A stretch of DNA of 40,702 bases from an uncultured Planctomycetia bacterium (GCA_964609315.1 CAZSRG010000003.1:2902-43603), one strand, 5' to 3'; shown: positions 1 to 40,702, counted from the first letter of the stretch. A program made the numbers and translations. Notes: generated by a model not told the origin, from the sequence alone.

Positions 1-37
1 TTAAATACTTAACTAAAAAATCTTATCCTGCTCAGAG

Positions 38-259
38 TCATCCTTTTCCTATCAGAATCTTCTGCGCCATGCCTCTGCCTAAAGCAACCATATTTTTCTC
101 AACTTCAATTACAACCGGGCCGCGGCCGGAAGATATCATTCTAACAATACTGTCTTCCTTTATGCCTTTTAATAAAAGCTTATGCCTGATACCCCATCCT
201 CCTTTTATCCCCGCGATTCTGCCTGTTTCTCCTCTTGCTAACTCACTTAATAAATACAT
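38..259 (-). CDS. feoA: FeoA-family ferrous iron transport protein A
   Basis: 73-aa ORF with a FeoA-like small SH3-type sequence (ARGETGRIAGIKGG..RHKLLLKGI..VRMI). It lies downstream of a DtxR-family regulator and a palindromic operator. The expected feoB would fall beyond the window edge. Confidence 0.8.
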   Translation of the reverse strand: MYLLSELARGETGRIAGIKGGWGIRHKLLLKGIKEDSIVRMISSGRGPVVIEVEKNMVALGRGMAQKILIGKG

Positions 260-274
260 CTTTATTCCGCCTTT

Positions 275-307
275 ATCCCGTTGGAAAACAAAGCTTTCTA
301 ACGGGAT
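275..307 (-). other. 13-bp-stem hairpin in the feoA leader (ATCCCGTTGGAAA / TTTCTAACGGGAT, one G-T pair)
   Basis: Inverted repeat read directly from the sequence. The CCCGTTAGAAA-type arms recur at 33872-33937. Confidence 0.6.
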
Positions 308-374
308 TTACCGTTCTACCATTCTTCTGAGATAAAACGCCAGGTCAATATCCCAAAGTTTTGCTGGTAAAACT

Positions 375-394
375 ATGTTAGACTTCTCTAACAT
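375..394. promoter_or_regulatory. Putative DtxR-family operator upstream of feoA
   Basis: Perfect palindrome ATGTTAGA-CTTC-TCTAACAT. The arms are identical to those of the site at 942-961. It sits between the regulator stop (412) and the feoA start (259). Confidence 0.55.
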
Positions 395-411
395 TATCCC
401 CAAAAAAAATG

Positions 412-933
412 TTAATTAAGAGGCGTGCCCTTCTTTTTTGCAGCAATTACTTTACATTTGGGCTTCCTGCCGGTTCTTAGATAATAATCAAAATTCTTAA
501 GCCATTCCGGCTCACGGCCATTCAACCCTAATTCAGTAAACCTGATAAATTCTGTCAGCTTATGGAAAGTTTTAGAGCTGACCGCATGTTCCATCTTGCA
601 GGCATCTTCTACAGCAGTTTTTTCCCCTATTCTCAAAATCTTGACAAGAAACTTAACTAACACATTATGCCGCTTCAAAACACTCTCTGCTACCGTCTTC
701 CCATCCGGAGTCAATTCTATATATCCATACCGTTCATGAACAACAAGCCCTTTCTTAGAAAGAGTATTCAAAGCGCTTGTTACGCTTGAAGTCTTTACCT
801 TCAAAAAGCTGCCGATATTTTTTACCCTGGCAACCCCGTTTCTTTTTTTAGCGACAGCTATTGCCTCCAAATAATCTTCCATATTCGAACTTAATTTCTT
901 TTTCTTCATATTTATCCCGGAATATTTAGACAT
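412..933 (-). CDS. DtxR/MntR/IdeR-family metal-dependent transcriptional regulator
   Basis: N-terminal wHTH (MEDYLEAIAVA.., ARVKNIGSFLKVKTSSVTSALNTLSKKGLV) and a dimerisation/metal-site helix (RHNVLVKFLVKIL..AVEDACKMEH). The start is uncertain; the ATG at 909 or the MEDYLE Met are alternatives. Confidence 0.85.
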   Translation of the reverse strand: MSKYSGINMKKKKLSSNMEDYLEAIAVAKKRNGVARVKNIGSFLKVKTSSVTSALNTLSKKGLVVHERYGYIELTPDGKTVAESVLKRHNVLVKFLVKILRIGEKTAVEDACKMEHAVSSKTFHKLTEFIRFTELGLNGREPEWLKNFDYYLRTGRKPKCKVIAAKKKGTPLN

Positions 934-941
934 TCCTTTAT

Positions 942-961
942 ATGTTAGACAACTCTAACAT
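942..961. promoter_or_regulatory. Putative autoregulatory DtxR-family operator
   Basis: Perfect palindrome ATGTTAGA-CAAC-TCTAACAT overlapping the -10 of the promoter at 952-980. Confidence 0.6.
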
Positions 962-980
962 ATTGGCTTTATTCTGTCAA
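952..980 (-). promoter_or_regulatory. Sigma-70-type promoter of the DtxR-family gene
   Basis: On the minus strand: TTGACA (980-975), a 17-nt spacer, then TAGAGT (957-952). It lies about 20 nt upstream of the ORF start. Confidence 0.55.
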
Positions 981-1047
981 GCAAAATTTATAAAATCCTG
1001 AATGAAACAAAAGTGTTACAAACAGAAATGTTGCAAATGGGTTTTTT

Positions 1048-2550
1048 CTACATCCCTAAGGCATATTCAATAGCCACTAACTGGGCTTTTGCTTTGTTAA
1101 CAGTTTCAATATATTCTTTCTCCGGCTTGGAATCTAAGACTATTCCTCCTCCGGCCTGAACATAGGCTTTATTTTTCTCAACTACGATTGTCCGGATAAC
1201 AATAGCCGTATCTATGTTCCCGTTAAAAGAAAAATACCCCGCGCACCCGGCATAAATTCCCCGGGGAGATCGCTCCAACTCGTCTATTATCTGCATAGCT
1301 CTTATTTTAGGAGCTCCGGTTACAGTCCCGGCGGGAAAACAAGCCTTCAAAGCGGAAAACGAATTCATTCCCTTATCCAATTTCCCTTTGACTTCACTGA
1401 CAATATGCATTACATGAGAAAACCTCTCTACCTTCATAAACGAAGAAATGTTTACTTTTCCCCCTTCAGATACTCTGCCGATATCATTCCGTCCTAAATC
1501 AACAAGCATAATATGCTCAGCCTTTTCTTTAGGATCAGACAGCAGTTCTTTTTCTAAAGCTATGTCTTCCCGCTCATCCCTGCCCCTTCTTCTTGTCCCG
1601 GCGATAGGCCGAGTAATAACCGTATCTCCCTCACAACGCAAGAGCATCTCCGGAGAAGCTCCAATAACCTGTTTATCCGCGAAATTAAGATAATACATAT
1701 AAGGGGAAGGATTCAAAACCCTCAAATAACGGTAGATAAGAAAAGGATCTTTTTTATACCCTGTGGAAAATCTTTGGGAGGGGACAACCTGGATAATATC
1801 TCCCTTTTTTATATGCTCCTTAGCCCTTTTCACCAGCGAAGAAAATTCTTTTTTACTGAAGTTAGATTTAACTTTGACCTTCCGCCTTAAGAAATTAAGA
1901 GGATTCAAGGCTTTGCTCTTAGAAAAATAATCAATAAGATTGAGGAGGTTTTTCTTTTCTTCCCTATACAAAGAAGAGGCTTCCTCTATCTTTACCCTGG
2001 AAGGCAGGGAGACAAAAGAAACGGCTTTTACCTTTTTCTCTTTATGGTCAAAAATAAAAAAGTACTTGCAGAAAACAAACCTGCTCTCAGAATCCTCAAT
2101 CCTGTCTTGAAAATTGAGCACAGGTTCAAAAAAACGGACATTATCATAACCCAAATAACCTACAAATCCTCCGGAAAACCGCGTCCCCTTTACAGGATAA
2201 GCTTTAAATCTTTTCATCAGAAATCGCAGTTCGTCTAAAGGAGACAGAGGAGAAGAAAACTTGTCAACTTTCGATTTAATGAAATCAGTTATTTCAACAT
2301 TCCTGCCTTTACTGCTTAGAAGGAATAAAGGATTAAACCCCACAAAAGAAAAACGTGAGATTTTTTCTTCTCCTTCAACCGATTCTAAAAGAAAGCTGTA
2401 TTTTTTATCTTTAACTTTTTGGCAGAGCTGAATGGGCGTTATGAAGTCTCCCCCCAAATCCAAAGATAAAGGAATCAGGCTGTATCTTTTAACAGCTTTA
2501 AGAAACTTGTCCAAATTGGGAGTAATATTAAACTTATCCATAACTCTCAA
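1048..2550 (-). CDS. trpE: Anthranilate synthase component I
   Basis: Chorismate-utilising enzyme motifs [40 protein letters not shown] and [11 protein letters not shown]. The N-terminal LLES-X10-S feedback motif ([16 protein letters not shown]) favours TrpE over PabB. The start overlaps the hisI stop by 4 nt. Confidence 0.8.
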
Positions 2551-2888
2551 ACAATCTTACGAAAAAAACAGCTCCTGTTTCCGGTATGGCAGGCTGGGCC
2601 TGTCTGATTAACTTCAATTAAAAGGGTATCTTTATCACAGTCATAAGAAATACTCTTAACTATCTGAATATGGCCGGAAGTCTCTCCTTTCCGCCATAAA
2701 ACCCGGCGCGACCGGGAATAAAAACAGGTCCTTCCCTCTTTAAGCGTTATTTTCAAAGATTCCTCGTTCATATAAGCCAACATTAAAACATCCTTAGTCT
2801 CATAATCCTGGACAATCGCCGGAATCAGGCCTCTGCTGTCGTACTTCAACTCTGAAACAATATTCAATCCTGTATTATCACTCATCAT
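2547..2888 (-). CDS. hisI: Phosphoribosyl-AMP cyclohydrolase (monofunctional)
   Basis: 113 aa with [26 protein letters not shown] and the Cys-rich [26 protein letters not shown] motif. There is no HisE domain. Confidence 0.9.
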
Positions 2889-3607
2889 TTTCCTCCCTTA
2901 AAATTGGAAAAGGCCTGCTTCAAATCAAGGCTCCCCTCATAAAAAGCTTTCCCCACAATAACTCCCCAAATCCCCAAACTATCCAACTTCTCAATATCCT
3001 CAATTCCCTTAACTCCTCCGGAAGCTACGATATTTAAAGAAAGAAAATTATTCAATCCGCTCACTGCCTGATAATTAGCCCCTTCTAATGTCCCGTCTCT
3101 TGAAACATCGGTATAAACTATCCATCTAAGCCCTGATGCCTCCATATCTTTAAGAAAAGAAGTCAAATCTATATCTGATGTTTCTTGCCATCCTCTTATC
3201 AAAGGCCGGCCGTTCTTAACATCAACTCCTAAAACAATTTTATCGGGATAATCGGTTAGTAAAGATTTAAAAAAAACTTTATCCTCAAAAGCTTTTGTCC
3301 CTAAAATAACCTTGTCAGCTCCCGCGTCAATAAGATATTCAGCCTTTTCCCTCAACCTAATTCCCCCTCCTATCTCAACTTTTAGGCCGGTAGCAGATAT
3401 TATTTTCTCAATTACTTTAAGGTTATCACCCCTATTAAATGCCGCGTCTAAATCTATCAGGTGAAGATACTCGGCTCCTATCTGTTCAAAATGTTTGGCT
3501 AAATCGAGAGGCTTGTCAGGATAGATTTTCTTTTCATTCAACTTTCCCTGCCTTAAACGGACAGTTTTCCCTTCAATCAAATCAATGGCAGGAATAACCT
3601 GAATCAT
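2885..3607 (-). CDS. hisA: ProFAR isomerase
   Basis: 240 aa with [27 protein letters not shown] and SGGV, typical of the HisA (beta/alpha)8 barrel. It overlaps hisB and hisI by 4 nt each. Confidence 0.9.
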
Positions 3608-4188
3608 AACTTGCCTTTAGTGGTGGGCAGGCCTTCCTTCCTTGAGTCAATAAGAAGAGCCTCATCAAGAGCTAAACCTAAGGCCTTAAAACAACATTCT
3701 AAAATATGGTGGAAATCCTCTCCTTTAAGAATATCAATGTGAAGAGTAACCGGAAAAGAATTTATAAATGCCCGCAGGAACTGCTTGAAATAATTGTAGG
3801 AATACCCTTCGGCCTTCAGCCTTAATCTCTTGGGAGTAATATCTATATACGGCCTGCCGTTTACATCAATTACAACCTTAGCCTGAGCTTCATCCAACAC
3901 TACAAAACTTGACGCGAACCGCCTGATCCTTTTCTTATCACCTATGGCTTTGTTAAAGGCTTCGCCTAAAGTAATACCCGCATCCTCATTAGTATGGTGA
4001 ATATCAATCTCTAAATCGCCTTTTGCCTTAAGCCGTAAATCAAACAGTCCGTGCTTAGCCGTCAAAGAAAGCATATGGTCTAAAAATCCTATCCCTGTAG
4101 AAATGCTCTGCCTGCCGGCCCCGTCAAGATTCAAACTAACTTCAATTTTGGTCTCTTTTGTCTTTCTGACTACCTTAGCTTTTCTCAT
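3604..4188 (-). CDS. hisB: Imidazoleglycerol-phosphate dehydratase
   Basis: Motifs RKTKETKIEVSLNLDG, GFLDHML, DIHHTNEDAGITLG and GEDFHHILECCFKA. I moved the start to the ATG at 4188, which is preceded by AGGAGG 6 nt upstream. The longer track ORF (to 4251) overlaps the toxin gene. Confidence 0.9.
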   Translation of the reverse strand: MRKAKVVRKTKETKIEVSLNLDGAGRQSISTGIGFLDHMLSLTAKHGLFDLRLKAKGDLEIDIHHTNEDAGITLGEAFNKAIGDKKRIRRFASSFVVLDEAQAKVVIDVNGRPYIDITPKRLRLKAEGYSYNYFKQFLRAFINSFPVTLHIDILKGEDFHHILECCFKALGLALDEALLIDSRKEGLPTTKGKL

Positions 4189-4247
4189 AATACCCCTCCT
4201 CAATGCGTCATTCGCTATTTGCCGTTTACTATTAGCCATCCGCCGTT

Positions 4248-4559
4248 TCACAGAGATAAAGCAAATTTAATTGCCCTGTCAATCTGGTTAATTTTCTCTG
4301 TCTTTAAGACGCAGATTCTTTCTAAAAGCATGGCTTTTCTTATAGTAGTAATTGTATTAAGACTTACCACACATCCTTTGGGCAACCCATCTTTCTTATC
4401 TAAAGGGACTTCTACCGGAATATTACGAACCGTGGTTGTAACTTGAGCAATGGTTACGGCATTACACACGCTATAGGCCTCGTCACGAGAAAGTAAAACA
4501 ACAGGACGCCTGCCAATAGGATCAGGCTGTTTTGCCTACCAAACTTCGCCCCTCCTCAT
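4248..4559 (-). pseudogene. MazF/PemK-family toxin disrupted by an in-frame TAG at codon 8
   Basis: My minus-strand translation is MRRGEVW*AKQPDPIGRRPVVLLSRDEAYSVCNAVTIAQVTTTVRNIPVEVPL..GLPKGCVVSLNTITTI.., which has the PemK/MazF pattern. The ATG at 4559-4557 overlaps the antitoxin TGA (an ATGA junction). The amber codon is at 4538-4536. Confidence 0.7.
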
Positions 4560-4813
4560 TTCCAGCCATCCTCCTCAAATGCCTCAGCAGAAGCCCGTTC
4601 CATTGCCTTTATCTCTTCTAAACACTCCGGTTTTTTCTTGTAACCTTCCTCATACTGTCTTATCATTTTCTTGTCCTCTATGGCTTTGAGCCAAAAACGA
4701 ATTGCCGTATCAATAATTGTACTGCGCTGTATTCCTGATTTCTTTCTGATTTCTTCAATGCGATTAGAATCTTCCTTTGGCAATCTAATGGCTATCTTGG
4801 TTGTTTTAAGCAA
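4556..4813 (-). CDS. Ribbon-helix-helix (CopG-like) antitoxin
   Basis: 85 aa with an N-terminal RHH pattern (KIAIRLPKEDSNRIEEIRKKSGIQRSTIIDTAIRFWL). It uses a TTG start 7 nt after AGGAGG and is translationally coupled to the MazF-like ORF. Confidence 0.7.
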   Translation of the reverse strand: MLKTTKIAIRLPKEDSNRIEEIRKKSGIQRSTIIDTAIRFWLKAIEDKKMIRQYEEGYKKKPECLEEIKAMERASAEAFEEDGWK

Positions 4814-4828
4814 AATTTCTACCTCCTT

Positions 4829-4846
4829 TTCCTACCAAAGTAGGAA
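4829..4846. promoter_or_regulatory. Candidate antitoxin operator (TTCCTAC-CAAA-GTAGGAA)
   Basis: Perfect 7-bp inverted repeat immediately upstream of the antitoxin Shine-Dalgarno sequence. A possible promoter, TTGAAT-16-TAGTAT, lies just upstream on the minus strand. Confidence 0.3.
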
Positions 4847-5044
4847 CATTTTTCATACTATTTATCAACATGCTGAATTCAAAAAATATCTTCAAAAAAT
4901 TACGCTATAGCAGACTTTTTTGAGTAATACGAAGAAAAAACCGCTTAAAATCTTAAATTATTAATCTGAACTTCGCTCTACCTTAACTCTGTCCCACCGC
5001 GCAGGTGTATTAACCAATATCCAATATCCATTTGCCATTTGCCA

Positions 5045-6265
5045 TTAGAGCCTGACTTTAACGCTCTCAATATGCTTTGTCATCCCTTCTAACCCTGCTA
5101 TTTTTTCTAAAAAGTTGACGTCTTTAACTAAAGCTTTTTTGGAATAACTTACCACGTGCACACGTTTTAAAAAATCATAGACGCCTAACCCCGAAAAAAA
5201 CCGGGCAGTTTCAGAAGTAGGAAGGACATGGCTGGGCCCGGCTATATAATCCCCCAAAGGAACAGGAGAATAATCTCCTATAAAAATAGCTCCTGCATTA
5301 TGTATTTTCTTAACAAACCCCGAAGGGTTAGGAACCATTACTTCCAAATGTTCAGGGGCAAAATCATTTATAATGCCTGCCGCTTCATCAATATTCGCCG
5401 CCTTAACCAGATAAGAATTCGGAATATTAACCTTCTTCAGCTGGTTAAAAACCGGCTTGCTTAAAACAACAACTAAACCTATGCCTGACCTATGTTCAGT
5501 CTGGGCTTCTAAATCTTTGACAATATAATCCAAGTTAGCTTTCTTACCGGCAACAATGGCTATTTCTGAAGGCCCTGCCAGCATATCAATGCCGGTTGTG
5601 CCAAAGAGCTGGCGTTTAGCTTCAGTAACATACTCATTCCCCGGGCCAACAATCTTATCCACTCTCTTTATAGTATCGGTGCCTACTGCCAACCCTGCAA
5701 CAGCCTGAGCGCCTCCTACTTTATAAACCTCTTTAATCTTCAATATAGAAGCAACGGCTAAAATATAGGGATTTAAAAAACCTTTCTTATCAGGAGGAGA
5801 GGTTAAAACCAAATCCTTAACTCCGGCAACAATCGCCGGTATCGCGCACATATATACAGACGAAACCAAAGGCGCCTGCCCGCCGGGAATATATATCCCT
5901 ACCCTCTCCAAAGGAAGGAATTTCTCTTCGATTTTTCGGCCTTCATCGGTTTTAAGCTTAAAATTTTTAGGAAGCTGTTTTTTGTAAAACTTAAATACAT
6001 TGTCAATAGCCTCTTTAAGGGCTAAAATCATTGCAGAATCCAGCCCCTGAAAAGAAGCGTTTATTTCCCGTTCACTCACTTTTAAGTCCTTGACAGACAA
6101 CTTTACTTTGTCAAACTTGTTAGTATATTCCAGCAAAGCCTGGTCCCGCCTCTGCCGGACATTAGATATAATATCAGTTACTTTATTAACTACGCGTTTA
6201 TTCCGGCGGTTATTACGGTCAACCACTTTCTTAAAACTCCGGCAATTAGGCTTTATTACTTTCAT
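5045..6265 (-). CDS. hisD: Histidinol dehydrogenase
   Basis: Motifs GGAQAVAGLAVGT, GPGNEYVTEAK, AGPSE, APEHLE and GDYIAGPSHVLPT. The start is uncertain: 6265 (MKVIKP) or 6307. Confidence 0.9.
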   Translation of the reverse strand: MKVIKPNCRSFKKVVDRNNRRNKRVVNKVTDIISNVRQRRDQALLEYTNKFDKVKLSVKDLKVSEREINASFQGLDSAMILALKEAIDNVFKFYKKQLPKNFKLKTDEGRKIEEKFLPLERVGIYIPGGQAPLVSSVYMCAIPAIVAGVKDLVLTSPPDKKGFLNPYILAVASILKIKEVYKVGGAQAVAGLAVGTDTIKRVDKIVGPGNEYVTEAKRQLFGTTGIDMLAGPSEIAIVAGKKANLDYIVKDLEAQTEHRSGIGLVVVLSKPVFNQLKKVNIPNSYLVKAANIDEAAGIINDFAPEHLEVMVPNPSGFVKKIHNAGAIFIGDYSPVPLGDYIAGPSHVLPTSETARFFSGLGVYDFLKRVHVVSYSKKALVKDVNFLEKIAGLEGMTKHIESVKVRL

Positions 6266-6312
6266 ATCTTTACCATACTTCCAAGCCGTTGCTGCATTAT
6301 ATACCAACGACT

Positions 6313-6410
6313 GATTACAATGATTATCAGAAAATTACAACGATTGAAAAACATTGACAATTTTAATCTCCGTAATCAAATATTAATCGCCGCGATCAGG
6401 AACTGTTATC
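6313..6410. repeat. Shared spacer words GATTACAATGATT .. TTAATCGC .. CTGTTATC
   Basis: The same three words occur in the same order at 39148-39195. Confidence 0.5.
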
Positions 6411-6434
6411 CGCCAGGATGATAAGACAAGCATT

Positions 6435-9074
6435 TCATAACAGTTCCTTAATTATCTTCTCAGCTGAATCTTTAATGCTTTTAGAAGAGATATTTTTACT
6501 CTGTTTCATTCCGGCAAAACCGAAATCAGGCCTGCCCCCGCCTGAACCGCCAAACCCTAAGGAAATCTTTGAACAAGCTTCCTTGCAGGAAAAACCCTTA
6601 TCCGCCAAATCTTTAGTTGCCGCCATATTAAGGACAATCTTTTCTTCCCTGGACAGAAACCCGAGAAAAACCGATTTATCTTTCCGCCTTTTTCTCAAAA
6701 GGTCTAAACTCAGCCTCAAGAAATCAGGAAGGACGTTCTTCAATTCAAAGATATAGAGATTAACCCCATTCTTTAAAACATGCCCCGAAGACAATATCTT
6801 CTCTGATTCAGACTCTTCAAACAGTTTCCTGCGCAAATTAAACAATTCTTTATCATTCTGTTTATTCTTAGCAATAAGCTCCTGGATATAATCGTCTAAG
6901 CGGTCAGCCGGAACCTTTGCCGCACTGCTTAACACTCTAAGCCTCTCCCTGTAATTAACCGCCTGCTCAACCGCTTTTCTCCCTGTAACAGCTTCAATTC
7001 TCCGGACACCGCTGCTTATCGAAGACTCGCCCGCAACCATAAAAATCATAGCTTCAGAAGTACGTTCTAAATGAGTTCCTCCGCATAATTCTTTGCTCAC
7101 GCCTTCAACAACAACCATCCGGACCTTCTCCGAATATTTCTCTTCAAAAAAAGCTAAAGCTCCTTCTTTTTTAGCATCTTCAAACGATAGAGATATTTTA
7201 TTAACTCGAATATTCTCTGCTATCTTAGTATTTACTTCTTCTTCAACCAGCTTAATCTCCCTTGAATCTAAACCTTTAATATGGTTGAAATCGAACCTGA
7301 GAAAGTCTTCATCCACAAATGACCCCTGCTGCCGGACATGGCTGCCCAAAACCCTGCGTAAAGCCGCCTGAAGAAGATGAGTAGAAGTATGCGCCCTGGC
7401 TAAAGCCCTCCTTCTTTCTTTATTCACCAAAGCCTTAACCTTAAGGCCTTTTTTTAACTGCCCCCGCTTTATCCTCCCGATATGCAAAATAGCTTTATCT
7501 AACTTCTCTGCTTTATCAACAATAAAGACAAACTCATCTCCTCCATTATTTTCGATTACCCCTTTATCAGCCAATTGCCCTCCGGAAAGAGGGTAAAAAG
7601 AAGTCTTATCTAAAACCAAAGCAACAGTATCTCCACCGGAATAGCCATCAAGGACTTCTTCCCCCTTTAAAATATACTTAATAAACGCCTCCACCTCTAA
7701 ACAATCATACCCTGTAAACTCTGTAGAAACGCCTAAGTTAATACCTTTATCGGCAAAAACAGATTCGTCAAACCCGCTCTTTTTCCGGGAAAATTCTTTC
7801 TGCTCATTCAAAAGAGAATTAAACCCTTCTATATCAACCTTCAGGCCTTTTTCCCGGGCTATATTCTCAGTAAGTTCACAGGGAAAACCGTAAGTATCGT
7901 AAAGAAGAAATGAATCTTTACCTGAAATAGTATCCCTGCCTTTTTCAATAGCTGAATCAATATAAGAAAACAAAATTTCTTTCCCCTTTTTTAGGGTAGA
8001 AATAAACCTCTCTTCTTCAGAAAGAATAATCTTTGATATGGCCTCTTTGTTGTCAAATACTTCGGGATAAAAATCCTTGTATAAATCAGAAATTAAAGGG
8101 ACTAATTTATACAGAAAAGGCTTTTTCCTTCCCAGAGAAAAACCAAACCATAAAGCTCTCCGCAAAATCCTTCTTATGACATACCCCCGGCTTTCATTAG
8201 AAGGGTATACTCCGTCTGAAACCGCGAAAGTAACTGCCCTGATATGGTCAGAAACAGCATTAATTAACCTTGAATCATTTCCTTTTAGGATAAGGCTGAC
8301 TTCATCTACCAAAGGGATTAATACATCAATCCCGAAATTAGTCTCTTTCCCCTGAAGGACAGCGCTCATCCTTTCCAACCCCATACCTGTATCAATATTC
8401 TTTGAAGGGAGATCTTCAACTTTATTTACGCCTATCCGGTTAAACTGGGTAAAAACCAGGTTCCACACTTCAACAAACCTGCCGCAGCCGCAGGAAGGCG
8501 AACATCCCTTTCTCCCGCATCCTTTATCTTTTCCCCTGTCAAAATATATCTCTGAACAGGGCCCGCAGGGCCCGTCAGGGCCAACAACTAAAGCATTTGA
8601 AGGCCAGAAATTATCCTCAGCTCCTAACTTAATTATTTTTTCAGGAGAAACACCTATTGTCTCTTTCCAAATAAGATAAGCGTCTTTATCGTCATAATAT
8701 ACCGACACCCAAAGATCATCCGGTTTTAAATTAAGCTCTTTAGTTAAGAATTCCCAGGCTAAAAGGATGGCTTTTTCTTTGAAATAACCGCCGAAAGAGA
8801 AGTTTCCCAGCATCTCAAAGAAAGTATGATGATAAGATGTTTTCCCTACATTATCCAAATCACCTGTCCTGAGACATCTCTGACAGCTAACAGCCATATC
8901 AGTATCTTTTTTCCTGCCTAAGAAATAATCTTTAAACTGGTTCATCCCTGCAGAAGTGAACAAAAGAGTAGGGTCATCTTTAGGAACTAACGTATCCGAA
9001 GGAAAAACCTTATGCCCGTGAAACCTGAAGAATTCCAGAAATGTTTTACGCAATTCAGATGTCTTCATAATCAA
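6435..9074 (-). CDS. alaS: Alanine--tRNA ligase
   Basis: 879 aa with FTSAGMNQFK, HHTFFEMLGNFSFGGYF, the editing-domain motifs HTSTHLL and CGGTH, and a C-terminal DHHA1-like tail. Confidence 0.95.
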   Translation of the reverse strand: MIMKTSELRKTFLEFFRFHGHKVFPSDTLVPKDDPTLLFTSAGMNQFKDYFLGRKKDTDMAVSCQRCLRTGDLDNVGKTSYHHTFFEMLGNFSFGGYFKEKAILLAWEFLTKELNLKPDDLWVSVYYDDKDAYLIWKETIGVSPEKIIKLGAEDNFWPSNALVVGPDGPCGPCSEIYFDRGKDKGCGRKGCSPSCGCGRFVEVWNLVFTQFNRIGVNKVEDLPSKNIDTGMGLERMSAVLQGKETNFGIDVLIPLVDEVSLILKGNDSRLINAVSDHIRAVTFAVSDGVYPSNESRGYVIRRILRRALWFGFSLGRKKPFLYKLVPLISDLYKDFYPEVFDNKEAISKIILSEEERFISTLKKGKEILFSYIDSAIEKGRDTISGKDSFLLYDTYGFPCELTENIAREKGLKVDIEGFNSLLNEQKEFSRKKSGFDESVFADKGINLGVSTEFTGYDCLEVEAFIKYILKGEEVLDGYSGGDTVALVLDKTSFYPLSGGQLADKGVIENNGGDEFVFIVDKAEKLDKAILHIGRIKRGQLKKGLKVKALVNKERRRALARAHTSTHLLQAALRRVLGSHVRQQGSFVDEDFLRFDFNHIKGLDSREIKLVEEEVNTKIAENIRVNKISLSFEDAKKEGALAFFEEKYSEKVRMVVVEGVSKELCGGTHLERTSEAMIFMVAGESSISSGVRRIEAVTGRKAVEQAVNYRERLRVLSSAAKVPADRLDDYIQELIAKNKQNDKELFNLRRKLFEESESEKILSSGHVLKNGVNLYIFELKNVLPDFLRLSLDLLRKRRKDKSVFLGFLSREEKIVLNMAATKDLADKGFSCKEACSKISLGFGGSGGGRPDFGFAGMKQSKNISSKSIKDSAEKIIKELL

Positions 9075-9525
9075 GTTCTTCTAATACCCTGATAATATTT
9101 TTCCTGGCAAAACCTCTTCCCCCTAAATACTGAAAGAGCCTGCGTTTAGTATCCAATTTGCCTTTGTTTCTGTACCTCTTAACCCTTTTCTGAACAAGCG
9201 CCTCGATTATCCCCAGAGAATCAGTTTCTTTTCTAAAAAGGCTGATGCTTTCAAAAATTAAATCCCTATCAACCCCCTTTTCCCTCAACTCCTTTTCAAT
9301 TCGCACAAACCCGTACCCTGCCTCTATCCGGCTTTTAATCCAGAAACGGGCAAATTCACGGTCATTTAAAAACCCTGCTTGTTTTAACAGAGAAACAGCC
9401 TTCTTAATTGTCCCGGCAGGTATTTTCTTAATCTTTAACCTAAAAGAAAGTTCCTTCTCCGAGCGGGGCCTGAACTTAAGAAGCCGAAAAGAGATATTCT
9501 TTGCCTGCCTTAATTCTTTATCCAT
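9055..9525 (-). CDS. recX: RecA regulator RecX
   Basis: 156-aa helical-repeat protein with a RecX-like sequence (..LSFRLKIKKIP...FLNDREFARFWIKSR..). It overlaps alaS, matching the conserved recX-alaS linkage. Confidence 0.8.
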   Translation of the reverse strand: MDKELRQAKNISFRLLKFRPRSEKELSFRLKIKKIPAGTIKKAVSLLKQAGFLNDREFARFWIKSRIEAGYGFVRIEKELREKGVDRDLIFESISLFRKETDSLGIIEALVQKRVKRYRNKGKLDTKRRLFQYLGGRGFARKNIIRVLEELDYEDI

Positions 9526-9537
9526 AGAAAATCAGGC

Positions 9538-11028
9538 CTATTTTTCTTTAACCACAAAGAAACCTCTTTTTGTCCTAATAAGACAGCTGCCTTTAAGACC
9601 TTTAACCTCGTTTAGAAAATCACGGCTACTGTTCACAATCTTTCCTTCAACGCTTAAGATTATATCAGAAGGTATTATTCCGGCTTTATCCGCGGGAGAA
9701 TCCGGTTTAACATAAGTAACCACTACGCCGGACTCCTCATTAATCCTATGCCTCATCCGTAATTCATGGTTGATATCACTGACTTCCATTCCCCTAAATT
9801 CTAACTTAGAAGCGCTTTCCTGAACACCGGTATTTTCCATAGGCCGTTTACCTAAAACAACCTTCACATTCATAGCCTTATCCCTGCGTAAAATGCCCAA
9901 AGTTATTTTTGTCCCCGGAGATGAATTTCCAACCATATCAATTAGAGATTTGATATCATCAACTGTCTTTCCGTTAAAGCTGATTATTAAATCTCCCTCT
10001 TTAAGCCCTGCTTTTTTCGCGGGAGACAAATCAAGAACACTGACTACAATGGCTCCTTTATCTTCTTTAAGTTTAAAATAAGATTTTAAATCTTGATTTA
10101 AATCCTGTATGCTTACTCCCAGCCATCCGTAAAGGACTTCTTCTCCATTGATGAGTTTATTCATAATTCGTTTTGCTTTATTTATTGGAATAGCAAAACC
10201 CAACCCCTGGTACCCTCCGCTGGTAGTAACAATAGCAACATTAATACCTATAACTTTCCCTTCCATATCGACTAACGGGCCTCCGGAATTTCCGGGATTA
10301 ATAGCCGCGTCTGTCTGAATTAAATCAGAATAACTGCGGTCTCTCCGTCCGAAAGAACCTAAATCTCTGTTTAAAGCGCTGACCACACCGGCCGTCACAG
10401 TAGGCTTACTTCCTTCAATGGCAAAACCAAAAGGATTACCTATAGCCATAACCCACTGACCGGTTTTCAACATAGTTGAATCTCCCAATTCAGCTATCGG
10501 CAAGTTATGGGCCTTAATTTTGATTACCGCTAAATCAGACCGCGGGTCTTTGCCCTTAACTTCCCCGTCAAACTTCCTCCCGTCAGAAAGCTTAACTTTT
10601 ATCTTATCCGCCCCTTCAATAACATGGTAGTTAGTTAAAATATATCCCTCTTTGTCAATAATTACTCCTGAACCTAACCCCATCCGTTTAAAGCCTCTCT
10701 GGGGGATATTGGGGATATTGCCGAAAAAGTCTCCAAAAAATTGGCTAAAAAAGTCATCCTGATAACCCCTTCCAAAAGGAGACATCCCGAATATCTGGCT
10801 CTTTTCTGTTGACTCAACACTTACAGAAACTACCGCCTTACCTACTGTTTCAGCTACCCTGATTGTGTTTTCCTCCAAAGCTGAGGGATAACCGCCCATA
10901 TCTCCACTATCAACAGGCCTCTGCTCCTGAGCACATCCTGCCTGAAAAATATGTAGTTTAGCAACCAGAAATATCCCGAAAGCTACACCAGCAAAAAGAA
11001 CTGCCGCAACCTTAACCCTTTTCTTCAT
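9538..11028 (-). CDS. HtrA/DegP-family periplasmic serine protease with two PDZ domains
   Basis: Catalytic-triad contexts TNYHV, SDLAVIKI and GNSGGPLV, followed by two PDZ-like segments and preceded by an N-terminal hydrophobic anchor. I set the start at the ATG at 11028, which is preceded by AGGAGG. Confidence 0.9.
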   Translation of the reverse strand: MKKRVKVAAVLFAGVAFGIFLVAKLHIFQAGCAQEQRPVDSGDMGGYPSALEENTIRVAETVGKAVVSVSVESTEKSQIFGMSPFGRGYQDDFFSQFFGDFFGNIPNIPQRGFKRMGLGSGVIIDKEGYILTNYHVIEGADKIKVKLSDGRKFDGEVKGKDPRSDLAVIKIKAHNLPIAELGDSTMLKTGQWVMAIGNPFGFAIEGSKPTVTAGVVSALNRDLGSFGRRDRSYSDLIQTDAAINPGNSGGPLVDMEGKVIGINVAIVTTSGGYQGLGFAIPINKAKRIMNKLINGEEVLYGWLGVSIQDLNQDLKSYFKLKEDKGAIVVSVLDLSPAKKAGLKEGDLIISFNGKTVDDIKSLIDMVGNSSPGTKITLGILRRDKAMNVKVVLGKRPMENTGVQESASKLEFRGMEVSDINHELRMRHRINEESGVVVTYVKPDSPADKAGIIPSDIILSVEGKIVNSSRDFLNEVKGLKGSCLIRTKRGFFVVKEK

Positions 11029-11161
11029 CACACTCCTCCTATGTCTTCTGAAGTCAGACAACAGATGTCAGAAAACAGATGCCCCATCCATCCGTCTTCT
11101 GTCCTCTATTATCTGCCTTCTGTTTGCTGTCCTTTATCCATTTTCTATTTGCCATTAAGCG

Positions 11162-12181
11162 CTACGCAGGAGAATATACTTTAGCCTCAACCTCTTTCTT
11201 AATCTCTGATAAGAGAGCAGGATCATTCTTCAAAGACTCTTTACCAGCTTCCCTGCCCTGTCCTATCTTCTTATCCTTATAGGAAAACCAGCTCCCGGAC
11301 TTATTAACTACTCCTAATTCCACAGCGCAGTCAAGAAGGTTGCCTGTTTTTGAAACTCCTTCTGTATAAGTAATCTCAAAAAAAGCTTCCTTAAAAGGAG
11401 CTGCCACTTTATTCTTAACTATTTTAGCCCTGACCTTTGTCCCGATAATTGTATCCTTGTAAGGAATCGTCCCTATTTTTCTTAAATCTATCCTGACTGA
11501 CGAATAAAACTTTAAAGCTCTGCCTCCGGGAGTAACTTCGGGATTACCGAACATAACCCCTATCTTCATCCTTATCTGGTTAATAAATATCACACAGGTA
11601 TGCGATTTGCTTATCGCGGATGTAAGCTTCCTGAGAGCCTGGGACATTAACCTTGCCTGCAGGCCCATCTGGGCATCGCCCATATCTCCTTCAATCTCTG
11701 CCCGGGGAACTAAAGCCGCGACTGAATCAACCACTATTAAATCAACCGCATTTGAACGGACAAGAGTTTCGGTTATTTCCAGAGCCTGTTCACCGGTATC
11801 AGGCTGAGAAATAAGCAAATCATCTACATTAACCCCTATAACTTTAGAATAGGCGGGATCAAAAGCATGCTCAGCATCAATAAAAGCGGCTATCCCTTTG
11901 TTCTTCTGAGTTTCGGCAATAATACTCAAAGCTAAAGTAGTTTTGCCTGATGATTCCGGCCCGAATAATTCAATCACCCTCCCTTTGGGAACACCTCCTA
12001 TCCCCAAAGCCCGGTCAAGAGTAAGAATCCCCGTAGGCAAAAAACCAATATCTAATTTTGTAGACCCGTCAAGTTTCATTATTGACCCTTTACCAAACTG
12101 CTTTTCTATCTGAGATAAAGCTAAATCCAAAGCTTTCTTCCTGCTGTCTAACTCCTTCGGTTCCTTTGACTCTTTGTTCAT
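11162..12181 (-). CDS. recA: Recombinase RecA
   Basis: Motifs [29 protein letters not shown] and [36 protein letters not shown]. The gene ends in TAG. Confidence 0.97.
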
Positions 12182-12192
12182 AACTCCTCCTC

Positions 12193-12492
12193 AATGAGAC
12201 TGTGATTTTTTATTATTCCCAATAATAAAAAATCACTTAGTCGAATTGATCCCGTCGAAGGTTGGTAAATTGTCAACGATAATTTACCAACATCTTCTCT
12301 GAGACGGGATTACCTTAATATTTACAAATTAGCAAATGAGCGCACAACTTACAGAACGAAGTGATTGTAAGTTGTCTGCGCGAATTCCTGCCTGCCGAAG
12401 CTTCAGCGCAAGCAGGTATCCCGCCGAAGGCTGGTAAATTGTCAACGATAATTTACCAACATCTTCTCTGAGACGAGATTTCCTTAATAAAT
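12193..12492. repeat. Two units of the ~140-bp multi-hairpin repeat family (recA leader copy)
   Basis: Conserved scaffold AATGAG-[hairpin A]-GAATT.ATCCCG.CGAAGG-[hairpin B]-CATCTTCTCTGAG.CGGGATT.C.TTAATA. In the proximal unit, hairpin A is a different perfect 16-bp stem (12202-12236). The distal unit carries an extra AAGCTT-centred palindrome (12387-12417). Confidence 0.85.
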
Positions 12493-12518
12493 ATTCTTTC
12501 AAAACCAGACTGACAGGC

Positions 12519-12546
12519 ATTATATCAAAACAAGAAAGGTTGTCAA
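12519..12546 (-). promoter_or_regulatory. Consensus sigma-70 promoter upstream of the recA leader
   Basis: On the minus strand: TTGACA (12546-12541), a 16-nt spacer, then TATAAT (12524-12519). It lies between the plsY stop and the repeat units and predicts a ~330-nt recA 5' UTR. Confidence 0.6.
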
Positions 12547-12620
12547 TTTGCCCTATCCTGCTGCCTACATACTGCTCTTCCTTCTTGTTTTCCATATCAA
12601 TTTAACAGTAAAAAATTCTG

Positions 12621-13265
12621 TTATCTATTTTTCGCTGTCTGTCTGCCTGTCCTCTGCAGTCTGTCTAAAATATCCCGTATGTTCTTTTTGTGACGGACAA
12701 AGATAAAAAGAGCTATTAGCAAAGAAAATAACTTGTATTCTAAAGGGACACCGTGCAGAAACAGGCACACAGAGAAAAGGATCAAGGCAAACGCTAAAGA
12801 AGCAATACCTACGATCTTAAAAATAAGGAATACAATTACCCATACCGAAAAAGCCGCGATAACCGGTATACGCATAAAGGAAAGACTGACACTCAAAGCT
12901 GTTACCACTCCAATGCTGACCGAAACTCCTTTGCCGCCTTTAAACTTGAGGAAAACCGGCCAATTGTGGCCTGACACAGAACATATCCCGATAAAAATAG
13001 AAATAATTTTAAAATCAAAGGCTTCCGGCAGGAAATAAAAGGAAAACATTACCGGCAGGAAACCTTTTAAGAAATCAAGAATAAAAACCAATACCCCCCA
13101 TTTCCGGCCTAAGGCACGCGCAACATTAGTAGCTCCTACATTTCCTGAACCAAACTTACGGATATCCATGCCTTTTATCCTTTTAGAAATAATCAGGGCA
13201 AAAGGTATTGATCCCAAAATGTAACTAAAGAAACTAAGAATGGCTGTTTTTAGAATCAAAGGCAT
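12621..13265 (-). CDS. plsY: Glycerol-3-phosphate acyltransferase PlsY
   Basis: Polytopic membrane protein with the GSGNVGATNVARALG motif. Confidence 0.9.
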   Translation of the reverse strand: MPLILKTAILSFFSYILGSIPFALIISKRIKGMDIRKFGSGNVGATNVARALGRKWGVLVFILDFLKGFLPVMFSFYFLPEAFDFKIISIFIGICSVSGHNWPVFLKFKGGKGVSVSIGVVTALSVSLSFMRIPVIAAFSVWVIVFLIFKIVGIASLAFALILFSVCLFLHGVPLEYKLFSLLIALFIFVRHKKNIRDILDRLQRTGRQTAKNR

Positions 13266-13809
13266 TTAGAGCGCTCACCCCTCTTTTTACGTACAAGATT
13301 CCCGATATAACCGTAAACACACAAGCTAAGTTCCAAAGATAGGGAGTAAGAAACAAATTTAGAAAAAGGCTCAAAATTGTAAACATCTGAAAGAAAGTAG
13401 TTAGTTTCCCCCATATATTCGGTGTAATCTTAACCTCTATCTTTAAAAGATAGAGAATCAGCAATCCTAAAAGGATAATGACATCTCTACTGATAACAAT
13501 CATCACCACCCACAAAGGTAGATGGTAATTAAAGGAAAGCTGTCCTCTTAAAGTATATATCCAGATAAAAGCGTTGAGTAAAAGCAGTTTATCGGCTAAA
13601 GGGTCTAAAACTTTACCTAAGGGCGTCTTTTCTTTTTTAATGCGGGCAATCGCTCCGTCAACAAAATCGGTAAGCATAGCAAAAGAAAAGATAAAAAGGA
13701 CCGCCCAATGAAAAACAGGCAGATCACGATTAGCATAGAGAAAAAGGCCGGCAATCAAAAAAGGGATAGCTAAAATCCGTGATAAAGAAATCTTATTGGC
13801 AAAACCCAT
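13234..13809 (-). CDS. pgsA: CDP-alcohol phosphatidyltransferase (PgsA-like)
   Basis: Motif DFVDGAIARIKKEKTPLGKVLDPLADK (D-x2-DG-x2-AR..G-x3-D-x3-D) in a multi-TM protein. Confidence 0.8.
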   Translation of the reverse strand: MGFANKISLSRILAIPFLIAGLFLYANRDLPVFHWAVLFIFSFAMLTDFVDGAIARIKKEKTPLGKVLDPLADKLLLLNAFIWIYTLRGQLSFNYHLPLWVVMIVISRDVIILLGLLILYLLKIEVKITPNIWGKLTTFFQMFTILSLFLNLFLTPYLWNLACVFTVISGILYVKRGVSALNAFDSKNSHS

Positions 13810-13900
13810 ATCCTAATATCATTGTTACATTGTCACATTGACAAATTGTTAAATGGCTGATTTAAAGCTAACCCCGATGCTCCGCATAGTATTGCTGAAA

Positions 13901-14476
13901 TTATTTCAACAAAGCGATCCTTTTAAGCGGCCACCATATAAGCACAGCTTTTCCTAAAACACTCTTGAACGGGACAAATCCCCAAAACCTGCTGTCGCGG
14001 GAAGAAGCGCTGTTATCGCCCAAAACGAAATAACTGTTTTTAGGAACTGTCACAACTTCTCCGTCTTCTCCATACTTGCCGAAATTATAATAAAAATCCT
14101 TGCTGATTACCGGGTCTGAAACAGGCTTTCCGTTAATATAAATATTCCCCCGCTTGATTTCCACTTTGTCTCCGGGTAAGCCTATTACCCTTTTAACATA
14201 GGCTTTGTTAGGTTCAGGAGGAGATATGAAAACTATGACTTCTCCTCTCTTAATCTTTCTATACCCGGGAATCCTCCACCCCACAAAAGGTATTCTCGGA
14301 CCGTATATAAGTTTGCTGACCAGTATCCTGTCTCCGGGAATAAGAGCCGGAACCATTGAAGTGGTAGGAATTTTATACAGCTCAAAGAAAAACACCCTGA
14401 CAAACACAGCTAAGATAAAAGCAATAAGAATAGATTCCCCCCATTCCCGCCATACCGGTTTTTTTCTAACGGACAT
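13901..14476 (-). CDS. lepB: Signal peptidase I
   Basis: S26 motifs IPTTSMVPALIPGDRILVSK, YVKRVIGLPGD and GDNSASSRDSRFWGFVP. Confidence 0.9.
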   Translation of the reverse strand: MSVRKKPVWREWGESILIAFILAVFVRVFFFELYKIPTTSMVPALIPGDRILVSKLIYGPRIPFVGWRIPGYRKIKRGEVIVFISPPEPNKAYVKRVIGLPGDKVEIKRGNIYINGKPVSDPVISKDFYYNFGKYGEDGEVVTVPKNSYFVLGDNSASSRDSRFWGFVPFKSVLGKAVLIWWPLKRIALLK

Positions 14477-14527
14477 ACTTTCCCTCCTATATGATTTTCG
14501 GTCCTGTCAAAAGTTCAATAACCAAGA

Positions 14528-14606
14528 TATACCCTAATACCCTCATAAATACCCTCATACCCTCACGGGCACAGGCGGGCACAGGCGGGCACAGGCGGGC
14601 ACAGGC
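14528..14606. repeat. Inverted fragment of the MITE left end with a (GGGCACAGGC)x4 expansion
   Basis: The reverse complement of 14551-14580 (GCCCGCCTGTGCCCGTGAGGGTATGAGGGT) matches CCCGCCTGTGCCCGTAAGGGTATAAG at 27530-27555. There are four exact 10-bp tandem units at 14567-14606 and ATACCCT words at 14528-14562. Confidence 0.75.
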
Positions 14607-14837
14607 AAGTTACAAGACACAAACAATAACCAATGCTCAATAACCAATCATCAAACAATCAAATTGTTTTGATTTTTATCATCTTCTTTGGTTATTTTAA
14701 TTTGGCTATTGGTTATTATATGGCCATTGTATCTTGGTAATTGTATCTTTTAAAAATGATTCTTTAAAATTACACCAAATCACTGTAACATCTATTCTAA
14801 TCTATGTAATCAGACGCTGATTTATTAGCAAGAACTC

Positions 14838-16646
14838 CTACATTTTAAGAATCTCCAAAAAGGCTTTTGAAGGAATCTGGACATTCCCCAGACTTTTAAG
14901 TTTTTTCTTGCCCGCTTTCTGTTTCTCCCAGAGCTTCCGTTTGCGGGTAATATCTCCTCCATAACACTTGCTGGTAACATCCTTCTTCATCGCCGGTTTT
15001 TTTTCAGAGGCTATTATTCTAGAGCCTATGCCCGCCTGAATATTTATCTCAAATACATGGCGGGGGATAAGCTCTTTGAGCCTTAGCAAAACTTTCCTCG
15101 CTGTCCTCTCGGCCTTTTCTTTATGAAGAAGAAAAGAAAAAACACCTGAAGGTTTCCGGTTAAACAGAATGTCAACTTTTACAATATCCGCTTTTTTAAA
15201 ACCGGTGAACTCGTAATCCAAAGAACCATACCCTTTAGTAATAGACTTTATACTGTCATAGAAATCTACCACTACTTCCTGCAAAGGAATGTTAAAAACG
15301 ACATTAAGCCTATCTTCGCCTAAATAATCCATCTTTGAAAACATTCCCCTGCGGGACTTAGCGAATTCACAGACCGGGTCCATATATTCTAAAGGAACAA
15401 CTATTGACGCGCGTATTATAGGCTCTCTGACTTCTTTTACAAGAGTAGAATCGGGAAACTTCTGGGGGTTATCAATTACTGAAACTTCACCTGTATTATC
15501 CACGATTTCATACTTAACGTTAGGAGAAGTCAAAACAACATCAAGCGAATACTCGCGCTCAATCCTTTCCTGAATTATTTCCATATGAAGAAGGCCCAAA
15601 AACCCGCAGCGGAAACCATACCCTAAAACCTGAGAATTATCCGGTTCATAAGTAAACGACGAATCTGACAGCCTCAATTTCTCTAAAGCAGACCTAAGCG
15701 CGGGGTAATCTTTGGGAGAAGAAGGAAAAATACCGCAAAAAACCATCGGGGGAAGACGGCGGCACTGCAAAACATCTTTTTTTGTCGGGTTGTTCTTTTC
15801 AGTAATATACTCCGGTATCTCCACTTCTAAAGGGTTTTTAATATTACAGTAAATAGCCCCCACCTCTCCGGACAAAAGACATTCTTTACTTACCTTTTCC
15901 GGAGAAAACACACAAATTTCTTCAACAGTATAACTCAAATCCCGGCTTATAAATTTTATTTCGGTCCCGGGAAGAATCTTACCCTCAAAAACCCTGACAA
16001 AAAGGATCACTCCTTTAAAAGGGTCATATCCGGAATCAAAAAGAAAAGCCCTTAAAGGATCCTTACTGCTTCCCCGAGGAGAAGGAATTTCTTTAATAAT
16101 CCTTTCTAAAACATCTCTGACACCTATTCCTTCCTTAGCTGATATAAGAGAAATACTCTCTTCCTCAAAACCAAAGACTTCTTCAATCTGAAAGATTGTC
16201 TTTTCAGTCTGGACCTGAGATAAATCAATTTTATTTATTGCCGGTATAATTGATAACCCCCTATTCTTTGCCAGATAGAAATTAGCCACTGTCTGAGCTT
16301 CTATGCCCTGTGTCCCGTCAACCAATAAAACTGCCCCGTCAGAAGCGCTTAATGATTTCGCCACTTCATAGCCAAAATCAACATGGCCGGGGGTATCCAC
16401 CAAATTCAGGATATACTCTATGCCGTCATCAGCTTTATACAATAACCGGACAGCTTTGGCTTTTATAGTAATTCCTCTCTCCCTTTCCAAATCCATATCA
16501 TCCAACATCTGAGCATGAAACTTGCGTTTATCAACAGCTCTGGTTTCTTCCAAAATCCTGTCAGCCAAAGTAGACTTACCATGATCAATATGGGCAATAA
16601 TGCAGAAATTGCGAATCAAACTGTTATCTACCGTTTCCACCGTCAT
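14838..16646 (-). CDS. lepA: Elongation factor 4 (LepA)
   Basis: GTPase motifs IIAHIDHGKSTLADR, DTPGHVDF and NKID, plus a LepA-type C-terminal domain. Confidence 0.95.
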   Translation of the reverse strand: MTVETVDNSLIRNFCIIAHIDHGKSTLADRILEETRAVDKRKFHAQMLDDMDLERERGITIKAKAVRLLYKADDGIEYILNLVDTPGHVDFGYEVAKSLSASDGAVLLVDGTQGIEAQTVANFYLAKNRGLSIIPAINKIDLSQVQTEKTIFQIEEVFGFEEESISLISAKEGIGVRDVLERIIKEIPSPRGSSKDPLRAFLFDSGYDPFKGVILFVRVFEGKILPGTEIKFISRDLSYTVEEICVFSPEKVSKECLLSGEVGAIYCNIKNPLEVEIPEYITEKNNPTKKDVLQCRRLPPMVFCGIFPSSPKDYPALRSALEKLRLSDSSFTYEPDNSQVLGYGFRCGFLGLLHMEIIQERIEREYSLDVVLTSPNVKYEIVDNTGEVSVIDNPQKFPDSTLVKEVREPIIRASIVVPLEYMDPVCEFAKSRRGMFSKMDYLGEDRLNVVFNIPLQEVVVDFYDSIKSITKGYGSLDYEFTGFKKADIVKVDILFNRKPSGVFSFLLHKEKAERTARKVLLRLKELIPRHVFEINIQAGIGSRIIASEKKPAMKKDVTSKCYGGDITRKRKLWEKQKAGKKKLKSLGNVQIPSKAFLEILKM

Positions 16647-17296
16647 ATCTTCATCCTCTCGCGGGCTAAATCATAAACTTCCTCAAGAACCTCATCGATG
16701 GACAAACCTGTTGTATCCAAACATACCGCATCTTTAGCTTTCCGCAAAGTCCCCACTTCTCTGGTCATATCAGCCCTATCCCTCTTTAAAAGTGACTCTT
16801 TCAAATCACAGAAACTAACCTTAATCCCTCTATCCGCTAAATCTTTAGCCCGGCGTTTAACCCGTTCATCAAAATCGGCATCTAAAAAGACTTTGAGTCC
16901 CGCGTGAGGGAAAACAACGGTTGTTGTATCCCTCCCTTCTAAAACTAAATTATTACCCTCTCCTATCTCCCGCTGCAGTTTAACCATACACCTCCTTACT
17001 TCGGGAATATCCGCCGCCTTAAAGATATTCTGCTCAACCTTAGGCAAACGAATATCCAAAGTAACATCTTCTCCATCAAGAAAGACTTTTCTATCTTTAA
17101 AAATTACCTTAAATTCTTTTGCTGTTTTAATTACTGCCTCTTTATCGTCTAAATCAACTTTATCTTTAATCAATTTAAGAGTCAAAGCCCTGTACATAGC
17201 TCCGGTATCGAGATAAAAAAAACCCAATCTTTCCGCCAAGAGTTTTGCTAAAGTACTCTTTCCACTGCCGGCAGGCCCGTCAATCGCGACAATCAT
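16643..17296 (-). CDS. cmk: Cytidylate kinase
   Basis: Motif IVAIDGPAGSGKSTLAKLLAERLGFFYLDTGAMYRA. I moved the start to the ATG at 17296. The 46-codon upstream extension in the track runs through hairpin repeats. Confidence 0.9.
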   Translation of the reverse strand: MIVAIDGPAGSGKSTLAKLLAERLGFFYLDTGAMYRALTLKLIKDKVDLDDKEAVIKTAKEFKVIFKDRKVFLDGEDVTLDIRLPKVEQNIFKAADIPEVRRCMVKLQREIGEGNNLVLEGRDTTTVVFPHAGLKVFLDADFDERVKRRAKDLADRGIKVSFCDLKESLLKRDRADMTREVGTLRKAKDAVCLDTTGLSIDEVLEEVYDLARERMKI

Positions 17297-17322
17297 TGAA
17301 TCGTCCTTTCTCAGGAATGAAC

Positions 17323-17540
17323 TACCTCGCAGCAAGCTACGAGGTATCAAAAACTTTTCCAAAAAAGGAAACGCAGCAAGCTGCGGGGAATTAAACCCCA
17401 GATCCTTCGACTCCCTTCGGTCGCTCAGGATCAATTCGGCTATAGACTTTTTCTTCGAAAAAGTCTAAGTCTCATTGATTAAACCCGTTACCCTTGTTCC
17501 TTTATGTAACATTTCAGTTATCAACCAAAACGTTACATAA
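17323..17540. repeat. String of five stem-loops in the tyrA-cmk spacer
   Basis: Inverted repeats at 17323-17346, 17372-17385, 17401-17432, 17443-17467 (10-bp stem) and 17502-17540 (9-bp stem). Two share the word GCAGCAAGCT. Confidence 0.7.
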
Positions 17541-17593
17541 GATAAAGAACGCTAATTAGCCGGGCTAACTGATATTTATAGCCTTTATTATAG

Positions 17594-18430
17594 TTACCGG
17601 GATTTAAACAACAGCTGTTTTTTTCGGTTTATTTTCTTTAAGAAAGAATACATTTTCTTCTTATCGTTTTCATCAAGATAAGATAAAAAGCCGGTTAATT
17701 CTCTAATATATAAAAGAACAGATTTCTTAATCTCTTTACGGTTGCTGAGGAAAATATCCGTCCACAGCCCGCTGTCAGAAATACTTACGCGGGTTAAATC
17801 TCTTAGAGAACCCGCGGAGAATTTCGATAATTTGTGAGGGAAGTATTTCGTCAAAGTAAAACTTAAAACGTGAGGCAGCCCTGATGTAGAAGCAAGAATC
17901 CGGTCATGTTCTTCCGCGTCTAAAACCACAGTCTTAGCCTCCAAACCTTTCCATAATCTTTTAATTAGATTAAAGTGACGATTTTTCTTAAGAGGCGTAA
18001 CCAAACATACCGACCCCCTAAAAAGTCCTTTTTGAGAAGACTCCGCCCCTCTTTTTTCTGAACCGCAGAGAGGATGTGAACCAGTAAAATTATCCGGCAT
18101 AAACCTGCGGGCAGCCTTGACAATTTCTGCCTTAGTGCTGCCCAAATCAGTAACCGTTGTTTCTCTGCCCAGGAAAGAAGCGATTTTTCTTATATATTCG
18201 CATATGGAAAATACCGGAACCGCTAAAACAACCAAAGAAGCGGAAGAAAGAGAGCCTTTCAAATCAGTTGTTACCCTGTCAAAAATATTCAGCCTGCTTA
18301 TTTCTCCCGCCCTTTTTTTATTCCTAACTATACCCCATACGGAATCCGCCAAGTGTTTATTCTTTAAATCTCTGGCTAAAGAACCTCCCATAAACCCTGT
18401 GCCGATAATTACAACCTTGTTAAATCGCAT
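17594..18430 (-). CDS. tyrA: Prephenate/arogenate dehydrogenase
   Basis: Rossmann motif VVIIGTGFMGGSLA and catalytic region GSHPLCGSEKRG, in an aromatic amino-acid gene context. Confidence 0.8.
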   Translation of the reverse strand: MRFNKVVIIGTGFMGGSLARDLKNKHLADSVWGIVRNKKRAGEISRLNIFDRVTTDLKGSLSSASLVVLAVPVFSICEYIRKIASFLGRETTVTDLGSTKAEIVKAARRFMPDNFTGSHPLCGSEKRGAESSQKGLFRGSVCLVTPLKKNRHFNLIKRLWKGLEAKTVVLDAEEHDRILASTSGLPHVLSFTLTKYFPHKLSKFSAGSLRDLTRVSISDSGLWTDIFLSNRKEIKKSVLLYIRELTGFLSYLDENDKKKMYSFLKKINRKKQLLFKSR

Positions 18431-18433
18431 AAA

Positions 18434-19450
18434 TCAAATACTCCTGTCCACAGCGGAAGAAATCTTAATCAAATCTTTCATCAATTTGGAAAAATTCTCC
18501 GGTATGAGCTGCTGGGGCCCGTCCGACAAAGCTTCTTCAGGATTAGAATGGACCTCAATCAATAACCCGTCAGCCCCGCAGGCAACAGCCGCTTTTGATA
18601 AAGAACTGACTAAACTCCATTTACCGGTAGCATGAGAAGGATCAACAATCACCGGTAAATGAGACAAATGTTTTATAACCGGGACAGCGCTTAAATCTAA
18701 AGTGTTCCGGGTAGCAGTTTCAAAAGTCCTAATGCCCCTCTCGCAGAAAATGACGTTAAAATTCCCTCCGGAAAGGATATACTCAGCGCTCATTAACAGT
18801 TCCTTAACTGTAGCGCTTAACCCCCGTTTTAACATAACCGGTTTCTTAGTCTGGCCTATTTCCTTTAAAAGGTTAAAATTCTGCATATTCCTCGCCCCAA
18901 CCTGAAGGATGTCGGCATATTTAGAAACAATCTCAACATCTCTGGTATCCATTACTTCAGTAACTGAAGCTAACCCTACTTGCTGAGATATATCCTTAAG
19001 TATTTCCAACCCCTTTTCCCCTAATCCCTGAAAACTGTAAGGAGAAGTCCTGGGTTTATAAGCGCCTCCTCTAAGCACTTTAGCTCCGGCCTGTTTCACT
19101 TTCAAGGCTACATCTAAAAACAGTTCTCTTGATTCTATTGAACACGGCCCGGCAATAACTATAACCTCTTTCCCTCCAAACTTTACTCCGGGAGAAACTT
19201 CAATAGTTGTTCCTTCAGGGCGAAAATCCCGGGAAACAAGCTTATAAGGAGCTAAGACCGGCATTACTTTGTCAACTCCGGGGAATACCTCTAAGGGCTT
19301 GACTCTCAAAATATCTTCAGGTCCGATTACCCCTACAATCGTCCGGTCTATTCCTTTAGACACCATGGTTTTTAATCCCAACTGTTCTACTTTTTCAATA
19401 ACATGGCTTATTTCTTTCTCTGTAGCACTTGACTTAAAAACAATTATCAT
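18434..19450 (-). CDS. aroF: 3-deoxy-7-phosphoheptulonate (DAHP) synthase, type I-beta with N-terminal regulatory domain
   Basis: Motifs GPCSIES, RGGAYKPRTSPYSFQGLG, LKRG and DPSHATG. A ~75-aa ACT/ferredoxin-like N-terminal domain is present. Confidence 0.9.
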   Translation of the reverse strand: MIIVFKSSATEKEISHVIEKVEQLGLKTMVSKGIDRTIVGVIGPEDILRVKPLEVFPGVDKVMPVLAPYKLVSRDFRPEGTTIEVSPGVKFGGKEVIVIAGPCSIESRELFLDVALKVKQAGAKVLRGGAYKPRTSPYSFQGLGEKGLEILKDISQQVGLASVTEVMDTRDVEIVSKYADILQVGARNMQNFNLLKEIGQTKKPVMLKRGLSATVKELLMSAEYILSGGNFNVIFCERGIRTFETATRNTLDLSAVPVIKHLSHLPVIVDPSHATGKWSLVSSLSKAAVACGADGLLIEVHSNPEEALSDGPQQLIPENFSKLMKDLIKISSAVDRSI

Positions 19451-19462
19451 TAACTCCTCCTA

Positions 19463-19602
19463 AATGAGGCCACAACTTATGGAGACCGAAGGGCGACATA
19501 AGTTGTCCGGCCGAATTTATCCCGCCGAAGGTTGGAAAATTGTAGTAATAGAATTTTCCAACATCTTCTCTGAGGCGGGATTTCCTTAATATTTACAAAT
19601 TT
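19463..19602. repeat. Single unit of the ~140-bp multi-hairpin repeat (aroF leader copy)
   Basis: It has the same scaffold as 12193-12492 and 24684-25140 and begins 3 nt beyond the aroF Shine-Dalgarno sequence. Confidence 0.85.
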
Positions 19603-19610
19603 ACAAAAGA

Positions 19611-19662
19611 GGGACAGCCCCCTTTTCTTTCAGGCTTTATTTTTAAAAAAGGGGGCTGTCCC
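19611..19662 (-). terminator. Probable intrinsic terminator of hisC
   Basis: Perfect 16-bp stem (GGGACAGCCCCCTTTT / AAAAGGGGGCTGTCCC) with a 20-nt loop that contains the hisC TAA stop. On the minus strand it is followed by TCTTTTG. Confidence 0.55.
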
Positions 19663-20749
19663 CTTTTAAAACATTTTTTAAGGCTTTAAGAAAAAACCGG
19701 TTTTCTTCTCTTTTGCCCACTGTTACCCTTATGAAATTATCCATTCCCCACGAGCTCATTTCTCTGACAATAACCCCTTTACGCAAAAGTTTGTTAAAAG
19801 CTTCCTTGGCTGACAAATTTCCTGAATCAATTAGGACAAAATTAGTAGCGCTCTTAACATACCTAATTCCAAGTTTATCCAAACTTCCATATATAAATTT
19901 CTTCTCTCTCTTTATATAATCAACGATTCTCTTAAGGTATACTTTGTCATTCAAAGCCGCTAAAGCCGCGGTCTGGGCTAATCTATTAACATTAAACGGC
20001 TCTCTTACTTTGTCCATCGCCTGAACTAAACTTTTCTTAGTAACTCCATACCCTATCCTCAAACCGGCTAATCCGTAAACCTTGGAGAAAGTACGGGTAA
20101 GAATTATATTGCTCCCTGCTTTCAGAAACTTTATACTCTTAGGAAAATCATTCGGCGCGAACTCAGAATACGCTTCATCAAAAAAGATCAAAGTATTACG
20201 GGGAACCTGTTTAAGAAAACTTCTTATCTCTTTATCCTTGAGATACGTCCCGTTGGGATTATCGGGATTAGCGATAAAGATTATCTTGGTTTTCTTAGTA
20301 ACCTTAGAAAGGATATCTTTTAAATCATACCTGAAATCTTTCAACCTGCTCCGGACAACTTTTATCCCGCAGGCTCTTGCCTGAATCTCGTAAATTAAGA
20401 ATGTAGGCCACCCGACAATTACCTCTTCGCCTCTCTCGACAAAAGCGCGCAGAGCCAAGACAATAAGCTCGTCAGAACCGTTGCCGAAGATAAGATTCTC
20501 TTTTCCTATCTTTAACTTCTTTGACAGAAATTCCTTTAGATAAAAGCTCCGGCTGTCAGGATAGAGGTTTATTCTCTTAAGATCTTGCCCTAAAGCCTTT
20601 ATGACTTTGCCCGAAGGAGGAAAAGGATTCTCGTTAGACGCCAGCTTAATTACTTTAGATAAACCCAATTCCCGTTTTACTTCTTCAATAGGCTTTCCCG
20701 GCGTATAGTTTTTTATCTTATCAAGCCCTTTTCGGACAATACCAGACAT
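19643..20749 (-). CDS. hisC: Histidinol-phosphate / aromatic aminotransferase (class II)
   Basis: Motifs LASNENPFPP, ANPDNPNG and FSKVYGLAGLRIGY. Confidence 0.85.
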   Translation of the reverse strand: MSGIVRKGLDKIKNYTPGKPIEEVKRELGLSKVIKLASNENPFPPSGKVIKALGQDLKRINLYPDSRSFYLKEFLSKKLKIGKENLIFGNGSDELIVLALRAFVERGEEVIVGWPTFLIYEIQARACGIKVVRSRLKDFRYDLKDILSKVTKKTKIIFIANPDNPNGTYLKDKEIRSFLKQVPRNTLIFFDEAYSEFAPNDFPKSIKFLKAGSNIILTRTFSKVYGLAGLRIGYGVTKKSLVQAMDKVREPFNVNRLAQTAALAALNDKVYLKRIVDYIKREKKFIYGSLDKLGIRYVKSATNFVLIDSGNLSAKEAFNKLLRKGVIVREMSSWGMDNFIRVTVGKREENRFFLKALKNVLKGDSPLF

Positions 20750-20763
20750 AATAAATCCCTCAG

Positions 20764-21825
20764 TTACAAAGCGCGGGGATACGCCCCCAATACTTTTAAA
20801 AAGTTAACCTTCTTTTCTAATTCACCAATCGCTTTCTTAGCATTCTTGTTTTCTTTATGCCCCTCAAAGTCTACAAAGAAATAATATTCCCAGGCTTTTC
20901 TTCTTGAAGGACGGGATTCAATCCTGGTAAGATTGAGTTTATTCTTCTCAAAAGGAACGAGCATATCATGTAAGGCTCCCACTCTGTCTTTAACCGAAAA
21001 AAGAAGAGATGTTTTATCCTTTCCGGTAGGAGACGTTTCGTATTTACCCACAACCAAAAACCTGGTAACATTATTGGATAAATCCTGGATATTACCGGCT
21101 ATAATCTTCAAATTATACAATTTTGAACAGACTTTAGAAGCTATACAGACAGAATCTCTACGCTTCCTGATTACCTCTGCCGCCTTTACAGTAGTAACAG
21201 TAGAAATTAGTTCTGCTGACGGCAAATGGGTCTGAAGCCAATGCCGGCATTGAGAAAGCACCTGAGGATGTGAATACACTTTCCTGACGTTTTTCAAAGG
21301 AATATTCCCCAAAAGATGATGAGTTATCTTAAGCATAACTTCAGAACATATCTTTAAATCAGAATCAACAAACATATCCAGAGTATGGGAAACGATTCCT
21401 TCAGTAGAATTTTCCACCGGAACTACTCCAAAATCAGCCTGCGAATTATCCACCGCGCAAAAGATATCAGATATATCATTGTAAGGGATGAAATCCACCT
21501 TTTCGCCAAACCTTTTGACCGCGGCTAAATGAGTGAAGGTAGCTTTCGGCCCTAAATATGCAATCTTTAACGGGGCGCTTAAAGAAAAAGTTACAGACAT
21601 AATTTGAGTAAACAAGAATTCCAATATGTCGTCAGGAATCCTGCCTTTGTTAAGCTTCTTTATCCTGCGAAGAACCTGTGATTCCCGTTCAGGAGAATAT
21701 GGCCGTATATTCTTATCTCGTTTTATTTTGGAAATACTGGATGCGGCCTTTATTCTCTTTGCAATAGTCTCTAAAAGCTCAGCATCAAGCTTGTCTATCC
21801 TTTCTCTCAACTTTCTCATTTTCAT
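20764..21825 (-). CDS. pheA: Bifunctional chorismate mutase / prephenate dehydratase
   Basis: N-terminal chorismate mutase helix ([19 protein letters not shown]), a prephenate dehydratase domain ([11 protein letters not shown]) and a C-terminal ACT domain with ESRPS. Confidence 0.9.
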
Positions 21826-21861
21826 ATTATTATCCCCCTTATAAAAACTCTAAACAATTTC

Positions 21862-22110
21862 AAATATCAAATGTTCTAAATCCTAAACTCTTCAGCCATG
21901 GGCTGATCCGCCTCAGGCGGAAAACCTTAACCAAATCCTAAATCCTAATTTCTAAATCCTAAACAAATCCTAAATTTCAATTTCAAATGTTCTAAACTTT
22001 GTTTTGGACTTTGTGTTTTTCTGTTTTGAACATTTGATATTGCCTGCCCCGTAGTCAACCAAAGATTGTACTACAGAGTTTAGTATTTAGAATTTCGCGC
22101 TTAGGATTTA
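21862..22110. repeat. Word-repeat spacer forming a long imperfect inverted repeat
   Basis: AAATCCTAA occurs 5 times (21877-21975) with one inverted copy (22101-22109). AATATCAAATGTTC (21863-21876) pairs with GAACATTTGATATT (22028-22041). Small hairpins CAGCC-ATG-GGCTG and CCGCC-TCA-GGCGG are also present. Confidence 0.8.
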
Positions 22111-22165
22111 TTTATTATTTGACCCTTGTTTCTTGTGTCTTATAGCTTCTGTCTTTTGTCTTCCG

Positions 22166-22783
22166 TTATCTGTCTTCTGCCTCAGCAGAAGACGAGACAT
22201 CTCCCAAAGAAGGATTACCCTCTTCAGAAACAAAACTTGTATTGTTATCGATAGTCTCCGGTAAGCCGTCTTTATAAGTCCCGCCCTTTTCTCTCCGCGG
22301 CAGGTCAGACAAAGAATTTAAACCGAAATACTCGAGAAACTTACGAGCCGTTCCATAAAGAAACGGCCTTCCTATAACATCCTTACGCCCTTTTATTTTT
22401 ATAAGGCCTATGTTCAACAACCCTTTTACAACCTGATCGCAATTAACGCCTCTTATAGCCTCAACTTCCAACTTTGTTACCGGCTGTTTATAAGCTACAA
22501 TGGCCAAAACTTCCAAAGAAGCCGGGCTCAATTTACGCTTAAAACGTTCTTTATATATCTTCTTTATCCACTCGCTGTTCTGAGGAGCAGTGCACATCTG
22601 GTATCCCCCGGAAACCGAAACAATAGACAATCCGGACTCTCTCTGTTCATATTCATCTTTCAACTTCTCAAAAGCAGAGAGAACCTCTTCCTTTTCAAAA
22701 TCCAAATACTTAGCAATATCCTCAGCTGAAACCGGGCGTTCATTAACAAAAAGGATAGATTCTAAAATTGATTTGAGGTCCAT
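22166..22783 (-). CDS. scpB: Segregation and condensation protein B
   Basis: Motifs LESILFVNERPVS, LEVLAIVAYKQPVTKLEVEAIRGV and GRPFLYGTARKFLEYFGL. I set the start at the ATG at 22783, which is preceded by AGGTGA. Confidence 0.9.
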   Translation of the reverse strand: MDLKSILESILFVNERPVSAEDIAKYLDFEKEEVLSAFEKLKDEYEQRESGLSIVSVSGGYQMCTAPQNSEWIKKIYKERFKRKLSPASLEVLAIVAYKQPVTKLEVEAIRGVNCDQVVKGLLNIGLIKIKGRKDVIGRPFLYGTARKFLEYFGLNSLSDLPRREKGGTYKDGLPETIDNNTSFVSEEGNPSLGDVSSSAEAEDR

Positions 22784-22787
22784 ATTT

Positions 22788-23420
22788 TCACCTATTCTTC
22801 TGCACATATACCTGATTCAACAGCTCTTCCAAATTACTGATTTCAGGATTAGACTTAAGAGCTCTCTCAATCATAACTTTGGCTTCTTTCTTTTTATACT
22901 GAAGCTGAAGCATTACCTGTTCCGCTTCCTCCGCGATTTCTTTATGCAGTCCGGCTAATGTCCCTTCCTTTTCTTCATTTACTTTATCATTTATTAAAGT
23001 AAACACTCCCATCTTACCCTGAAGGAAAGCAATAATATTCTTAGCCCTCTGCAGGCCTATTCCCGGAAGGTCTTTTAAATAACCCAAATCCCCCCTGTCA
23101 ATTGCCGATGCTATCTCAGATACCGGCCTGTCTAATGCCCGCAAGGCAGCTTTCGGCCCAATGCCCGAAACCTTTAATATCTTCCCAAAAAAACTTTTTT
23201 CCAGATCGCTTAAAAAACCGATCAGAACGGGATAAGACCTGCTGCCTTCTATATGAAAGTAGTGATAGATTACCAGGCTTATTTCTCCGGAAACTAAATA
23301 ATCTTCTATCCTGCGTGAAACTGTCCGGGGAATAAGGACCTCATAAGTAATTCCTCCTGCTAATAGACAGGCTTTTAATTCTTCTTTACGGACAAGTTTT
23401 CCCTTTAATCCAACTATCAT
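22788..23420 (-). CDS. ruvA: Holliday junction helicase subunit RuvA
   Basis: N-terminal OB fold (MIVGLKGKL), HhH motifs (ILKVSGIGPKAALRAL, LPGIGLQRAKNI) and a C-terminal domain III. Confidence 0.9.
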   Translation of the reverse strand: MIVGLKGKLVRKEELKACLLAGGITYEVLIPRTVSRRIEDYLVSGEISLVIYHYFHIEGSRSYPVLIGFLSDLEKSFFGKILKVSGIGPKAALRALDRPVSEIASAIDRGDLGYLKDLPGIGLQRAKNIIAFLQGKMGVFTLINDKVNEEKEGTLAGLHKEIAEEAEQVMLQLQYKKKEAKVMIERALKSNPEISNLEELLNQVYVQKNR

Positions 23421-23896
23421 AAATTAAGGCTGTGCAAATAGGTAATAATTAAGGCTAAAGCATCGGCAATATGTTCAGACTTCAGAGGTTCATCTATGCC
23501 GGATAAATAACTGACCATTCTCTTTACCTGTTCTTTAGACGCGGTCCCCGAAGAAGTAACCGCTTTTTTAACCTGAGTCGCAGAATACTCTACTAAAGTA
23601 ACATTCATCCGGGCCGACAATAACACGACTATACCCCGGGCATGCCCCAGCATAATAGAAGTAGCCGGATGCCGATAATGAGAATAAAGTTTTTCCAAAA
23701 CAATAGTATCAGGATGAAAACTGAGGATAATCTCCGACAAATAATTGAATATCCTGTTCAGCCTTTCGGAAAGAGGAGTTTTAGCATCAGTTACTATTTC
23801 TTCTGTATGCTTTATTTTAAAAGAACTCCGGCCTTTAGCTTCAGCAATGACTACTCCGGTTACTTTAACTCCAGGATCAACACCTGCAATAATCAT
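23417..23896 (-). CDS. ruvC: Holliday junction resolvase RuvC
   Basis: Motifs IIAGVDPGVKVTG, VLEKLY and HIADALALII. Confidence 0.9.
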   Translation of the reverse strand: MIIAGVDPGVKVTGVVIAEAKGRSSFKIKHTEEIVTDAKTPLSERLNRIFNYLSEIILSFHPDTIVLEKLYSHYRHPATSIMLGHARGIVVLLSARMNVTLVEYSATQVKKAVTSSGTASKEQVKRMVSYLSGIDEPLKSEHIADALALIITYLHSLNL

Positions 23897-23910
23897 TGAA
23901 GAATATCAGT

Positions 23911-24669
23911 TTAATTGTCTTCGGCAGCAATTTCTTCCAAAATATCATCGGGTATGTCAAAATTCGCGTAAACATGCTGAACATCATCATGCGCCTCTAA
24001 AGCTTCAATAAGAGCAAGGAGCTGCTTTGCCGGCTGTCCTTCAACTTTAACTGTTGAGTTTGGAAGCATAGTCAATTCAGCCAATTCCAGATTCAGATTC
24101 TTTTCTTTAAGGACCTTCTTAACTAATTCCAGGTCTTTAGGATCAGTAATTATCTCAAAGTTATCTCCTTCGCTCTTAACATCCTCTGCTCCGGCCTCAA
24201 TAGCTAAATTAAGTAGGTCTTCCTCAGATATGGAGCTTTTATCCACTAAGATATACCCTTTTTTGACAAACTGCCAGGCAACGCTTCCGGAACCGGCCAG
24301 ATTGCCTGAACGTTTAGAAAAAATATTTCTTATTTCAGCCGATGCGCGGTTTTTATTATCAGTCAAAGCATCCACAAGAATAGCTGTCCCTCCGGGGCCG
24401 TATCCTTCAAACATACAGGATTCATAAGTTACACCCGGAAGCTCGCCTGTCCCGCGCTTAATAGCCTTATCAATATTATCTAATGGCATATTAGCATCTC
24501 TTGCTCTGTCAATCGCGGTCCTAAGGCTGGCATTTGTATCGGGGCTGCTTCCGCCGTCACGCGCGGCAACTGTTATCTCTCTAATAAGCTTGGTGAACAA
24601 CTTCCCCCGTTTAGCATCCTGAGCCGCTTTCTTATGTTTAATCCCTGCCCACTTTGAATGACCGGACAT
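23911..24669 (-). CDS. yebC: YebC/PmpR-family DNA-binding regulator
   Basis: Motif MSGHSKWAGIKHKKAAQDAKRGKLFTKLIREITVAAR. Confidence 0.9.
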   Translation of the reverse strand: MSGHSKWAGIKHKKAAQDAKRGKLFTKLIREITVAARDGGSSPDTNASLRTAIDRARDANMPLDNIDKAIKRGTGELPGVTYESCMFEGYGPGGTAILVDALTDNKNRASAEIRNIFSKRSGNLAGSGSVAWQFVKKGYILVDKSSISEEDLLNLAIEAGAEDVKSEGDNFEIITDPKDLELVKKVLKEKNLNLELAELTMLPNSTVKVEGQPAKQLLALIEALEAHDDVQHVYANFDIPDDILEEIAAEDN

Positions 24670-24683
24670 AATCTACCTCCCTA

Positions 24684-25140
24684 AATGAGGCCACAACTTA
24701 TGGAGTTCGAAGAACGACATAAGCTGTCTGGCCAAATTTATCCCGCCGAAGGCTGGAAAAATATCAAAGATATTTTTTCAACATCTTTTCTGAGGCGGGA
24801 TTACATTAATATTTACAAATTAGCAAATGAGCACACAACTTACAGAACGAAGTGATTGTAAGTTGTCTGTGCGAATTTATCCCGCCGAAGGTTGGTAAAT
24901 TGTCAACGATAATTTACCAACATCTTCTCTGAGGCGGGATTACATTAATATTTATAAATTAGCAAATGAGGCCACAACTTATGGAGTTCGAAGAACGACA
25001 TAAGCTGTCTGGCCGAATTCCTGCCTGCCGCTCGCCTCTCGGCGAAGCCGAGGGAAGCTTCAGCGCAAACAGGTATCCCGCTAAGCGTTAAGAAAGTATC
25101 AAAGATGATTTCCCAACATCTTTCGCGAAGCGGGATTTAA
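24684..25140. repeat. Three tandem units of the ~140-bp multi-hairpin repeat (yebC leader copy)
   Basis: Units begin with AATGAG at 24684, 24826 and 24965. The third unit carries a nested AAGCTT-type palindrome (25020-25074) and a degenerate hairpin B. Confidence 0.85.
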
Positions 25141-25396
25141 TTAACCCAAATAATGCGGTTAGCATTATTTGCCCGCCTGTGCCCGCAAGGGTATAGGGCC
25201 GACCCCATATTTTCCACTGGAAAAGTATGGCTTGTGCCCGCAAGGGTAAAAGGTCGGGGTTACCTAAGGGGAAAATGCTGTGTACTCTTTAATACAATCG
25301 CTGTTTAATGTAACTATTTAGGCCGCCGGGTATTATGAGCATTTTGCGCTCTCAAGTGCGAAGCCTGCCCTTAGGGTACAGCATTTTCCCGGTTAA
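25141..25396 (-). mobile_element. TTAA-flanked MITE-like element, copy 1
   Basis: TTAACCCAAATAATGC... ...GCATTTTCCCGGTTAA. The imperfect terminal inverted repeats are TTAACC-nnnAAnATGC. It is homologous to 27484-27712 and, inverted, to 35617-35854. Confidence 0.75.
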
Positions 25397-25403
25397 TATT
25401 TTA

Positions 25404-25805
25404 TCAACACCTATTCTTGGCTGCCTGTCTGGCCAATAAATCTGCCTGTTTATTCTCTTCTCTGCCTTTATGCAAAAGGCTTAACTTACCGATTAAACCT
25501 ACAAGGTGCTTCGCCAAAATATTCAGGGTATATAGCCTTTCGTTCTTAACTTTATATTTCCCCTTAACCTGCTGAACAACCAATTCACTGTCAGCATAAA
25601 CACTCACTTCCTCATCCTTCATAGACAATACTTCCTGAAGGGCTAAAATTAAAGCCATATACTCGGCAACGTTATTGGTAGTCTTCCCCAAATAAACTGA
25701 CTTCTGGCAGATAACCCTGCCTTTTCTATATATTACTACTCCTGCCCCGGCAGGGCCGGGATTACTTAATGAAGACCCGTCAACATATACTTCCAACATT
25801 ACCAC
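25404..25805 (-). CDS. rnhA: Ribonuclease HI
   Basis: 133 aa with VYVDGSSLSNPGPAGAGVV, TNNVAEYMALILAL, YADSELVVQQVKGKYKV and NKQADLLARQA (DEDD pattern). Confidence 0.85.
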   Translation of the reverse strand: MVMLEVYVDGSSLSNPGPAGAGVVIYRKGRVICQKSVYLGKTTNNVAEYMALILALQEVLSMKDEEVSVYADSELVVQQVKGKYKVKNERLYTLNILAKHLVGLIGKLSLLHKGREENKQADLLARQAAKNRC

Positions 25806-25879
25806 CTCTTAAATATCAGTGGATTTATAAATGACAAGAGACAAACCTGTCCCCGCGCGCAATACAAAAAAATTATGCT

Positions 25880-26605
25880 TCAGAGAGAAAAATCTTCCTC
25901 CAAATAAAGCATGCGGGCGCACATTTCGCACTGAACGATGTTTTTATACTGCTTAACCCGGTTACTCACTTCAGCAGGAAGAACCATATGGCACCCTCCG
26001 CATTTCCCTCCCTTAAGAGGGACCAATGCCATCCCCTGCCGGTTCTTGACAAGATGCTCATACTGAGAAAACAATTTGGGATCTATTCCTTTAACAAGAA
26101 TTCCCCGTTTATCTTTAAGAATATTAATTTTTGATCCGATTTTTTCCATCTCTTTCTCTTCTGCCATAATCTTATCCGCGGCTTTACGGCTATTCTCCGC
26201 CAATGATTTCTTTTTCATGTTTAATTCTTCAGATTTTTCATCAATCTCATCAAAGATACGTAATATCTCCTCTTCAATAACCGAAACATCGGATTTCAAA
26301 GAACTGATTTCTTTAAGTTTCGCGTCATATTCCTTATTGGTTTTTAACTGATAAAGCTGAGCCTGCGATTTACGGACAGCTTCTTCTTTAGAACTCAAAT
26401 CCATTTCTTTTTCTTTCTTTTTAATCTGGCCCTGTTTAAATTCCTCTTCTAAATCCGCCAATGATTTCTTGTTGGATTCGAGAACACTTTTCAGCTCAGC
26501 TATGACAGCCGGTTTAACAGAATTAAACTCTCTCTCTAACCGGTAAATATCTGAATCTATTGCCTGGACATCAATTAACTTGCGTATTTCATCTTTTAAA
26601 TCCAT
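25880..26605 (-). CDS. Coiled-coil protein with C-terminal C4 zinc ribbon (COG1579-like)
   Basis: A long heptad-rich region is followed by CGGCHMVLP...VQCEMCARMLY. Confidence 0.8.
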   Translation of the reverse strand: MDLKDEIRKLIDVQAIDSDIYRLEREFNSVKPAVIAELKSVLESNKKSLADLEEEFKQGQIKKKEKEMDLSSKEEAVRKSQAQLYQLKTNKEYDAKLKEISSLKSDVSVIEEEILRIFDEIDEKSEELNMKKKSLAENSRKAADKIMAEEKEMEKIGSKINILKDKRGILVKGIDPKLFSQYEHLVKNRQGMALVPLKGGKCGGCHMVLPAEVSNRVKQYKNIVQCEMCARMLYLEEDFSL

Positions 26606-26665
26606 TAAACAACCTTTTCTGAGTTTATACTACGACAATTTATTACTGCTTATATATTAATCCAA

Positions 26666-26739
26666 TGGGCAATGCCCGGGTCGAACGGGCGGCCTCGTCG
26701 ATGTGAACGACGCGCTCTAACCAACTGAGCTAATTGCCC
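26666..26739 (-). tRNA. tRNA-Val (anticodon CAC)
   Basis: Hand-folded 74-nt cloverleaf: GGGCAAT-TA-GCTC-AGTTGGTTA-GAGC-G-CGTCG-TTCACAT-CGACG-AGGCC-GCCCG-TTCGACC-CGGGC-ATTGCCC-A. No CCA is encoded. Confidence 0.85.
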
Positions 26740-26840
26740 ATATTATGCTTCGCATAATACACGGATTATCACAGATAAAAAACAGATTAACACAGATTTA
26801 TCCCAGATTTTCATTAGAAAAATCTGCCCGGAGGACAACA

Positions 26841-26905
26841 ACCCCGCCCCGATTATGATATCGGGGCTGCTCTAACCGGCCTGCTTTGAGTATTTCCTTC
26901 AAACG
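26841..26905 (-). other. tRNA-derived structured fragment A, immediately 3' of tRNA-CAU
   Basis: On the minus strand: TTTGA-AGGAAATAC-TCAAA hairpin, then GCAGGCCGGTTAGAGCAG (identical to the tRNA D-arm segment), then CCCCGAT-ATCATA-ATCGGGG hairpin. It is homologous to 27247-27312. Confidence 0.6.
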
Positions 26906-26979
26906 TGGGCCCGCAGGGACTCGAACCCCGGACCAATTGATTATGAGTCAACTGCTCTAACCGACTGAGCTACGGGCCC
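26906..26979 (-). tRNA. tRNA with CAU anticodon (elongator Met or lysidine-dependent Ile2)
   Basis: Hand-folded 74-nt cloverleaf: GGGCCCG-TA-GCTC-AGTCGGTTA-GAGC-A-GTTGA-CTCATAA-TCAAT-TGGTC-CGGGG-TTCGAGT-CCCTG-CGGGCCC-A. Initiator features are absent and no CCA is encoded. Confidence 0.85.
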
Positions 26980-26984
26980 TAGAT

Positions 26985-27236
26985 TTATCTGCCCACACTC
27001 TCAATAATCTGTTCAATAATATGACGACTCTTGAATCGTTTTAACTTCCGTTCTATTTCCCTCGCTTCAGTTAAACTATCGACTTCTTGGAAAAAAACAA
27101 GTCCTATCGGCAACATACGCCTTGTTGAATAAACCAATCCCTCTTTGTGCTGCCATAATCTCCTGTTAACATCTGAAATGCTGCCAATATAATATCTGTC
27201 ATCCCGATTACTTTTCAAAATATACACATATCCCAT
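26985..27236 (-). CDS. Small GIY-YIG nuclease-family protein (COG2827/URI-like)
   Basis: Sequence MGYVYILKSNRDDRYYIGSISDVNRRLWQHKEG...EAREIERKLK. I moved the start to the ATG at 27236, because the 11 upstream codons in the track translate the tRNA-like fragment. No clear Shine-Dalgarno sequence is present. Confidence 0.75.
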   Translation of the reverse strand: MGYVYILKSNRDDRYYIGSISDVNRRLWQHKEGLVYSTRRMLPIGLVFFQEVDSLTEAREIERKLKRFKSRHIIEQIIESVGR

Positions 27237-27246
27237 TTGTAAACAT

Positions 27247-27331
27247 AACCCCGGACCAAACCCGATCATGACATCGGGGCTGGTCTAACCGGCCTGTCCC
27301 AAGTATTCCCTCGGGGCTGAGCTATGGGCCC
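27247..27331 (-). pseudogene. Truncated, diverged tRNA 5' copy (fragment B) with a 25-nt D-loop insertion
   Basis: On the minus strand: GGGCCCATAGCTCAG-[CCCCGAGGGAATACTTGGGACAGGC]-CGGTTAGACCAG-CCCCGATGTCATGATCGGG-TTTGGTCCGGGGTT. It stops in the T-stem exactly where the GIY-YIG cassette starts. Confidence 0.6.
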
Positions 27332-27483
27332 GATATGGCAAATGGCGGATAGCTTATGGCTAATACTAATACCAAATCTTTGTAATCACAATCCAATCTC
27401 TGCAATCAGAGGCTGTTGTATTCTTCAACGGTCTCATAATCCTAAAAATTATAACAAAGATTATAATTATATCAAGATTTATA

Positions 27484-27712
27484 TTAACCCAAATATTCAC
27501 CCGAATAATGCGGTTAGCATTATTTACCCGCCTGTGCCCGTAAGGGTATAAGAGTATAAGGGTAAAAGGCCGGGGAGACCTAAGGGAAAAATGCTGTGCA
27601 CTTTTTAGTACAGTTTTTGCTTAGTGCAACTATTTAGGCTGCCAAGTGTTATAAACATTTCGCACTTTCAAGTGCGAAGCCTGCCCTTAGGGTACAGCAT
27701 TTTCCCGGTTAA
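27484..27712 (-). mobile_element. TTAA-flanked MITE-like element, copy 2
   Basis: It has the same ends and core as copy 1 and lacks about 45 nt of the left-hand hairpin region. Confidence 0.75.
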
Positions 27713-27750
27713 TCCGAGATTGAGCTGTCAACGCAGATGTATGACTAAAA

Positions 27751-29349
27751 TTACGAGGAAAATCTGCAGGTAATAGGCATACGCCGGTCTTTGCCGAAAG
27801 ATTTGGGAGTAATTTTTATCCCCGGCGGAGACTGCCTGCGTTTATATTCATTCCTATCTACCATAGAAAGAATCTTCCGGACAACCTTCGGATCAAACCC
27901 CTTCTTAATAATATCTCTGCGGCATTCGTCTTTTTCAATATACAGTTTAAGTATTTTATCAAGCAAAGGATAAGGAGCCAGCTCGTCTTCATCTTTCTGG
28001 TTAGGTTTGAGCTCTGCCGAAGGAGGGCGCTTTATAATTGACTGGGGAATAACCTTTTTCCGGTTAATTTTGTTAATAAACGATGCTAATTTATAAACTT
28101 TGGTTTTATATACATCTTTAAGGACTCCAAACCCTCCTACCATATCTCCATATAGAGTACAGTAACCCACAGAGACCTCGCTCTTATTTCCGGTGTTAAG
28201 TACTAAGTACCCTTCCTGATTTGAGAAAGACATAAGGATATTCCCTCTTATCCTTGCCTGAAGATTCTGAGCCGCTAAGCTGAACCCGCTAAAATGAGAA
28301 AAAGATGACAACTCCTTTGTAAAAGAATCATAAATATTATTAATAGAAATAACACAGTTCTTGACTCCCAAATTCCCGCAGACTTTAACCGCGTCAGATA
28401 AGGTCTCTTTAGATGTATACTGTGAAGGCATAATTACGCCTAAGACATTCTCTCTGCCTAAAGCAGCTTTAGCAATAGCCAAAGTAAGAGCGGAATCAAT
28501 CCCTCCGCTTACGCCCACTACAACTTTCTCAAAGTTATTCTTTGAAACATAATCTTTAACCCCCAAAACCAAAGCCCTGTAGATGTCTTCAACTGTATTA
28601 TGCCTTAATTTAACCGGGCGGTATTTCTTCTGAGTATCAAAGATTATAAGGTCTTCAGAAAAACGCCTGCCCTGAATAATAGTTTTACCTTGAGGATTAA
28701 TAACCATGCTTGTTCCGTCAAAAATTAGTTCATCCTGAGCGCCGGCCAAATTACAATAGAGAATAAAGCTGTTCATCTTCTTTGCCCTGCCGGCCAGGAG
28801 ACTTTTACGCAGGCTGAGTTTTCCCGAATAGAAAGGCGACGCGGAAAGGTTAACTACTAAATCAGGATTTTCCCTCTTCAGGCCGGAGACAACAGTTTCA
28901 CCCCAAATATCCTCACAAATAGTAAGGCCTATCTTTATATCTTCATCAACATAAACGGTAATATCTTTCCCGGGATGAAAATACCTCTTCTCATCAAAAA
29001 CGCCGTAATTAGGAAGGAGTATCTTTGAATAAACGTCTCTTACCTTCCCTCCTGATAAAACTCCCGCTGAGTTAAAGGCTCTCTCCTCACTCTGATAAAC
29101 AAAACCCGCGATAACAACCATTCTCCCTCTAACTTCCCGGGAAAGTCTATTTATATATTTACGGTTAGCTTTAATAAAAGATGGTTTAAACAATAAATCC
29201 TCAGGAGGGTATCCGCAGAGAGAAAGTTCAGGAAAGATTAGAAGGCTTATGCCTTTTCTTAAAGATTCTTTTATAATCTTTCTCATCTTAGAAAAATTAT
29301 ATTCGAAATCTCCGACAACAGGATTAATCTGAGCCAGCGCTATTTTCAT
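27751..29349 (-). CDS. nadE: Glutamine-dependent NAD+ synthetase
   Basis: N-terminal CN-hydrolase domain (MKIALAQINP, FPEL, TICEDIW) and a C-terminal PP-loop domain (GVSGGIDSA). I set the start at the ATG at 29349. Confidence 0.9.
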   Translation of the reverse strand: MKIALAQINPVVGDFEYNFSKMRKIIKESLRKGISLLIFPELSLCGYPPEDLLFKPSFIKANRKYINRLSREVRGRMVVIAGFVYQSEERAFNSAGVLSGGKVRDVYSKILLPNYGVFDEKRYFHPGKDITVYVDEDIKIGLTICEDIWGETVVSGLKRENPDLVVNLSASPFYSGKLSLRKSLLAGRAKKMNSFILYCNLAGAQDELIFDGTSMVINPQGKTIIQGRRFSEDLIIFDTQKKYRPVKLRHNTVEDIYRALVLGVKDYVSKNNFEKVVVGVSGGIDSALTLAIAKAALGRENVLGVIMPSQYTSKETLSDAVKVCGNLGVKNCVISINNIYDSFTKELSSFSHFSGFSLAAQNLQARIRGNILMSFSNQEGYLVLNTGNKSEVSVGYCTLYGDMVGGFGVLKDVYKTKVYKLASFINKINRKKVIPQSIIKRPPSAELKPNQKDEDELAPYPLLDKILKLYIEKDECRRDIIKKGFDPKVVRKILSMVDRNEYKRRQSPPGIKITPKSFGKDRRMPITCRFSS

Positions 29350-29401
29350 AATCCAATCTTTTCTATTTTTTAGCCAGACAGAATTCGGTATCAAAAAAAT
29401 A

Positions 29402-30157
29402 CTATTTCTTCCCGGCCGCTATAAATTTCTTAATAAAGAAAATACCAGATACACCTATCAAAAATAAAGAAATCCACTGAGATACAGAAAAAATACCCCA
29501 ATACCCTCTCGGATCGCCGCGGTAGAACTCAATGATAAACCTGAACAGCCCATAGAGGAATAAGTAAGAGAGAAAAACCTGGCCTTCAAACTTTTTCCTG
29601 TCTCTCACGAAAAGAAGAAGGAAAAAGATAACTAACAAAAAGAAAGACGAAATCAACTGGGTAGGAATAACCGGTTCTCCGATTCCGGCAGGAGAACCGG
29701 CAGGAAAGACCATGCCTATAAATGAAGATGTGGGCTTACCGTAACAACAGCCGTAAGAAAAACAGCCCAGCCTTCCCAAAGAATGGCCTAAGGCAACAGC
29801 AGGAGCTATCAAATCCAAGACAGTTAGCGCCGGCAATTTATTCCTTTGGACAAAAATCCATCCGGCAAGCCCTCCTCCTATAAGCCCGCCGTAAAACACA
29901 AACCCGCTTCTGGAAAAAATAAGAGCCATCGGCGCCTGGATAAAATAATCCCAGTTTATTAAAATATAAAATACCCTCGCGGTGATAAAACCCGAAGCCA
30001 AAGATACAAACAACAAATCCGATATCTTGTTTGCCGAAATGCCGCAGCGGGAAGATCCTTTTAAAGAAAACAAGTACCCGGCAATAACTCCCAAAGACAC
30101 GAACAGCCCGTAAGTAGCAATGGTAACAGGGCCTATCTTAAACAATACCGGATGCAT
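29402..30157 (-). CDS. lgt: Prolipoprotein diacylglyceryl transferase
   Basis: Polytopic membrane protein with LGRLGCFSYGCCYGKP and FRFIIEFYRGD. Confidence 0.9.
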   Translation of the reverse strand: MHPVLFKIGPVTIATYGLFVSLGVIAGYLFSLKGSSRCGISANKISDLLFVSLASGFITARVFYILINWDYFIQAPMALIFSRSGFVFYGGLIGGGLAGWIFVQRNKLPALTVLDLIAPAVALGHSLGRLGCFSYGCCYGKPTSSFIGMVFPAGSPAGIGEPVIPTQLISSFFLLVIFFLLLFVRDRKKFEGQVFLSYLFLYGLFRFIIEFYRGDPRGYWGIFSVSQWISLFLIGVSGIFFIKKFIAAGKK

Positions 30158-30159
30158 AA

Positions 30160-31710
30160 CTACCTCCTTTTATGAACCTGAGTTATTTGCAAAAAAGACT
30201 GGAGCCTGCGGGAACGGATAGGATGCCGGAGTTTTCTTAAAGCTTTAGCCTCGATTTGGCGGATCCTCTCCCGGGTAACTTTAAAAAGGCTGCCGACCTC
30301 TTCCAGGGTTTTGGAACTCCCGTCATCAAGCCCGAAACGAAGTATCAGGATCTTTCTCTCTCGGTCAGTCAAAGTATCTAACGCGCTGTTTATCTCTTCT
30401 TTCAGCATAGAATAGACTGTAGCATTGGCCGGAGAAACCGCTTTTTTATCCTCAATAAAATCGCCTAAATGAGTATCTCCTTCATCGCCAATAGGAGTAT
30501 GCAGAGATATAGGCTGCTGGGCAATATTAAGAATTTCTTTTATTTTATGAGCAGGGACTTTCATAGATTTTGAAAGCTCATCAGTATTAGGCTCTCTCCC
30601 CTTTTCCTGAATAAACAGCCTGGATATCCTTATTATCTTATTTATGGTTTCAGTCATATGCACCGGTATCCGTATGGTCCTGGCCTGGTCGGCAATAGCC
30701 CTGGTAATAGCCTGTCTAATCCACCAGGTGGCATAAGTAGAGAACTTATACCCTCTCTTATACTCAAACTTATCTACCGCCTTAATGAGGCCGATATTCC
30801 CTTCCTGAATAAGGTCAAGAAAAGTTAACCCTCTGTTGACATACCTTTTAGCAATACTTACCACTAAACGAAGATTAGCCTCAACTAATTCCTTCTTAGC
30901 CCGGTTATAGGCATGCTGCCGGTGAAGAATATCCTTATACAAAGACAGCATTTCAGCATACGGCTTTCCAAAAACAGCTATTTCTTCTTTCCTCTCTATG
31001 TACAGCCGGCCTATCCCTTTTAGGCTTTTATTCTTACGTTTACGTTTATTTTTTTCCTTAATCTTTTTTATTTTCTTTTCAACCAAGGAAAGCCTTTTTA
31101 AATGAAGGCGTATTCTCTGAATAATCTGTTCAACTATTGGAATCGTAAAATTGTAGCTCATCAAAAGGGAAGGATCAAAAATCTTCTTACGAGTATGCCT
31201 CAATCGATGAGTTAAACGTTTAATCTTCCTAAGCTCAGCCCCTTTAGACTTTATCTCTCCTTTTATCACATCATCCATATTGACTTCATCATTAATAATG
31301 CTGTTAGCTAAGGTAAGGATCTCTTTCCTGGCAAGCTGAGTAGTAAAGACTATCTCCCTTAAAGCAGTTTCCCTATCTTCTATCTCCCTGGCAATGGTAA
31401 GCTCCTCCTCCCTTGATAAAAGAGGGATCTGGCCCATTTGTTTCAAATACATTTTTACCGGGTCATCCAACGGAGTTGATGACTGCGTGCCGGACGGTTT
31501 ATTTTCAACGTTTTTTTCCCAAACAGAAGCTTCTTCAATATCTAAGACTCTTATATTATAAGAATCCAGTTTTTCTATAATAACATCTAACTCATCAGGA
31601 GAAGAAATGTCTTCGGAAAGAAAGTGGTTAATCTCGTCATAAGTTAAGTAGCCCTTTTTCTTACCTAATACTTTGAGCTGGTCAATATACTGCTTTACCT
31701 GTTTCCTCAT
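30160..31710 (-). CDS. rpoD: Primary RNA polymerase sigma factor (sigma-70)
   Basis: Motifs [82 protein letters not shown] and [31 protein letters not shown] set the start at the ATG at 31710. Confidence 0.95.
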
Positions 31711-31711
31711 T

Positions 31712-31933
31712 TTATTTATCCTTTTTTTCTTTAACGGGGTCAGGTCTCCACATTTGACATTCTGTTTCAAGGCCAGCCCCTGCAATATTTTTATATGCAC
31801 CAAATATATTTAACCTATTATATGAACAAATTGTTACGAGATACCAACCATTGTTTGAATAATCGTATGCTTTTAAACGACCCCGTGATTTTCGGATTAA
31901 TATTTTTGTCATTTTATCTTTTGTATCGGACAA
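31712..31933 (-). pseudogene. Degenerate REP-associated tyrosine transposase (RAYT / IS200-like Y1) fragment
   Basis: The N-terminal [32 protein letters not shown] matches the RAYT signature (R.KGYDYS..G.YFVT.CT..R...FG). The HUH and catalytic Tyr regions are missing, and a VGAGL-like remnant (IAGAGLE) follows directly. Confidence 0.55.
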
Positions 31934-31986
31934 GTCACGACCTGTCCCTACATATTTTTTTTAATCTCTTATTTACTATCAGCCAT

Positions 31987-32020
31987 GCCTGCCCGCCAAA
32001 GCTTTAGCGTAGGCGGGAGC
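31987..32020. repeat. AAGCTT-centred REP-like palindrome next to the RAYT remnant
   Basis: GCCTGCCCGCC-AAAGCTTTAGCGT-AGGCGGGAGC. Related copies are at 12387-12417, 25020-25074 and 37078-37110. Confidence 0.65.
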
Positions 32021-32033
32021 CATCGGCTATGAG

Positions 32034-33806
32034 CTAATTTGATTTAGTCCTTCCGTTATCTACCCCTTGTTTTTCTCCTTTAACAATCTTTTCAAACTCA
32101 GACATCAACCCTGATAAACGGGCAGTATCATTCAAAGATTCCGCTCTTTGTATCTCTTCTTTTAGAACACGTTTCTTTTCCTTCCGAAAACTGTTTCTCA
32201 CTATATTGATACTCTCTTTCAAAGAATTTTCATCAGGAGAGAAATCCTCAAAAGTAAGTTCGGAAACCTTATTAGCAGCCTCCTCAGGAAGACGCGATAA
32301 AAACATGTTTAAGTCAAAACCCCCTTGATTCTCAAAAAAACGGTATATTTCTTCAACTATTACTTTTAAATACTGCACGGTAAAATCATCAGGAGATACC
32401 GCTTTTTTAACAATCCTGATTATCTCCGGCTCATTCAGCAGGCTTTTTACCACATATTCCTCAGCAAAACTTGTTTTCTTAGGCTTAAAAGATACTGTAT
32501 CCCATGCACTTCTCCTAAAATTCTTTCTGTTAAGCTTATTCAGATCCGCGGCCAAAACCTGTTCGTCAACATGGAGAGCGGCGGATAATTTTCTTAAATA
32601 CTCAAACTTTATTACCTCGCTTCCGAACTTGTTTACTGTAAGAAGCATCTCGCCTGCCGCTTTTGCTTTTTCTGCAGGGCTGGACAAATCGGCATTCTCC
32701 CTTAAAAGCCTGAGTTTATAGGAAAAGAAATCTTCCGCTTTCTCGATAAAACTCAAGAAAGCATCCCTCCCTTTATCCCTGACAAAACTGTCGGGATCTG
32801 TCCCTGAAGGAAGGGTAACCGCTTTAATATTCAGCCCTTCCTCAATCATTAAATCTATAGCCCTGAGGCTGGAGATCTTACCGGCATTATCGGGATCAAA
32901 AACGAGGACAACATTATTAGTATACCTTTTCACTATCTTTATTTGTTCAGGAGTCAAGGCCGTCCCCAAAGAAGCTACAATATTTTTAACTCCTTCCTGA
33001 AAAGGAAGAATCATATCCAAATACCCTTCTACGATAATACAATAATCTCTTTTTACTATTTCCTCTTTAGACAAATGCATGCCGAAAAGAATCCTCCCTT
33101 TATGGTAAAGAAGGCTTTCAGGTGTATTGATATATTTAGGCTGGTTTTTATCTTCGGTTATTCTCCTCGCCCCAAATCCTACAACCCGGGATTTAACATC
33201 GCAGATAGGAAAAACTATCCTTTGCCGGAACAAATCAATAAAATTACCGTTTCTAAAAGAAGAAACTATCCCTAATTTCTCTATAAGAGAAAGGCTAACC
33301 CCCTTTGCCCTTACATATTCCAATGTTGTCCTAAATCCGGGTAAAGCAAATCCGATTTTAAATGTTTTTATGGTCTCATCCTTTATCCCCCTCCTTCTTA
33401 AATGGTCTAAAGCCGGCCGGGCCTCCGCGGTAAAAAGATTGCCATGGTAATACGAACAAATATCCTGATTTACCTTATACCCCTCCGCTTTCTGAGAATC
33501 CATAGGGGATATACGTTTAGGAACAACTATCCCTGCCCGTTTAGCCAGCATTTCCACAGCCTCCGGGAAAGACACTTTTTCATACTGCATAAGAAACTGG
33601 AAAACACCTCCTCCAGCACCGCAGCCAAAGCAATGAAAAATCTGGCGGCTGGAGTTGACAAAAAAAGACGGCGTCTTTTCCGAATGAAAAGGGCACAACG
33701 CCCGAAAGTTTCTGCCGCTTTTTTTCAGAGGAATATAAGAAGATATGACTTCTACTATATCAGTCCTTTCCTGAACCTGATCAATTATTTCCTGAGGGAT
33801 AGCCAT
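32034..33806 (-). CDS. dnaG: DNA primase
   Basis: Zinc finger CPFHSEKTPSFFV..FHCFGCGAGG, an RNA polymerase core, and TOPRIM (IIVEGYLDM, DPDNAG). Confidence 0.95.
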   Translation of the reverse strand: MAIPQEIIDQVQERTDIVEVISSYIPLKKSGRNFRALCPFHSEKTPSFFVNSSRQIFHCFGCGAGGGVFQFLMQYEKVSFPEAVEMLAKRAGIVVPKRISPMDSQKAEGYKVNQDICSYYHGNLFTAEARPALDHLRRRGIKDETIKTFKIGFALPGFRTTLEYVRAKGVSLSLIEKLGIVSSFRNGNFIDLFRQRIVFPICDVKSRVVGFGARRITEDKNQPKYINTPESLLYHKGRILFGMHLSKEEIVKRDYCIIVEGYLDMILPFQEGVKNIVASLGTALTPEQIKIVKRYTNNVVLVFDPDNAGKISSLRAIDLMIEEGLNIKAVTLPSGTDPDSFVRDKGRDAFLSFIEKAEDFFSYKLRLLRENADLSSPAEKAKAAGEMLLTVNKFGSEVIKFEYLRKLSAALHVDEQVLAADLNKLNRKNFRRSAWDTVSFKPKKTSFAEEYVVKSLLNEPEIIRIVKKAVSPDDFTVQYLKVIVEEIYRFFENQGGFDLNMFLSRLPEEAANKVSELTFEDFSPDENSLKESINIVRNSFRKEKKRVLKEEIQRAESLNDTARLSGLMSEFEKIVKGEKQGVDNGRTKSN

Positions 33807-33871
33807 ATTTTGAATATCTTTATCAAGCTTATAGACAAAGGCATCCGGTTAAAAACAACTCAATCTCTTTA

Positions 33872-33937
33872 CCCCGTTAGAGAAAGCCACAGTCGCCGCC
33901 CCGTTAGAAAAGTCCTTTCTAACGGGGCTAACGGGGT
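33872..33937. repeat. Nested double hairpin built from CCCCGTTAGA(AA) arms
   Basis: The inner stem is a perfect 12 bp (33899-33910 / 33916-33927, loop AGTCC). The outer arms are CCCCGTTAG (33872-33880) and CTAACGGGG (33929-33937). No U-tract follows. Confidence 0.75.
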
Positions 33938-33950
33938 TTACCCGCGGGAC

Positions 33951-34910
33951 TTACTTAGCGTGAGAAAAGCGCTTAAAGCCGGAACAAGACAAGACTTCAA
34001 ACTTGTGCTTTGCCTGAATCTTATCCAACAAGCAGTTTACCCCCAAATTATCAGAAGCAATATGCCCGGCCATAACAATATTGAGATTGGCTTCTTTTGC
34101 CGCCTGAAAATGCTGTTCTGACAAATGCATAGCAATAATTGTATCAACACCTGAATTGGAAAGCTTTTGATAAATTTCTTTAGGCCCTTCTGTCCCTCCG
34201 GTGAATTCATAATGCAATTTCTTTACCCGGGAAGATTTCCTCCCGTTTATGATCTTTGGCGGACAGTTCTCGGAAGCAGAATACTGGTATTCCGGTATTT
34301 CCAGTAAAGCATCAATAATATCTCCTAATACCTTTGGCCTATGTTTTAAAAAAAGCTGTTTCAGGAAATTATAAGCTAAATTGTCAGCCGGAGTATGCAT
34401 ACACATAGTGCTTAAGTTTAGAAGCAAAGCCGCGTCCCTGGTTTTGGAAAAATTAGCGGCGGATATCTTTCTTTCGACTTCGCCTTTACGCTGTAAAAGC
34501 AGATTTTCAGAAGCGCTAAGAGAGACCCCCTGCTGAGCAAAAACATCTACCTGAAGATCCATAACCCCATAAAACTGGACAAGGGCTTTGCCCATAGGAT
34601 GGTGAGACAAAACCAAATCTATTTTCTCCCCCCGCTTATTGAGAGTATCAGCTAAAAGAAGTTCCGAAGTATCAATATCAATACCCGCAAGTATCTTCTT
34701 TATTTCTTTCTGGAGACTTCCGGAAAGAATACGGGTATCATAAAAAGGATTAAATAGACTATCCTTATCGAAATACTTCTTCTCTTTTTCTGACAGTTTC
34801 TGATAAGATTTCTTTACTTCCTCCAACTGACGGCTGATTTCTTTACTTCCGCGGGGGTCGTTCTCAATTCCGTTCTTAACGACTAATTCATAAAACTCCT
34901 TAAACTTCAT
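33951..34910 (-). CDS. NIF3/DUF34-like dinuclear-metal family protein (tentative)
   Basis: 319 aa with SHHP and AGHIASD motifs resembling NIF3 metal ligands. Its position next to dnaG-rpoD resembles the sigA-region yqfO context in Firmicutes. The assignment is by resemblance only. Confidence 0.5.
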   Translation of the reverse strand: MKFKEFYELVVKNGIENDPRGSKEISRQLEEVKKSYQKLSEKEKKYFDKDSLFNPFYDTRILSGSLQKEIKKILAGIDIDTSELLLADTLNKRGEKIDLVLSHHPMGKALVQFYGVMDLQVDVFAQQGVSLSASENLLLQRKGEVERKISAANFSKTRDAALLLNLSTMCMHTPADNLAYNFLKQLFLKHRPKVLGDIIDALLEIPEYQYSASENCPPKIINGRKSSRVKKLHYEFTGGTEGPKEIYQKLSNSGVDTIIAMHLSEQHFQAAKEANLNIVMAGHIASDNLGVNCLLDKIQAKHKFEVLSCSGFKRFSHAK

Positions 34911-34962
34911 CTTTTTCTCCTTTTTTGGGGGACGTTTTTGGGGACGGGTTCAGGGGACTGGG

Positions 34963-34996
34963 GACGGGTTCACATTTTATAAAATGTGAACCCGTC
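34963..34996. repeat. Perfect 34-bp palindrome centred on the cvpA stop codon
   Basis: GACGGGTTCACATTTTA|TAAAATGTGAACCCGTC. It is flanked by four GGGGAC words (34927-34965) and mirrored GTCCCC/GTCTCC words (34994-35026). Confidence 0.9.
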
Positions 34997-35504
34997 TCCG
35001 GTCCCCGGTCACCAATCCCCGTCCCCAGTTATAAACCGCGGGAGCAGCTTTTCTCAATAAAGGAAAACTTAAAGAACCCGTAAGACTCCTGTTAACGTAA
35101 TCTATGTCAGCCAAAGAAGCTAAAAAGAATATGGTACTTATTAAAAGTATACTGCGCGCAATTCCAAGGGCGAGAGATACCCAGCGGTCAATAATATCAT
35201 GGGGTTCAATTTTGAAAAGCAGAGTAACAAGGACTCTCAAATAACGGGCAAGAATATATAAAAAGATAAACATAGACAGAAAACTTATTATCTCTGAAAA
35301 TTTGCTGTTTAGAAAAGACAGGTGAGAAGAAAAGAAACCGCCTAAATTCTTATAGAAACAGAACGAGAAAAACAATCCGGCAAGAATACCTAAAATCTTA
35401 AAAGATTCCGCAACAAACCCGTTTTTAACAGCTATAAAACAGACTCTCAGAGAAATAATGAAAGCTATTATATCTACCCAATTAAAATTAAAAGGAGTAT
35501 CCAT
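34977..35504 (-). CDS. cvpA: CvpA-family membrane protein
   Basis: 175 aa with four predicted TM helices and a CvpA-like N-terminus (NWVDIIAFIISLRVCFIAVKNGF). The last ~20 codons are encoded by the palindrome and word-repeat region. Confidence 0.7.
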   Translation of the reverse strand: MDTPFNFNWVDIIAFIISLRVCFIAVKNGFVAESFKILGILAGLFFSFCFYKNLGGFFSSHLSFLNSKFSEIISFLSMFIFLYILARYLRVLVTLLFKIEPHDIIDRWVSLALGIARSILLISTIFFLASLADIDYVNRSLTGSLSFPLLRKAAPAVYNWGRGLVTGDRRRVHIL

Positions 35505-35616
35505 ATATAACTATAAACTTAAGAAAAAATCCTCGTTCTAAAATGCTAAAAAAACAGCCAAAGGGGTAAAGCTTCCCCTTAAAAAATCAACCCCTTAAAC
35601 ACGCTTAATGACCAAG

Positions 35617-35854
35617 TTAACCGGGAAAATGCTGTACCCTAAGGGCAGGCTTCGCACTTGAAAGTGCGAAATGTTTATAATACTTGGCAGCCTAAATAGT
35701 TGCATTAAGCAAAAACTGTACTAAAAAGTGCACAGCATTTTCCCCTTAGGTAACCCCGACCTTTTACCCTTGCGGGCACAAGCCATACTTTTCCAGTGGA
35801 AAATATGGGGTCGGCCCTACGGGCAAATAATGCTAACTGCATTATTTGAGTTAA
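35617..35854 (+). mobile_element. TTAA-flanked MITE-like element, copy 3 (inverted relative to copies 1 and 2)
   Basis: TTAACCGGGAAAATGCTGTACCCTAAGGGCAGGC ... CAAATAATGCTAACTGCATTATTTGAGTTAA. It lies between the mscS-family stop and the cvpA start. Confidence 0.75.
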
Positions 35855-35921
35855 AAGAAATGAGTATAGCATTTCAGCTATACATTGTCAAGGTCAAGCA
35901 ACGCGGAAATCAATGCGGGAA

Positions 35922-36992
35922 TCAAGCATTACCTTTATCCAAATACAAAGTCTGGGTTGGATAGGCAAATTCTATGTTCCGTTTTTCAAACTCTTCTTTA
36001 ACGGCAAAGTTTATCTCCTGTTGTATATCCATATATTTGTTATAATCAGCTCCTATGACATAATAAACGATCTCAAAATTAAGGCTGAAATCTCCATAAG
36101 AAAAGAAATGAGCCCTGTCAAATACCGTATCTTTGACATTGCCTATAATATCTTTAATTATCTTGGGTATCTCTTTAAGATGGGAAGAAGGTGTCTGGTA
36201 AACAACACCTAATTTAAACAGGACTCTTCTCTTTCCCATCCGCTTATAATTCCTGACCCGGGAATTGGTAAGGTCAGTATTGGCAAAGATAAGCTGTTCA
36301 CCGCTTAAACTTCTTATACGGGTAGTTTTTATTCCAATGTATTCAACAGAGCCCAAGTAATCGCCGATAATAATGAAATCCCCTACTTCAAACGGCCGAT
36401 CAAAAAGTATGGCAAAATAACTGAATACATCCCCTAATACAGCCTGAGCAGCTAAAGCGACAGCTACGCCTCCGATCCCCAGCCCGGCGATAACTGATGA
36501 TATCTTAAACCCTAAGTTATCCAGAAAAAAGACAATTGCCATACCCCAGATAATAATCTGAGATACGCTGAGTATTCCTTTCAAGCTCCTTTCTAAGGAA
36601 TCATTTTTTCCGATTTTGTTTAAGTAAATCTTTAAGCCGTAATTAATCAGGGCTAAAATTACCCTGACTATAACTACAGTCAAGATGCCAACACCTAAAA
36701 TATTTACAGTTTTTCTTAAATAGGGGCTGAGATGAAGATAGGCTGTCCCGGCATAGAAAACAACGAAGTATAAGGCAGGGACTATGATTCTTTCCAAAAC
36801 ATAAAGCACGAAATCATCAATAGTTGTTGCTGTTTTTTGCGCCCATTTCTTAAACCGCTTTATAAAAACAGTAAGAAAGATTTTGATGACTGCTGACCCG
36901 CCTAAAAACAAAGACAGAAAAATGATGTAACTAAAAAGGCTGTTCCCGGCAAAAGAAAAGTTCTTTAATACATCCAGCATAAATCTCCCCAT
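35922..36992 (-). CDS. MscS-family mechanosensitive channel
   Basis: N-terminal TM helices followed by the conserved beta domain (FDRPFEVGDFIIIGDYLGSVEYIGIKTTRIRSLSGEQLIFANTDL). Confidence 0.9.
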   Translation of the reverse strand: MGRFMLDVLKNFSFAGNSLFSYIIFLSLFLGGSAVIKIFLTVFIKRFKKWAQKTATTIDDFVLYVLERIIVPALYFVVFYAGTAYLHLSPYLRKTVNILGVGILTVVIVRVILALINYGLKIYLNKIGKNDSLERSLKGILSVSQIIIWGMAIVFFLDNLGFKISSVIAGLGIGGVAVALAAQAVLGDVFSYFAILFDRPFEVGDFIIIGDYLGSVEYIGIKTTRIRSLSGEQLIFANTDLTNSRVRNYKRMGKRRVLFKLGVVYQTPSSHLKEIPKIIKDIIGNVKDTVFDRAHFFSYGDFSLNFEIVYYVIGADYNKYMDIQQEINFAVKEEFEKRNIEFAYPTQTLYLDKGNA

Positions 36993-37077
36993 TTAGGATA
37001 AACCTGTATCGTCAAAATTTTTTAAGTTTAACCCACTAATCACCAAAATACAAGTTAAATAACCAGGTTACAAGATA

Positions 37078-37110
37078 CCCGCCTGCGCTAAAGCTTCGAC
37101 GGGCAGGCAG
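37078..37110. repeat. AAGCTT-centred REP-like palindrome (inverted orientation)
   Basis: CCCGCCTGCGCTAAAGCTTCGACGGGCAGGCAG. Its reverse complement aligns with 31987-32020. It is flanked by GTTACAAGA and CAATAACCAATC words that also occur at 14609-14660. Confidence 0.65.
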
Positions 37111-37137
37111 ACAAATCCCAATAACCAATCTTCAAAA

Positions 37138-37626
37138 CTATATTCCCGAAATATCCATCCCGAACTCTTTCTTAACTTTTATCTTAGCCGAGATGAAATC
37201 GCCGTGAGAAATATTAAACAGCCCTGATATCTTCCTTATAAGTTCTAATTCATTCTCATCTAAATCTTTATCAACACAGGCAACACGAAAAAGGCTTTCT
37301 AAAATTTCTATCTTTTTTGAATAATCAAGCCCTTCAGTCACTTCTGAAGTAAACCGGTATAAATCAACTCTTTCTTTTGAAGCCTGGCGGATACTGGCCA
37401 TAACCTCAGGTAAAGACTCCCGGCTTACGCCGGCATAATCCGTAAGAACAGATTCAATCTGAGATTCCTCCTGAGAAAGGAATTTGCTGTCAGCAGCAGC
37501 TACAGCCTGCATAAGGACGCCTAAAGCAATTTTATCGTCAACCTCCTCCGGTTTTATTCCCGGTTCTGTGTCCTTCCAAACAGAAGCGATAACTCTTCTT
37601 CTAAACTCATCCAAGAATCCCGGCAT
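37138..37626 (-). CDS. TerB-like (tellurite-resistance TerB family) protein
   Basis: 162-aa acidic helical protein with two TerB-like repeats (AAADSKFLSQEESQIESVL and CVDKDLDENELELIRKISGLF). Confidence 0.6.
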   Translation of the reverse strand: MPGFLDEFRRRVIASVWKDTEPGIKPEEVDDKIALGVLMQAVAAADSKFLSQEESQIESVLTDYAGVSRESLPEVMASIRQASKERVDLYRFTSEVTEGLDYSKKIEILESLFRVACVDKDLDENELELIRKISGLFNISHGDFISAKIKVKKEFGMDISGI

Positions 37627-37715
37627 ATTATTACTGTTTCCTTTCTATTTTATATAAAATTCTAACAGAGAGGAAATACTTGTCAATAAAGTATTTCCTC
37701 TCATCAACATCTCTC

Positions 37716-39071
37716 TTAAATAGAGTCCGGCAGCAAGATAGAGATGACCCTATTCAGAAAAGCATAAAATAAAACCCCTCCTAAACAGTAAGAAAGAAAT
37801 ATCCCCATAAAAATGCCCGGTATCCCCCAAAGACAAGACCCTATGTAAGATAAAGGGATATAAAAAACAAACAGCTGGATAAAGATAAGAAAAGCCGCCT
37901 GAAAAGGATGGTTTAAAACATTAAGAAAATTATTGGAAATAAAAGACACCCCCCTTAACCCATAGCTTAGAGGAACAATCATCAGATAAAGATAAGTATT
38001 CCTGATTACTTCCGGATTGCTTGAAAACAGCGAAGAAATAATCCTGCCGAACAAGGCAAAGAAAATAAATACTCCCGCCCCTAAAAAGAAAGAAAATCTA
38101 TCCGAATACCTCAAGCCTAACCTAACCCTCTCATAAAGCTTGGCGGCCCAGTTTTGCCCTACAAAAGGGCCGCAGACTATTGACAAAGCAACAACCGAAC
38201 TCAAAGCAAAAAACTCGATCTTTCCGGCAATACCGAACGCGGCGACTGCCTCTTTACCGTAGAGAGAAATTATTCTAATTACAACGCCTATTCCTGCCGG
38301 GACTAACATCCGGGCTGACGCGGCAGGTATTCCCACATAAAGTATTTTCATCCAGGAATCAACCATCCCCCTAAAAGTAAACCCCTCAATCCCCAGCATT
38401 TTATCACGGTAATAAAGGACGCCTAAAGCCATAAGAAAAGTAACCGCCCTCGCGCATACAGTCGCGATAGCCGCTCCCTTTAATCCTAACCGGGGAAAAA
38501 TCCCTATCCCGAAAATGAGAAAGTAATCAAGAACACCATTAATCAAAACTGCCGACATCATAATCACGCTGGGAGTAAAAGTATCCCCCTTAGCCCTGAT
38601 AGCATTGTTGCCGACCATAGGGACAATAACAAATATAACACCGTAGTACCAGATGCTCATATACTGCCTGATTAAAGGAATAAGCTCAGGCTCAGCGCCC
38701 AGTACCCTGAATAAGGGATTAATCGTAATCTGTCCAATAAATACCAAAATAGACACAACTAATAATGAAAGAAAAAGGCTGTACGTGGTTAACTCCCGCG
38801 TCTTATGGCTGTCTTTTCTGCCTATTGCTTTGGAAACTACAGTTGAAGTCCCAATCCCTAACCCTATAGCTACACTGCCGACAAACAATATCACCGGAAA
38901 AGTAAACCCCAAAGCGGCAAGCTGTTTTACTCCCAGCCTGCCTACAAAGAAAGTGTCAACTAAATTAAACAAAACCATAGCCGCCATACCGAAAACCATA
39001 GGCAAAGTTTTCTTTAAAAGAAGGGTCCCTACAGAACCGTTAGTAAAAACAGCTGTCTTGTTCAATTCCAT
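37716..39071 (-). CDS. MATE-family efflux transporter
   Basis: 451 aa with about 12 TM helices and an N-terminal NLVDTFFVGRLGVKQLAALGF motif. Confidence 0.9.
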   Translation of the reverse strand: MELNKTAVFTNGSVGTLLLKKTLPMVFGMAAMVLFNLVDTFFVGRLGVKQLAALGFTFPVILFVGSVAIGLGIGTSTVVSKAIGRKDSHKTRELTTYSLFLSLLVVSILVFIGQITINPLFRVLGAEPELIPLIRQYMSIWYYGVIFVIVPMVGNNAIRAKGDTFTPSVIMMSAVLINGVLDYFLIFGIGIFPRLGLKGAAIATVCARAVTFLMALGVLYYRDKMLGIEGFTFRGMVDSWMKILYVGIPAASARMLVPAGIGVVIRIISLYGKEAVAAFGIAGKIEFFALSSVVALSIVCGPFVGQNWAAKLYERVRLGLRYSDRFSFFLGAGVFIFFALFGRIISSLFSSNPEVIRNTYLYLMIVPLSYGLRGVSFISNNFLNVLNHPFQAAFLIFIQLFVFYIPLSYIGSCLWGIPGIFMGIFLSYCLGGVLFYAFLNRVISILLPDSI

Positions 39072-39249
39072 TGTTTGATGAAAATTGCGGGATTAATATG
39101 GCACTGGCGCAAAACGCACCAGTCCCTGATTACGGGGATTAACTCCCGATTACAATGATTGTTCCGATATCAAGTCAAAATTAATCGCTGTTATCATTCT
39201 TCAATCGCTGTAATCATGTCCTTTCGTCCAACTTGAACAGAAAAGGGCC

Positions 39250-39780
39250 TTAATACTCTATCCCCCTGCGGGCGGGAACGCCTGAATCATAGGGATGTTT
39301 CTTCTTATTAATAACGCTCACCAAATCTGCTTGTTGGATTATCTTACGGGTAGCGCCTCTTCCGGTTAAGACTAATTCCAAACTTGCGGGTTTATCTTCA
39401 ATAAGGCTCAATATCTCATCTTCATAGAGAAACCCTCCGGATAAAGATACCAAAATTTCATCGCAGACCAAAAGGCGGCAATCCTTATTACGGTAAATAT
39501 TTCTTATGAACTTTATTCCTTTAAGGCATTCTTTGCGGACATCGGAAACAGATATATTTTTATAGAAATAGGGGTGTTTTGAGGCAAAATTGAAGACTTC
39601 AACTCCTATGGATTTCAGCACCTTCTGCTCGCCGGATTTCCAACGGGAAGGCTCTTTATGAAACTGCACCCAGCAGGTTTTTAAATTATGGCCTTGGGAC
39701 CGGCAGGATAACCCTACAGCCGCGGTTGTTTTTCCTTTCCCTGTCCCTGTATAAACCTGAACTAACCCTTTTCCCTTCAC
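39250..39780 (-). CDS. cobO: Cob(I)yrinic acid a,c-diamide (corrinoid) adenosyltransferase, CobA/CobO/BtuR type
   Basis: P-loop YTGTGKGKTTAAVGL, CDEIL, LVLTGRG and the C-terminal HPYDSGVPARRGIEY. It overlaps the upstream response-regulator gene by 4 nt. Confidence 0.85.
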   Translation of the reverse strand: MKGKGLVQVYTGTGKGKTTAAVGLSCRSQGHNLKTCWVQFHKEPSRWKSGEQKVLKSIGVEVFNFASKHPYFYKNISVSDVRKECLKGIKFIRNIYRNKDCRLLVCDEILVSLSGGFLYEDEILSLIEDKPASLELVLTGRGATRKIIQQADLVSVINKKKHPYDSGVPARRGIEY

Positions 39781-40163
39781 TGCTGACTACCGCCTAAAAG
39801 GCCTTGAATAATACCAAGCAATACTTCCGGCTTAAAAGGTTTATTGACATAAGCATCAGCTCCTCTATAAAACCCGCCTCTCATATCGTCTATTTCACCT
39901 TTAGCAGTAAGCATTACAACCGTTAGGCCGCTATATCTTATATTTGACTTTAAATCCTCACATACCTGATAGCCGTTTTTTTTAGGAAGCATCAAATCAA
40001 GGACAACCAAATCAGGGTTTTCCCTGTCTACAACAGCAATCGCTTCTTCTCCATCAGAAGCGGTTACAACATCATAATTATTTGCCTTAAGCCGGTTAGA
40101 AACCAACAAAACTATATGCGGCTCATCATCAACCACTAATATTTTTTTCTTCTTCCTTTCCAT
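39777..40163 (-). CDS. Stand-alone receiver (CheY-like) response regulator
   Basis: 128 aa with ILVVDDEP, the phospho-acceptor context LVVLDLMLP, and T/K motifs (VMLTA, VNKPF). There is no output domain. Confidence 0.85.
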   Translation of the reverse strand: MERKKKKILVVDDEPHIVLLVSNRLKANNYDVVTASDGEEAIAVVDRENPDLVVLDLMLPKKNGYQVCEDLKSNIRYSGLTVVMLTAKGEIDDMRGGFYRGADAYVNKPFKPEVLLGIIQGLLGGSQQ

Positions 40164-40189
40164 AAACCTTACCTCTGATAAAGACAGAG

Positions 40190-40558
40190 TTATTCTCCTA
40201 AAACTTTCTTAACCTTGCTTAAAAGTTCTTCCGGTTTAAAAGGTTTGGTAATGAAATCTTCCGCTCCCATATTCATAACTTTCTGCCTCATTTCATCCGA
40301 AGGATAAGCGGTAATAAAAATTACCGGAATCAGCGATGTTTTAGTAGAAACCTTAAGGTTATCATACACAGTTTTACCTCCCCCTGCCGGCATACGCATA
40401 TCTAAAATAATGAGGTCGGGTTTTTCCTGATGGGCTTTAGTCACAGCCTGTATGCTGTCGGAAGCAGTTATAACTTCATAGCCTCCGGCCTTTAATCTTG
40501 AGGATATCAGCTTAAGCATATTAAAATCATCGTCCACTAACAAGATTTTCTTAGCCAT
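40190..40558 (-). CDS. Stand-alone receiver (CheY-like) response regulator
   Basis: 122 aa with ILLVDDD, LIILDMRMP, FITA and ITKPF. There is no output domain. Confidence 0.85.
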   Translation of the reverse strand: MAKKILLVDDDFNMLKLISSRLKAGGYEVITASDSIQAVTKAHQEKPDLIILDMRMPAGGGKTVYDNLKVSTKTSLIPVIFITAYPSDEMRQKVMNMGAEDFITKPFKPEELLSKVKKVLGE

Positions 40559-40702
40559 TTTTTTATCCCTATATCAAGACCAATTACCGGCTATACCGCT
40601 GTCCGGAATTTAATATTAACACATAAAATAAAATTTACAAGCAAGTTTATCCTCTGATCTGTGTTATCTATTGTCTATTCTCTATTTTCTATTTTCTATT
40701 TT

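Follow-up and report, generated by a model that had tools for sequence, protein, structure and literature searches.

Neisseria REP2 and the Borrelia plasmid IR are interspersed repeats of ~100–150 bp that lack terminal inverted repeats and contain two stem-loops; placed directly before unrelated genes and oriented with them, they run into the ribosome-binding site (RBS) (PMC3184786). REP2 has been described with a promoter, an RBS and an ATG, and it marks a co-regulated gene set in Neisseria (PMC3184786). Mycobacterial interspersed repetitive units (MIRU) are tandem direct repeats in the intercistronic spacers of operons, oriented with the genes and touching stop and start signals with their ends (PMC3184786). 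The pneumococcal BOX element is assembled from boxA–boxB(n)–boxC modules in variable number, has a stable structure, is co-transcribed and can alter expression; REP/BIME, ERIC and Correia repeats are palindromic or mosaic and are transcribed within operons, where they influence the stability or processing of mRNA by way of 3' protection, RNase E sites or RNase III sites (PMC3049150).

The family that we describe here, from the window (the whole 40,702-nt stretch of DNA that was analysed), is closest in organisation to REP2 and the Borrelia IR, with two stem-loops, no terminal inverted repeats and a position upstream of open reading frames (ORFs); this likeness, between unrelated phyla and with REP2 known here by its description, is one of organisation only. 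REP2 has a promoter, whereas our family has no detectable one and a Shine–Dalgarno sequence (SD) that is at least partly native in appearance, and REP2 has not been reported as tandem arrays of shuffled modules or as intercistronic, both of which hold for this family. BOX, MIRU and REP/BIME come next in closeness. Like BOX, the family is modular, with a variable number of modules and stable secondary structure, but BOX has terminal inverted repeats and target duplications, which this family lacks, and occurs in several contexts and both orientations, with over-representation between convergent genes, whereas our units keep to one fixed context. Co-oriented tandem units in intercistronic spacers are shared with MIRU, which differs in its length of 40–100 bp, in its small ORFs that overlap flanking genes and give translational coupling (no conserved ORF exists in our units) and in not being built of long covarying hairpins. 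REP/BIME consist of palindromes of 20–40 nt, mostly 3' of genes, in inverted pairs and with RAYT partners (REP-associated tyrosine transposases, Y1-type HUH enzymes), whereas our units are ~140 nt long, in direct orientation throughout and always 5' of a gene. ERIC and Correia, unlike this family, have terminal inverted repeats and occur in both orientations, and none of REP/BIME, ERIC and Correia is locked to the 5' edge of an SD.

Integron attC sites, too, are imperfect palindromes in which structure and extra-helical bases are conserved while sequence varies, and they lie upstream of the next gene in one orientation. The TACCAAC/GTTGGTA of our family does not, however, fit the attC core R''/R' (RYYYAAC/GTTRRRY), and the attC context is gene cassettes, whereas these units stand in tandem, without intervening ORFs, among syntenic housekeeping genes. 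IS200/IS605-derived PATEs have similar subterminal hairpins at both ends and insert 3' of a fixed 4–5-nt target without duplication. In our family there are subterminal hairpins and no duplication, but the two hairpins (A and B, below) are dissimilar and the conserved GGAGG flank lies 3' of the gene-sense strand. The family fails the defining features of REP2 (promoter), BOX and MITEs (terminal inverted repeats, duplication), MIRU (ORF) and REP (inverted 3' pairs), and its nucleotide-exact, oriented placement, seen in 21 of 21 arrays, is stricter than in any of these analogues.

Hairpin units upstream of recA, aroF and yebC

Six units are present in the window, three upstream of yebC, two upstream of recA and one upstream of aroF, essentially where a preliminary description of this DNA had placed them. 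All are on the minus strand, the single orientation of every gene in the window, and the genes flanking the arrays encode RecA, PlsY, DAHP synthase, HisC, YebC and RNase HI. A repeat finder recovered the units as families of 65–143 nt, and their core 21-mer, CATCTTCTCTGAGGCGGGATT, occurred five times at no more than three mismatches, compared with 0.00 expected in shuffles.

Read in gene sense, a unit of ~140 nt consists of an AT-rich leader, hairpin B, a linker, hairpin A and a terminus, and arrays contain one to five stacked units. The leader has the form (TTGACA/TTTGTA)AATATTAAGGAA and reads ...TTTGTAAATATTAAGGAA. Hairpin B, of 62 nt, has three helices: a basal P1 (AUCCCGCC/GGCGGGAU); above it, after a conserved 5-nt bulge UCAGA, a helix GAAG/CUUC with an internal loop AUG/C; and at the top a variable 10-bp helix with its loop. 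The linker (A/C)AAUUCG leads into hairpin A, in which a 4-bp base and a 2-nt 5' bulge are followed by a 10-bp stem (range 10–16 bp) and a small apical helix, and the unit terminates, in RNA letters, in CUCAUU(U/G). An optional G+C-rich hairpin, module C, occupies the linker of yebC unit 3 and of recA unit 2. The hairpin A and B sequence variants reported earlier are real. Several stretches that had been taken for conserved single-stranded connectors are, on the other hand, paired: ATCCCGCC/GGCGGGAT and GAAG/CTTC are the two basal helices of hairpin B, which themselves covary (CC/GG, TC/GA, CT/AG), and ATCCCGCCGAAGG and CATCTTCTCTGAGGCGGGATT are the two strands of the hairpin B base.

Upstream of yebC, the SD AGGGAGG with its spacer and ATG (24667..24682) directly follows the CTCATTT of the proximal unit 1 (24683..24824; covariance-model match 24684–24801, 125 bits), whose AT-rich leader, hairpin B (24740–24801), AAATTT linker and hairpin A (24689–24733) precede that terminus in gene sense. 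Unit 2 (24825..24963; match 24826–24940, 122 bits) has a hairpin A of the ACAACTTACA type. The distal unit 3 (24964..25145) has a hairpin A identical to that of unit 1, module C at ~25021–25073 and a variant hairpin B, B* (25075–25136); the 258 nt immediately distal of the array (25146–25400) belong to a different repeat family. The recA SD AGGAGG, spacer and ATG (12179..12191) directly follow the CTCATTG of the proximal recA unit (12192..12333; match 12193–12310, 130 bits). Its hairpin A is a variant with a 16-bp AT-rich stem, which the preliminary description had noted as unrelated in sequence and which retains the 4-bp base and 2-nt bulge. The distal recA unit (12334..12497; match 12335–12479) carries module C at 12388–12417, between hairpins B and A. 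The single aroF unit (19462..19605; match 19463–19581, 129 bits) is placed between a terminator-like palindrome and the aroF SD, AGGAGG with spacer AGTTA and ATG (19448..19461), which again comes directly after CTCATTT.

The predicted RNA fold of a single unit agrees with this model (−57 kcal/mol, z-score −4.3), and in it CUCAUU(K) and the SD are predicted to stay outside both unit hairpins. Folds of whole tandem arrays were uninformative, being dominated by inter-unit pairing of identical palindromes. Inspection of hairpin B for K-turn or hammerhead-like cores found neither, and there is no conserved ORF in the units; an ATG-initiated frame occurs in one hairpin A variant only and is missing in the other two, and a conserved uORF in hairpin A was rejected on that ground.

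Placement, distribution and covariation

We searched with a strict two-part pattern through one genome per species for 185,579 species, and through viral contigs and metagenomes. The pattern gave 0 matches in the 185,579 species genomes and 0 in the viral contigs, and matched 19 metagenome loci, 18 in sample Ga0164318 and one in sample Ga0164310. None of the 19 overlaps the window, so that they are other parts of the same population; their contigs contain ~30 further unique units, and 36 unique units were extracted, in ~290 kb. Homologues of RecA, YebC and pyruvate:ferredoxin oxidoreductase (PFOR) place the organism in Candidatus Omnitrophota, with a best RecA match to a species representative of 74%, and exact-protein look-ups of the window YebC and AroF returned no record.

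The proximal end lies on the contig in 21 arrays, three in the window and 18 elsewhere. All 21 end in CTCATT[G/T], and in 20 an AGGAG-type SD follows directly, the exception (L010) having its SD a few bases further on. A start codon comes 8–18 nt past the array end in every case and opens a real ORF in 20 of the 21, the remaining ORF being cut by the locus end, and the orientation of the array is that of the gene throughout (21/21). The abutment on the SD in gene orientation, first described for the three window loci, holds there and generalises to this whole set. A link to core genes had also been proposed, and here the larger sample disagrees, as the downstream genes are functionally unrelated: isocitrate/isopropylmalate-type dehydrogenase, ClpC, DEAD-box helicase, MetE, AroC, C-terminal protease, YajC, PFOR, ferredoxin, NifU, acyl-CoA dehydrogenase, a pilin-like protein, RecA, AroF and YebC. 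Most arrays start 0–100 nt past the stop codon of a co-directional upstream ORF and are therefore intercistronic, often between two genes that abut or overlap in element-free relatives. The recA array starts ~30 nt downstream of a perfect sigma-70 consensus promoter (TTGACA-N16-TATAAT, 12/12 with TG; 12519..12546, minus strand), which places it in the recA 5' untranslated region (UTR). Internal junctions of arrays have no GGAGG or SD. A second repeat family, with a core at 17402..17476 on the plus strand, shares a GGAT-CAATTCG-[bulged hairpin]-TCTCATTGA module with the first; it is antisense to its flanking genes and followed by TTAAA, with no SD adjacency, so the SD rule belongs to family 1 and not to all repeats of the genome.

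Covariation was tested on 31 unique units, aligned with a hand-written structure, against 500 shuffles. Standard pairs filled 95.7% of cells compared with 82.9% in shuffles, 24 of 40 pairs showed changes on both sides, and the covariation score of 0.388 (0.158 in shuffles) was reached by 0 of the 500; controls with slid partners gave 34–48% pairing. RNAalifold independently predicted identical helices, and P1 of hairpin B covaries, with CG→UA at two positions. That pairing is kept while stem sequences change, as had been claimed from the six window units, is confirmed by these numbers. A functional RNA cannot, however, be concluded from structure that is conserved while sequence varies, given strand-neutral palindromes, no G·U excess, shuffled modules, orthologous units less alike than paralogous ones and the patchy size and presence of arrays, all of which are typical of a repeat in active propagation. 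The unit stems are near-perfect DNA palindromes that fold equally on either strand (mean folding energy of hairpin B −26.3 kcal/mol in gene sense and −27.0 in antisense), and non-Watson–Crick pairs showed no excess of G·U (28 G·U, 20 A·C); in this strand test for RNA-level selection, neither folding energy nor G·U versus A·C showed a significant asymmetry. Mismatched variants common to at least three loci are exclusively G·U on the gene-sense strand, a mild hint of RNA-level selection. The variation consists of a few discrete module variants, shuffled among units, arrays and loci. Strand-neutral pairing and recombined module variants mean that the covariation shows that only hairpin-forming masters propagate; it does not show RNA as the selected molecule.

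Turnover among relatives and the boundaries of the insert

A covariance model built from the 31 units recovered all units at 97–141 bits and gave no match on other Omnitrophota loci (L020, L022, L023, L102–L104 and L106). Relatives were reached through homologue searches. In GCA_021162445.1 (locus L102), with a YebC 80% identical to that of the window, gene order is conserved and the element is missing: RNase HI and yebC abut (GGTTAGATG), and hisC overlaps aroF by ATGA, so that the SD falls within the upstream gene. A closer relative (loci L100, L101 and L105; 89% DNA identity) has one unit at yebC, orthologous to the window unit that carries hairpin B*, compared with three units, module C and the 258-nt insert of another family in the window. 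It also has orthologous units at aroF (L100) and at the ferredoxin gene, with different hairpin variants, and no unit upstream of the PFOR gene. Orthologous units are 77–82% identical, the best paralogues within a genome 89–93% and the flanking genes 89%; orthologous units that are less alike than paralogues indicate concerted evolution or replacement and not locus-specific conservation. Together, these comparisons show a lineage-specific family that varies in copy number and is homogenised within genomes.

Units have no terminal inverted repeats, the 5' end TTGACAAATATTAAGG being unrelated to the reverse complement of the 3' end AATGAGGCC. Local alignment of left and right flanks of 18 arrays gave no sign of a target-site duplication (mean score 11.06 for true and 11.21 for mismatched pairs; permutation p=0.63), and a duplicated target site or initiation region, suggested by flank pairs that looked similar by eye at several loci (L014, L016b and L019), was rejected by the same test (p=0.63). 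The lack of terminal inverted repeats and of flank duplication bears out the earlier view that this is not a decaying MITE. The window proteins and the multi-copy ORFs of the ~290 kb sampled included no transposase, recombinase or reverse transcriptase, and no Y1, Y2 or RAYT gene; multi-copy ORFs were considered as transposase candidates, and none was found in the sampled loci. Rfam 15 returned tRNAs only at the gathering threshold and, in E-value mode over 24600–27800, nothing below E=1 on the units, in agreement with the preliminary description, which had recognised no described ncRNA.

The evidence on the origin of the SD points both ways: the element may bring it along or may only lie beside it. 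At yebC, SD and spacer are similar to their counterparts in the element-free L102, the filled site reading AACAGG[TGTTGATAAAATATTAA...CTCATTT]AGGGAGGTAGATTATG and the empty site AACAGGAGGGTTAGATG, which suggests that the unit inserted at the upstream border of a native SD or inside it. At the PFOR locus, homology between the element-bearing and element-free versions starts exactly at AGGAGG; farther upstream the two relatives share no homology, which leaves the proximal boundary as the only readable one, and a clean empty site was rejected. These two boundaries favour a native SD. On the other side, recA and aroF have an identical SD and spacer, AGGAGGAGTTA; perfect AGGAGG occurs in 10 of 14 element-bearing genes compared with 12 of 66 other genes with a strong SD; and at aroF, where hisC in the window reads 11 codons into an inserted palindrome, a remnant of the ancestral hisC–aroF junction, AAAAAATG, persists upstream of the insert. 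The remnant, the identical AGGAGGAGTTA and the AGGAGG enrichment speak for an SD that was imported or for strong targeting. Three causes could lie behind the exact abutment: GGAGG as a preferred target, selection, in a compact genome, against every other position, or an SD carried by the element.

The leader was also considered as a promoter. TTGACA precedes TATTAA at a distance of 2–5 nt in half of the distal-most units (8 of 16) and in no internal unit (0 of 17). No unit has a −10-like hexamer 16–18 nt past TTGACA, and consensus scans found no sigma-70 promoter within units. In four arrays the TGA of TTGA(C/T)A/TGTGA is the stop codon of the upstream gene; TTGACA as an upstream stop codon in general was rejected, since this is true of those four arrays only.

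Explanations of the placement

What is shown is an interspersed modular hairpin repeat in transcribed spacers, immediately 5' of the SD. It is a known kind of bacterial repeat, distinguished by its exact, orientation-locked placement and its shuffled, covarying hairpin modules. The best reading is that the family is co-transcribed in leaders and intercistronic spacers and is not a locus-specific regulatory RNA. We consider it probable that this is a young, lineage-specific mosaic hairpin-forming interspersed repeat of the REP2/BOX/BIME/ERIC/MIRU kind, in an uncultured Omnitrophota bacterium, which spreads and acts as follows. Unit DNA would still be copied or converted among loci within each genome, and the spread would take place at the DNA level, by candidate routes such as single-strand HUH-type transposition or recombination or gene conversion between arrays. 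Only palindromic masters would propagate, with hairpins either needed for propagation or simply copied, and pairing would for this reason be kept while sequence changes. An array placed in a transcribed spacer would be co-transcribed as a 5' leader or intercistronic RNA, and its very stable stem-loops in the mRNA could act as insulators or stabilisers, uncoupling the downstream RBS from the sequence that precedes it and from translation of the preceding gene and replacing translational coupling with independent initiation. The stem-loops may also protect from RNases or direct RNA processing, and effects on mRNA protection and processing are documented for REP/BIME, ERIC, Correia and BOX (PMC3049150). 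The precise abutment would then reflect specificity, at insertion or in retention, for the 5' border of GGAGG.

Several observations count against this repeat reading: no mobilising enzyme was found in the window or among the multi-copy ORFs of the ~290 kb, and there is no terminal inverted repeat or duplication; the exact placement in 21 of 21 arrays, the AGGAGG enrichment and the gene-sense G·U variants are further points; and the strictly conserved unpaired UCAGA, AAGAUG, AAUU and CUCAUU would equally fit a selected RNA–protein interaction. A rival is a dedicated cis-regulatory RNA operator: a single RNA-binding protein or RNase would bind hairpins A and B, 7 nt ahead of the SD, and control translation or stability of all element-bearing genes together as a post-transcriptional regulon, with mobility secondary. 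Exact placement and orientation in all 21 arrays would suit such an operator, as would the invariance of unpaired nucleotides beside covarying stems, the 4-bp base and 2-nt bulge that persist where the hairpin sequence is unrelated, the gene-sense G·U wobble variants at three or more loci and the precedent of Neisseria REP2, which marks a co-regulated gene set (PMC3184786). We nevertheless think it unlikely: the genes concerned (recA, aroF, aroC, yebC, clpC, metE, PFOR, yajC, the pilin-like gene and others) have no common function, near relatives lacking the family do without it at the same genes, and the one to five units per gene differ in number between close relatives. Orthologous units, moreover, diverge faster than flanking genes and paralogues, and neither an overall G·U excess nor a strand bias in stability is seen. 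The distal TTGACA, found before TATTAA in half of the distal-most units and in no internal one, could be read as the promoter of a portable, REP2-like expression cassette that also has its own RBS and would make the downstream gene a transcription unit of its own; the aroF unit, which comes after a terminator-like hairpin that leaves space for a promoter nowhere else, the remnant AAAAAATG upstream of its insert, the AGGAGGAGTTA shared by recA and aroF and the frequency of AGGAGG at element-bearing genes are in its favour. A −10-like hexamer at the proper distance is, however, missing and scans find no unit promoter, four arrays use the TGA as the stop codon of the upstream gene, recA is preceded by a perfect promoter of its own, outside its array, SD and spacer at yebC seem native, the similarity with the element-free PFOR locus sets in exactly at AGGAGG, and internal junctions have no SD, all of which make a cassette very unlikely.

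The lack of terminal inverted repeats and of a target-site duplication recalls single-strand transposition. A non-autonomous HUH-type element (an IS200/IS605 PATE, a RAYT-mobilised REP or an IS91-like element), with subterminal hairpins recognised as folded single-stranded DNA and integrating beside the asymmetric GGAGG/CCTCC, would explain both of these absences and the fixed orientation. Each end of a unit has a hairpin nearby with conserved bulged nucleotides, the stems, as palindromes, favour neither strand, the CTCATT(K) end is fixed exactly and the distal end variable, and family 2 has the 3' module in common but TTAAA as its 3' flank. The two hairpins are, however, unlike each other, whereas the ends of IS200/IS605 elements carry similar hairpins (IS608/ISDra2), the conserved flank is 3' of the gene-sense strand, and taking the antisense strand as the top strand would give the leading-strand template, opposite to the known preference; with internal array junctions that have no GGAGG, and no Y1, Y2 or RAYT gene in the sampled DNA, we regard this origin as quite improbable. 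A more speculative proposal, which we hold as a doubtful one, is that the element is directed to the SD itself: either an integration machinery reads GGAGG/CCTCC, by protein contact or anti-SD-like base pairing, and inserts 1 nt upstream, or the unit is a domesticated, portable leader for translation initiation through which a dedicated hairpin-binding factor sets the expression of dozens of unrelated genes. In either form, tight operons would have been broken into separately initiated cistrons in an Omnitrophota lineage.

If the placement rule holds genome-wide, nature would offer here its cleanest example of a repeat family restricted to the nucleotide just 5' of the RBS. It would show how hairpin DNA, selfish or semi-domesticated, can part genes that overlap and are translationally coupled, so that each has its own initiation, and it would point to a mobile element that targets the SD or to a portable mRNA leader module.

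At least five other hairpin repeat families occur in the genome, one of which shares a 3' module with family 1; with family 1 there are at least six, which documents heavy repeat colonisation in a candidate phylum known from metagenomes alone. Several contigs end inside units, and these repeats break assemblies.

A hexamer at the distal ends of unit arrays

The motif TTGACA, 2–5 nt 5′ of the leader TATTAA, was present in 8 of the 16 distal-most units of the studied family, compared with none of the 17 internal units. These cases came from metagenome loci of the window's own Omnitrophota population (L003, L005, L007, L012, L013, L014 and, in two arrays, L016), and a close relative with 89% DNA identity (L100) carries TTGATA instead (1300–1318). 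A −10 partner for the distal-end TTGACA was sought in the studied-family units and none was found; in the most frequent variant of hairpin B, the loop is also TTGACA.

Two further repeat families

A repeat of ~258 nt, which is a family separate from the two-hairpin units, occurs in the window at 25146–25400 (+), 27495–27713 (+) and 35617–35854 (−), with further copies in L003, L008, L010, L011, L013, L016, L018 and L019. Copies are found in both orientations and share 74–96% identity. At yebC, the distal unit has a copy within its leader (TATTAA|...|TTAA-ATCCCG); L100 lacks the repeat there. Nothing matching the family was found in Rfam; possible identities are a MITE-like element and a structured RNA.

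Family 2, with one window copy at about 17330–17484 (+; core 17402–17476) and 10 further copies in L001, L007, L010, L014, L016, L017 and L018, is built as a chain of 4–5 hairpins. It has in common with the studied family the module GGAT-CAATTCG-[bulged hairpin]-TCTCATTGA, but its 3′ flank is (A)TTAAA, not a Shine–Dalgarno sequence (SD). The window copy lies antisense to tyrA/cmk. Compared with L100 and with a ~80% relative without the studied family (L102; GCA_021162445.1), it is an insertion.

Palindromes and short repeats

The long palindrome GGGGACAGCCCCC-T6...A6-GGGGGCTGTCCC, with a T-rich tail, lies at 19606–19665 in the window, 6255–6314 in L100 and 1099–1146 in L008. It is terminator-like when read on the gene strand, hisC extends 11 codons into it, and in L008 its end is 5 nt upstream of the SD of another gene. 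Another palindrome, AAATGCAAC...GTTGCATTT, is repeated among loci of the window population (L011, 6942–6980; L012, 11506–11544; L015, 191–229 and 1559–1597), taking the place of the distal half of one hairpin B in L015 and lying immediately distal to a studied-family array in L011. Short AAATCCTAAAC-type repeats, dispersed and in tandem, occupy the scpB–pheA spacer (21840–21990), and fragments of them occur at at least ten other loci.

Relatives and neighbouring genes

In other Omnitrophota without the studied family, unrelated hairpins still stand directly 5′ of the SD, for example TTGACACGAAGTGTCAA-AAGGAGG upstream of a ferredoxin gene (L106, 4085–4125), and a long structured recA leader downstream of a perfect promoter (L020, 2700–2985). 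Hairpins near the SD may be a broader habit across the phylum.

In the close relative, a VapB/VapC (PIN) toxin–antitoxin pair separates PFOR from the ferredoxin-proximal unit (L105, 4236–4825); the window population's corresponding locus, L016, lacks this pair. Within the window, a 94-aa ORF with a GIY-YIG nuclease domain (26985–27269) is flanked or followed by two minus-strand tRNA genes (26906–26979 and 26666–26739), and this region (26666–27320) holds a 51-nt segment twice, at 26848–26898 and 27261–27311, with 82% identity.
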